A stretch of DNA of 64,000 bases from Trichosphaerium sp. ATCC 40318 (taxonomy: Eukaryota; Protista; Tubulinea): assembly GCA_038496445.1 (NCBI GenBank), contig JALMLS010000216.1, forward strand, positions 558,001 through 622,000, written 5' to 3'. A model generated the notes under the pieces. It was not told the origin of the DNA, did not search any database, and saw nothing but the letters and a program-made list of their open reading frames with translations. Shown here one piece after another: positions 1 to 64,000 of this stretch. Each line of letters starts with the position of its first letter. Position 1 is the first letter of the stretch. Both the position numbers and the translations under genes were made by a program.

Positions 1-1271
1 CTAATATGTATTTAGGGAAGAAGAAAGTTCTTATTAAAACGAAATATTCCAGTTTGAACCCAAAGGATTGGAAGGTAGCGTAGTTCAGTACAATTAAACG
101 TTAAAACACCTTTTGACGCATTTCTAGGTACTGACGCATGGTTTTCTAGCGTTTTTGCATGGTGTTTTAAAAACGTTCCCTGCTATAACAGGAACAGACG
201 GCTCAGGCATCGTAGAAGCCGTAGGCGTAGATTGCAAACGAATTAAAGGTACGACCAACTTTCAATTTACAAGTAACTTCAAGTATCTTTTCAGTACTAA
301 CTCAAATCTGTAGTTGGTGATGAGGTTATGTATGGTGGTTTTCAAAAAGTAGATGGTCGTTGTATGGCAGAGTACGTCGAGTTACCTGAAGATGATGTTG
401 AGATAAAGCCATCTAACTTGACATTCCAAGAAGCTGCTTGTCTCCCTGTTGTAAGTTGGGGTTTTTTCTCGATTTTTTAATGTTACGATCACGTGATTAA
501 TTTCTTTTGTTTTTCATGTTTGTAGTCTAATTTTAATTTGTTTAGATTGGTATTACGGTCATTCAAGCGTTTATGTATACTGCAAAGTTAAAAAAAGGTG
601 ATCGCGTTTTAATTATTGGCGGAAGTGGAAGTGTTGGTTCATGTGCTACCCAACTTGCTAAGAGTATGGGTTGTCATGTCACTTCTATATGTAGCGGTAA
701 GAATAAAGAGTATTGTGAAAGTATTGGCGCGGACGATGTAATAGATTACCGTAAAGAAGACTGGAAAGTAACGCAAAAAGTACGGATTGGTTGCTTGTTT
801 TCTTGTTGACATTTCTTTGTCAGAAAGCAGGGTATAATCTAGTCTTTGACTGTGTCGGGTACAATTGGGATACTATCAAAAAGAATGCCATTGCTTCCAG
901 TAGTGGACAATACATCACAATTGTTGAAGAAAAAGGCATGAAAACAATAGGTAAGCTTAAGACAATCATCCACAAAAAAGAAAGTGCTAATGCTATGCGT
1001 TTAAGGCAACTTTTTGAACCATGCAGCAACTGTTCATTGGCGAAGTAATCTCGGCGGCATTGGCGCCCCAGGATTCCATCACGTAATGATGAAAGGTACA
1101 AGAAAGCGTTGGACAGATCTCCGAGAATTAGCAGAGAAGGGTATTTTAAAACCTGAAATCGCAAAAGAATACGAACTTGATGATATCATTGAAGCTTTTG
1201 ATGACTGTATGAACAATAAGATGAGAGGAAAACTGGTGATCAAAACGAACAGTAGTGACGATGAGGTTTAA
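1..1271 (+). CDS. NAD(P)-dependent MDR-family oxidoreductase (RTN4IP1/quinone-reductase-like), 5' partial, multi-exon
   Basis: Spliced exons give SSLNPKDWK, GTDGSGIVEAVG, AEYVELPE..KPSNLTFQEAACLP, VLIIGGSGSVGSCATQLAK, GADDVIDY and C-terminal RGKLVI; GT-AG introns. Confidence 0.9.
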
Positions 1272-1572
1272 AAGAAGAATGTAGTTGGTAGTTAATAAAT
1301 TGGTGTCTATTAATTAAGAAGCAATGACCGCAAATTTTATAGGAAAACGCACTGTGCTATTAATTTGTCCTGTTCTCTTATAAATGCCCGCTGATCATAT
1401 CCTTCACAAGCAGATATCAAGGAAGTTCATTAAGAAAAATAACTAGCGAGATTCATAGGTTTACGAGGCAACGATGATTGGGCTAAACGGTGGCTTTCAT
1501 TAATGAAAAACAACAATACAGACAGTTTGGGAACATAATTTATTGAGGTGCCTTCAAGCGATAAATAACTGT

Positions 1573-3440
1573 TTAAAACAATACGCTGAGGATTACAATA
1601 ACAAGAGCAAAGGAAACTTGCAACATAGTAGAGGAAGAAGGTGCAAGAGATGGTTCAGGTGTAGGTGCAACAGATGTTGGTGCAACAGTTGTTGGTGGTT
1701 TAGCACAGTTATCAGCAGGATCAGCTGTGGTAGGACCAGGGATACCAGTCAAACTCATTGAGGTGACTTCTGCGGCAGCAACATTGAATGTTTCAATGAT
1801 AGTCATGTTAGCAGGGTCAGACAAGTCAACCTTGTAGATGACAGCAGCGCCTCCAGTGTTCTAAAAGAAAGATAAGTAAATATGCTTTCAAAACTACTTG
1901 AAATTGACGGTAAAGTCGCCGACGTGAAATGTGAATCAAAAGAGATCGGTTACGTACTTCAGCTACCCAAGCTTCATCTTCGCCAACGACGAGGTTCTCT
2001 CTTTCATCTCTGAATTTACCAGTACCGCAAGTACCGTTAGTGAAAAGACGGAGAGATCCGAGTTGAGTCCAGTCAGATACTTTGAAAACGTATAGGGTGC
2101 CATCAGGAGCCAATACGACCAATTGATCTTGTGTTTTGCGGTTCCACTATTGAGTATTGTTAGAACAAAAACAAAACAAGGAAATCTTTTTTTTATACTT
2201 ACCTTGTAACCACATGGGTACATATCAGCGTTTGTCCATGGAAATTCCATGAAAGAACCAGCTGGTAGGGCATCTGGGACAGCAGCAGCAATGCGCAAAA
2301 ATCCTTGACCTGAATGGAAAGTTAGAAAACGTAAAGATGCAAAAAGAGCAAGTGGACGTACCAGTTGCGTTAGATGTGGTGTCATCTTCTTCAAGGGTGT
2401 AATCAGCAACGAAATATTCGCCGAATGGACTAGGCTTGATTTCTAGTGGTCTGAAAGCAGTTGTAGATTCAGGGTAAGGAAGTCTCTTGCTGGAGAAAGA
2501 CATGGCGACTGGGTCGTATGTGACAACAAGGAAACCGCCTGGACTAGCAGAGTTGCCTTGGTTTTTTTCACATCCGAACAAATGGTTGTTACCGATAACA
2601 GCACCACCGTGATAATCACTACAGTGAGAATCTTCGTCGGTCAAATTGGCAATAACTTTGACTTCTTGGTCTGCGCAGGAGAGTAAGAAAAAAAAGTTTC
2701 TGAAAAAAATCAAAAAAAAGAAGTAGTGCAACTGTACCAGTATGAGTAAAGACACGGACGCCCTTAACACCTACACCATCACCACTACGCTTACTGGTTT
2801 CCTCTTCAGGAACAGTACTAAAGTTTTGTCAGTCAAAAAAAAAAAAAAAAAAAAATCTTGAGGAAAGATTTCAGCACGTACGAAATAAAGTGGCAATTTG
2901 CAGCAGCAATGGCGAAACCGTGATGGTGTTCGACATCAGAAAACTGGATTGTGTGAGGGTCCGCTTCAAGAAGTTCATCTTCTTCAATAGCGAGAACGTA
3001 TGAATCTTCTTCAGCTGCAGCACCTGAAGCTTCTTCTCCGTCAAAGTGAAGTACAATCCAACCGAAGTGAGATTCGAAATGAAATGCTAAAGCGTTTGTG
3101 AGTGGGAGGTTTTTACGAGCGTAAAAATTTATAGCGTACGTTCAGGACCATCAAAAACTCTGTTAATAGATGGTGTTACATCAGAACCGTTTTTACGGTA
3201 ACCGCCGTCAATAATATAAGCTTTGTTGCCTACGGTTAAACCACCGAATACGCCATCTTCAGTTGTATGGGTAAGACCGTTTTCTGCTTCTACTGCAAGG
3301 GTTGTTTCAACCTTTGTAGCGGCGTCGATCACAAGAAGGTTTGCTGATGCCTTCAATGACACCAAAAGCTTTGGTCTGGCGGCGCCAAGAGCTGCAGACA
3401 CAAAAATAAGAGCAAAAAGCAAAGCGAGTTTCGTTGCCAT
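1573..3440 (-). CDS. Secreted, GPI/TM-anchored AztD-like (zinc metallochaperone) beta-propeller protein, multi-exon
   Basis: Signal peptide MATKLALLFALIFVSAALG; motifs GPEPFHFESHFGWIVLHFDG, EHHHGFAI, CSDYHGGAV..FGC; Pro/Thr stalk and hydrophobic C-terminus (VSFALVIVILSVLF*). Confidence 0.65.
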
Positions 3441-4212
3441 GGTGTTGGTGCTTGCGATAAAAAAGGTTGTATGACGCAAAAGGACATGAGAAATTATGTG
3501 GAACACGCTCTCAGACGCTCCTGTTGCGTTTATATGGGCCAGGGTAGCCCTGGAATATTTTTCACGTAACAATTTTTTTGGGGAACAGGAACATTTAGGG
3601 AGGTTTTTGGGCAACGCGTTAACTTCTCTCGACGCATAAATAACGCCTGGTGACACAAAAAAGCATAGTTTGCGAAGTGCGGTTGCTATCGATTAAAGAA
3701 GAAAGAGCGCATCTGCACAATCTCATGCTTTATATCTATCCGCTATTGCATTCCGTTATATTACATGTAATTTGAGCTTATACTTCAAGAAACAAATTTG
3801 TTTTAGGCGCGAACATGTTCTAACAGAGTCTACAATAAGAAAAAAGAGCGTATTATCCAGTTCTCGCGAAACGCACCAAATAAACGGATTTGGTGCGTTT
3901 GTAGACAATTCTAACGCGTATACAGTTATAAGTAAAGTAAATCTAGTACGTTTTGTTATTCTCTGTATTTACAGAATCAAACCTTTTTTAGTGCCCAGTC
4001 TCCTATTCTTTTTGTTCAAGTGGTACATTGCATTACGCGGTTATGTCATTTGGAAACCCGCGAATTACTTCGGTAGCCACTGTATACGCGCGTTCGTTAG
4101 AACGTAGAGGTATTTCTTTTGTTCTTAATCAGGTTTAACTACTGACAAAAAAAAAGACGAATGGAAATTACAGAATTGCATAGTGCAGTACTTTACGCCA
4201 AATTATTTTAAA

Positions 4213-6106
4213 CTACAATAGGTTTTCCCATTCAGAGGATTGTACAGCTTCTACTTGTTGACTCTCTAATCCATAAAAAAGGTCTTGGTCATACGTCATA
4301 GTCATTAAATCTTTAGCAACGCCAATAGTTTCGTTTTCAGAATAAAATGAATCTCCAGCATTATTTGTTGTACCATACATACCAGAAAGACCGCTAGTAC
4401 TAGTACGAATACTATCTCCAGATAACCCTGTTACGTCCATGTGAATATCCTTGGTATCTTCTTTTGGTAGTGAAAGAAGTTTGAAATCTTTTTCAACACT
4501 TGTTTCTTGTACTGGTTCTGTGTCTGTATCGTTACCTGATTCGTATAAATGACGTTCTATTGAACCTGAAGGCGATGTAGGTTTTGTAACACCTTGGTTC
4601 TCTTTATCTTTAGCAGTTGAAGAGTTTGATGAATCGGAAATTGGATTCCGTTCAATTGATTTATCTTGTTCGTTTTCTTTTGTTATTTTCTTTTTTTTTT
4701 TAGTTTCTGTTGTACATTTCCCGCTGCTTGTTCTATTATCTAATCCAAGGTGCTAATAGAAATTACTACGAGATGATGATAGCAAAGTGGTAAAGTAGAA
4801 CAGTGGAACGGCAAACTCTATTTTTTTTTGCAACCAACACGTTTTGACATCTTTTCTTGAAATAATTGATTTAAAAAACGATACTTACTTTTCTCTTGCG
4901 AGCTGAGAGATAAACTGGTTCACCATCACTTGACATCCAGTAGTTCGGATCAATAATAAGACCTATAACGTATTAATAAAAACACCAGATGAGTCGAGTT
5001 AAAAAAATAGCGTACCTGTCTTTAGGATGTACTGACGATAGTAATTTGCGCATTGGTATCCTACACGGTGTGGTATATGGCTACTGAATAGACCCCACTT
5101 ATCGCCACAACCATACTTTGTTGCAACCTGAAACAAGGCATTTTAACAAAAAAAAAAAAAAAACAATTGTACTAACCTTTAGAAATTGTGAAGATTCTTT
5201 CTTTGACCACTCAGCAAGCCACTGCTGTTCTCCAGGAGCACATAATCTGTAGAAATATCTATTTGGATTTACCTTAAGAGAAGCAGCAGCAACAGCACGA
5301 GCTTCAGATTGACCTCCAGTACTTGACGCTTTAATAACCTTTGGATTTCGTTTTGCTTATACAACAAATTAAAAATACAGCCGACAGCCATATACAACCA
5401 AGAAAGACGCGTACCCATACGCTTTTGTAAAGCTTCTGTTTTTGGTAGATTAAATTCAGTAATGAACTTTTCATTAACCCATCCTGAATAGAATTAAAAA
5501 TAAAAACTTCTTCAGTAAAAAAAAAACTGTCGACTTTCGTTAATCTATCATGTCTTGCCTTTGAATTTTCCTGTGCTGACAAGCACAGGTGAGACGCCTC
5601 TGCGTCTCCAGTATGTTTCCGGCTCTTCCAAGTCAGATACATCACAATCCTAATTAAAGCAAGCGTTAGACATGGAGAGCATCATAAAGAGTGTTGGACG
5701 CACTTTCAGTGTTTTTGCTCCACGACTTTGTTTTGGATTACTACTCTTAGCGGTTTTTATTTTACTAAAGGTAGTAGCGAAATCACGCTCAAGCGGTTGA
5801 ACCTTTTCGGCTGGTTCGCCACGAATTCTTCGGGATTTTCGGCGCGGTCCTGTTGGTACGCTTGGCACATCTTACTACGCGTTAAAAACATATCCAAGAC
5901 GTTTTTAAATACGAATGGTTCAAAAAAGAATACCTTCTTCTTCTTGAATTTCGTCGAGCTTGCGTTTGTTAGAGCTAGTGTTGCGTAAGGTATTTGGTAA
6001 GCGTTGTTATAACGTACATGTCTTGTTTGATTGTTTCTATCCCAAGCTTTTTCATCATTTCCATATTTCGTTTTATTTTCTCTAGTCTCTTGCTCTCGTA
6101 CGTCAT
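4213..6106 (-). CDS. Myb/SANT-like domain protein with low-complexity C-terminal tail, multi-exon
   Basis: N-term YESKRLEKIKRNMEMMKKLG; NPNRYFYR..PGE..WSKEE..FLKVATKYGCGDKWGLFSSHIPHRVGYQCANYYR Myb-like repeat. Confidence 0.75.
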
Positions 6107-6531
6107 TTCAGACGTTTCTCCTTTTTTGAAGGTAAGATAACAATAAAGATTGTTTCTAACGGCTACCTGTTCCAGTAACGCATTCTTGTAGTGACGCAGA
6201 GCCTTGTGTATCCATTGTGAGTGAAACACCAAATAAATTGCCACGCCTATAGAATATAAGTATTCACTCGTAGAGCCACAGCGCAACGAAACAAAAAAAG
6301 AGCGGCGATTATTCAAATGTTTAAAAAAAAGCGCCGGTCCTACAAAAAGTGACAGTTAATTCGCTATCATACCTACAACGCTCCTGGAAGGTTTTTGTAT
6401 CAATGCGATTTACCCAGGTGTAAAATGACTATATAGTTAGCGTGAGGTAACACTACTTCAAAGGGGTGGCAAACCGCTTCTTTGCTAGTTCGTTAAATAG
6501 GTCAGACTATTTCTTGTTTCTCTGGACAGCA

Positions 6532-8918
6532 ATGATGGAGCAATCAGAGGAACCGCCTGCCAAGAGGCTTAAAGTAGCGTTAGAGCCGTTTCAAGAACCA
6601 CCTATTGAAGAAATAAGGGAAGATGGTGACGAAAAGCTTGCTCAGTACGTTCAGGTGATACTATACGGCTTTAACGTATTTTTTTGAAGTTTACCAACAC
6701 CGGACGAGAAATTTGGTGAATTAGTACGTTATCTCAGAGCGAAGAAGGAGAAAGAGGGCAAGGAAGAGGTTCGAGCCATTTTGAAGAACTGTAGTAATAA
6801 TTAATCAAAACGCTTCAGAAAGACGAAGAGGAAGATAACGAATGGCGTATTAAGCTTGACAATGATCTAGTGTACTCAATAATTAATTATTAATTAATCG
6901 CCTCTAATGCCCTCTTTCAGTGCAGCAGAAGGCGAAGCTACTCAAATGGTGCAATTCATTCAAGTTTTAAAAGAGAGGCACGCTATTGGCATGACACCAG
7001 TTTTAAAACCGCCGGCATTGGATTCAAAGGAGAGCAGAGACATAAAAATACAAGTCACGTCCAAAAAGAAGGTAATTAAAGAACCCTCAAATGAATATCG
7101 TTAACGGCTTCAAATTTATTCTGGCTAACCTTGTTTTAGCATCTCTCACAAGCAAGTGAAAAACTATCAATGGCAGCAACGCGCTTAGGAAAGCTTGTTG
7201 ACACAGACTCCAAATATTTTAATCAAGTTTTATGTCTAAGGAAATATTGGCGTATTATAGCCCCTCCACAGGCTCCTAATAATTATGAACCAATATTTTG
7301 GGTTGATTACTCACTGAGCCAAGGTAAAATGATGAACATAGTTTTATTTGTTGCACTCAAAACGCCATTAAAACTATTTCTTTTGTTTCTTTTTTTTTAT
7401 TTAATTAATTTGTTTAGAGGGATCAAAGTTTACGTCTATTGTATCTACCCCAATCAAGAAAACGGAGGATGGAGATATATTTATTGAATTGAAAAAAGAG
7501 TCATATAGCAGAGCACTTCAAGTGTGTCATCCACGTGATAAAGCACAACGTGAGTATTGTTAAAAATGTTATGATTTTCTAACTTTATATAGTTTACTTT
7601 GATCGACCTGTTACTGGCAAGGCTGTTGGTGTAAATGCGTGTAACAGTTTATTAAAATTAGCACAGTGGTCCTTGTTCAGTCATGAGGTATTCAGCCAGG
7701 TACGAATAGAGCAAGAGTAATAGTGACCTTTCAAACTAATTCTGTTGTAGCTAGCAAACAAAGACTCTCTTATCAGTACCAATCCGTTTCTAATGCAAGT
7801 TAATCAAAATGAAGTACTAGTAGAGAACACAGATGGTAATAGTATTGCGTTCCGCCTTGGTATTAGACAAAACAAGGTAAATAAAAAAATAGGAGAAAAA
7901 AAAACTTCTTAACCTTTTTGTGTATTAGGATAGTTCTGCTATGGATGTGGATGAACCAACAAATAACACAGAGCAATATTCAATTTACAAGTCAACAGAG
8001 ATTTTATTATATAGACTACAAAGAGAGTCTCAGAAGAAGCGTTTAAAAAATGCAAACAGAATTTTTTTGTCTACTCATTTTGCTAAGCAAGAACAGTACG
8101 CGTATCTGTTTAACATGTCTTTTTTTCTTGTTTTTTGGTAGGTATCTAACTCATGCCTCCATAGAAAAGAGAAAGACACCATATTGTATAAAGTAATCGC
8201 GTATTTCTATCACATATGCCAACGTAAAGCAGTTGACAAATTATTAACTTCTTTAAGAATGAATTGCACATATCTATCTTTCACGTGGCTTCCCACTGAG
8301 AAATCATGTGTTGCGTGTTTAGAATTATGTTACAGTAACAAGTACGTTGTAAAGCCAAAAACGGGCCTCGTAGAAATGAACATGCATGTTTTTATCATTT
8401 CCTGTTGATTGATTGACACTTGCATTCACCGTGTTTTCTTATTTCCGTTGGGTCTGCTGTTGAGACTTACGTTAGAGTTTTAGGATTTTGTTGTGCGCAG
8501 ACTTGATTGAAGGCAAGATTCGTGTTCAAGGTGTACAAATGCTACATGGACCACTAGAGTTTATTCATCATGTTCAACAAAGACTATGCAACAGAATATT
8601 ACAAGAAGCACTAGTACATACGAAAAAGTTTTATAAGGAGTCTCGAGTTATCTCCAAGTCTACAGAAATGAGTGTCCGTAATACAGGTGCTCGGTAAGTC
8701 CAGATTTTTTTTTTCCTTTTTTCAAACTTGAAATATTCTTACGAATTCCACCACGTAGTGTACAAATCGTTCCTGGAGTTGACTTGAATGTAAAAATACG
8801 ATGTATCAAAAAAACTACAAATGGTAAAGTAGAAGAGATTCTTTTAGAAGAAGGAGGGTTTCATGGTAGTACACCAGACGAGAAAATTTTAAACTTTTTC
8901 AAGAGTGGTATGACATAA
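6532..8918 (+). CDS. MED17: Mediator complex subunit 17 (Srb4)-like, multi-exon
   Basis: N-term acidic IEEIREDGDE, AEGEATQMVQFIQVL, KKKHLSQASEKL..AATRL, YFNQVLCLRKYWRI, VDYSLSQGGS, LLKLAQWSLFSHEVFSQL match remembered MED17 blocks. Confidence 0.75.
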
Positions 8919-8985
8919 ATATAAACTGTTTGTTAAACTTTTTGGATATGTTTTTATTTTTTTTTGGGTTTTGTCTCTGCAATGT

Positions 8986-9577
8986 TTACTCGGGGTTATT
9001 TAACACTCTAGTTAGCTCGGTCGCCTTGGACTGAACACTGAGTAATTGTCTTGATAGCGAAGCATTATCTCTTTGATTGTGTTACGCGAAGAACAAATGT
9101 ATGAATCAGTACGTACGATTTAAGCGTGTGTAGTTCTTGTAAAGACTTTGATATTGCTTCACTTCTCGTACGAAAAATTTGAGTGCAGTCGGACAAGAAC
9201 TTAGTCAAGAATGCTTCCAATTTCGCAGGCACCTCTATATGACGGATTAGCGGAATCCTTACTTTTGTAGTTGAAGATTTTGCTATTTGATTTGTTTTGA
9301 TTGTACATAAGAACTTGCCTGCCATTAGTCGTTGTTGACAGTCTTGTAATTTCTGTGCTTCCTCCTTGAGAATGAACGTGTAAGCGTGACATGCTACGTG
9401 ACATTTCAAACTTACTTGCAACTGCTCAAACCGTTCCTGTTCAGTTGCTGAGAGTCTCACCTGCTCAACCTTTTCGTGTTTGATTTCTTCATCTGGCAGT
9501 TCATCAGCATCAGTAATTTCTGGTGCATCGTCGTCTGTTCTTCGTCGCTTGTGGGGTGGGCTGTTGATGCTTTGCAT
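8986..9577 (-). CDS. Small coiled-coil hypothetical protein with N-terminal NLS (PPHKRRR), multi-exon
   Basis: ATG 9577; spliced exons end ..LTRVLNNPE*; heptad-like E/Q/L-rich sequence. Confidence 0.6.
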
Positions 9578-9611
9578 TAGCGGATGTGTCTACAATCCTG
9601 AGTGGGCTTAA

Positions 9612-9649
9612 GGTGACTTAGCTAAGTCACCACAGTGACAAACTGTGGT
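9612..9649. promoter_or_regulatory. 20-bp perfect palindrome plus adjacent inverted repeat in ~100-bp bidirectional promoter
   Basis: GGTGACTTAG|CTAAGTCACC at 9612-9631, then ACCACAGT..ACTGTGGT; lies between divergent ATGs at 9577 and 9680. Confidence 0.5.
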
Positions 9650-9679
9650 CTTCCTAATGACGCCTCAGTAACCCTCGTT

Positions 9680-12600
9680 ATGAAGTTACGCGTTCAGGGT
9701 ATCTAAGGTGCTTAACACTAAGATATTTACTCATTTTTTAGTCATTGAACTTTTAAACGCGCCAAACGTAACTAAAGGTATGCAAAACACTTGAAGAATG
9801 CGTTAAAAGATGTAACTAAATTTTTACAGATGGAACATTACTATTGCGCGTTATAGCAACGTCATCGAAGGAACGTGTAAAAAAGCGCGTGTTCACATTA
9901 AACAGTTTACCCAGTAAATTGTCAACAAAGTTGTACGTACAAATATTAGTCTATAGCTGTATGCTTATCAACACAGCGCTGTCAACCCAGAACAGCATTT
10001 AACTGTCACTCTCAAAGCTGCCAAGGGCAATGTGCGTAACAACGCCTGTTATTATCATCCTACCACCTGTTGACGCCTATATTGAAGAAAAACGCAACTA
10101 TTGGAAAGAAAAAAATAAAATTCAGTGCAATCCAACAATATTTGGAATCTAGTGCAGTTATACCTATAACTGTTAATGACGAGAAGAATATTATAGTTAA
10201 ACTACAATTCCACAAGGTAAAGCCAACTTCTCATGAAATACTATCGATTACGTGAACTGATAAAAAGAGTTTTGTAGATTACTAGCAAATCCAACAGACA
10301 GGAGCTGTTAGGATCGCTATCGCTTGCTGCTTATGACGCAGACTTCTCCTTGGACCTGAAAGAGAACCCAATAACGTAAGTTCAACCGCCTGTTCGCTTG
10401 TATGACATCAAGATGTTTTATACTGTTACTAACAACTTAAGGCCACGAGAACAAGATATTAGTGCGTATTCAAGTAACAGTGTATTCGGCAGTGTAAGCT
10501 TTTTCTTGTTTTTTTCGTTGTCTGATTTACTGATGCTTGTTTTTAGGACAGTGACATATCCGATGCACGTTTTGATATCAATGTTGGTGAGGACTAACTT
10601 TCTATTAGAATAATCTATCACTTGAAGAATCATCAACAAGCGCGTCATCAGTGCAACTATTGAAAACAACATCACGGCCAACTTTGAATCCATCTGATGA
10701 ATCTGTGGATACTTGTCATTCATCTGCTGCTTCACTAGCATCTCGGAAGTCTTCTAAATCATCAGACATTATTGCACCATATGGACGTGAATTAAACGAA
10801 TCTGAAGATAAGCATGAGCCACAACGAGGACCTACAACTGGCTATGCTCGTTCCGATGAGAGTTTTTCCGAAAGCGAAGAAAGTAGTAGTGCAGAGCTAA
10901 TCAACCCAGTCGAAAGGATGGATTCGAATAATACGGATGCAACGACACAATATAGCATTTTAAAGAACTCACCGAGAGCCTTATCTGCTTCGATATCTAG
11001 CATCAAACTAGAAAAGAATGAATCTTCCATGGCATTTGAAGAAAATTACGCCAATGAAACAATGCTTCCTGCATTGCCACAAGACCCTCCTGCGGTGCAA
11101 CGTACTTCTTCAAAGAAAAGGCGTAAGGAGAAGAGAGTAAAACGCTCAAATTCTAAAAAAGCTGGCAAAAAACCCGTGACTCCTGTTGCTTCATACACGA
11201 ATGATAGTGTACCTTCATATACAAATGACAGTGGTTCTTTTGTAACTGAAGAACCAATCCGTTCTGAAGGACCTGTTGCAAGCTATACAAACGACGAATC
11301 TCGCCCTGCCAGAAAACCAAGGAAGAAGATTTCGAAAAAACCGAAAGAAAAAGAAGCGATGGTTGCTTCATACACTAATGATAGTGATCCTAATCCTACT
11401 GCTGGTGTAGCATCTTATACGAATGATAATATGACCATTAATGAAGGAAAGAAAGAAGACAATATTGATAGTGCGGTTGCAAGCTATACAAATGACTCAG
11501 CAGATTTTGAAGCGCGAAAACCATCACGTGACAAAAAACGACCGAAGAAAAAACGTACTGCGGCCGTGCCGTCGTATACTACGGATAATCTTGCTAAAGA
11601 CAGCGGTGTGGTTGCTTCATACACTAATGATGGAGATTATGGTGATCAACGAAGCGCAGTTAAGAAATCTAACCCAAATATTGCTTCGTACACGAATGAC
11701 ACTACTTCAAGTATTAGTGGAGCTGTGGCTTCATACACAAATGACAATGTGTCTATACAAGAAGAGGTGAGAACCGAAAATCCTGTAGCTAGCTATACGA
11801 ACGATTCAAATGAATACAAGCCTAAAAAACGTGCAATGCCAAAAAAGGAACAAAAACCTAAACCTTCCAAGATCACACCATCATACGCAAACGAAAGTTC
11901 AGAAGATGATATTCCAGAAAATACATTTATAAAGCCAGAAGTCGCTTCAAATACGAATGATTCTTCTGTTGCATCGTACACTAATGACTCAGATGTCGCT
12001 TCATACGCTAATGATCCAGCACCTGTCAAGAAAAAGCCACAGCGTGCTACTCCAAGTAGAAATAGCAGTTCTGTGGCATCATATACTAATGACTCAGATG
12101 TTGCTTCATATACAAATGACACAGCGCCAGTAAAGAAAAGAGTACAACAAAATACTCCAGGCTTCAAAGTAACCAGCCCTGAGGCATCATACACAACAGA
12201 TAGTCCAGTAACAAGAATTAACATTAATACGGAGCACATGAATGCGAGCTATACCACTACTGAGGAGAAAGTATACACAAAAAGTAGTGATTCTGTAGTA
12301 ACATATACTACGGACGCAAGTGTCGTATCAGATGAGAGTGATGACTCTATTTTTGGTGTCTTGGAGTCAAACGATGATGAAGCTTCAGCTGACGATTTCC
12401 AAGTTGATCCAAGCGATACTTATTTTACTCAAGAGGATGGCCAGACTCAAAACATTACTTCTCATAGAAGCGGTGGTGATATGTCAGATTCGGAATCTGA
12501 GTCTTTCACTATGCAAGATAGTTCTGGAGATAGTGATAGTGATTCGATTGTATCTTTTCTGTCAGATTCTTCTCATGGAAGTAACGACTCTCAAGCACTT

Positions 12601-15600
12601 ACACGTATTCTAAAAGCTCATCAAGCTTGTGATTGGAATGGAGAGTATCAAAGAGTTCTAGCTATGCCAGAAGGTTAGGGATTTCCATCTAAATATGAGA
12701 TTTGTTGTTAACTTTCATTTTAGTTGGTAAAGTTCAGCAAATGCACAAAATTAAAGCTCTTCGTGTGCTTCAGACACGATTTACTGAGCTTGCGAGCGCT
12801 GTTGGAAAGATCATTATAGATGATAGATCACTTCCAAACTCTCAGAAGCGTGTACCACCTGTAAACGCTGGTGGCGTTGCCGGTGGAGAAAAGTACGTAG
12901 AAACTATAGACATACTTTTAACATTATCTTTAGGTATTTGCAAGCAAACATTTTCTTCAAGTTTGCTATCGATTGTCAAGGTTTATATGGCGGCGATAGT
13001 TTTGCTATGAAAGCAGCTAGTCACGAATTAAAAGGTCTCCATTGTTACTATTCTTTCATCCGAGATATGGAAGTTGGAAACTTGGCTTTACCTCTCATGG
13101 TTTTAATAGACTACAAGTGCGTTTCAATTTGTTAGAATGTAAAAATAAGTTATTGACAAACCACTTTAGAGGTTACAGACTCACAGCATCAGCTAAGCTA
13201 CCGCTTGGACGTGATACATTGAAATATGGTACTAATAGTTACCCTACAGCTTAAATCCTCATGTTTGTCAAGGTAGTGCTGATGGTGCGATTACTGTTCA
13301 TAAAGATATACCTGAGCTAAGTAGAGTAAGTTGTATATAAGCGTTTGCCACTGTTAACAATACCTTAGATTTTTGAGAGATCTGGTAAATATATCAACCT
13401 GAAACCTCATATTGTTGGCAGAAATGCACAAAAGGAAGAACTTTATGCTCCCGGTGATATTGAAGGTAAAAACTGTTATTTACTTCCTGCTTATTAACAT
13501 CTTTGTAGGCCATCTTGGTGATGATGGGTGCGCAATTTGGTTTACCCTTGCTCGTTGTAGTTGTGACGTATCTTAAATCATTAGGGTCTATTACGTTATT
13601 GATACTGCCCGAGTGCTCCCTGCTGAGGCACCTTCTGAAATTGTTATGGGATTTCTGTATGATGCTTTTTCTTAGTTTGTTATTTTTATAACTTGTCGAA
13701 CTAGGATAAAACCAGTTGGTGTGGGTAGAAATAAGGCTCAGCTTCTTGTACAATCAGATTTAGATTCTTTTGTACAAGAGCAAGAGCTAAGATTGAAAGG
13801 TAAAGTCAATTCTCTTTCTTGCAAGCACTTGGGTCTAAATACATTTCTCCAGTTCTTAAAGAATCAGTGGAACAACTTTTGGCATCAGATAACCCTGAAG
13901 AGCTTCAGTTTTTAGATACTACAGTATACACACAGAATACAGGTTACTAGAAAGATTGAACAAAGTTTTTCTTAGTGTTTAAAACTAGGACCTATCAATG
14001 AGTTGGCTAGCCTCTTGACTGGTACAGATATTCGCGGAGATGCTATATTATTACCTCCAGGGTGAGGAATTCAGTTACTTAAGACCATTTCTATCTAATG
14101 CAAGCCGTTGTTTAGGTGTAAAGCAAAGCGTCTTGTAAATCTGCTAAGATTTGAATTTGTGAAGCACTACAAACAACCTTTATCATCTGATGCTTTTACA
14201 CGTATGTTAATATCAACGTACTGATTCAATGATAATTAATATGGATATAGCTTTTGGTAAACACGATATCCATGTTCATAATGGTGAAGTTACACGTGCT
14301 ACAGGAGAGTTACTTCATACAAAATTACCAAAGTTTCTTGGCATGTTGAAAAAAAGAACTGTCTATGTTACATCACCAGTTGAGTTAGTAGAAATGATGC
14401 ACGAACACGGATTCAACGTTAGGTACAATAACATCTTACAGACAAAGGCTTTGAGAATGACTGTTTACCTAGGCACTTGGGTCGTCTTTACTGTATTTGT
14501 ACAGACGAGCATATAAAAATTTTAGCTGCGAGTGAGATGGTAGTTCGTGCTGGTACACCTCTTTGAAAAGAGTTCTTTTATATGACGAACTCTTACCCAT
14601 TATTACAGTAAAACGTGTTTTGAGGGAGCACTTGCGTCGATTCGACACTGCTGTAGCAAAGGACCATATTCTAGAAACATTCAATCTATTATTTGGCAAG
14701 TCTGTAAAATCTGATCTCTTCTGGCAACTCAATGTTAAGGCACGCCTTTGCACCAAAAATTGAACCTGTATGCTAATTCATTAAAGGTTCTTGTTGCTGC
14801 CAAGTTTGGATGGTACAACACAAGGTTTTGGGCCAAGTTTGATATCGCATCTGCTCGCAGTAGCATTAACATACAAATGTTGTTTGTTCGCCTTCAGGTA
14901 TGTTGAAATACTTGTCCTGTTGCCCCATTAATGCCCTTTTTAGAATATAACAGGAATAAGATTCGCTTCCGTAGTTTATGAGGATAGGGACCTATTCCAA
15001 CGGCCTGAGCCGTTTAATATACACCATATTACCACGTTTGAACCTGTTGTTAAAAAGCACCATAATACAGAACATATGATGCTCAAAGTAGCTCAGGTAA
15101 TAATTTTTGTGACTTATCTTGTCTTATTTTGTTTTAACTTGTGTTAAGGATACATCAGTAGAAGAGCTTGAAAGGGCAGTTGTTGGATTCTATGAGAACG
15201 TGTATGGTATAAAAAGCGACAAACTGGCGTTACTGAAGCTTAAAATTGCTCACATGTACTGAAACTTTTTTTTCTCCTTTTTTTCTTAGTTGTTTATTTG
15301 TGAACAATGCGGACTAACGTTGCCCTTAATAGGTATGCAAAGAAAGGAAACATGGATCATGCTGAAAATATTATTAAGGAAGTTTATAATTATTTCAATA
15401 AGCTTGTACCTCTAGAAGTCGAGATTGGCTATTCTTACCTTTATGCTATTATTTTCGAGCACAGAAAAGAGTATTTACGTGCTGAGGAGTATTTTACGGT
15501 TGCTATGCACCTCTTACAGAGATATACAGGAGAACAGACCAAACTTGTGTACGTTAATCTGCTAGACGGTAATTAATGTCAAAACTCACCTTTGGCATAG

Positions 15601-18600
15601 CTTACATAAACATCCTATGATTTTATATGTTCTAAACAAGATTGTTGATGTATTGAATGCTCAAGGATTGCGTCATATGTGCCGCCCATATGTATTAATG
15701 ATAGAAGAGCTATTTAGAAATATAGAGAGCAGCGTTTGGGTTAAAGTCAACACGGAGAGTTGCACGAAGGTATATACTTTTTTTGTTGAAAAAATCTAAT
15801 TTTGTAATACTAGGCATTTGGTGGCTTGTTTCCGCTTGGTAGTGCGATGGCAATGGATAATATATCTTCTAAAGAGTCAAAGTACTATACTGAAGAGAAG
15901 ATATTAAAGAAAGTCACTGATGAACAGAATACAATAGATCCAGAAGCGTGTAAGTTCGTCTTAGGTTCCTTCAAAAACTTACCCTGTTGTAGTGTACATA
16001 TGGGAAGCAACTAAAATACAACATCGTATTTCAAAAATGACTACACTCCATAGAGACCAGATTCATACATTTTATGGACCTCATTATCAATATATAGGAA
16101 TGCTTCATAGAATTTGTATGTGCTTTGTAGTAAAACACTTTTTTTTGGCTAATTTTTTTTACAGATGAACAAAAAATGCTGGATGGACACGTAAAAGAAG
16201 CTCTATTGGGTAATTTTATTTACTTTATATTTGTGTTGAATATTTATGAATTGTTTATTTTAAACAGGAAGCACGCTTATTCGCTGTCAGTCCCATTTTT
16301 TACTTATTGAACCATTCAAAATCGAGACAATATCACATGTTCAGAACCTTAATATCTATGTATGGAAGAAAACAACATACCTAGCCTGGGAATCAGCTAG
16401 ACATGTTACCCCTTCCCAGCTGGAATATGTATTCAAAAAAGAGACTACGGAGAGAGTACAAGAAATATTCATAAGCGAGCATTCTTTTGAGGTTGCCAGT
16501 AGGTTTCTTGTCTGTATCTTACTTGTATTAGCCTGGCGAATATACAATTGGTATAGTATACCCACGTACCTGTAGAGGTAGTATTGAGTATCACCATCAT
16601 GTCATTCAACATAAACACGTGACTTTCTTGGGTAAAGCGACAACAAGTCCTTTTTTTCTTGATTTTGTTAATGTTATTTTTTAGGACCAGACGAAGCAGG
16701 TAAAAAAAAAAAACTCTACCAAGAGTTATGTTGACTATTATATCTAACGTAATATAAAGGAACGGCATGCACGTTTATGAATGTCAAGGTTCAAGGATCT
16801 TTGTCTATTACAAAGAAGTTTCTTCGTGGTATTAGCGTCAAACAAATAAGTACAATGGTTTTTGGTGACTACGATTTAATAACTTGCTTCTTTGTAACTG
16901 GTACGCACTCCTTCAGACTACAGGTGATAATATACTTATCGTATTTTTAGATGGTGGACAAGTATATAGCTATGGATGTAATAAATCTGGAGTGTTAGGT
17001 ATTGGTCCTCACGCTTCAGTTACAGAGCCTGTTCTCATCAGGTAGTTGCCTTATAATGTTTGTTTTCTGTACTTATTTATGAGTTTGTATTAGGTCTCTA
17101 AGTAGTATAAAAAAAGTTATTGGTAGCCAATCCTCAGGTAAAAATGGTAACAGCACCAATCCACATGTGTTAGCATTAACTACAGATGGTGTTGTGTACT
17201 CGTGGGGTGCAGGTATGACACTATAGGGCAACTGGACAAGAGGTTTTAACAATATTTGTTAAGGACAACATTACCAACTTGGACATGGTGATCAAGAAGG
17301 AAGAGATTTACCCAGAGTGGTACAAGGTAAGTGCAAAGTATATACGATGTAAATTAACATTCCTTCATAGCCATTCACGGAGTACAAATGGTAGATATTG
17401 CTGCATCTCCATGTGTCAGTTGGAGTGTATCCTCGACAGGTTTCTTGTTTTTAGAAGTATTCTCCTGTTTGTAATGTAATTCTTGCCTTGTAGGAGATGT
17501 ATATGTTTGGGGATACCTTTATCTCAGTGGTATCGATTATCGCTCAGTATCAAGTCACAAACTAACTTTGTTGGATAAAACACATGGAGCACCGCAAAAG
17601 CTTACACTTCATATGGGTGTAAAGTTCAGGAAAATACAAGCAACAAACGTATGACACAACATTTTTCTCAATTCTTATGAGGGTGTAGTACACAGTACAA
17701 TCAAGTTGTGCAACTATATCATTAATAAGCACAACTGGACAATTATACTTGGCTGGAAAGATACCTGGATACACCCAGCATGTATGTTAAAGAATTTGCT
17801 TTTTTAGGTTTTTTTCAAACGTCATTTCTCCTTACAACCAAGCAGACACAGAGGTTCAAGAACTATCATTCAAACTTCGTGTTAGTTCGTGCTTTACTAC
17901 CATACTATGTACTGTCAACTTCTGGAGGTAGAGACCACATGTTGGTCCTATGTCTTGACAAGTCAGAAAACTGTACGTTTTTGGTTTTATTGGTTGTCAT
18001 CAACCTAACCATGATTAGTGGTTTGTATGGCGTTTGGTTTAGGAGGAAGTGGAGTATTAGCAAATAGAACGAGGTACTTTTTAAGGATTTTATTTGCTTG
18101 GGTGATTGTTTCTAATTGTTTTCTTCTTCAAAATCAGGTTCCCTGTGAACACTGCTATTTCTGGTTGGACTAGGAACTGGCAGCAAGATACAAAGTTTGC
18201 TGTAGCAAGAGAAAGTATTCATAAGGTTAATATTAAGGGTGTAAGACAAATACTAGCAATAGATAGAAGTTGTATTGCTGTCACGAAGGATTACAAGGTA
18301 AGTTATTTTTTCCCCCTGTTTTTTTTGCAAACACGGTTTTTAGGTGTTCCAGTGGGGTGATAATGTTATTGAGCCAGAAGAAGTTCATCTGTGTAAAGAC
18401 ATGTATCCATATTGTGCATCTAGGGTTTGTAATGCTACTAAAGAGTACACTGTGATATGCACACAGAAGAAGCAAAAAACGGGTAACTTTCTATTGTTGA
18501 AAGCTTTTCTTTGTCTGTTTTCTCACTACGTGTAGAATTCAAGGTAGTGATCCCACCTGAACTTGTTCGTGCTAGAAAAGAATACTTAGATCAACAACCT

Positions 18601-20962
18601 TGGCTTGAAATTACTTCTGGCCTGTGCGTTTATTTAACTCATAGTTTAATGAAGCATTATCTATTTCTGACTAATTGGTTTTGTTAGAGTCTCCCCTGCC
18701 CAAATAATAACAGTCCGGTGGCATAGACCTGCGGGATATGGAGGTATCAATGAATTAATATGCATTGCAACAAAAGAGACTGCTTCACTTGGCATAGACT
18801 TGAGCCAAAAGCATTCAGCTTTGCAATGGTATGTTATTCTTTAACAAATGTTGTATGTAACCGTTTTGTCAGGAACCGTATGGATGATAGTAAGTTTGCA
18901 GAGTACGTTGAAGAAGCTTTAATATTAGTACTCGCTTATTTGGTTTAAATTAGGCTATGTGAAGGAGAGATGAAGTTCAAGGCACCACATGTTGATGGAG
19001 ACTATTGTATTTGCTGGCTTTTTAGTAATATTGGAGAGGTTAAGCTGTCTCTTCAAACTCAGTTGAATTTCAGTATAAATACATTAAGTATATGACAATG
19101 ATCTCATCTACTTTGTTATCTTACAACACTTAGTGTCTCCGCCTGAGCTTTTTGTTTTGGAGTTTGACTGTACTTTGTTGCAAGAAACTGATGATATGAT
19201 TGAAATAGAATCTGGTAAGGTCAAGTACAAATGGAGGAGACCAAGACTCGCTAGTAATGTACAAGATGAAATATTAGTAGAGTATTGGGAGCCCAAAAGA
19301 GAATCATGGGTGCAACAGTACGTGAACCAAGAAAAACAATAACTCTTACTAACGTTTGTTCACTTTGTTTGTTTGCTTTTCTCACGTGTTGATGTTTTTT
19401 TAGCACTCTGTCTGGAGTACACATCCGCCCTAACGTAACTGAGGGAACCAATACAGTGTCGTTCAGTAGAATAGGTTGCTTCAAGTACCGTCTTACATGG
19501 AGTGTACAATTCAAAGACTCGCCTGAAAATAAAGTAACAAAGAAGCAGTTGCTAATTCTCACTGATATGTGGCAGAAAGGTACTTATACTCACTTCTTCC
19601 AAAAACTCTCAAACACATATTTACTGTCTATCCGACAGTTTATTTCTTACTTGAGATGTACTCGAACGGCAACATTTTGTATTTTTTTTTTTGTTTCCTG
19701 ATTTTTTTCTTCTTAAGATCCATTGTTGTTGGAGCTTGATATTGATGCCGAGACTCTCCCTGGAGATTGGTGTAATATAACATGGCAATGGAATGAACTT
19801 CATTTTAAGAAAATAGGTCAAGCACTAACTGGTATTTATGAAGAAACCGCTTCACCAGGTTTGTACATCCTTAAATTATTTTTCGTACTATTTTCTTACT
19901 TTTTGTGGTAAGCGAGTGGTACAAGTGCAAGGAGTTTTGGTCTTTTAGATATATCCACGAACATTACAGGGAAGGGTAGAATAATGCTAAGCAGACACAT
20001 GAGTGGTAGGTATCACTTGCGTACAAGAATCAACAACGCTTTTGATTTGCTTCATGAACAAGTTGTTGTCTTTGTACCTCCTCCAATAGCTTACTCAGCC
20101 CAACCTACTGTTCAATCTACTATCCAACAAACACAAGAAGCACCAAAGGCAAAAGACGATTTTGATGGAACAACTGGGATTTCATCGCCAGAACACCGTC
20201 CAGCTTATACTGGAAGCAATTCAATAGACTTTGAACAGCCTGGTAGTAGTACGTAGTTAATACAGTGTGAAGTTTGTGGCTAGAATACTTGATCATATGC
20301 CACGACGTTCAAGCCACTAAATGTAGTGTCATGATTCATTCTAATATTTCTTTAGTTGATTGGCATGCAGCATATCCTGTAAGTAATATGGAGAATATAT
20401 GGTTTCCTGCAATGTCTGGTGTTTTAGCAAATTGTAAGAAAACATTTCAATATGCTTCTGCATCACCTGCAGCACAATCACACTTCAAAGAGGTAAGCAA
20501 AGCACTAAAAAACAAAAACGCTTAGTTTCAGAGAACGCCATTAGAAAAGTGTAGCTAACCAATCTTTCCTAACTTCAGGCTGCAGTTACTATGAAAGCAA
20601 CCCTAGATAATATATACAGCAGATACCTTGAATGGGAGCGTGTAAATAATCCACCACCTCCAGAACCTGTACAGGAACAAAAGGAAGAAATTGTCGAAGA
20701 AAAACCACCTAAACCTGAACCACAAGAAACAGTTGTCAATGACACTTCCAGTGCTAATGGAAGTGATGATAGCTCATCTTCTTGGGTATCTATTTTAATG
20801 TCTGCTGGCTTTGATAGCAACAGAGCATCTGAAGTAGCTGAATTATTTGAAGAATGTGCACTTGACATGGATGATGTTACTGGTCCGTTACTTAAAGAGC
20901 TTGGGTTAACAGGAATGGAGCGTGTTAAGGTAATGAAGGCAAAGAAGGCTTCTTTAAAGTAA
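9680..20962 (+). CDS. Very large multi-exon protein: putative N-terminal C2-like region, SYTND-repeat disordered region, Clu (clustered mitochondria) central domain, TPR-like helices, RCC1 repeats, C-terminal SAM-like domain
   Basis: DWNGEYQ, GGVAGGEK, IFFKFAID..LYGGD..AMKAASHELKGL, LPLM.LIDY.GYRL, YGSADG, PGDIEGHLG.DG..YVIDTARVLP, MHEHGFNVR (Clu); VYSYGCNKSGVLG, HVLALTTDGVVYSWG..QLGHG (RCC1); LLKELGLTGMERVKVM (SAM-like). Could be two genes, but no break was found. Confidence 0.75.
11185..12315 (+). repeat. Dispersed coding repeat (V/I)(A/P)SYTND, about 20 copies
   Basis: Counted 13 exact SYTND plus ~7 variants (SYAND, SYTTD, SYANE, SNTND, etc.) in the 10651-12678 ORF. Confidence 0.95.
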
Positions 20963-21557
20963 AATAAATAGATACTAAATAAAAACATTCTATTTATTCA
21001 TTTCACAAGCTTCACAATCACGTTGTTGTAAACAACACTAGCTTCGCCTTAAAGCTGTTTGCCAATACCACCAAAGCTGTCACGATTAGGTATTGTTTAG
21101 TCAATGGGTTTACTGAGAAGAAAAATCATGGCATGAGAATCGTCAGCTTTAAGCCCAAGTGAATAATAATGATGCAAAAGTGGCAAGAAAGAAGGTGCAT
21201 TGACAGCTGGATTACGCATTCAACAATTATTTAAAGATGACAATGAAGAAAAGGAGAAGCCATTGCTTGGTAGCAGAAGACTATTAGTTTGAGATGTAGT
21301 GGAAAGAATCATCGAAGGCTAGCAGCAACACTAGTTGGATCCCTATACCATGTGGTTATCGGTGTATAATGGTTAGCGTTAACTAATAATCTCAAAAAAA
21401 TAAAGTCAAAATCCATGTAGCATAACAAAATAACAATTCATTCATTTTAGAACAATAACACATGTGGAGGTTTAACGGCTATAACAGTTAGCAAGTTTAA
21501 ATTTTGTAGCCGGCGGCAAAAGCCGTTACCATGGTATGACCTCTAAATACGTGCTTT

Positions 21558-22193
21558 TCAAGTTTTTAATAGCCTGCTTCTGATAAGCAAAACAAGTCTT
21601 TTGAATTCATACTTTGTCCACCATCCTGGCGCAGTTCCCTCAACGATATCAAGGACAGCATGCTTATGTAATGCCCCATTGAATATCACTACGTCTCCTG
21701 AGCGCACTGTGACGTTGCCAAGCTCATCCGAGTCGTGTCTTTGGTATCCGAACACCATATCACATCCAAAACTTAATCCAACCATCCAGTGGTTATCTCT
21801 ATGCCAGCTACGCTTAGATTCGGTGTTTCTGTATATAAGCCCTGCTACTGAGTTGAAAACGCATTCTCTTGGTATTTTAGCCGAAGCTACGTCTGTGTAA
21901 TAGTATTTACTCTGTCTTAATGCTGTTCTGATGTCCTTTGCTATTTTTTGAAGGTTTTGTTGTAATGTTGTTTGTGGTGTGCCCCAATCGCTTTTAAACA
22001 CCTGACAAAAAGACATAAACGGGTTTTTGGCGTATTCTTCGCCTGAATAACGTGCCAAGTCTACATCAGCTAGCGCGGCTTTACAAAACTCCTCAGCGCC
22101 GCTACTTGGTACCAGACCTCGTATAATGCATACACCAGACGGAGAAAGCAGAACTTCGAGTGATTCGTCCGAGGAGTGTTGCAGTACCTGCAT
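21558..22193 (-). CDS. AlkB-like 2OG-Fe(II) dioxygenase, apparently intronless
   Basis: N..GLIY..WHRD..VGLSFG..F..SGDVVIFNG..HKHAV..RLVLLIR: HxD...H facial triad and 2OG-binding Arg. Confidence 0.85.
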   Translation of the reverse strand: MQVLQHSSDESLEVLLSPSGVCIIRGLVPSSGAEEFCKAALADVDLARYSGEEYAKNPFMSFCQVFKSDWGTPQTTLQQNLQKIAKDIRTALRQSKYYYTDVASAKIPRECVFNSVAGLIYRNTESKRSWHRDNHWMVGLSFGCDMVFGYQRHDSDELGNVTVRSGDVVIFNGALHKHAVLDIVEGTAPGWWTKYEFKRLVLLIRSRLLKT

Positions 22194-22548
22194 ATGATAC
22201 GCCAGTTTAATTTTCTGAATATAGGTGGTATATTTGGAAGAAAATCAACGAAAATGCTGCGGCTTTTACGTGAATGCTTAACCGAAATTAAGACATTTGG
22301 CACTAATTGATCCATTGATCACTTGTAGTATAAACACTATTGATTTGTACACTTTATGTACCAGAGGCATAAGCTTGTATTTGAACAACGATCATTAGTG
22401 TTGCTGGTTCTTGAGCTTTGTTCGACAAATTCTTGTTTACTCTTAGGAACATTGTAGGATTATTGTAGTAACCGTAAGTGATAATATGAACAACCAACGA
22501 CGTGATAGACTTGTTATTTTACAATGTTTTACAATGTGCACTTATTGC

Positions 22549-23429
22549 TTATTGCTTAAGGCTTACTTTTATATACCCTCTAGGCATACCTGCTGTACGG
22601 TCTTTTTTACACATAAGCACAACAAGTACAGGCAAAGATATCCAATGAGGTGTACAACGATGACTTAAAGTAATGAATAAGTATTTTGAATGATTTGTAT
22701 GGTAGACTGCTATCTATTAACGTACCTAGCAACATCAAGAACAAGTACACTATCTGTTTTTTCATCATAGGCAGCTATAGGACAAAAATGGCCACCTCTA
22801 TGATCTCGAAAGTTTCTCCAAAAATTTACTATTATACAACTTGATCTTCCTGACATACACTCCTTTATATCACTTTCAAAGGACTTAATCAAATCCTTCG
22901 TATCATAAGTACGATATATGCTAGCGTTGCCACCATGTTTTATAATAATAGAACCAAGTTGTTGCAAGGATAACCCGTATCGATATCTTTTTTTATTTCC
23001 TTTCAAAATATCATGCAACCACGTGTTCCACATCTCTTCTTGGCTAGGTGACGTTTAAATGCTAATACTGACGCGAAAATTGTTAACGCACGTGTGTATT
23101 TGTTCTCCTCGAAGTGCGTTTAGTACAATACAAGAACTGGCAAGGCCGCAAAACGCGCCGCTTGTTTGTGCTTCGAAAGTTTTACTGAGAAACCTTATTT
23201 GGGAGTACTGTTGAACATCAGCTTGTCTGGTGAGCTTTTTACCGTAATCAGAGCTTGTAAAAGTGATTTCTTGTCGGTACTGGATGTCTTTAGCAAAAGT
23301 TAGTACAAAATAGTAATAAATCAGGCTTAGTGTACTCCGAGGCGATATTTCGAGTATCTGCACCCTTGACATCCGTTCATTTCCTTTTTGCTCCATTAAT
23401 GCTTCCTCTGCGATCTCAATGCTACCCAT
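22549..23429 (-). CDS. Phytochelatin synthase-like (catalytic domain only), multi-exon; start uncertain
   Basis: QTSGAFCGLASSCIVLNAL, GLSLQQL, GGHFCPIAAYDEKTDSVLVLDVAR, PHWISL..M...D..G.PRGY; Cys-His-Asp triad. Confidence 0.88.
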
Positions 23430-23835
23430 ATTACCTCAAATAAATTATGTAAACCCAGAGGCCTCTTTTTGTTGCTTACAACACTGTGCGTGGCTTTTAA
23501 AACCAATCTTTCACTGAAAGCTAAACCGCAAAAAGTCATCGAGAAGTCTTGCTTTTGAGCGTGTTGACAGAAATTGTCACAAGCAAAAGATGGTATAGAC
23601 TGTCTTAATGGTAAAAAAACGTTTACCTGCGTACGAACAAAGAATATGAATGCAAGTCTTTGTATCAAAAACAGAGACAGACTTTTTTAACTTTTTGTAA
23701 ATTTTTATTATAGTAGCGAGCAATTATAACAGCAATCGTTGCATAGACCTTAATAACATGATAACACGATACTGCGTATAGTGGAGTTGTTGTATTATGG
23801 TCCCAAGAAAAAATACAACTTCTAGTGATAATCTT

Positions 23836-25036
23836 TTAAACAGATTTTGCAATTACTGAAATGAGTTTTCGAATAAATGCCAGTTGTTTCTCAATAGGAG
23901 TATCATCAAAAGGTGGTATGTGTACAAATAATGATTTTGTTCCATTCATATGAGAAAAATGTAGCGATTGATAACTGTTGGTTGTTAAGGATGAAAACGG
24001 GAAAAAAAAAGGAGCAAATACCAAAAAAAGAAAAAAAAATTTTCAAAAAATAGGATACTAGATGTAGTTGCACAGGAAACGCCCTGGATTTAAACTGACT
24101 TCTACATTCCATTTAAGACTATTCAATGTATTACATATTTTATCTAAAGGTATATCTGTCTCATAACAATGCTCTATAGTCCCTAAAAAAAAGATCTTGT
24201 CAAAAACTTCAAAAAAAAACCACCAAAATTCGACATCTTGGTTCATGAAAAAAAAAAACGTGTTTCAAGAACAACGTCTTCGGAAAATCTGTTGTGTACC
24301 GTTTCGCGGGTTGATAGGTCTCTTATTTGGTGACCATCCAGCTTCATCTGGGCATCTAAAAGTGGCATCTATATGCATAAGAAGAGTGCTAGAAAATGTG
24401 TAACTGCGCTGCAAAGAATGACGCTAGTTTTCGTTTGCAAAATGTCAAAAAATCAGAAAAACCGTCGTGTGACGTGGTTTAGAAATACAAGCTCGTTTTT
24501 AGTACCATTCCACCCAATTTGTTCTAATCTAAATCCGGTTTGAGATGAGTTTACCCCAAGGTGTAAAAAAATGCGTGTTGTGCCTATAAGGCATAATGTA
24601 AGAGGAGGTATATCAATTTAATTTGTCGTTTTATGGCTCTTGCTTACTTGTGTCTGTGCTGCTTATTTTATATCGCTGCAAGGCTTCTGTGAGTGAGACT
24701 AGAATGATTTAGAGGTCATGTCGCTTTTATCATATTTTCTCTTTCACGTACGCAATGACCCAACCGCTGATGTTTCAAAAACTGTTTCTGCAACTACTTT
24801 GATGCCCTAAGTGGTAATTTTAGAATTTGTAAACATTGTAGTTTTGTACCGACGCTAATGGATGCTCTGTAAGGTAATTTGATAAGTTTTCTACTATATC
24901 AGCTAAATTGGCCGTTAATCTTGCATTTGGGAAAAAAGGTCTTTGTCGTGCATGTTGGGTTATGTTTTACGCCATGAAATTCTCCAAAACCTGTGACATA
25001 GATCCATACAGGTTTTTTAGAATTCAATGCGGCCAT
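23836..25036 (-). CDS. PGPEP1: Pyroglutamyl-peptidase I (peptidase C15), multi-exon
   Basis: VTGFGEFHGVKHNPT, FLHLGV, FRLEQIGWNDATFRCPDEAG, NPGRFLCNYIYYQSL, SLFVHIP: Glu-Cys-His triad. Confidence 0.92.
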
Positions 25037-25142
25037 TCTTACTTCCTGATAACAAGTTTTTTTAATTTTGGCACAAAACTTGGCGCTTTTGGCGACCTGA
25101 CTTAATTGAATAGCCTCAAAGTGATCTCTTTATTTGCATAGT

Positions 25143-28100
25143 ATGCGTAGCGTGTTTAAGCAGATAGATAATATAAATCAGCGATCAATCGGCGGTAAAT
25201 GTCAAAATAATGTTTAATATGTACGCTAATACGTTTAGATGATACGATATTGGAGAAAGTGAGATCCTATGTCGAAAAGGAGCTCCAGTTACCTGCTAAA
25301 CAAAATGAATTCATGCAAATCAATGCCTACGGCAGTTTAAAGCAAGCGTTGAAAAACGAGGTGGAGGTTTTTGCAAACAAAAAAGCTAATAGGTCAAAAG
25401 GATGATAGAGTAATCGGGGCGTGTTTGAGAATCATTGGGGCAGCTGGTGTTCGCATAGAACGCCTAAGAACTGAAAACATTTTTCCTGACTTTGAATCGC
25501 TTCTAAACCTCTGGTACGTATTAATTGCGCGTCAAAAAGCGGTATAAACCACTAGCGACAAATAGCTGACCAAAACTCCGTTTAAAACTTTTCATTCTTT
25601 CTCCTGTCTCAACCTTCATAGCAACGAATATTCTGAGTCTGGATCTATACTAGCTGGATGCTTGGACCTCTTGAAATCATTGGCAATGTACTTGTACGGT
25701 TTTTTGATCATGTACATGTTGTATTGCACGTGATTACTCACGTTGTATTTAGAAATGAAGACAGACAAATACAAAGTCGACTAGGATTTATTACGGATTT
25801 GATACATAGATCAATGAGCTTTTCTTCACATTTTGTACGTTAGACTTTGTTGCTTTTTTAGTTTTCGTCTTTTTGTATGTCTCTAGCTAAAGGTTTATTG
25901 TTTTAAGGTTGGTGAACTTGCAGTGGACCTTCTTGTAGATTTATTCGACTTGCCTATACTTTCAGAAAGCGCTTTGGTACTATTGAATCATATGCTCAAT
26001 GAGGAGAATCAAAACAAGCTAGCACTTGTAAATATTGTATGAACAAAATCATGGAACTTGTGAGAAGCTAAAAACCTGCTAGGTATACGCCTTATTAAAG
26101 CGTAAGACTCCAGGAACAAAGAGAGCCCTAGTCGAGTCTCGAGCATTCTCAAAAATGATAAGCCTGCTCAAGTATGTCAGCTGGTAAAATTGTACCTCAC
26201 TATTGTTTAGTTCCAACAACAAGATTCTTCGATTTCGGTACATGGAATGCATAGAAGTCGCTTGTAGATTCCAATTACTTGGCCTTATTTCACAAGAAGC
26301 GCCAATTGATAACGAAGAAGGAGGTATGAATTATAATAAAGGCACTACCTCCTCACGAGCAAAACTAGGTATCAAAGTTCTCGAAGGTCAAATGAGAAAT
26401 ATGTTACAGAAAGGAAAAGGTACATCACTAATGTTTGATTGTAGTACTTACTATGTTTATTATTTAGCAACTGATATTATACAGACTCTTGGCTTTTTGC
26501 TGTTCCATACAGACAAAGCCTTGTCTTGGCTTGAAGTGAATTTGGGTGTTCTTTTACGATTTTGTTTGAACGATATTTCATTCACAACAGGTACAGCGTT
26601 TCATCCACGCCTTTAACATCTCTATTGTAGACTGTTTCATTAGTGACGTGGTAACAAGTTTGTCACCATCAGATCTATTTAAGGTTAGAAAAGAATGCTT
26701 GACAGTTGTATTGTCGCTCTCCAAACATGAAAAACTTCAAAACTTGGTACAGGTAAGGAACATGACTAGTAAGATACGTGCTTATTTTTGTTGAAATATA
26801 GAAGTGGATACCTGTTGTAATAGAATCTCTACGTAACGTTCGCGCTGGGACACCAAGGCACGAGATATCAGCGGTTATGAACAAATGTTGCGATATCCTT
26901 TTGACTTGTATGGAAAAATCAAAGGATAGAAAAGGTACAAAGTGAAACCTACAGTATATTCTTATTCTTTTTGATAAATCTAACGCTTTTTCATCAGTAT
27001 TCTCTGTGATAAAAGGTCACATGAACGAGATTTTAGCACTTGTTGGTGATACATACACAATGTCAACACATAGACTTCTTCAACTTATTAAGCACCTGCT
27101 TATCGATGCTGGGTCATCTAGTGCTTTGGCAAGCCCAGACACAATCTTCAAGGTGATTTTACAATCTTTTTCTAGCTCTTCTTTGATGTTTACTAACTGT
27201 TTTTAACCTAAAGGAATTCGCTAATGCCATTGAGTTTATAAAAAAACTTTCGATTCATCAGTACCCTGAGATGCGTGTTGAGGCCATTAAAATAGTTACA
27301 GAGCTTTACAAAAGCTCTTCAACTGTTTTATTTGCAAGAAAGAATCTAAGAGAATCCGTAATAGATCGTCTTAGCGATGGAGAAGGCCTTGTTCGCGCAG
27401 AGGCTATAAAGGTTGGTGGACTTGAAGTTTTGTTAACACTTACCATTTGTAGTGCATTATGTGCATTACGTACTCGCTCTTGGAGGTTGATAAAGTAATA
27501 TATTTCGATAAGTTGCTCACAGATGATGAATCTCAAGTTAGGCTACAGGTTCGACTAGCTAAAAACGGTGTAAAAAAAGTAATTTATAATTTCTTTTTTA
27601 GGCTTTAGGAATGGTGACTCAACTGTTACGCAAAAAAGAACCTTGTTCTGCTTTTGATGGCAGTGATAGTGTATTGAAGCTTTTGTCGTGAGTACTTACT
27701 GCATCGCGTATTATCTTACGCTAGTATAGAGGCTTGTCAAAGGATGTAGATTGGGAGATACGACAACTCTGTTGTCATACATTTTTCTGCCTTGCTGATG
27801 CTAAACCTGCTTTGTTCTGGTCTTTGAATTGTACTGGGCATACAACTATATTTGTGGTTGTTAATACTTCTTTTAGGTTTGTTTTGTATTAAGGACATGT
27901 GCGAAGACAGAATAAGACTAGTGAGGTGAGTTGTTTCGTCTTATAAGTAGTGTTCTTTCTTACAATTTTCTGAAAAAGGTTGGCAGCATTTACGGCTCTG
28001 GAGAACTTGTTAACTTTACAAACACCTGAATTCACTCAAAATGACAGCTACAAGAAGTTCATTACATTTACAGGCAATCTGAGTACGATAAAAGCCAAAC

Positions 28101-28255
28101 ATTAGAGTATTTTTATTAATCTGTTTGTAGATTTACCTGAGCTTAAGAAAAGGCAACAGTTTGAACATTTTTACGATGCCTGTGATGAGATGATTCAGCC
28201 TGAATCAGACAGCAATCAGCCTCCACAAGAGCATATTTTAGATTGTCCGTTCTAA
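25143..28255 (+). CDS. BRAT1: BRAT1-like ARM/HEAT-repeat protein, multi-exon
   Basis: N-term DDTILEKV (cf. human DDTCLEKL), HEAT motifs DGEGLVRAEA, DVDWEIR, EDRIRLVR, C-terminal ILDCPF* (cf. ADCY*). Confidence 0.72.
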
Positions 28256-28516
28256 GGTTAGTACATTGTGAATTGACTTCGTTAAAAAAACCGACTTATT
28301 GTCAGAAGAATAAAACGTCAAACTCATGTCTCCTTGCTTGTTATACACTACATACAATGTCAATATCTCCCTTGCTAGAGTGTTACTCGATATTTAGGTT
28401 GTAGCGCTCTGAACCATTCGGCCTTTCTGAAGAAAAAGGCAAAGAAGTTTTTTTTTTCTTCCCTTCACCAAACGTCAAATAAGTTCTTTTTGTCCATTAA
28501 ATTGATCTATTGCAGC

Positions 28517-29712
28517 ATGAGCACATACCCTCCTACATCTAATACACACAACGTATACATTGGTAACCTTCACCCTGGTATTACAGAACAAGAACTAAAA
28601 GACAGCTTTAATGACGCCGGTGCTATCGCGTATGTAAAGATAATAAAAGACCGTAATACAGGTGAGTTTTTAATTAAATCGAGGAATTTGTAAAATTTAT
28701 CCTTTCTTACAACTCTATAGGCTTATGTAAAGGTTATGGCTTCATTTACTTTGAGAATTATGAAGGTCAGCAAAAGGCTTTGCAAATTCCATTCAGTGCG
28801 CTTTCTATTAAAGGCCAGGTGTGCCACACGAAGCCAGCCGTACAGAAATCAAATAATTACAATAATAATCCCTCACGATACAACAACAACAGCAACGCGC
28901 CATCAAAAGTGTTATTTGTTGGTAATCTAGATCCTAAGACAACAGAAGAGACTTTAAACAAAACCTTTTCGCCTTACGGCCAAATAATACGCGCTACTAT
29001 AAAACAAGACCCTCAAACTGGTATATCAAGAGGTTTTGGGTTTGTAGAATTCCAAGATATCTCTTCTTGCGATAGTTACCTTCAAGAACAGCCTGTGACA
29101 ACTATAGATGGTAGTAGCGTAAGAATAGAGCGTGCTAAGCCTCAACAACCTAGACGACCTCATTACCCAAGAACTGCGCGTCACCATAACGCGCCAATGT
29201 ACGGTAATCCACCTCCAAACAACGTACGTTCTTTTTTCTTCTTCATATTGTTTTACCTGCAACTCACTCCTCCTCTAGTATTACTACCCTCCAGCAGCAG
29301 CTAACCCGTATCCTGCATGGCAACAAACTGGATGGCAACCACAACCACATCAAATGCATGGAGCAGGGTCAGCACCTGCAGCGCCTCAATATTCCTATTA
29401 CAACAATGCGCCTCCAGCGGCTTCTTACAACAATGCACCTCCTGCAGCTGCCTACAACAATGCGCCTCCTGCAGCTGCTTACAACAACGCACCTCCTGCA
29501 GCCGCTTACAACAATGCGCCCCCTGCAGCTGCACCTCAGACTTGGATGGGGTCCCATACAAACGCTAGTAATCAGCCTCTTCCTCGAGGAGGTCCTGCTC
29601 GCCGAAGACATGGCAAAACACAAAAGGTTCGGATTGTTTTGTAAAAAATTTTATTTTGTTTTTAACTTTGTACCCTCTCCAGGCATCTTCAGCTTATCAC
29701 CCTTATTATTGA
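28517..29712 (+). CDS. Two-RRM RNA-binding protein with Tyr/Asn/Pro/Ala low-complexity tail and PY-NLS
   Basis: RNP2 VYIGNL and LFVGNL; RNP1 KGYGFIYF and RGFGFVEF; ends ..ASSAYHPYY*. Confidence 0.92.
29399..29533 (+). repeat. Coding tandem repeat, 5 x 27 bp (YNNAPPAA[A/S])
   Basis: tacaacaa(t/c)gc(g/a)cc.cc(t/a)gcagc.. repeated five times with synonymous differences. Confidence 0.95.
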
Positions 29713-30843
29713 ACATCTAAATTTCCTTCTCTTTTCTTGCGTGGAAACTCCTCTTTCAACAAATCGACAAAAAAAAAAGACAACAAACCCAAAAAAAGCC
29801 GATTATTGCCGTTCGCTTACTTCCGATTCCGAAACTTTTTTGTTTGACGCATTTTTTACATACACACAAGACAAGTTTTCGTATTAATATCAGCAAAGTA
29901 ATCAATCGAAACACGTTGTTTCCACGCAAAAAAAAAAAAAAAAAAATCAAAAAAAAAAAAAATCATCCACCATATCATGCTCCTAAGCTTGTTTGTTTAA
30001 ACGACAAAAAATAATATTAATCTGTACATAAACCTAACTCTCCAAGTTTTTGTTTTCGTTTTTTTAGCAATTCTTAGCGATAGACCCTCACTTCTCTCTT
30101 CAATTGTATTATTTCTTCACCCTTTTTTACTCCCCCTCGTTGCACTAACCGCTCTTCGCAAGCAGTGTTATTTACCTGCTTGCTTATGACCGGATTTACT
30201 CTACCGTTATTATGTCCGCTTGTTTTTTTTCAATTAGAAAAATCTGTTGCGCTTAAACTGTTTTTGCCGTTTTTAGACTGTTGTTAAGCTTACCTAATAA
30301 CTTTTTTGTAGCTCTATGGCGCTTTGTTTGAATGTATGTACTGCGCTATACGGGTCTTGCTATTGAATCCGTATGTCGTTGTATGCACAATATAACAGGA
30401 GTGGCAAGCAAGTTGATGTAGTAAGTTGGAGTTGCTGAAGAGCGAACCAGCTAGTTGGACCTTGTGGCAAGGAATTAAACGTTTTAGGTTTTTTTGGTTC
30501 ACGCAGTGCCCTGCCCACGTGTCGCCAAATTATCAAAACTTAAAATCAAGATTACCCTGTTTAAGGTACCATTGGTTAAATTGGACTGCACAAAGCAGTA
30601 TTATGATTCAATTCAACAGTACAGTTAGTTCCGGAAACACTAAGCCAATAATTGTACTAAAGGCAGAAATCTTGATTGGGAATGAAGTTATTGATGACTT
30701 TTTTGGCTTTTAGTACTTTTACACGCATATGTTTAGCTACAGAGTTAGTATTGACAATTATTATAATGATAAACAGTTCGTGTTAGTTATGTTAAGTGGC
30801 TTTGCATGAAGTCTCAAACATTAAACAACCTTAACCTTTTACA

Positions 30844-31056
30844 ATGTCGCAACCCTTCGTACCTCCTTCCAATCAACCTACTACACGCTCTCAAACGGGA
30901 GACACACCACTTACACGCCAAGAAACTGATAAACCGGCAGCAACTGGAGCACAAAGCACCCAAATACCTTCAGACTCTCCTTTCGTTCCTGCAACTGGAG
31001 CACCTGTGACAAGAGCTCAAACAGGTGCCACACCTCAAACTCGCGCCCAAGATTGA
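30844..31056 (+). CDS. 70-aa intronless Thr/Pro/Gln-rich microprotein with internal duplication
   Basis: ACAATG start, GC-richer than flanks, AATAAA downstream at ~31087-31112; duplicated PFVP..P.TR.QTG.TP.TR unit. Confidence 0.7.
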   Translation: MSQPFVPPSNQPTTRSQTGDTPLTRQETDKPAATGAQSTQIPSDSPFVPATGAPVTRAQTGATPQTRAQD

Positions 31057-31503
31057 TGGTGGCATCCCAAAGCAACAAGAAATTCGACTAGTCTCTTGTA
31101 CCGCATAATAAAGATTCTCCATTTGACAACAAGGCCAAAAGTGAACAGTTTTTCTGAAATTGCTATCTCGTTTCTAAAATAGGTAAACAAGCATAACTGC
31201 TATGATTTATACCTATTGGCTTACGTTGTTTCAATACTGGCAGTAGCAACGATAATTCGGCATTAAGCAACAATGCTGACTTTTTTTTTCAATACACAAC
31301 TTTGTCTGTACTGTCTTGTCATCTTTGTAAAAGATGTGAGCTCACTTGACCATTATCACACTGTTACATACTTATAACACAACAAAAAGACAATACCAAA
31401 ACCCTGTGTTGTAATACACAAGCAAGTGATAGTATACAATAAAGTAGTAGATGATGTTCAAACTCTCTTTTGTTTTGTTGTGGTTTTCCCACAGATACAC
31501 GTG

Positions 31504-32749
31504 TTAGGATTGAGCAGCAATCATGGTTCGCGATCGTAAATCGAATAGTATTACACATACTATTACTTGGTATATGTGTTGTAAGTATCTTGGACCAAAG
31601 TTAACAAAGACGCCTCCAAGTGTAAGTATAACCAAGTCAAAGCTTTTAAAGAAAACATCAGAGATTTGATAGAATGAATAAAAAGTAGCCAAATAAGAAG
31701 CCATATATCTATTTAATATTAGTGTTAAACCTTTTGAGTTGTATCATAGGACGTACATTAGGTATGACGTTTTTGGACCAATGTACTTCTTAAACTTAAG
31801 AGTGTGAAGAAACATCGAAATTGTTGTAGCAAAAGCACCTATGTTAAGAAAAAAAGAAGATTAGATGAGTTCGATATGTGAGCACGTGGGTTTTTGAGTA
31901 TTTTTTTAAGGTTGCGTACTGAATATCAGTAATAGATACATGTGTCGTTGTTGCTCTTCAGTGATCCTGTTTAAGAAGCGTGTATAGTTCATAAAGAATC
32001 CAATGAAATGTTTCGCCCAAATATAGAAAACCTTCGTTATCCACGTCGCTACGAAGTAAAACATGTAGTTCTTTTCAGACTTAGATTTATCATTATTAAG
32101 AGAGTCGCGAAACCTGTGGTACAAACCATTAGAAGAAAAAACCCAAAAACGGATCACGTGATACTTTTTTTTGGGCAAAGTTGTGCTTCGCTTATTTTCA
32201 GTTACGAAAGGTTTTGTGAAGAAAACTCGATACCACGTACCTTGTTTGAGGAAAGAACCATCGTAAGACATAAGGAAAAAAGACGAAAGCAATCTCCACT
32301 ATCATTAACTTGTTTACCAACAGGTCATAAAAAAAGTCGCTGTAGTAAAGCCATTGGAAAAGGAGTATACTAGCGAAGAAAATGTTCTCTTTTACAAAGG
32401 AGTAACTAAGAGCGCTTTTATCACTATAATATCCAGGATCTGATTGTCTTTTTGGTAAAAACGAGAAATAATACGTAGCAGTGATGCTTTGCGTAAGGCC
32501 TAGCGTTAATAGTTAATTGGGGGTAGTAGTGAACGAAAAAAGCTTTGGATTTTTTTTTTCGTGTTAAAAAAACAGTTAAACAAGCGACGAACCATTGAGA
32601 GGTAGGGACCACACCAAGAAAGAAGTTTTGAATGAATCATAGTCGGAAAAGTACAGATACAGGCACGCTACATACTGAAATAGATAAACTAAACCAAGAA
32701 ATCTATGAAATAAGAACTGCTTATTAAAGAACAGCGTAACAACCCACAT
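31504..32749 (-). CDS. Uncharacterised multi-pass membrane protein, multi-exon
   Basis: Spliced: HRFLGLVYLFQY.., DPGYYSDKSALSYSFVKENIFF, KVFYIWAKHFIGFFMNY.RF, TISMFLHTLKFKKYIGP; many hydrophobic segments. Confidence 0.7.
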
Positions 32750-32805
32750 AATTTGGTTTACCAAAGCAAAGTCACTTACTTCCAGTATGACTTAACAAAA
32801 ACCAT

Positions 32806-33170
32806 CATGTGTTTCAACAATGCTGGAGAAGCGTTTTAACTACTACTCAGGTACAACTGTTTGGTGTTCATAGTATTAACCTGAGAAACACTTTAGTAAC
32901 AGATAAAGGAATCAAGTACCTTACTGGTGTTCCTGAGACACTTCAGTTACGGATGAAGGAATCAAGTACATTGCTGGTGTACATGCTATTAGTCTAGATA
33001 AAACACTAGTAACTGACAAAAGAGTCAAAGAATTAAAAGGTGTTCATATCTTTAGCCTTCAGGAGACATGTGTAACCGACAAAGGAGTAATAGCTTTAAG
33101 AGTTGTTCACACAATTGACACATTGAGTATTGTGAAGCTACTGACAAAGTAAAAGGTTTATTCTAACCGC
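32806..33170 (+). pseudogene. Frameshifted remnant of GVHTI-type LRR gene (same family as 61219-62073)
   Basis: GVHSINLRNTLVTDKGIKYLTGV, then a frame change to SVTDEGIKYIAGVHAISLDKTLVTDKRVKELKGVHIFSLQETCVTDKGV; no intron signals restore frame. Confidence 0.75.
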
Positions 33171-33391
33171 CAATTCCAAATATGGTGGAATGTACTACAG
33201 AGGCTAACAGTAAATAGCACAAGCAAGGTAAAAAAACAATAAACACGTGCAAGAACAACGATTTTATTAATAACCCGAAATGTTGTTATGGTACAATGGA
33301 AAGCTCACTGCACCGTTAATAGGCCAGAATGATTTATGACTTCTCATAAAAAGAAGCAAATAACAACCACACCTATGCGAGAACTTAACAG

Positions 33392-33998
33392 TTAAGGAAG
33401 AAAAAATAGAGTTGTAAAAAAGCGCTCATGTTTCTTCTCGTACGTAGATATGAACAGGTGACAATACTCATCAAGATTTTCATTGGGAGGAAAGGGTACT
33501 GCGGGACCTGCAAATGTACGAAAGGTTTCTCTACCCTCTGTAGTGAAAGAGAAGTCTCCTACTTTTTTCCCTTGATGTATAACTTCAGCAGTCATTTCAT
33601 GGAACGACCCTGTGTATGGGCACCCTTCTCCTGGGTCAACTCTTCTAGTATAGCTTTTTGTTGTAGTCATGTTTACTTCTACACAATAGCATTCCTTGGA
33701 AACACGTGTCATCTTCTTAACACCTCTTCTTATTTTATACTCAGAGTATTCTTCATTTGGTTTTGCTTTAATCTTTTCCACATAATCAGGAGCTATTTTT
33801 CCATCTAGCACTCTTATTACAGTGTTATTGAGAAAATTTATTACACGCACCTGTGAGACTGAAATAGTGGCTGTCATACGGAGCTGTTTCAACGTAATAG
33901 TACTTATAAGGGTGCTACAAAACAAAAATCAATAAGTTGAAAGACTGCCACTTACGAACGTAAATAAAAATGGTCTTGTCGTCTTCACAATGATACAT
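33392..33998 (-). CDS. Hypothetical protein, 3 exons
   Basis: Two GT-AG introns restore a continuous frame MYHCEDDKTIFIY-HPYKYYYVETAPYDSHYFSLT-DGKIAPDY...FFLP*; no family recognised. Confidence 0.55.
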
Positions 33999-34795
33999 AT
34001 TACTATTTGCAGGTACTTTCTGTTGACACTAAGCTTGTAAGAAAACGTCATGTGAAACGGATTTCAGTGAAGTACTCTATGAAGTCGTCTAAAAGCTTGA
34101 AAATAGCTCTCCGACTGTTGTTTTATTACGTGGCCCCATCTTGAGTTCATCAAAGCTAGTAGTTTTTAACCGTAGTCGTATAATTTTAAACAACACGTGA
34201 CGTGTGATTAGTACCTCTCCATAAAGAGTCATGCGCTATCACTTTGTTTAAAGCACTGCAGGTACTTGATAATGTTAAAGTATCTTTAAAACACCCAAAA
34301 TTGCCTGAAAAGCATGTTAGTTAAAGTAGCACACAGATGTTTTATGCTAACATATCACGTGTATAAGTTCGCGAGGAAGCCAAATCAGCGTAGTTTGATT
34401 GTTACGCACTGCATTTGGTGATAGCATTTGTGCTTTGCTTATTGGATCTTTTACTTCTTTACAGTGTGGAAGTTAAGTAATGATCACTGAATTTAAAACC
34501 ATTTCTTTGTGAACACTTTTTCATTAAACGTGTTCACAAGACTGTTACTCAAATCTACACCTTGTTACTGTACCTGTGGTTAGCCTTGTGCCAAGGATTG
34601 TAAGTTTGATGTAAACCATTTGACAGGCAGAGTTAAAACTCATCCCACGAATTAAATGGCTATTGTTTCCCTGAGTTTTCCCACTAAACTTATGGATCTG
34701 AGATCAACGGCTTACATCTCAGGAAGGTAACTCCATAGATAGCTATACAACCCAGCGTGTTTATTTACAATAAAATCAACTTACAATTCATTTCT

Positions 34796-35941
34796 TCAAG
34801 AGAATCTTTCAAACCTTTCTTTCCATTGCTTTTCCAAATCAGCATCTGGGCTTTTGCCATAAAATGGTAAATTATCTTTCACATATGCAAGTACATCTGG
34901 GTGCGTAAGTTCCGATGCTGATTTATAATCACCAGTAAGTAGCTTTTGTCTCAACTTTGTGCTTGAATGGTCTCCAATACGGTCATCTTCGAGCCAATAA
35001 AAAGTTCTACAAACCAACAATTAATGGCGAACTAAAAAAGTAAATTACCTTTTTTCGTTATCTTTCTGTTTCTTAAGTGTATCTGCTTGGTATTCTGTCA
35101 TTTTAAATCCAGGCCTTGAAAGGCCACATACGCCATACTGTTTACTAGAATGAAAGAACAGTCTGCATCGCAGAAACAAATCTAAGCCATAAATGAGAAC
35201 TTGGAAAATGTTAAAACTAAACAACAAACCTCCACCACAAACATAGAAAAAGTTGAATTCTCTGTCAGGGAATTTCGTCCTAACATAGGCTGCAATGGCC
35301 TTTGTAACTGCGCCAAAGTCTACAAACACTGGTTGATCTGATTCCCAACTAGATAGAGCAATCCAGTCGCTGTCCGAGCAAGCTATTTCAACCATCTTAC
35401 ACCTGTATAAATTTGGTAAGAGAACGGACTAAGCACGAAGGTTGTTGAAGTATAAGGTGTTTACCTGTGTTTTGAGTGTATACCTTCAGTCGAACCAAGT
35501 TTTGACATCACGTGATTATTGTGACTTGGTGATACATAAGCACCTAAGCGATTTTTGTCAGTTTTCACTGAAAAGAAGTTTTTCAAATAAAATGAAACGT
35601 ACCAACTACGTTGAAGTTTAGTTTTTCAAGGTGCTCGCGCGTGATTTTATGTATTTCGGTATGCATATGATGAATAGGGCAAAAAGAGCTTCAAAAACAA
35701 TTAATAACTGCTAATATTGGTTAAATACGACGTACCCAGTAGAAACAAGTACTGCTAGCGGTCTATTATCATCTTGGGCTATTTTACTAATATTTTTGCT
35801 GATTTTACTGGTTGGTACGCTTTCTTCGCTCGCTGGTATTCGTTCATTTTGTTGCAGGCGTTTTATTTGTGGTTTATCATTATCCCTCGCATTTGCTGCC
35901 AAGTCATCCATTGCTGAAGGACTACTAAAAAACGAGCCCAT
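34796..35941 (-). CDS. NMN/NaMN adenylyltransferase-like cytidylyltransferase-fold protein with N-myristoylation-like start
   Basis: STGSFCPIHHMH (HxxH), VGAYVSPSH..V.SKL, HRCKMVEIACSDSDWI..WES, YVCGGD, HSSTKLR. Confidence 0.85.
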
Positions 35942-36242
35942 TACGTTCTATAGTGTGAAAGTGGAAGAATTTCGTCTAAAGCGTTGTCAGTTAGGTGAAA
36001 TTCACGCTCTTGAAAAAGTCCGAGTTTTCTGACCTCAATAATAAACGCTTGTACCTGAATGTTGTGCCATGAAATTGTTTCGTCCTCTTTATGTACTTGT
36101 TCGAATTTAGGTGCACGCGGAGTTTCAACAAACTTATTCTTCTACAATTACATAAAGCATGAAAGACATTTCAGCAAGAAACACTTGAGCAAACACTTTG
36201 ACACAATTTATCAAAACAAGATGCTTTGTTGAAGTTTACGCC

Positions 36243-37417
36243 TCACGTTGAGCTTTTTGGTGTTTTGTTTATTAATTTATTCATATCAATTTCCAATCCA
36301 ATAGGGCAATGATCAGAACCGCCATGTACTTCATTACTAATCCAACTATTTTGAACACAATCAATAATATCATTATCAACTAAGCTATAATCTAAACGCC
36401 ATCCTCTATGATTCTTACGATCATATTTTGGAAAAGGCCAGTAAGAATACATTGTCTTTGGTCCATGAAAGTGTCTGAAGCTATCTACAAGGTTTGTCTT
36501 ATCCATTAGATCAGTAATAGCATCTCGTTCTTGACTTGTAAAACTACTTGTATTTGCAAAATGAATAGGATCATGAATATCGATTTCCTACATTTTTAAA
36601 TAAGTATCACATGTTAAACACGTGCTCTCGAAAAACGTTTGATTTATGAGTATTGTTGACAAGTTTGTGGTGATGAAAAACGTACATGATGGGCTGCGTT
36701 TAGGTCACCAATAATTACAACAGGTTTTTTAGTTTCTTTTTTCAAACTCTGAACATGTTCGCAAAGTGCATCGTCCCACAATTTCCTACGCTCTAATCCT
36801 GTAAGTCTACGTACATAACCTGTACTTGGATTGTATATATTCATAAGAATAACTAAAAGAAAGGCGTTAGGAAGGTAAAATACATAAAACAAGCAAAGGG
36901 TTTTCTTACAATTTTCATATTCTAGTGTTATAAGTCTTCCTTCTTTAGAGACAGAATGATCAACTTCAAGATTATTTATTACATTAACTGGTTTTGTTTT
37001 ACTCAAAACAAGTGTCCCTGCATATCCCTAGGTCGCTGTTACTGCACTGTGAATGAATTTTTGTTAAATTTCTGAAAATGTTTTTTTTCACTTTTTACCT
37101 TTTTTTCAGCAGAGTTCCAGTAGTGGTTGTATTTTGCAAATGGTTTTGTATCAAACGCCGAAAAATCTACTTGCTCCTTCATTGCCTTCACTTCTTGAAG
37201 GCAAATAACATCAGCATCGCCGCATCTTTTTTAAATTGATTAATTGTGATTGTAAACGATATTTCTGGTTATTTAAACGCGTATGGTATTAGTTTTAGCG
37301 AGTTTGATGCTATAAAAAATAAAAGTACCGTTTAGAGTCCCAAACGTTAGAGAATCCTTCTGTCTTCTTCAACGTAGCGCGTATACCATTGACATTCCAG
37401 CTGACAATGCGTAACAT
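36243..37417 (-). CDS. Exodeoxyribonuclease III / AP endonuclease (APE1/Xth family)
   Basis: IVSWNVNGIRA, DVICLQEVK, GYAGT, EGRLITLEY, GDLNAAH, DSFRHFH..YSYW, GWRLDY, GSDHCPI. Confidence 0.95.
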
Positions 37418-37629
37418 TAATAAAAGTAGCGCTACTTGTTGTAGCAACGCGTAATGCCAACTGTAATACTACAATACGTAAATCAAAGCACGTCAACTCA
37501 ATTCTTATCTAGGTCATTGTTTACCTAAAAAGTGTCCAAATCCAAACTGTCATTTGGTTTTTGTTTATTTCTACGCCTCAAAAAAAGCTACAAGGTTTTT
37601 ATGGTTTTTTTTTGTGATTTTTTGTTTCC

Positions 37630-39791
37630 TCACGTTTTGGCTTTTGATTTATTGAAGCTGTTTAAAAATCGCTTCAGATTAGGTAAAGTACTTCGTAGAG
37701 GAAGAACATCAAGACCACGTGCGTGCATCAACTAGAGTGGATTAAAAAGATGAGAAAACAACAAGTGGACGTACTTGTTCGAGGTTCTTGTTCAAAAGAA
37801 ATACAGCATACTCAAAGCGAGTCCTATCAGATCCTCTAGAGTACAACTGATAGTTTCCTTTGTTTAAAATTTCATCTTTTATACTTGATCGAGAGCACAT
37901 TGGTGTCATTTGATATCGTAAAGGAATCTACAAAAAAAAAATAAGTTTTGCATTCAAATCTTTGATTTGTATTTGCACGTACTTCTATGTGTCGTGCTAG
38001 TAAGTCTAACATGTGACAAACATAGCCTAAAGCTGTAGCAATCTTTTCTTCATCATATCCAGCAAATGCATCAGAATTAGGAAGTGAAACACCATTTATA
38101 GCTAGAACACCTTCATATTCTGTACTTTTAGTTATTTTATAGATACACCCGAGTTCGTAAATGAATCGGTTAAGATGAAATTGATTGTGTCTTTGTTGCT
38201 TCTTTAGTTCTTGCCTAAAACATTTATGAGTGGTCATGTTTTGTTAAATAGTTTATAAGCTTTTGGCGGTTGTCTTTACGTACTTCTCTTCATCTAGATT
38301 GAACTTTTCTTCCTTCACTTCCTTTTGACATGCTTGTAGTTTTACTTCAGCCATTTTTAACTTTTGTACACGTGGAAGTAACCTTGATTTCATTGCATCT
38401 AATCTCGCTTTTTCTGAAGAAAAGAAAAAAAGCAGGTCAGTACGAAAAATTCTGAAGATTTGGAAAAAAGTTAAAAAGGAGACAGAATCTACGCACTCTC
38501 TTTGATAATAGCATTTTCATTCTCCAGTTCTCGCTTTAATAGTTCTATTCGACTACGTTTCAAGTCGTTTTGAACCTCCTAGACCAACAACGAGAAGTTA
38601 GTTACTGAGCCTTGAAAAAAAAAAAAATCGTACAGCGTCTAAAAGTGACTCTTGAGATTGAAGTAGTGTCTGAAGATTACTACGAACTTTTTTTAATTCT
38701 TCTTGACTCTGTCTCTTCTGCTTCAGCTGCTGTACAACTCTACAAAAAAAAATCCAAAGTCAATAAATACCAAATATAGGCTAAACACTTACTCCAACGT
38801 TTTTGATCGTGGACATGACAGCTATGTATCAGCGTAAATAACATTTGATGCTCTACACAATCTTTTACCTTTTGTCTTTGCTGTCGTCGTTTCGCATCTT
38901 CTTTTAGTGTTTCTATATCAACCTCTGTTATTGCGCCACGTTGTACCTACAATAGAGTGAAAGTGAGTATCTACTGAACTAATACTTGAAAAAAAACCCC
39001 AAAACACCCCGGCACACCGCTGCTACTAATAAAACACGTACCAGTTCTTTGTATTGTTTACTTAGCAAGTAGTGGCCATCAAATAGCTTAAAAATAATTG
39101 TATTGGAGGCAAGTGACACTTGCTCCTAGAATAACCAGTTAGCACAACACGAGATGCTTAGATTCTAGCGTCAAACGTACCAACTTATCAATATATTGAA
39201 GTTTAGCAAGGTTCACCTTAGATTTCATACAACACCTTGGTTTTTCGTATGTAGTATCCCAAACGCATATAATGAATACTATAGCAACATTTATGTCAGT
39301 CTACAAAAAAAAAAACAATAATTGAAGCGTGCCAGTCGTTTCTTTTGGTAGGACGTAATCAAAGTCCTCGTAAGAAAAGTGGCGCCACACAGGGTTCTAA
39401 TTAAGCCGTTTAGCGTTGCTATGAGCAACAATAAAAAAGCGACATGTCGTGCATTTGAATTTTGTATAACTTCACTTTTGTAAAAAGGCTTTTCGACCTC
39501 TGTTACGCCAACTACATCTTTTCCTGTGCGAAGTCAACGTTTTACGATGGTTTTGAATTTGTTAAGTAATTTTACTGGCGTTACAAGCTAAATATATGCG
39601 CACGTTCGTGAAGAGTAAAATACCAGTGCATTAGGGTGGGTTGTTCATTTTCAAAGCGTAAATCGAAAGCGGATATACTTCTCAGGTGCCTTACGCGTTT
39701 CTAATACAATAGTGAGTAAATTTGGTACGTGTTTGTGTAATACAAATTGTTGGGGTAGATTTCCTGGACCATTGACGCTCTCCTCCGTCAT
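37630..39791 (-). CDS. UVRAG: UVRAG/Vps38-like PI3K complex II subunit, multi-exon
   Basis: RVRHLRSI, YFTLH, FYKSEVIQNSNNPVW, PSNTIIFKLFDGHY, coiled coil, IATALGYVCH, LRYQM..SRSSIKD, RFEYAVFLLNKNLEQL, TLPNL. Confidence 0.9.
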
Positions 39792-39888
39792 ATCGCAATT
39801 TGTGCATTCACACCTAGCGACAGGCACCAAACATTTTCAAAACGACACTTAACGTTTATTGATAAGCTAGAATTCGCGGCCCGACTCA

Positions 39889-42800
39889 ATGGAGACGCCT
39901 AGAGGGCGTTTAGGGGTAGAGTCCATATTTATTGTCTCTGTTACAGAGGTAATTTCGCAAAAGCTAAATTTCGCATACTTATAAGACCGTAGAACGCTCT
40001 AGGAGCTTTTGATAAGGAAAGCGTTGGTTCTATTACTAAAGTTGGCGTTCACAGTGACTCCATACAAATAACAGACACTGTACGCTGTTTCATCGCTTTA
40101 TATTACTTTGGCAGTTAAATGTGTTGTTAATTTAGCCGTTTAGGTAAAATACAGATCAGTTTACCTTGGTTCACATCAACTACCTCTTGTCAGCATATTT
40201 GCTTCTCTACAATCTACATTTCTCTTACTTTTTGATAAACTCGACAATACCATCACTAAAAAATTACACGATATTGCTGTAGATGTAAGGTAAGAAGAGC
40301 TCTTTGGTTCTAATTAAAAACAATTCCATAGCTAGGAGTAGTGTTGGAGAATTTAGTAATTTTTCTGGTTTTTTTTTAATTGACAATTAAACATTAGGGC
40401 GAAAGCGTACAAGGCAACTATTATTCTATGTGGTGTTCGTATAAAACCATCAAGAAAAGAGATTGCTAATCTTACCGAAAGCGTTCGTTCGTTAAATATA
40501 AACGCAACATTTTTAATAAGTACGTAAGCTAAATAGTACCCGAAACGGGCCATTTTTATTTTTCGCACGTGATTTTTATTTATTTATTTTTTATGTTTAA
40601 TGAGTTGTAGGCGATAAGCGGAAGACATCAGGTTATACAGAACTCAAGACAGCGCTCATAAACGCTTCTCTAAAGCGAGGAAAATGCCGATATCACGAGG
40701 CGATTAAAACAGTTCTAGATGCACCTACATCAGCTTTCATGGCCAAGAAAACGTTCAATGAGTTGTGTAAGAAAGCAAAGGTCGCAGAAGAAGACATACA
40801 ATTGGTTTTAGAGGAAGTTATAGATACTGGCTTGGCACAATACTCTCCGAAATGTAACACGCTACTTTGGGAGCCAGATGTTTTGTTTTCTTTCTTTGAT
40901 GCTATTCGATCATTACCAGAACCTCTAGTACCTTTAGAGACTCTTGTTAAACAGTTTGGAAAAGAACCAGACAGCATGGAGTTTCAAGTATCGCTCGAAC
41001 TTTGCTGGGGAAATTCAATTATTTATGTTAAAACACCTATGAAAGAAAGTAGAAATGGTAAAGGATATGATCTTCGCCCTATGCTCTTTGCACCTCTCTT
41101 GCTATCTCCGCGCCCTCCCAAATATCTAAGCAGTTTTTTAAAGCCTAGCAAAGACGGTGAAGGTTCGGAAGTAGCACAACAGTGGGTATTTGTATCTGAT
41201 ATCCCTGATCTTGTATTACACCGTGTTTTGCTTCATCTCACAGGCGTTTCAAAGGTACACAGATTATTACTATAAATACTAAACTTTGTTCTTTTTCTCA
41301 TGCTGTGAAAGGTACGCGTGAGAGACATTTGGCGTCAAGGGATTATCATTGATTCTGACACTGAAGAAATTGCTGTTTTTGCACCTACAAAAAATATACT
41401 ACGTGTAAAAGCAAAGGAGTATCTAAGGTAAGCTTATCATTGTTGTATCATTCGAGAATTATGGTAACAGAAATCGTAGCCCTGCTGATTGGACTTTGTT
41501 TCTTCAAGCAATTGAAGCAGTTGAAGGAGGATTACAGATCAATGGTGGAGACCGAGTAGAAAAGCGTCAAGTTGTTGTACCTCGTTCTAAGGGATCAAAG
41601 AGTGTTGATACATATTCTATGGATGATGTTTATAAACAAGCCTTTGCAGGTACAAAATACAACGCGAAAGATGATAAGTTGGAACGTTTGTATTTAAGTC
41701 GTTTTTAGGGTCAACGCAAATACAACTTAATATTGCTTTGACTTGTGATGTTAATGATGTAGCACCTGATCTAGGATTTGTCACCAAGAAACTATGTGCT
41801 GTTAAAGACATAGTTGTAGTAGCACAAAAGTGAGTGTTTTACAAGTACAACACTTGGAGGTATTGGTTTTTAACTGTATCTTGTTTAGGGAGTCTGAAGG
41901 AAAGCTTAAGGATGAAGTTGTCACAATACTTACAGATACAAGCTCTATGATCGAATTATCACGACGAAATCTTCTCCTCAGGTACTTACTATGAACATTT
42001 GAGTTTCATGTGCTTTTCACGTGCAAACCTTTTTTCGTTTGGAGAATTAAGTGCTTGTAGGCGATACACTCAATCCAATTTTGCAAAATATCGAGGTATA
42101 TCCACATCGCCTAAAGGTCTTGTGTTTGTAAAGCAAGAGCGAATGCATAAAATCATGCTTAAGGTACAGAGAGCTATTTGTCTTTTGGCTAAATTCAACT
42201 TTACTTAAACAACAATAGAAAAAGTGGAGTTGGAAACAGCGTATTGCTGGTGCCATACAATTAGCTAATGGATTACATATTTTACATTCTCAGAATCCAC
42301 CGCTCATTTTACCAGAGCTGAGATCATGGGTCGTTCGTGTACGTTCATATTTCTTTATTTTTCAGTGAGCATTACCTTTGACTCTTTTTTTACAACAGGC
42401 GAGTTTAAACAAACGTGATAAACCTGAAGTTAAGATTGGTATCTCACAAGCCAGATATGTTTACGGAGAACCATTGAGATCTATTTTAAGAATATCAGGA
42501 AATAGATTCCGCTTCAATCCACCTGAAGTAATCAACTCAAACTTGGCGATAGATCAAAGGTGATTTCCTCCATCGAGTGTCTGTTATTTTTAATAGTGTC
42601 TTAGGGCTAATATATACAGTCTTGGTATATTACTTTGGGAGATTGCAAAGTGGGATGGATCTCTACCATTCTCAAGCTACAAGGAATATCTCGAATCTGA
42701 AAAGGAAGAAGAATTGAAGGAGAAGGAACTTCAAAATCAAGAATTGCTTGATCATTACCGTCAAAATGGTACCTCCTCTCAGATTATGTAGGATCTCTTC

Positions 42801-43132
42801 CTAACATGTCTAAAAGGTATACACATCAAGGGTAATGTGGCAGTTGTACAAACATGGGATAACGCTCGTCTAATGGTTCGAAAACTTTGTTTCTTTTTCT
42901 TTTTTAATTCTTAACTTTTTTTTGTTCTTAGAAAGCTATTTGCAATGAAAGCCTTAGACCAGCAATAACAGATAGTATGCCTCCTGGATACGTAAAGATA
43001 ATGAAAAGGTGTTGGTCTGGAAATGTTGATAGAAGGCCTAATATGCATGAAGTCATTAAAGCGCTTGAAGGAGTTAGCAGTAAATTAAAAGATAATAGAA
43101 AAAAAGCTTCATTAAGAAGTCATAAAGACTAA
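39889..43132 (+). CDS. Roco-like protein (degenerate Roc, COR, TKL-type pseudokinase), multi-exon
   Basis: COR-like EPDVL..F, LFAPLLL, IPDLVLHRVL, DIWRQGIII; kinase CAVKD, HPILQN, IAGAIQLANGLH.LHSQNPP, RFNPPE, ANIYSLGILLWEI, IMKRCW..RRP. Confidence 0.72.
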
Positions 43133-43337
43133 CAACAATATGATATTGTAGCTCCCAGCAGCATTGATAACAATAATAATATTCTGTATTTCTTTTCCTC
43201 GTGTATATTGGGTAGCTTCAGTCTAGACTAAATCACGTGCATTGCTTTGTAGCTCCGTTAAAAAAGTGCCTGTTTTCCGTAGTGTCGTTCACAGAATTCG
43301 TTGCTATAAGTCAGGTGATGGTCAATTTGCTCTGAGC

Positions 43338-45064
43338 ATGGCAGAGAAGGTAACCAAGCCGTTGCAAAACGTGTTTGAGCTAGAAAGCGGTATAGTAAAG
43401 CTAACTGTAACTAAAAAACTAAAATTTGATCCTAGGGCGCTATCCAGGATGTGTAAGTCTTCCTTACGCGTTATCAAAGTGTAAAACTGAAGCAACGATC
43501 AATGGTTTTATATCTGAATTAAATAAAGCAGGAGTACCAGTCTCACCTTCAACTGCATGTATAATAGCGAACACGCATACAGAAACACTACTTGATAGAT
43601 TAACAATCGGTGTGGCCGATTTACATGCCAGTATAGAAACAGCAAACCGCTTATTCAAAGATAAAGGCTCAGGCGATAGTAAAGGCGATACACAAACGCA
43701 AAAAACAGAAGAGTCAACTTTGCATGAAGAGTTGCCTGCCCCTTTTGATCTATCATCCGTACAAACGTTTCCTTTAGACAAGGCGAAATTCTCATGCAAA
43801 ATTGAGGCGTTAAATGAGTCTGACACCTTTTTCACCGGATTTGTTGAGGTAAGAATTCTATGTTTTTGTGACAAAATCAGTTGCTGACTTAATACAGGCA
43901 AAAATAGACGCTGGAGCAATAAAAAGAACTGTTATAAGTTCTATCATAATGAATAAGTTATCTAGTAACTACTCAAATACCAGTAATCCATTCACAGTCT
44001 CTTGTGATGGAGAAATAGTAAAATGTAAAGTACTTCTTTTTTTTTTTTTCATGCCTTCCTTTTTGTATTAATTGATTTCTCTAGCACCTATTGAACTTAT
44101 ACGAGCTCTTAAATCATCAGGACATAAAATAAGTGTTTGGATAGAACGAAGGCTTGCAAATTTTTTCCCTCTTTGGATAGAAGAAGATGGTTTAAAGGAG
44201 GTTCCTGTCCCACTAATGTTGAAACTCGAGCACTTCTTAGATAGCGCTGGACACCCTGCAATAATCCCATGTACACGTTATATTCAATATTTAACATAGG
44301 TACTGACTCTTGCAGCCCCACACACAGAGCTTGTTGTTGAGATAAGGCCACCTGATACGAAAAAAGAAGGACAAGTTGAACTTGACACATGCCTAACTTG
44401 GTACCAATTGTTTTCTTTAATCGTCACTCTAATGTTCCTGATAAGGTACTCTGGTACACATGGTATTGGATTTAATCCGCGCATGTACGAATATTCAGAC
44501 TGGGCAGGATTAAAGAAGCAAGGACCATACACTGGCGAACAAGCTGAGCAGTTTGTTGAAGTACAAGAAAATTAATATACACTCAGAATTGATGATCTAT
44601 AGCTGGCTTCATTGTTTGGTACTGTACTTATTGACTGTGGAAAGAAACACAACCTACACGCAAAAGGATACGGATTAACAGGTGTTTGCGCAGACTCAGT
44701 AGCTGTTCTCGAAGCGGCAGTACTAGGAACAGTTTCGTCATTTCCTTTGATGGTATAGTTTTGTTTTTATCTCACTGCTTACATGCTTCACTTCTAGATG
44801 AGTAAAGATATAGTTAATGCAGGCATAAACAATGGCGAGTCAAATACAAAGGACAGTCATTTAAAGAGCTTGTACAACACTTTGCGTAACGCTGTAAAAG
44901 CAATACCTTCTGATTCAGAAATCGATGTAAAGTCAGAACAGGCATTGCTTGAACAAGCTAAAAGAGCACTAATATCTGTAACATGTAATTCAAACCCTCC
45001 TTTTGTCTGTATAACGAACGCAATAGAAGCTCTAGAAACGGCTATAAAGCAACTGTCAAAATAA
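43338..45064 (+). CDS. Uncharacterised soluble protein with GRYPG / GYG..GVC.DS motifs, multi-exon
   Basis: Continuous spliced frame MAEKVTKPLQNVFELESGRYPG...APHTEL..HGIGF..KGYGLTGVCADSVAVLE...QLSK*. Confidence 0.65.
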
Positions 45065-45488
45065 ACGAGGGTGTTTCATAGACCACCTACCGCAAACACT
45101 CACATTGAATTGTGAAGATTTTTGAATCCAAAGCATGATTATTATACGCGACAGTCTGTGGATGGTGACTTACACCTGTGCTTGTAATAGTATCTCAAGA
45201 GGATGTTCATTTCGTGGTTTGTTCCTTGTTGTTGGACTAGGCGTTTCTCCTACGCTAGAGTACGTGTAGAAAATGTCAATGACTTTTGCTGGGCTGAAAT
45301 ATTGAACATCAATTATAGCTGTTACGCTTTTAGCTAGTAGACTCATTCAGGCGCGGTAGTACCTCATTTACCACGATGCTCATTGCTCGAACATCAGTTT
45401 TTGGGTTGCTCTTGATTTTGATCCCCAAAACCTTAGTTCGCTAGTATCAAAACAACAACTACTCAACTATCAAAGCAACACCTCCGCA

Positions 45489-46919
45489 ATGACAGAAACA
45501 AACCCTACAACTCAAGAAACAATGAACATCCCTACCGATATGCTCAAGACATGGTTGAGCAAAGTAAACAAGAACGAGACCCTCGACGAAGAAAGCTTCA
45601 AAAAAGTTTGCAAAGCAGTACGAAACGGCAACTGATTCACGTGTCTCCAACAGCCACTTACTCCTTTCTTGTTTACAGGTACAATCTAAATTTGCAGCCG
45701 AATCTTCTCTACTTCAACTGAAAGCTCCGATAATCGCTGTGGGAGATGTCCATGGAAACTTCAAAGACCTCAAAGGTACCAAAGCCGTTTTTTCACTCAT
45801 TTTCTAAAATGATGTTCACTTTTTCTTTCAATTCTAATTTGTTGCTCACTCCTTTTCTCGTAGAAGTATTTCGCATTGGAGGATCACCAGCTGAAACGAA
45901 ATACTTGTTCATGGGCGACATCGTCGACAGGTACGATCTTAATCACCCAACACTTCTAAATCGCTTATACTTTGTGTTTTAGAGGAGACAAGTCTGTACC
46001 TTGCCTTCAGTTGATCTTTCTTTTGAAACTCCTATTCCCAACCAACGTCTACCTTCTTCGCGGAAACCATGAATGCCGTAAAGTATCCGAAGTGTACGCT
46101 AGCTTCTTAGAGTAATGTTGGGCAATTTTCTGATGTTCAAATTTAGATACGGATTCAAGGCCGAGCTCTACACTATGTACAATAAGGCAGGTGATGATTT
46201 GCATGAATTGTGCTCCAGCGTATTCGATGCTTTACCTCTCGCTGCAATGGTTAACAACAAGGTACGATCTTTCATACTTGTTTTTTTCTTTTCTTACTTT
46301 GGTTTAGACATTTGTCGTTCATGGTGGATTATCGCCAAGTATTAGTACCTTGAAGCAAATTGCTGATATGCCTCGCGGATCTGATGTACCTGAACATGGT
46401 CCTGTTACTGGTACAATATTCTTTTCTTTGTTTTGTTTTTTGGCTTGGAAGCTAATAGCACGTGTAGACTTACTCTGGAGTGATCCTGATCCTAATGTGA
46501 CCTTATTTGGTATTAGCCCAAGAGGCGCTGGATTCGTATGGGGACCTCTCGTAACCAAGACTTTCTGCGATACCAACGGAATCGACGTGATCATTAGAGC
46601 TCACCAGCTTGTTAAGGAGGTACAATACAATTATATTTTTGTAAATGCTAATAATGTTTAAGGGATTCGAATACTCTCATGACAACCGCGTCCTGACCCT
46701 TTTCACTGCTTCTAATTACTGTGGAAAGTGTGAAAACAAGGGAGGCTTTGTTAAAATTGGTGCTCAACTCGAGAGAGAAATGTACGTTGTTTCCTGACAC
46801 TCTTTACAACTTATGTATTTACTTTTTTGTTCAGAGTTCAATTGGCCGTTGATGGTGCTTCCAAGCATGTTGATGAAGCTTCTGCTTTAATTGAATCAAT
46901 TGCCAAGCTCAGCATTTGA
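45489..46919 (+). CDS. PPP-family Ser/Thr protein phosphatase catalytic subunit (divergent PP2A/PP4/PP6-like)
   Basis: GDVHG, GDIVDRG, LRGNHE, VHGGLSP, DLLWSDP, SPRGAG, RAHQLV, FTASNYCG. Confidence 0.95.
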
Positions 46920-47709
46920 GAATCAATAATTTGGCCGATGATATTGAGATAGTTGTGTTAGAATGGAACGAAGATCAAACTCTGTTCTGGTACTATACCC
47001 AATTCTTCTTTTTAAACACGTGATGACATGACAACATTTTATATGTCAATCGTGATCTAACCCACACCACACTTCGGTTTTTTTAGGACGCACCTTCTTT
47101 ATTGGAAATTTTTTTTTATTCTTCGAGTTTGTTCTAATGTTGTTTTGTTAGGACAAACTGTTTTAAATATTCATCCGCCCAAGCTTAATTAATTAATCGT
47201 AAGTAGTAATAATTCTAATTAATCCTTCACCTTTAATAAACCCTGCATTTCAATACAACAAAGCGTATTTGGTTAATTTCTAGTCTGTTGTAATGAACCA
47301 CCCATGTTCTTACGAGATTCAGTTACCGTAAGGTACGTAAGTCATACAATGAAGGACAACATTGCAACACAAATAGTTCACATTGTGGTAGATCTACACC
47401 ATTTGACAGAAGTGTCAGATCTTGCTAGATCTGCTAAAAGTGCTGACACACGGCGCTATTTCGGGTATAAATGATTGTTAGAGTCCAGGTGTTAATATAA
47501 ACTAATCTCCACGTTTTTTCTTTGTTGAATGTTGTTTTGTCGCCCTGAGTTCGCTTTAACGTATTGGCTGTAGTAGATAGTGTAAAAAAAAAACCTCTAC
47601 TTTACATTGCTAACAAGATACAAAGTCTTCTTACTTCCTTAAACTCTTGAATTGTAATATTACACATTGATTTGGTTATTTTTTTCGTTGGTACTTTAAC
47701 TGTACTGGC

Positions 47710-47945
47710 AAAAAGACAATCTTGTCGTTTTGAGACAGCACCCGACTGCGCAATGGGGTGCCTTCAACATTCAGGGTTAATGAACGGTGCTGGAATAACG
47801 GTGTACGGTCTACACAAGTGGACATAGCCCAGTCCACATTTGATAGTGGACAGGGCACGCCTACTGTGTAGGTGGAGCATATGTAGCCAAGATGTTATTC
47901 CTTGGCACGGAACTGTATCTAGGCTACTGCAACACGTTTACTGCA
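47710..47945 (-). ncRNA. Candidate structured Pol III-type non-coding RNA of unknown class
   Basis: GC-richer island; two long hairpins (GTAGCCTAGAT/ATCTTGGCTAC; CTACACA..GTCCAC/GTGGAC..TGTGTAG, whose G-U pairs form only on minus), CAGCACC/GGTGCTG stem, terminal hairpin then TTTTT, TTATATAT ~25-30 nt upstream. Confidence 0.5.
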
Positions 47946-48449
47946 CACTGCTTTCCTCGCTGATATATAAGGAATATTGAAATACTTATGTACCATTCAT
48001 TTTTGGATAAAAATAAAAAGTGGTATTCAGAAATGTTGATAAAATACGATTTCAATCGCCCCACCATGTTACATTGGTGTTTATGAGCATGTTATATGTT
48101 CGTTTTATTGACCAAAGGTAAATTCAAGGACAATTTCATCTAATTCACTGAAATATCCAGTTTAATACTCCAAATATGGATAATGCACATTTCAAAACAC
48201 TCACAAACCCTTGTATTGCCTATTTTCATGCATACGAACGGTATCGATGATGTTTTGGTTCGCGAAACGTGCTGCTAAACGATTAATTGTATCATGCTTG
48301 TTCAGTCTGTCAGTGCGTAATGTCGACATAAAAAGTCAAATCGCACATTCATGTACTAGCTAAAGTGTAGTTTGCTTCCACTAATATAACCAAGAAGTAA
48401 TTTGTGAACCATGAGATTCGTGGTTTTTTCTTCTTTTTTATTTGTTACA

Positions 48450-49828
48450 TTATAAAGCTTGTATTGGTTTTGTTAATTTCAATTCTTCTTTTTTAACAAC
48501 CCAAAGCATAGCGTTCTTTAATAACGGCGCAAGCTCCATCGAGGAGTCTAATAAACGTGTTAAACAAACCTCTTTCTTGTTTCGCGCTCAAAAAAATAAA
48601 ACAGAAAAAACCGATCTTAGATATTTCGTACTTTCTGGGTGAGGACCTATGCCAAGTACTCTACCTTTACCAAGCGTTCCGCAAGCTCCTGCACCAGTAC
48701 CGACCATCTTTAACAACTTTGTTAAAACAAAACTACAAGGTCAATGTAACGGTACCAGTCCGTATTTTTTTGTGCCAATTTCTTCTTCATAGGTGAATAA
48801 TACATCAGCCGCTGGAACCTTTTCGCCTATTTCATTATCCAGAGCCGTTAGTGATTTATTATGTATAGTTATAAGTAAGCGTACTCTTTACAGGTTCATA
48901 AAGAACGCCTCCTCGAAAGAAAACCTTGAAATCACTATACCAATCGCCCAATATTTCTTTTCCTTTTGGTGTCATTCTTACCTTGATGTCGCCTATGCCG
49001 CGATCCCAATGCTCGCTATCGACTGTCCTAAATCATTATCAAATGATAAACAACTGTAAAAAAGAACAACAGTGAGAGTTGAAAGTAAGAAACAAAACAG
49101 CAAAAAAGCAGATGCAGCTAAACTCACGTTGCTCCCAGGAAATGTCCATATGGCTAAACTTGATCTTTAGTATAAACCACCACTCATTAATATATTTTTG
49201 TGCCTTTTAGACTAAGAAACGTACCTCAGAAGCTAACCAAGCACCTAAAATTAAAAGTTTAGAAAATACAGATTTTTTTCGAGCTTTCGTGTCGTACCAC
49301 AACACGTGCCCAGAAATCCGCCTCCATTTTTGATAAAGTTGCGTACAGCTTTAATACCCTTTGGAGCTGACAAAGCGTTATGATATACATTACTACAGGA
49401 TCAAGCGTACTCAATTTTTCTGTAACGTCCCATATTATGCCTCCTGGAAAGATAACAGCATCATAGCTTTCATTTGTAAGTTTTCCACTCTGAAAGTCCT
49501 CTGGGCCAAGCTAAGCATGCGGTTAAAGAGATTTGGGCTGTTATTGTCATACTTTCTCAATGTAGAACATGTCTTGGAGGCGAATAGCGAAATTATTAAA
49601 TCTGAAGCTTGTCAACGCGGTTTTACTACGTGTCCAGCGCACCTAGTTGCTTTGTTTTCAATTCTATCGAAATAGAAGGCAATTCTGTAGTTTAGTGAGT
49701 ATTGAGTGCTAATAATACAGCAATTACTTGGCTACCGCGGTTTCCTTATCGCCAACTGAATCACTATTTTTGTTCTTGCCTGTGAGCCTATTCGCCCACA
49801 TTGAAAGCTCACTACCCTCTGCAAACAT
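48450..49828 (-). CDS. Stand-alone BPL_N (biotin-protein ligase N-terminal, class I GATase-like) domain protein, multi-exon; missed by ORF track
   Basis: YDAVIFPGG, KGIKAVRNFIKNGGGFLGTCCGAWLASE, GKGRVLGIGPHPES. Confidence 0.82.
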
Positions 49829-50059
49829 ATCGGAGAACGATTCGTGTTGTTTCAAAGCGTATTGTTTGCGTTAAAACCAGTTCAATGAAAAGCTGCTTGT
49901 TTGGCGTGTCGTAGAGCGATTTATACTCTCACAACACCCTGAATACACGGAAAAACAATTTGACGTTTCGGTAAAAAGCTAATTGACATTTTGTTGACTG
50001 ACACTCTTAAATCCAACTATTACTCGCCCCAAAACAGCTAGCTATAGGTTTATAATGTT

Positions 50060-53000
50060 ATGTATAAACAAGTACAATTAAGACAAAAGGGCCCTCAAAC
50101 GCGCGTACCGCGAAGCGATGGTATCACAGATGCAATGCGTAGTTAATAACTGGTAATAGGAGCGTCTATGCTATACCCAAAATCTACAGCGTCAATTAGC
50201 GAAGTAATTGCCGCTCAGGCATTCGGTAACAACCGCGTCACGGTAGTGGGCATTATTGGAAATTCTACCAGAGGCAAAACTACATTAGCCAACAGACTTG
50301 TTGACAGGCCAGTCTTTGAGGTAAATACGCTAATCAACGCTAAAATAAATAACTATCAATACAGCCTCTACTGTTAAACGATGAAACAATCCCAAGCGGT
50401 AATCACGACGCTTTTAATGGCGCCAGAGATGTACGTTAACCTTTTTGGATTGTTTAACAAGCAAACAACATCAAAACAAGCCTTAGTGCATCTCGCTGTA
50501 CCCTAAAACCTGTTGCTAGTGTAAAATAGACATGTACCACGACGAAGAGACTAACATCCTTTATCTTAACTTTGCGTCCCTCCGGGATGCGTCGGTGCTT
50601 TCTAACATGTGCGATACGTTAGAATCAAATATGTCCAAGCAGGTGTGTTACCCTACTGCGTCTCAAAACAAAGGAGAAGCGCGAAACAACTGATTTATTT
50701 TTTTCAAAGGAACTTCATCGTTGGTTCGAAAACGAAGAATATGGGCATCTAAAAGCAACGCTATACCTTTTCTTAGTTTGTCATATCATGCTAGTACGTC
50801 TACATCAACTTTAAATAGTTGTCCATAGACGTTGTGACTCACAAAAAATTAATAGATTTCTCACCCATCTCATACTTTTGATATCTCTTATTTACGTATT
50901 TTTCGAATACTAAGAGTAGTTAAAAATACAATGACGCCTAGTATGATGACTCACTTAAGCTCTGCACTTCATCGTCTATCTGATTTTAAGGTTTCTTCAA
51001 GCTTTTCTCCAGGTAGATGTATGCCTGTTTTGACGTTTGTCTTCGATGATGTACGCATTTACACCAACCTAAACTCCTTTATTGCATGGTTAACACTTCT
51101 GTTTAGACTTTGCTACAACCGCATTATAATTCTTCCAAGTCCAAGGACAATAGATCTCATAGAGGACATAATAGAGTAATATTGTTGTTTTTGAAATGAA
51201 AAGCTAATTCTGTTTCAGACAGGTCAAGCTAAGCTTGTGCATTCACTAGAAAGTCAAATACGTATACTGTTGCGCCAATGTCAGCCATCAGATACTCATA
51301 TAAGGTAAGATACAATGGTTAAAAGAGAACTTCTAACGAAGATTATAGTAGTCAGTTATTCACAATTGAAGGCAATCATATGGTGCACCTTGTTTCATAC
51401 CCAGACAAAGAACAGGACTTATCACATCATTTATTACATTGGAGTGATAATGATATAACTATACCTGTTGAAAGACCAGGAAATTCGCGTCACTACAGTG
51501 GTACTAAACTCGATTTTTTCTCGTATAACCACATGAAGTTTTTTGTTATTTTACTCATGAAATGACGATAGGCGTTGCTTCGCTTCGTGAGTGGATATAC
51601 AGTAAGTCAAAGCAGTTCTATAGCCAGCATCAAAGCGCTATGAATAAGCGTCCAGACGCTAGAAAGGTACTGAAAGTGAACTCGATCTCATCTTTTCTTG
51701 TTCTCTTATCTTGTTCAAAAGGGTGGTCTGTTTATACTCCCAACGTCACGCACATGGTTTTCTGCTGCTAGTGCTTTACAAGATTATTTCTCAGCATCTA
51801 AACAGCGATCACGAAATGGTGTAGAAAAACTGAAAGAGTTCCTTGACCCGAACTTTCGGTTCAGCCAAGAGTAAGCGTGACTACCTCAATGTCTAAACAT
51901 TTTGATCTCAACTCATTACTAGACGGTGTCATGATTCAATAGGAAAGGCAAGAGAAGTATATTTCGATAAGATACCAAATTCTTACACCAGTAGAGAGCA
52001 TTTTGAGAGGGTAAGTTCAGACAGTTTTGTAATTCTTTCAATTTTTTTTAATTCATTTTCTTTGAATAGTTAAGTCGTGCTCGTACACAGCTAAATAGTC
52101 TGTGTGTTGGTATTGCAAGGCAAGGTTATTGGAAAAAGTTAGAACAAGAATGTACAGAGTACTGGAGGGATAGTAGGCAATGTTGTGATGCGGTATCACT
52201 TACGTGTAGGCCATGCAAGAATAAGGTACTTAACCTCCAATTGAAGGACACTTTTGTCGGTTTAACACTTACATCGCTCCTTTCTTACCACATTTAGGTG
52301 TCTCCAGCAGTAGTTAAAGACTCCAAAGACGCAAGGTACAACAATAAAGCCGATTCCGCGAGTTTTCTTCAACAGTTTTGTCAATGTATTGAGTTTTACG
52401 TTTAGGCGACCTACATTGAAATGTAGTACCCAATGCGACTCAGGATATCGGGCTTTGCACGCTTCGAATGATGGATTCCAACGTAAACTTCGTCAAGACC
52501 CATTTGACTTGAAGGAGGCAAACTATACTTTTTTCCGAATGGACTCATCAATGAAGCATCCTGAACTTGCATTTATGCCTGCTTTGGCTTCAAATGACAA
52601 TCAATTCCCATCTTGGGCTCTAACATTCCTTGGCCCGGCTTCTCAATACACTCATGAGCGTGGCTTAGAACAGGTAATAGTTGATACGTAATACAGAAGA
52701 CTAACAATTTTCTAGGATGGTTTCATCTCAGGCTGGAATTTTATGTTGCCGTGGGATGTGCCTTTGCCGAAGTCATTAGTAGAGACGAAGTCTAAGACTA
52801 AGGATTATAAAAACAAGGCAGCGATAGCTTCCGCACCAGCTGCTTTTTCAGAAGAGGACTTCCCTGCACTCGGCGCAGTGGTCGCACAAAAGAAAGAACC
52901 CAAACGAAGAAGAACCGATGATTGGTAATTAAGCCTCTTTAATATCTCTAGTGAATTGATCATAACGTGTTTAAATAGGAAAATCCATGATACTGTTAAG

Positions 53001-53990
53001 AACTTGAGACATTATAGAGATGATATTATTAGAGTTGATAGCAAACTTTGGTCCGCGCGAAGTGATATTGGTGATTCTCGCAGCGCGTGTTTGTTTTTTC
53101 TTCTTTTTTTCTTTTTTTTTTCTTTGTTTATGAAATCCCATGCTCTGTTTCTCGTGTATTTACTTGGTTTTTCAGGTGATAATAAGAGAGATAGAGGAAG
53201 ATTTAATAGACGTTCTAATGACGGTAATAAAAGAAAAAAGAAAGACAGATACAATAAGAAAACACCTTCAACTTCTATGACTATAAACCTTGATGAAATG
53301 TTAAAAATTGGAAGTTCTGATAGTAAACGTGTGTATATTGGTATTGAATATGAGTGTCCTAATGGCCAGAGATTCTTCTTACAGAAAGATCTGGTTGCAC
53401 AACATTTACCACACGCGTTCAAGGTACGGTCTTTTGATCCGTCAACGAACAATACTTCAATTTTTTTTGGCTGACTCTTATGTAATAGAATGGTCAACTC
53501 GTAATGCCTGTACTCCTTGGATCAGAGATTCCTTTGTTTTTGACTAGTCCAGCAAGCAAAAAGAGTAATAAGCTTGGAGATGGTAAATCATTAGGGCAAC
53601 TTATGCGTATTTTCATCGCAACACCTAACTGTCCATTTCAGTTCTTGCTTAATCCAAAAGTCACTGTACGATTTTTGTACTTTCGATCATTAAGGAGTTG
53701 TTACTTATCTCTTGGGTTTTTAGTGGAAGCGCCTTGGGACAGAAGATAAAATAACCTTTGAAGTACCTCAACAACAAGTTGTGCTACCTTGTGGATCATT
53801 AGTCGTCCTGAGATTACCGTACACAGAAAACCATTTGTACACCTTTTTTTTTTGACTTGTAATCTTTAGGTACCTTTTCAACAAAAAGGACTTGGTGCTT
53901 AGTCATGCGTCTTTGCCTACGCATATAGCTTACTTGAACCCTTTCTTTATACATCTTCGGAGTACACGCAGGAGAAACAAAGTTTCTTAG
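50060..53990 (+). CDS. SMG8: Nonsense-mediated decay factor SMG8, multi-exon
   Basis: VVGIIG..GKTTLANRL, YLFLVCHIML..HP...FDISYLRIFR, PGRCMPVLTFVF, LESQIR.LLR, CDAVSLT.RPC, RQDPFDLKEANY.FF, YIGIEYECPNGQRF, QLMRIFIATP. Confidence 0.9.
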
Positions 53991-54604
53991 GGTACCCTAT
54001 TATGTCTGTCAAAAAATCTAATGCTTTATTTATAGATTAACACTTTTTGAATGAAAAAACCTCCTATGATCAGAGACGCGTCTAGATTAACAGCAAAGAA
54101 GTTTATCCATAAATAATATGGCGCTAGCAATCAAAGCATCCCATTGATGGGATCGCTTAGTATTAACATGTGGAGCTTGTAACACCCCACCGACTGGAGT
54201 GGAAAATCAAAAAACACAAGCATGATGAAAGAAAAAAAAACAAAAACATAAAACCTCAACAGTTTCTATTGACTCCTCCTTTGGTTTTGTTTTTTTTTAT
54301 CTTCAATAATCATAAAACTGCACGTGTTCCTTTATGGAAGTTCAATATTATCACAGTGGATCTAAATATTTGTAAAGGAAGTATCAATCGAGGTTAAAAC
54401 TTTGAAGTTCTCAAAAAAAAAAAAAAAGCCGAAAGATTGTTTTGACTTATTCGGACTGTTATGTTACTCACTATACCCGATATCTTTTTTTTTATCATCT
54501 CCGCGGCTTATCGAACACCTTTAGCAAATACCTAGCGATACTTGCGTTACAGTACTTCGTTATCTAGGATATAAATCTGAAGTGAAAAAAAAAATACTAA
54601 AATC

Positions 54605-55257
54605 ATGACAGACGGAACTCAAAACGTGGAGATTTCAATACGTCTGCAACGCATGGGTAAAACTCAAAGTAGATCACTTATTCTTGGTCTTGATGGAGCA
54701 GGAAAGACAACAATATTAACTAGATTAAGAGGTATAACTGGTGTACACTCTAATCCTACAGAAATATACGAAACGCATAACGTTAAGCGGAGAGGTCTTA
54801 AAACAGAATTCTGGGATGTTAGTGGTCATAGATCAAAGAGAACGCTTTGGCCTTATTATTATCAAGGTACAAGAACACCTCAGGTTATTATATGGGTAGT
54901 TGACGCGTCAGATGCATCAAGGCACGTTTTTTTTTGTCAGAAACACGTGATATTTAGAAAAATAACTTACTCGCTCGTAGGCTTCCTGAAGGTAAGAGAG
55001 AGCTTCATAGAGTATGTAAAGATAAGGCATTACAAGACGCAATTATATTGGTTTTATTGAACAAGTGTGATTTACCTCATGCAAGGTCTGCTTGTTTTAT
55101 AGCTGCCGGATTGGACCTGCAATCAATTAAACAGACATTATATTGTAAAAAGTTATCTGCAACTACTGGGTTTAACTATAAACAGACAAAGAAATGCTTG
55201 TATAAAATACTAAGGCAACTGCGTGGTGTAAAAGACTTTGACGAGTACTACGATTAA
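54605..55257 (+). CDS. Divergent Arf/Arl small GTPase, 2 exons with a GC-AG intron (54922-54980); start 54605 or 54653
   Basis: LGLDGAGKTT, FWDVSGH, LWPYYY, IWVVDASD, LLNKCD, LSATTG. Confidence 0.88.
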
Positions 55258-55713
55258 GAACAAACAAAAAACTAACAGAAATTCCTATTTCGAAAAAAAA
55301 TGAGATAATAAACCATACTCCCTTTTGTACAATATCATAATAGTGCGTTTTCTGTTATGTACTCATAATTAGTTGAATCTTGGAGCTTCCAAAATCCATA
55401 TTTTTGAACGGTTTTTTATTTACTCTTGAAGCACGAACTATCGAATCTAAGTTGGTTCACACTCAATTCTTACGCGTAGAGACTGCTGTGGTATATATTA
55501 GGACTGAGTTAATACAGGTTAAAGGAAATTGAATTTTCCCATTTTAGCGCCGTTATTTGCCATCTCTAACATACACTACTTCATTAAAACTAGTTTTTCC
55601 CCTATGGTGATAAGGGCTAAACGTACAACAAGTCAAATAAGGCAAGACGCTTTACCAAAATGGAAAGTTTCGATTTTTAGCGTTGTGGAGGAATTAACCA
55701 TAATTATTACGCA

Positions 55714-56532
55714 ATGCTATTAAACGCAAGAATTCTAGCATTAGTGGCCTTCATTGTATTATGCGGCGCGTATTCAGCGTCTAGACCAGATAATTTTCAA
55801 TGCCGCACTAGAAATGTACTAGTTTCAAACCGTGCATCTGTGTACGCTGCTGAAAAAGCAGTACATGGTCTTGTTTACAGCGTCTATAAGATGAACCGTA
55901 AAGCCGTAGCAAGAAACCCTACAGGCTATAAACTGGGCCAAAAACTATGGAGCTACTTCATGCACAACAATGCGAACAAAAGGGCGTGTAGCACAGCAAG
56001 GTATTTCATGACTGAAGCCGAGACGAAGCAAGTACTACAAGAAGCCACCTCAGATACATCTAAGCTACGTTTGAACCTTCAAAACATGAAAACAGCAACT
56101 ATAAGATCGAATGGCAAATGGGCTTTTTCATCTCGACCAATGACTCTCGGTGCCTATGCAAAGTACTTAAAACCAGGTCGATGGCGCGTAGGGTCTCGTT
56201 TTATGGGTTGGGCAAAGGGCAGCGAAACAAATCTACACGGAATGGATATTCATATTTTGCCTAACGGTGTCATTACCAAGAAAGCTGATGGGTCTTGGTT
56301 CTTCACTGGTCATGTATCTGCTAATGATTGGTTTGATCTAGACTTTAAAAAAAGAGGATCCAGGACACTTGAGGGTGAGATTGGAACAAGACTTTTCAGT
56401 CTTGTACAAGGTAACGGTTTTGATGTAGCAGGCGCTGGTTTATGTGTTATGTACATACCTGGCCAATACGCATTGTACTTTAAGAGGGATTACCCATCAA
56501 TTAGGTGTTTAAACCCAGGAACAAGATATTAA
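55714..56532 (+). CDS. Secreted, intronless protein with colicin M-like (lipid II-degrading) C-terminal domain
   Basis: Signal peptide aa1-~22; aa185-243 GVITKKADGSWFFTGHVSANDWFDLDFKKRGSRTLEGEIGTRLFSLVQGNGFDV aligns by eye with colicin M GTLTISANGAWTYNGVVRSYDDKYDFNASTHRGIIGESLTRLGAMFSGKEYQI. Confidence 0.7.
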   Translation: MLLNARILALVAFIVLCGAYSASRPDNFQCRTRNVLVSNRASVYAAEKAVHGLVYSVYKMNRKAVARNPTGYKLGQKLWSYFMHNNANKRACSTARYFMTEAETKQVLQEATSDTSKLRLNLQNMKTATIRSNGKWAFSSRPMTLGAYAKYLKPGRWRVGSRFMGWAKGSETNLHGMDIHILPNGVITKKADGSWFFTGHVSANDWFDLDFKKRGSRTLEGEIGTRLFSLVQGNGFDVAGAGLCVMYIPGQYALYFKRDYPSIRCLNPGTRY

Positions 56533-56717
56533 ATAAAGAATAGGTTTTTTGTGAAAGACAGTACCGTCTATGGGTTACCAATTTACCTGCTGACACGCGG
56601 CGCTTCCTTTTATCATTGTATAGCGTAAGTACTTGTGTTAGTACATTCTCAAGGATTGTCAACGACATTATTTGTTTCATAGCTTAAATACTACAAGGAC
56701 AGTTTCTATTGGAACGT

Positions 56718-58723
56718 ATGAGTATGTTGTCGCATAGGGCGTTAAATGTGACACAAGCTAAAGCTATGCGCGCCAAAAGGCCACAAGTGGCCGTATCTAC
56801 GCTCGAGGCGCATAAATCGGTGCTTGTTAATGTAATAGCACCGAAACTGCAGTATAAAGTAATGGCGGATTGGTTTAAACTTACAAAAAAGCAATTAAAA
56901 GCTCAAGGATGGCTTGGGATGTTGAAACAGTAAGTTTGGCACTAATTTCACAGTTTGACATTTTAACTTGGTTTAGATATAACGAATCTATCGTTTACAC
57001 TCTAGAATGTATATTCCCAGAGCATGAATGGCCTCCATGGAAGTTTGCGTGCGTTTCATTAAATTCACCCTACAATTACAAACAGTGCCCTAGAATAACA
57101 AAAAAGGAGTATTTGGCTACGAAAAAGCAGCGTCGTGAGCTTTTTAATGATGTTGCTAAAGAGCTCAACATAAAAATTCTTGATGATTGGCACAATTTCA
57201 GTTATAAATCTCTTGTTGTCAATGGTGGTTGTACTCTTATGGTAAACGAGTACGCAAGCCTCCTAAGGCTGAATGTACTATGAGCGGTTATGGTTATACG
57301 TATAATAGGTTCCGTGGATCTCTCCACCAAGCACTGAAGACACTTTATTCATCATTTGATTGGGATGTGTCACGTTTTCCGTAAGTATTTTTTTTCTTTG
57401 CATAGACGTCATTCTTTGTTTTTTAGAGGATCGCCACGTGATTATTGGGATGATGTTAATCGCCAAAGGAAACTATTAGAGTCTAAAAGTGAGATTATGA
57501 AGGTTAAAACAGTTGATGATTTTCATGATATTGGAAGTAGAACTGCTTGTAGTATTGTAAGCTGTATTATGTACAAGTACGTATGTTACCTAATTATGCC
57601 TGTCTAACATGTATTAAGACATGGAAACTCTTTATTTAAAGCACTTAAAGCTATGTATCCTGGATATGAGTGGCAAGAAAGTAGATTAAGCCCGAGGTAA
57701 CTTTTTTTTTTATCATTATTTTTATCTTCAGTATTGATGGGTGTCTTGTAGGACTCCGAGGCTTCTTCCTTTTCGCCACTGGCATTCTAGTGAAAACGTT
57801 TTAACTTTTTTAAAGTCTATGGAAGTTAATATGAATATAACAAATCCATACGAATGGTAAGACCAAAACGGGAACACAAACAATATCGGTTTTTTTTTGT
57901 TTATTTATTTCAAGGTATCGTGTGTCAACAGACCAAATAAAGCATAAGGGAGGTAAAGGGTTACTGAAGTACTACCCTGGAGTATTGAATATGTTATATC
58001 CTGATACACATTGGAAATGGAGTAAATTCCCGCACATGGGCAAGAAATCAATACAAAAGTTAGTAATCATTGTATAACCAATTTAAATCTAATTTCTCTT
58101 TAGTGCACTCAAAGAGGCTGCCTCAAAGATATTTGTTGGCCTTAAGCTAGAAGAAGAGTATATAATTGGAATGAGAGATAGTAACGGGCTACCTCTTTCT
58201 GTAGATATATTCGTTCCATCATGCAATCTTGCGCTTGAATATCAAGGTAACTTCACTGCTTTTTGACTTTAAACCTCAATTACTCTAGGCGAGCACCACT
58301 ACCATGATGTAGTGTCTTTTGGTTCTCCTTCTGTAGTATATAGAACACGTGATAGCGAGAAATACTTACAATGTCGTCATTTGGGTACGAAGAACACATC
58401 TCGTCATTTCAGCTAACATTTAAAACAAGGTATAAAACTGGTAGATATTCCTTATTGGTGGAAAGGTGACATACAGAGTATTGTAGATATAATAGCCAAG
58501 AGCCATCCAGGTATAGTAAGTGCTATTTCATCGACTGTCAACAACAGTGAACCAATAACAGAGTTGACAAGTGCTGGGTTTGATGCACACGAAGGTACGA
58601 CTTTTATTGCTGTTTTGAACACTCTGTATACATTTTCTAAAAATTATAGCTGCCCTTGGATCTAGTATTATGTCTCCTGTAAGGAATGCCACATATACTA
58701 CGTTTTCTGTCAAATCGGCGTAA
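56718..58723 (+). CDS. Helical-repeat (..YP.H.W..WKF) protein with C-terminal RAP/PD-(D/E)xK nuclease-like domain, probably organelle-targeted
   Basis: Repeated IFPEHEWPPWKF / MYPGYEWQE / YPDTHWKWSKF units; LSVDIFVPSCNLALEYQGEHHY..RDSEK..C..LGIKLVDIPYWW; basic N-terminus. Confidence 0.78.
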
Positions 58724-58801
58724 ACTAGAAATGTAACAGACTGACGTTGGCTGAATTTGGGCAGACTTATTTGCTGACTTAACCATTAACGAACTTTTCA
58801 A

Positions 58802-60784
58802 ATGCTCAGCCGCTTGTCCACTAATTATGCTGTAAGACGCACTCGTCGTGCTAAAGGTACTTGTTGACGCTGTAGAACAGTAATTTAATCTTTTTATTGG
58901 CAGTTGTACTTGTAAATTTGGCTTACACTTTCTAGTTCAGCGCCGTTCTTATGCTCAGAAGCATAACAACCAAAAAGTAGTAGCTGTACTCTATAAGGGC
59001 GGTTCAGCAGCTCAAGAACAACCGAAATTACTAGCAGCTGCCGAAAATGAGCTAGGCCTTCGTCCATTCTTAGAGGGCCGTGGGCACTCCCTAAAGACGA
59101 TGACTGATAAAGGTACTAAACATACATGAATACAAAAAATTAAAATTCTGTAAACTGGGCCTGGTTTTACATGAGAGCCACACAAGTTTTCGGATTGCGA
59201 AGACGACATTTCAAAAACTTTTTGTGAATATCACGTGACACTTTTTTTGTTGGTTTAACGTTCCTCTTGTTAAATTATATCTACTTATGTGATTAGGAGC
59301 TGCTCTTGATGCGGAGCTACCTGATACTGATATCCTTATTACAACTCCATTTCATCCTGCTTATGTAACGGCAGAGCGTATAGCATCAGCCAAGAATCTT
59401 AAGCTAGTCGTAACAGCCGGTGTACGTGTTCACATTCTTTTATTTTTTTTTTTGGTTATTTACGGCGTATCTTGTTTACCATACTTGGTATAGTATCTAA
59501 ACCATCAAACTTGCTGTGTTGACCTTTTCGCTCGCTTTAGACAACTTTAGCTGCTCGAACTGAGCGCTTTTGTTACAACTCGAAATAAATCCATGAATGT
59601 GTTCTTATGTTGCGGTAGGTTGGCTCTGATCACGTAGATCTCGATGCAGCTTGTAAAGCTAATGTTACAGTCGCTGAGGTAACAGTTTAAATTTATGCTA
59701 CTGTAGTTTAACGCTAAAGATTTTTTTAGGTTACTGGGTGTAACGTTGTAAGTGTTGCTGAACACGTTGTAATGCAAATATTGGCGTTAGTCCGCAATTA
59801 TATTCCTGCCTACAAGCAAGTGATAAACGGTGAATGGGATGTTGCTCAGATTGCTAAGAATGCTTACGATCTTGAAGGAAAAGTAGTTGGCACTGTTGGT
59901 ACGTTGTGTTCTTTTTGGTTTTTTTCCTCTTTTTTTTTTTGCAATGAACTTATTTTATCTAGGTGCTGGTCGTATTGGATTGCGTGTTTTGGAAAGATTG
60001 AAGCCATTTGATGTAAAGTTATTGTATAGTGACTACCAAAAACTACCTGCTGATGTAGAGGTACATAAAGAGAAAACTTTTTTGGTTTTTGTAGTGTTCG
60101 TTTGACTAAAGAGTACTTACTGTTTTAGGCGAGCGTTGGCGCAGAATATCGTGATCTGAAACAAATGCTCTCTGAGTGTGATGTTGTTACTATTAACTGC
60201 CCGCTTACTACCGAAACTGACGAGTTTTATGATAAGAACCTTTTACAGCATATGAAAAAAGGTAAGACTTCAAATTATTATTGCAATTCTGTTGTGTTAA
60301 CACTGTGTTTAAGGTGCTTGGCTTGTTAATACTGCTCGTGGAAAGATAATAAAACGCGACGATCTAGTAGAGGCGGTAAATAGTGGGCACCTTGCTGGAT
60401 ATGCAGGTAATGATTGCTGCTTTGCTGATTTTCCTTCTTTCGTCTATTGCGTTTTTATTGAATTTCACCTTTAGGTGACGTTTGGTACCCTCAACCGGCA
60501 CCTGCTGATCATCCTTGGCGTCAAATGCCAAATCATGCTCTTACACCTCATTATTCTGGTACTACTTTGGATGCGCAAGCGAGGTAAATTCGAAAAGACT
60601 AGTGTCTTTTTTTTTTTTTCCTTTTGCTGTTGTACTTATATGTTTTTTTCTTTCTTTTAGATATGCAGCTGGTTCAGAGGACATTATCAAAAATTTCTTA
60701 GATGATACCCCTATTAAACCGGAAGATCTTATTGTACAAGGTGGAGAGATTGTTTCTCCTTCGTACAACCGTTCTAAGGTGTAG
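58802..60784 (+). CDS. FDH: NAD-dependent formate dehydrogenase with mitochondrial-type presequence
   Basis: [60 protein letters not shown]; Arg-rich N-terminus [16 protein letters not shown]. Confidence 0.96.
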
Positions 60785-61218
60785 ATAAAGAGCACTTAAC
60801 AAAACAAACTACTGATTTTTGAAGACCATTTTAATATCAAAATACAAATTATTCATTTATAAATAAATACTTAATAAATAACGAGAAAAATCGTTGTTAT
60901 GTGCTTGCGTTATTGTTGAACAAGCCACAAGATCTTTGTTCGACTTTGTGCATCCTAAATAAATCTCATGAATGCTGTGATTTCCTCCCTGAGTTAATGT
61001 AAGGATTCCTGCGCATCTGTATTACTCAAACTTAGCAACTAAGTCAATGTCTCTGGTGGCAACCTGAGCTAATATGGTCTGTTGTTTTACTATGTTTCAG
61101 TGCCACGGTTTTTGTGTGGTGTCTAACGTTGACTGGCGTTTACTACGTTTTGCGTAATTGATTCCAAAACATCAACAAGCCTTGTCACGTGCAGGTTACC
61201 ACTCAAATTATTTTTTCT

Positions 61219-62073
61219 ATGCTTGGTAGTGGTCCTTATAAGATAAAACCCTTATATTTACAGGATTTCTTCCCATCGGAGATATTAACGCATATTTTAC
61301 GCTATTTAAACAGAAAACAGCGTATCAACGCCACGTCAGTTTCTCACGTGTTTAATGACATACTTCGGCGCAATATTGGGTTTGAAGTGATTAAAGTAAG
61401 AGAAGCTTTTGAGTATGATGATTGTCACTTTCTTGAAGGCAGTCCACTTCTGAAAAATACAAGAATTGATTGTTCTTGTATTGAGATGTATGATAGCAAC
61501 ATGGCTTGCCTTGCTGGTGTCCACACTATAGACCTTACTTTTACAAAGGTTACAGATTCAGGCATCCTCTCATTATTACAAGAAGGAAGACACACCATTC
61601 ATGATATTGGCTTGACACTCACAGACATAACAGATGTTTCATTGAAGGCACTAAAAGGTGTTCATACAATAAATGTTTATGGGTGTTCAAAGATATCTGT
61701 TGAAGGAATAAAGGCACTGAGGGATGTACACGAAATTATTATTGGTGGTCTTTCACCGAAAAATGAATGGCTTGAGCATCTTTGTAATGTTCATTCAGTC
61801 CGTATTGTTAGTGGTAGGTCACTCACAGATGATGGATTCAAGTCATTAACTAATGTAAAACGACTGCGCGCTTGTGAAAATCTAACTGATGCGGGTTTGA
61901 GGAGCTTGGTCAACCTTGAATATCTTGAACTCTGGAACAACAACAAAGTTACAAATTCATGTTTGAAACACTTGACCTCTCTCAAACATATTAAAACTGG
62001 AAAGACCTTGCTTACAAAAGAAGCAGCTGATGCTTTGGGTATACGTTTCGTTCTGGTAAAGGACCTACAGTAA
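61219..62073 (+). CDS. Intronless F-box + LRR (GVHTIDL/VTD-type) protein
   Basis: FPSEILTHILRYL..VS..F F-box; repeats LAGVHTIDLTFTKVTDSG, LKGVHTINVYGCSKIS, LTDAGL. Confidence 0.88.
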   Translation: MLGSGPYKIKPLYLQDFFPSEILTHILRYLNRKQRINATSVSHVFNDILRRNIGFEVIKVREAFEYDDCHFLEGSPLLKNTRIDCSCIEMYDSNMACLAGVHTIDLTFTKVTDSGILSLLQEGRHTIHDIGLTLTDITDVSLKALKGVHTINVYGCSKISVEGIKALRDVHEIIIGGLSPKNEWLEHLCNVHSVRIVSGRSLTDDGFKSLTNVKRLRACENLTDAGLRSLVNLEYLELWNNNKVTNSCLKHLTSLKHIKTGKTLLTKEAADALGIRFVLVKDLQ

Positions 62074-62963
62074 ACACTAATAATATTGTCTGTCTCATTC
62101 AAGTTTTATTAATATTTTCAAGAAAGTGAGTTTCTAACACTGTTTGCAGCTAGCAAGAATTGACACTTCTGCCAAATAGTGTAGATATATGACAATGCTG
62201 TCCTTCATAATATGGCTAACGTACCTTAAGTAATAGCAAACTTTTCAATGTCAGTTTCGATAGCCCAGGGCAAGATGGCACTGTATTTACATACACGCCA
62301 AGCACGGTATGATCAAACATTAGTCTTCAATGAGCTAAAAACGCATTAATATGGTTCGATGGCCCACAAAGCCATCACATTACAGCTGAATGTGGTATGA
62401 ATGCCTCAAACACTGTTTGGGGTATGTTTACTTCTAAAAATTTAACGTACGTGTATAACTAACTAGCGCTGACACTGGCGCCTACCCCACGCTAACAGAA
62501 GCACTCGCGCAACGTTCAAACAGAAACCAGGGATAATAACGTGAAAAACTCCCCAAAACACTATCAACGCTGCTGTAGGCTTTGTGAACGCCGCCAGGTG
62601 CCAATTTATATGTAAATAAAAAATTGCATTGTCAGTTTGTTAAATCACGTGGTTGACAACTTGGATTTGCAAAAAAATTGCCATGACAGTGAGTGCATCA
62701 TGAAAAATTGAGATTGTAGGTTCTGTCAGAAGCGTCAGATCCGTCAGATCGGGCAGAAACTGGATTTTATGAAAGTCAGTTGCTGAAATACCCAATAAAG
62801 ACCCAATAATGAAGAAACGTCCTAAAAGTTCATAAATGCGTAATCTTTATTCCAATTTAGATGTTTGGTAATACTTTTCTTCCATAAACCCGAAAATCTT
62901 TTTCAAAATTAGGTATTTTCCACTTTGTTATTTTTATTTAAAATACATCATACACGAGTGGCA

Positions 62964-64000
62964 ATGTATAATACTAACAGTACGTAGATGAATTAAACTA
63001 CAATAGCAACCATCCATTTGTAGGGAGTTTTTGTGTTATTTATAATTTTTTGTTTGCTAAGCTTTTGAGAGATCATAATATGCGCGTGTGAGCTTATTTA
63101 GCTAATAATTATTAGGACGCCGTAATTATTGCGTACTTGCAATAGTAATTGTGTTTACGCTCCTTTGCGTCCAGAAAGTACACGCAGGGGTTGAGTGCCA
63201 CGATAAAACACTTTGTCAAACTTTTGATTCATGTTCTAAATCAGACGCGATGAAACGTGCTGGACATGTTTGCAGTGGGTTTCCCTACTACAATGGTGGC
63301 GCTCCGCTTCGCCCATTTCGTTATGACGACGAAAACGAGCAATACACATGTTTGAGCACTAATGGCTCTGCTTGTATTCTATGGAACACAAGAGAGACCT
63401 CACCAGACGAATTCGAAGTCGGTCTGGGTAACTGTACAAATTTTAACTCTAGAGGGTACTGCGAGAACTGGAGAGTAGACCAACAAGAGGTTACAAACTG
63501 TAAACGGGGTGAACGCGCAACTGGGACGACAACATTGATCAGTGCGTTTTTTTTAAAACAAAGTTGTTTTTTTGTTCGTTTTCTAAACTTGCCTAAGCCG
63601 GCGAAACAACAAGACAAGAGTGCTGTTCTACATCTTGTGATGACTATGGGTGTATTACGATTTGTTTATCAAGGATTGAAAGAGAGTTCGCTATTTGTGA
63701 ATGTAGAAAAACGCAAGATGTTACTGCAACGACTAGCGTTTGCATAGAATGGTACGTTTCCCTATTTGGATTTTTTTTACACAAACTTTTTTTTCTTTCG
63801 CCGTTTTGGCTTAAAAACAACCTCACCACAGCCACATAAATATATAGCGTATTTTAGTGCTTATCTTGTCAAATACCGAACTTCTGAGCCACAAATAGTG
63901 TTTTCTTAGATTTTACAATTTGTTTTTATTATTTTGACGTTTGTGAAGGTATTGTCAAGAGACTGGCCTTGGTATTAACAGTGCAACAGAGGACGAGAAT
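62964..64000 (+). CDS. Cys-rich secreted/membrane protein, 3' partial
   Basis: MYNTN|RRRNYCVLAIVIVFTLLCVQKVHAG signal; repeated C..W..E..E...C.C units across phase-consistent exons. Confidence 0.75.

What the first reader, a model, noticed from the sequence alone, without database searches (positions are those of the whole stretch)
1573..3440. Bacterial AztD-type zinc chaperone turned into a cell-surface anchored eukaryotic protein
Seen: His motifs PFHFESH..FDG, EHHHGFAI and CSDYHG..FGC, plus an N-terminal signal peptide, a Pro/Thr stalk and a terminal hydrophobic GPI-like signal. The gene has multiple introns and C-ending codons like the phosphatase gene, which suggests high expression. Known: periplasmic AztD beta-propellers carry P.H...H...F.DG, .HHG.A and C..HG..GC motifs and bind Zn. 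Inference: an old horizontally acquired surface metal-capture protein that may define an undescribed Zn/Fe uptake route in this lineage. Comparison with diatom iron-starvation surface beta-propellers would be informative.
Basis: partly seen in the sequence, partly recalled or inferred. Interest (0 to 1): 0.7.

Follow-up and report, generated by a model that had tools for sequence, protein, structure and literature searches.

The report
Surface-anchored AztD-like zinc-binding propeller in amoeba
An amoeba-like protist expresses a seven-exon gene for a relative of the bacterial zinc-handling protein AztD, fitted with an export signal, a sugar-bearing stalk and a probable lipid anchor. It keeps the zinc site in the central pore but has lost the site bacteria use to hand zinc on, so it is probably a surface metal binder, not a chaperone.

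Summary
A 7-exon gene on the minus strand (3440..1573, 492 aa) is real, and spliced transcript contigs from three studies confirm all six introns.

It is an AztD-family homologue:
- Exons 2, 4 and 6 each match bacterial AztD-like profiles in collinear order (E 4e-6, 3e-12, 1.5e-8).
- The profile of its relatives hits the AztD crystal structures (E 7e-55).
- The model of its closest bacterial relative superposes on AztD (TM 0.83-0.89).

The pore "site 1" His triad (H103, H156, H216) and the disulfide (C212-C229) are kept with the exact AztD spacing. The "site 2" hairpin (HGDHxD), which passes zinc to AztC, is missing. "Chaperone" is therefore not supported; a surface zinc binder or receptor is.

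The signal peptide, Pro/Thr stalk and GPI-like tail are present. No GPI predictor was available.

Its nearest relatives are two intron-bearing genes on uncultured eukaryote contigs with the same signal-plus-tail layout. A separate large clade exists in diatoms and a chlorarachniophyte. I found no paper on eukaryotic AztD homologues.

Horizontal origin is plausible, but its direction and the number of events are unresolved. The joined protein was never sent to search or fold tools.

The parts
3441..3458 (-). 5' UTR; transcript start near 3458
   Evidence: The full-length cDNA contig ends at 3458 with a loose end I recognise as a template-switch oligo.
3140..3440 (-). Exon 1: start codon, signal peptide (3440-3381), first blades, and the degenerate site-2 hairpin region (3206-3171, residues 79-90 GGYRKNGSDVTP)
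   Evidence: Weak but collinear hhalign match to the bacterial profile.
2882..3086 (-). Exon 2: PFHFESH..HFDG and EHHHG motifs. Site-1 ligands are H103 (3081-3079) and H156 (2922-2920).
   Evidence: NCBIfam AztD E 1.1e-3. hhalign to the bacterial AztD-like profile gives 87% probability, E 4e-6. Alignments.
2738..2817 (-). Exon 3: short linker and strand (residues 169-195)
   Evidence: Splice junctions confirmed; model.
2362..2670 (-). Exon 4: C212 (2623-2621), site-1 ligand H216 (2611-2609), C229 (2572-2570), and the conserved GGxLVVTYDP..FSSKxLxYP block
   Evidence: Exhaustive search. hhalign gives 97.6% probability, E 3.4e-12. The spacing C+4=H and C+17=C is identical to PdAztD C214/H218/C231.
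2203..2309 (-). Exon 5: residues 299-334, including C331
1958..2146 (-). Exon 6: conserved blade 'VVLxxDGxLxVxxxxDWTxLGS', including C374
   Evidence: hhalign gives 95.5% probability, E 1.5e-8. Junctions confirmed.
1573..1860 (-). Exon 7: last blade, Pro/Thr/Ser stalk (1737-1630), GPI-like signal (1638-1576: SSS, short spacer, hydrophobic end), stop codon (1575-1573)
   Evidence: No family match for the stalk and tail.
1546..1572 (-). 3' UTR as far as the transcript contig reaches

Best explanation
The gene encodes a secreted, glycosylated and probably GPI-anchored cell-surface protein. Its ectodomain is an AztD-family beta-propeller. It keeps the family's invariant core: three histidines (H103, H156, H216) that in AztD hold one zinc ion plus a water in the central pore with nanomolar or better affinity, and the neighbouring disulfide (C212-C229). 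It has lost the protruding hairpin site from which bacterial AztD hands zinc to the transporter protein AztC. Inferred mechanism: the propeller captures Zn2+ (or a similar divalent metal) at the outer face of the plasma membrane. Because it is lipid-anchored in a phagocytic cell, it is carried into endosomes and phagosomes, where acidification would protonate the histidines and release the metal for uptake by membrane transporters. Shown here: gene structure, expression, homology, ligand conservation, loss of site 2 and the anchoring signals. Inferred: the fold of this particular protein, zinc binding, GPI attachment and the capture-and-release cycle.
For: - Gene and splicing.
- Exon-level homology by reference only: NCBIfam AztD; 12 of 13 hits belong to the AztD-like family; E 4e-6, 3.4e-12, 1.5e-8, in collinear order.
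- The family profile hits AztD crystal structures 6cmk (7e-55) and 6ck1 (6e-44).
- In a local script, the joined model aligns to bacterial P0008 over residues 21-424 (28% identity, 114 bits) and to eukaryotic L011 (149 bits).
- The P0008 model (pLDDT 95) superposes on AztD with TM 0.83-0.89 and rmsd 2.2-3.1 A.
- Across 76 family members, site-1 histidines are present in 73-75 and the disulfide in 74. Site 2 is kept in only about 48 and is lost in the amoeba protein.
- Zinc context of bacterial relatives: P0008 lies between two cobW genes, a ZnuA gene and an S18 gene, which I take to be a Zur-type paralogue (my inference). There are fusions to ZnuA and structural neighbours fused to ZinT, ZnuA and AztB.
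- The roles and affinities of the AztD sites come from PMC6689063.
- Signal peptide, five N-glycosylation sequons, stalk and terminal hydrophobic tail.
- All three variants seen between runs are synonymous (with my codon mapping).
Against: - No fold was computed for the amoeba protein itself, and no metal binding was measured.
- The function of site 1 is unknown even in bacteria; it does not transfer zinc to AztC (PMC6689063).
- No zinc transporter or COG0523 gene lies beside the gene.
- No expression data under zinc limitation are available.
- The GPI call rests on sequence rules, not on a predictor.
- The protein sits on a long branch (1.7-2.7 substitutions per site), so its function may have drifted.
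Confidence: 0.55

Rival explanations
1. It is a surface zinc enzyme. The invariant His3-plus-water zinc site in the pore would be a catalytic centre (a hydrolase, perhaps a phosphatase), and the family's chaperone hairpin would be an accessory that many members can lose.
For: Site 1 is invariant in 73-75 of 76 members, while site 2 has been lost repeatedly. In AztD the site-1 zinc has three histidines and a solvent ligand, the geometry typical of catalytic zinc (my knowledge). A diatom homologue is labelled 'Alkaline phosphatase' in UniRef; that is a database label, not a test.
Against: No activity is reported for AztD. The bacterial gene contexts concern zinc homeostasis. The pore is narrow, about 5.5 A. 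I could not trace the phosphatase label to any experiment. The described atypical algal phosphatases have Asp/Glu-rich motifs, not His motifs.
Confidence: 0.15
2. It is an adhesion or recognition receptor. The propeller face would bind a ligand (prey surface, matrix or another cell), and the metal would be only structural.
For: Beta-propellers on stalks with GPI anchors are a common receptor layout. From memory, Dictyostelium PsA and csA have similar Pro/Thr stalks and tails. The hand-off site is lost. The protein is on a long branch.
Against: The parts under the strongest conservation are exactly the metal ligands and the adjacent disulfide. No ligand-binding surface is known for this family.
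Confidence: 0.12
3. It withholds or buffers zinc in the phagosome as part of bacterial killing or metal detoxification, rather than feeding the amoeba.
For: GPI-anchored surface proteins enter phagosomes. The protein has a high-affinity site with no transfer site. Amoebae manipulate phagosomal zinc (my knowledge, not checked here).
Against: One site per molecule is a small capacity. No expression data link the gene to feeding.
Confidence: 0.1
4. It is bacterial contamination or a dead relic.
For: The family is overwhelmingly bacterial.
Against: The gene has six spliced introns of host type and an intact ORF. cDNA from three studies covers it, and all three variants between runs are synonymous.
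Confidence: 0.02

Closest known systems
AztD periplasmic zinc metallochaperone (Paracoccus denitrificans, Citrobacter koseri; PDB 6CK1, 6CMK, 6N01; NCBIfam NF038015)
   Same: Homologous along the whole propeller. It has the same pore His triad (site 1), the same disulfide with identical spacing, and an extracytoplasmic location.
   Different: It has no site-2 hairpin (HGDHxD) and no C-terminal His ligand, so there is no evident hand-off to an AztC-type binding protein. It is eukaryotic, with six introns, a signal peptide, a Pro/Thr stalk and a GPI-like tail. Identity to its closest bacterial AztD-like relative found here (P0008) is only 28% (no direct comparison with crystallised AztD was made), far below the curated family cut-off.
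Bacterial AztD-like proteins without site 2 (for example P0008, from a metagenome)
   Same: It shares the loss of the hairpin while keeping site 1 and the disulfide. P0008 is the best bacterial match (28% identity, 114 bits).
   Different: P0008 has a LysM-type N-terminus and lies in a cobW / ZnuA / S18 zinc island. The amoeba gene has no such neighbours.
Unannotated eukaryotic AztD-like genes on metagenome contigs (L008; L011/L012)
   Same: These are the nearest relatives (26-28% identity, 120-149 bits; clade support 96). They have a signal peptide and a C-terminal hydrophobic GPI-like tail, short introns with GTACG or GTGCG donors, and a shared extra cysteine pair (C165 and C449 in the amoeba protein).
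   Different: They have no long Pro/Thr stalk. Intron positions are not shared. L011 still has site 2 (HGDHVD). The organisms are unknown.
Diatom / chlorarachniophyte AztD-like clade (for example Phaeodactylum B7FTS9, and proteins of Cylindrotheca, Fistulifera, Epithemia, Amphora and Amorphochlora; all 'hypothetical')
   Same: These are eukaryotic surface-anchored members of the family, with a signal peptide and a GPI-like tail or transmembrane helix. Site 1 and the disulfide are invariant. Site 2 is lost in several subclades.
   Different: It is a separate, well-supported clade (100) with extra cysteines. Its short forms have His/Asp-rich linkers, and its long forms carry an added domain plus a transmembrane helix.
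Diatom surface metal-uptake proteins ISIP1 (propeller, siderophore endocytosis), ISIP2a (phytotransferrin) and ZCRP-B (NikA-like, zinc/cobalt responsive)
   Same: The working logic would be the same: an anchored extracellular metal-binding protein that concentrates a scarce metal at the surface and is internalised.
   Different: ZCRP-B is NikA-like and ISIP2a is unrelated in sequence. Homology to ISIP1 could not be tested because no ISIP1 sequence was at hand. The Phaeodactylum member of the clade lacks the CACGTG[TC]C motif that I recall from iron-responsive diatom promoters.

Membership tests
AztD family (broad sense) | Sequence homology along the propeller to crystallised AztD | tested here: met
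   Exons 2, 4 and 6 match a bacterial AztD-like profile in collinear order. That family's profile hits 6cmk and 6ck1 at 7e-55 and 6e-44. Exon 2 hits NF038015 at E 1.1e-3.
AztD family (broad sense) | Eight-bladed beta-propeller fold of this protein itself | not tested
   The joined spliced protein has no reference and was not folded. Proxy evidence: the model of its closest bacterial relative, P0008, superposes on AztD with TM 0.83-0.89.
AztD family (broad sense) | Site 1: three pore histidines (Pd H124, H167, H218) | tested here: met
   H103, H156 and H216 fall in the same alignment columns, which are invariant in 73-75 of 76 members.
AztD family (broad sense) | Conserved disulfide (Pd C214-C231) | tested here: met
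   C212 and C229 have the same C+4=His and C+17=Cys spacing.
AztD zinc metallochaperone (strict sense, NF038015 equivalog) | Site 2 hairpin H99-G100-x-H102-x-D104 plus a C-terminal His, the site that transfers zinc | tested here: not met
   The hairpin is replaced by GYRKNGSDVT, with no histidine. The C-terminus continues into the stalk.
AztD zinc metallochaperone (strict sense, NF038015 equivalog) | Score above the curated cut-off (400 bits) | tested here: not met
   Only exon 2 scores, at 17.8 bits. Even the bacterial relatives found here score 110-152 bits.
AztD zinc metallochaperone (strict sense, NF038015 equivalog) | Genetic link to an aztABC/znuABC transporter and Zur control | tested here: not met
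   Nothing of that kind showed in the ORF lists for the ~10 kb around the gene; these were read by eye, not scanned against Pfam. A eukaryote need not cluster such genes, so this weighs little.
AztD zinc metallochaperone (strict sense, NF038015 equivalog) | Zinc binding and direct transfer to AztC | not testable with these tools
   This needs purified protein.
GPI-anchored surface protein | N-terminal signal peptide | tested here: met
   MATK, then a 14-residue hydrophobic core, then GAA (Kyte-Doolittle mean above 2 over residues 1-21). This was rule-based; no predictor was run.
GPI-anchored surface protein | Small omega-site residues, a short spacer, and a hydrophobic stretch that ends the protein | tested here: met
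   SSS(472-474)-TMLQ-VSFALVIVILSVLF, with the stop directly after and no cytoplasmic residues. The clade relatives L008 and L011 have the same layout.
GPI-anchored surface protein | Actual GPI attachment | not testable with these tools
   This needs PI-PLC release or mass spectrometry.
ISIP1 (diatom iron-starvation propeller) | Sequence homology to ISIP1 | not tested
   No ISIP1 sequence was obtainable. Only its described architecture could be compared.

The most novel reading that the evidence does not exclude
Eukaryotes hold at least two unrecognised branches of the AztD family: a small one (this amoeba plus two uncultured protists) and a large one (diatoms and a chlorarachniophyte). Both would act as lipid- or helix-anchored surface zinc receptors that deliver the metal by endocytosis and acid release. 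That would be a zinc counterpart of phytotransferrin-type iron uptake, built on the family's enigmatic 'site 1', whose role is still unknown in bacteria.
Probability: 0.25. Interest if true: 0.75.

Novelty: new variant of a known kind. Interest (0 to 1): 0.55.

Why it matters
AztD has been described only in bacteria, as a helper of an ABC zinc importer (PMC6689063). Here the same propeller is found in eukaryotes, rebuilt as an anchored surface protein. It keeps precisely the metal site whose function is unknown and drops the one that is understood. This gives a simple system for asking what site 1 does. It also points to candidate zinc-acquisition proteins in amoebae and, through the parallel clade, in diatoms, where zinc scarcity is ecologically important. 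It is also a clean case of a bacterial-type gene that has been fully domesticated, with introns, a secretion signal, a stalk and an anchor.

Tried and rejected
- Pfam found nothing for any exon. PDB sequence searches with single exons found nothing useful; a 0.13 hit to Aip56 came from its His-tag.
- The amoeba's own full-length protein or a close relative could not be retrieved. The exhaustive search with exon 4 gave no hit above 48% identity. Three word searches seeded with the exons returned only distant kin.
- The genome-contig scan returned only seven Poribacteria loci, because the search patterns were narrow. The first attempt failed for lack of conserved columns.
- ZCRP-B as the diatom counterpart was rejected, because it is NikA-like.
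- PhoAaty and EHAP1 phosphatases as the source of the 'Alkaline phosphatase' label could not be shown. The motifs described for PhoAaty are Asp/Glu-rich.
- ISIP1 identity of the diatom clade could not be tested. No supplement was held. The Phaeodactylum member has a shorter tail than described for ISIP1 and lacks the promoter motif I recalled. No paper names its accessions.
- A single eukaryotic clade (amoeba plus algae) is not rejected (AU p 0.755) and not shown either (polytomy).
- There is no paralogue in the window.

Full report
**1. The gene**

- Reading the minus strand of 1500-3500 gives a clean seven-exon model: 3440-3140, 3086-2882, 2817-2738, 2670-2362, 2309-2203, 2146-1958 and 1860-1573.
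- The six GT..AG introns are 52-97 nt long. Four begin GTACG, one GTACA and one GTAAG. The ORF is 492 aa.
- Transcript contigs from runs of three studies skip exactly these six introns.
- One 1546-nt contig covers 3458..1546. It carries at 3458 a loose end that I recognise (my knowledge) as a cDNA template-switch oligo, so the 5' UTR is about 18 nt.
- The three differences seen between runs (1997, 2027, 2977) all fall on third codon positions and are synonymous by my mapping.
- G|GTACGT is four-fold enriched across the window (15 found against 3.7 expected), so the introns are of host type.
- Intron GC is 0.33 against 0.45 for the CDS. C-ending codons are only mildly raised (0.25 against 0.13-0.21).

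**2. What it is, using exons by reference only**

- Pfam is blank.
- NCBIfam gives one weak hit: exon 2 to AztD, E 1.1e-3.
- An exhaustive HMMER search with exon 4 against 1.84 billion representatives gave 13 hits, the best at E 6e-7.
- Twelve of the 13 belong to the AztD-like family. Eight of the ten scanned hit NF038015 (E down to 1.3e-44; one is fused to a ZnuA-type binding protein), P0003 aligns with the family without an NCBIfam hit, and P0011-P0013 were placed by alignment only. The thirteenth (P0005) is a Kelch-type false hit.
- A profile of these proteins hits the AztD crystal structures 6cmk (7e-55) and 6ck1 (6e-44).
- hhalign of single exons against a bacteria-only alignment places them in collinear order:

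| Exon | Template columns | E-value | Probability |
|---|---|---|---|
| 1 | 10-72 | 0.07 | weak |
| 2 | 106-163 | 4e-6 | 87% |
| 4 | 201-278 | 3.4e-12 | 97.6% |
| 6 | 318-372 | 1.5e-8 | 95.5% |

- The stalk and tail exon matches nothing.

**3. The joined model, in local scripts only**

- The joined model was built from window.fa and never sent to a search or fold tool.
- It aligns to the bacterial protein P0008 over residues 21-424 (28% identity, 114 bits).
- An AlphaFold model of P0008's propeller has pLDDT 95.4 and pTM 0.92.
- That model superposes on all AztD chains at TM 0.83-0.89 and rmsd 2.2-3.1 A. The next folds score 0.5-0.65.

**4. The metal sites**

- According to PMC6689063, PdAztD binds zinc at two sites.
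  - Site 1 lies in the pore and uses H124, H167, H218 and a water.
  - Site 2 lies on a hairpin and uses H99, H102, D104 and the C-terminal H408.
  - Only site 2 transfers zinc to AztC, and the role of site 1 is unknown.
  - A disulfide joins C214 and C231.
- The numbering in the printed 6ck1 alignment matches the paper.
- Through the alignments, the amoeba residues are:
  - H103 in PFHF, equivalent to H124;
  - H156 in HHHG, equivalent to H167;
  - C212, H216 and C229, equivalent to C214, H218 and C231, with identical spacing.
- In 76 family members, the site-1 histidines are present in 73-75 and the cysteines in 74.
- The hairpin HGDHxD/H is kept in about 48. It is lost in the amoeba protein (GYRKNGSDVT), in bacterial P0008 and in several algal subclades.
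- The protein is therefore a site-1-only member of the family.

**5. Targeting**

- Residues 1-20 form a classical signal peptide.
- There are five N-glycosylation sequons.
- Residues 439-474 are a Pro/Thr/Ser/Ala stalk.
- The protein ends SSS-TMLQ-VSFALVIVILSVLF, with no residue after the hydrophobic stretch. This is the layout of a GPI signal.
- No GPI predictor was available, so attachment is inferred.
- The six cysteines fit three extracellular disulfides. C331 and C374 align with a second cysteine pair in relatives. C165 and C449 are shared only with the two nearest eukaryotic relatives.

**6. Relatives and origin**

- Word searches found a large clade of unannotated proteins in diatoms (Phaeodactylum B7FTS9, Cylindrotheca, Fistulifera, Epithemia, Amphora, a Bacillariaceae MAG) and in the chlorarachniophyte Amorphochlora.
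- These algal proteins carry signal peptides and either GPI-like tails or a transmembrane helix.
- The Atlas model of the Phaeodactylum protein is structurally closest to bacterial propellers fused to ZinT, ZnuA or AztB (TM 0.75).
- Two fragment hits, P0003 and P0004, lie on eukaryotic metagenome contigs beside lipin, PRMT5, kinase and EGF genes.
- Reconstructed locally, both are intron-bearing genes of 460 and 467 aa with a signal peptide and a hydrophobic tail. L008 and intron 2 of L011 have GTACG donors; intron 1 of L011 has a GTGCG donor.
- They are the best matches to the amoeba protein (120 and 149 bits) and form a clade with it (SH-aLRT 96).
- That clade is apart from the algal clade (100). 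The deeper branching among the two eukaryotic clades and the bacteria is a polytomy.
- Before those two genes were added, an AU test did not reject placing the amoeba with the algal clade (p 0.755).
- Horizontal origin from bacteria therefore remains the simplest reading of the patchy eukaryotic distribution. The donor, the age and the number of events are not resolved, and bacterial sampling here is thin.
- Intron positions are not shared with L008 or L011.

**7. Function**

- Bacterial context supports zinc. P0008, although it lacks site 2, sits between two cobW (COG0523) genes, a 758-aa ZnuA gene and an S18 gene, which I take to be a Zur-type paralogue.
- The AztD paper reports ZnuA, Fur/Zur and CobW neighbours for the family.
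- The amoeba gene has no such neighbours. Its left neighbour looks by eye like an MDR-type oxidoreductase gene (not scanned).
- My best account is a surface zinc-binding propeller that captures metal at site 1 and releases it after internalisation into acidic compartments.
- The rivals are a His3-zinc enzyme, a receptor or adhesin, and a phagosomal zinc sink.

**8. Literature**

- Forty papers mention the string AztD. None concerns a eukaryotic homologue, and the only one that also mentions diatoms uses AZTD for a test dust.
- ZCRP-B is NikA-like.
- ISIP1 has a similar architecture, but I could not obtain a sequence to compare.

**9. Organism**

- Earlier notes of this scan call it an amoeba or amoebozoan with insertional mitochondrial RNA editing. 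I did not verify this.

**10. Step left out**

- All such calls used exon references or database proteins.

Noticed in passing
L001-L007 (for example L001:5898-7070) and P0006: In Candidatus Poribacteria and a SAR202 bacterium, the AztD-like propeller is part of a single ORF of about 760-790 aa together with a ZnuA-type binding protein. In P0006 the ZnuA halves flank the propeller, as if it were inserted in place of the flexible loop.
   Followed up: partly
P0012-P0060, P0067, P0075 (diatoms, Amorphochlora): This is a large unannotated algal clade of AztD-like surface proteins in two layouts. Short forms have a His/Asp-rich linker and a GPI-like tail. Long forms have an extra alpha/beta domain, a transmembrane helix and a short tail, and have mostly lost site 2. 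One member is labelled 'Alkaline phosphatase' in UniRef, and I could not trace the basis for that label.
   Followed up: partly
L008:4471-5909 and L011:4534-6092 (= L012): Two uncultured eukaryotes carry the nearest relatives of the amoeba gene. Their introns are short (56-80 nt) with GTACG or GTGCG donors, like this genome's introns, which may mean they are related organisms.
   Followed up: partly
window 155-1271 (+): The left neighbour, convergent with the AztD-like gene, looks by eye (not scanned) like a multi-exon MDR-type (quinone oxidoreductase / zinc-type alcohol dehydrogenase-like) gene. Its stop at 1271 lies about 275 bp from the 3' end of the AztD-like transcript.
   Followed up: no
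window 2824-2864: Intron 2 holds a run of about 24 T (minus strand), at which assembled reads appear to be cut.
   Followed up: no
window, whole: GGTACGT occurs 15 times against 3.7 expected from shuffles, in line with an unusual G|GTACGT splice-donor consensus in this genome.
   Followed up: partly
window 1997, 2027, 2977: Transcript contigs filed under three different coded organism labels differ from the window at only three positions, all synonymous. This fits the same species or close strains under different names.
   Followed up: no
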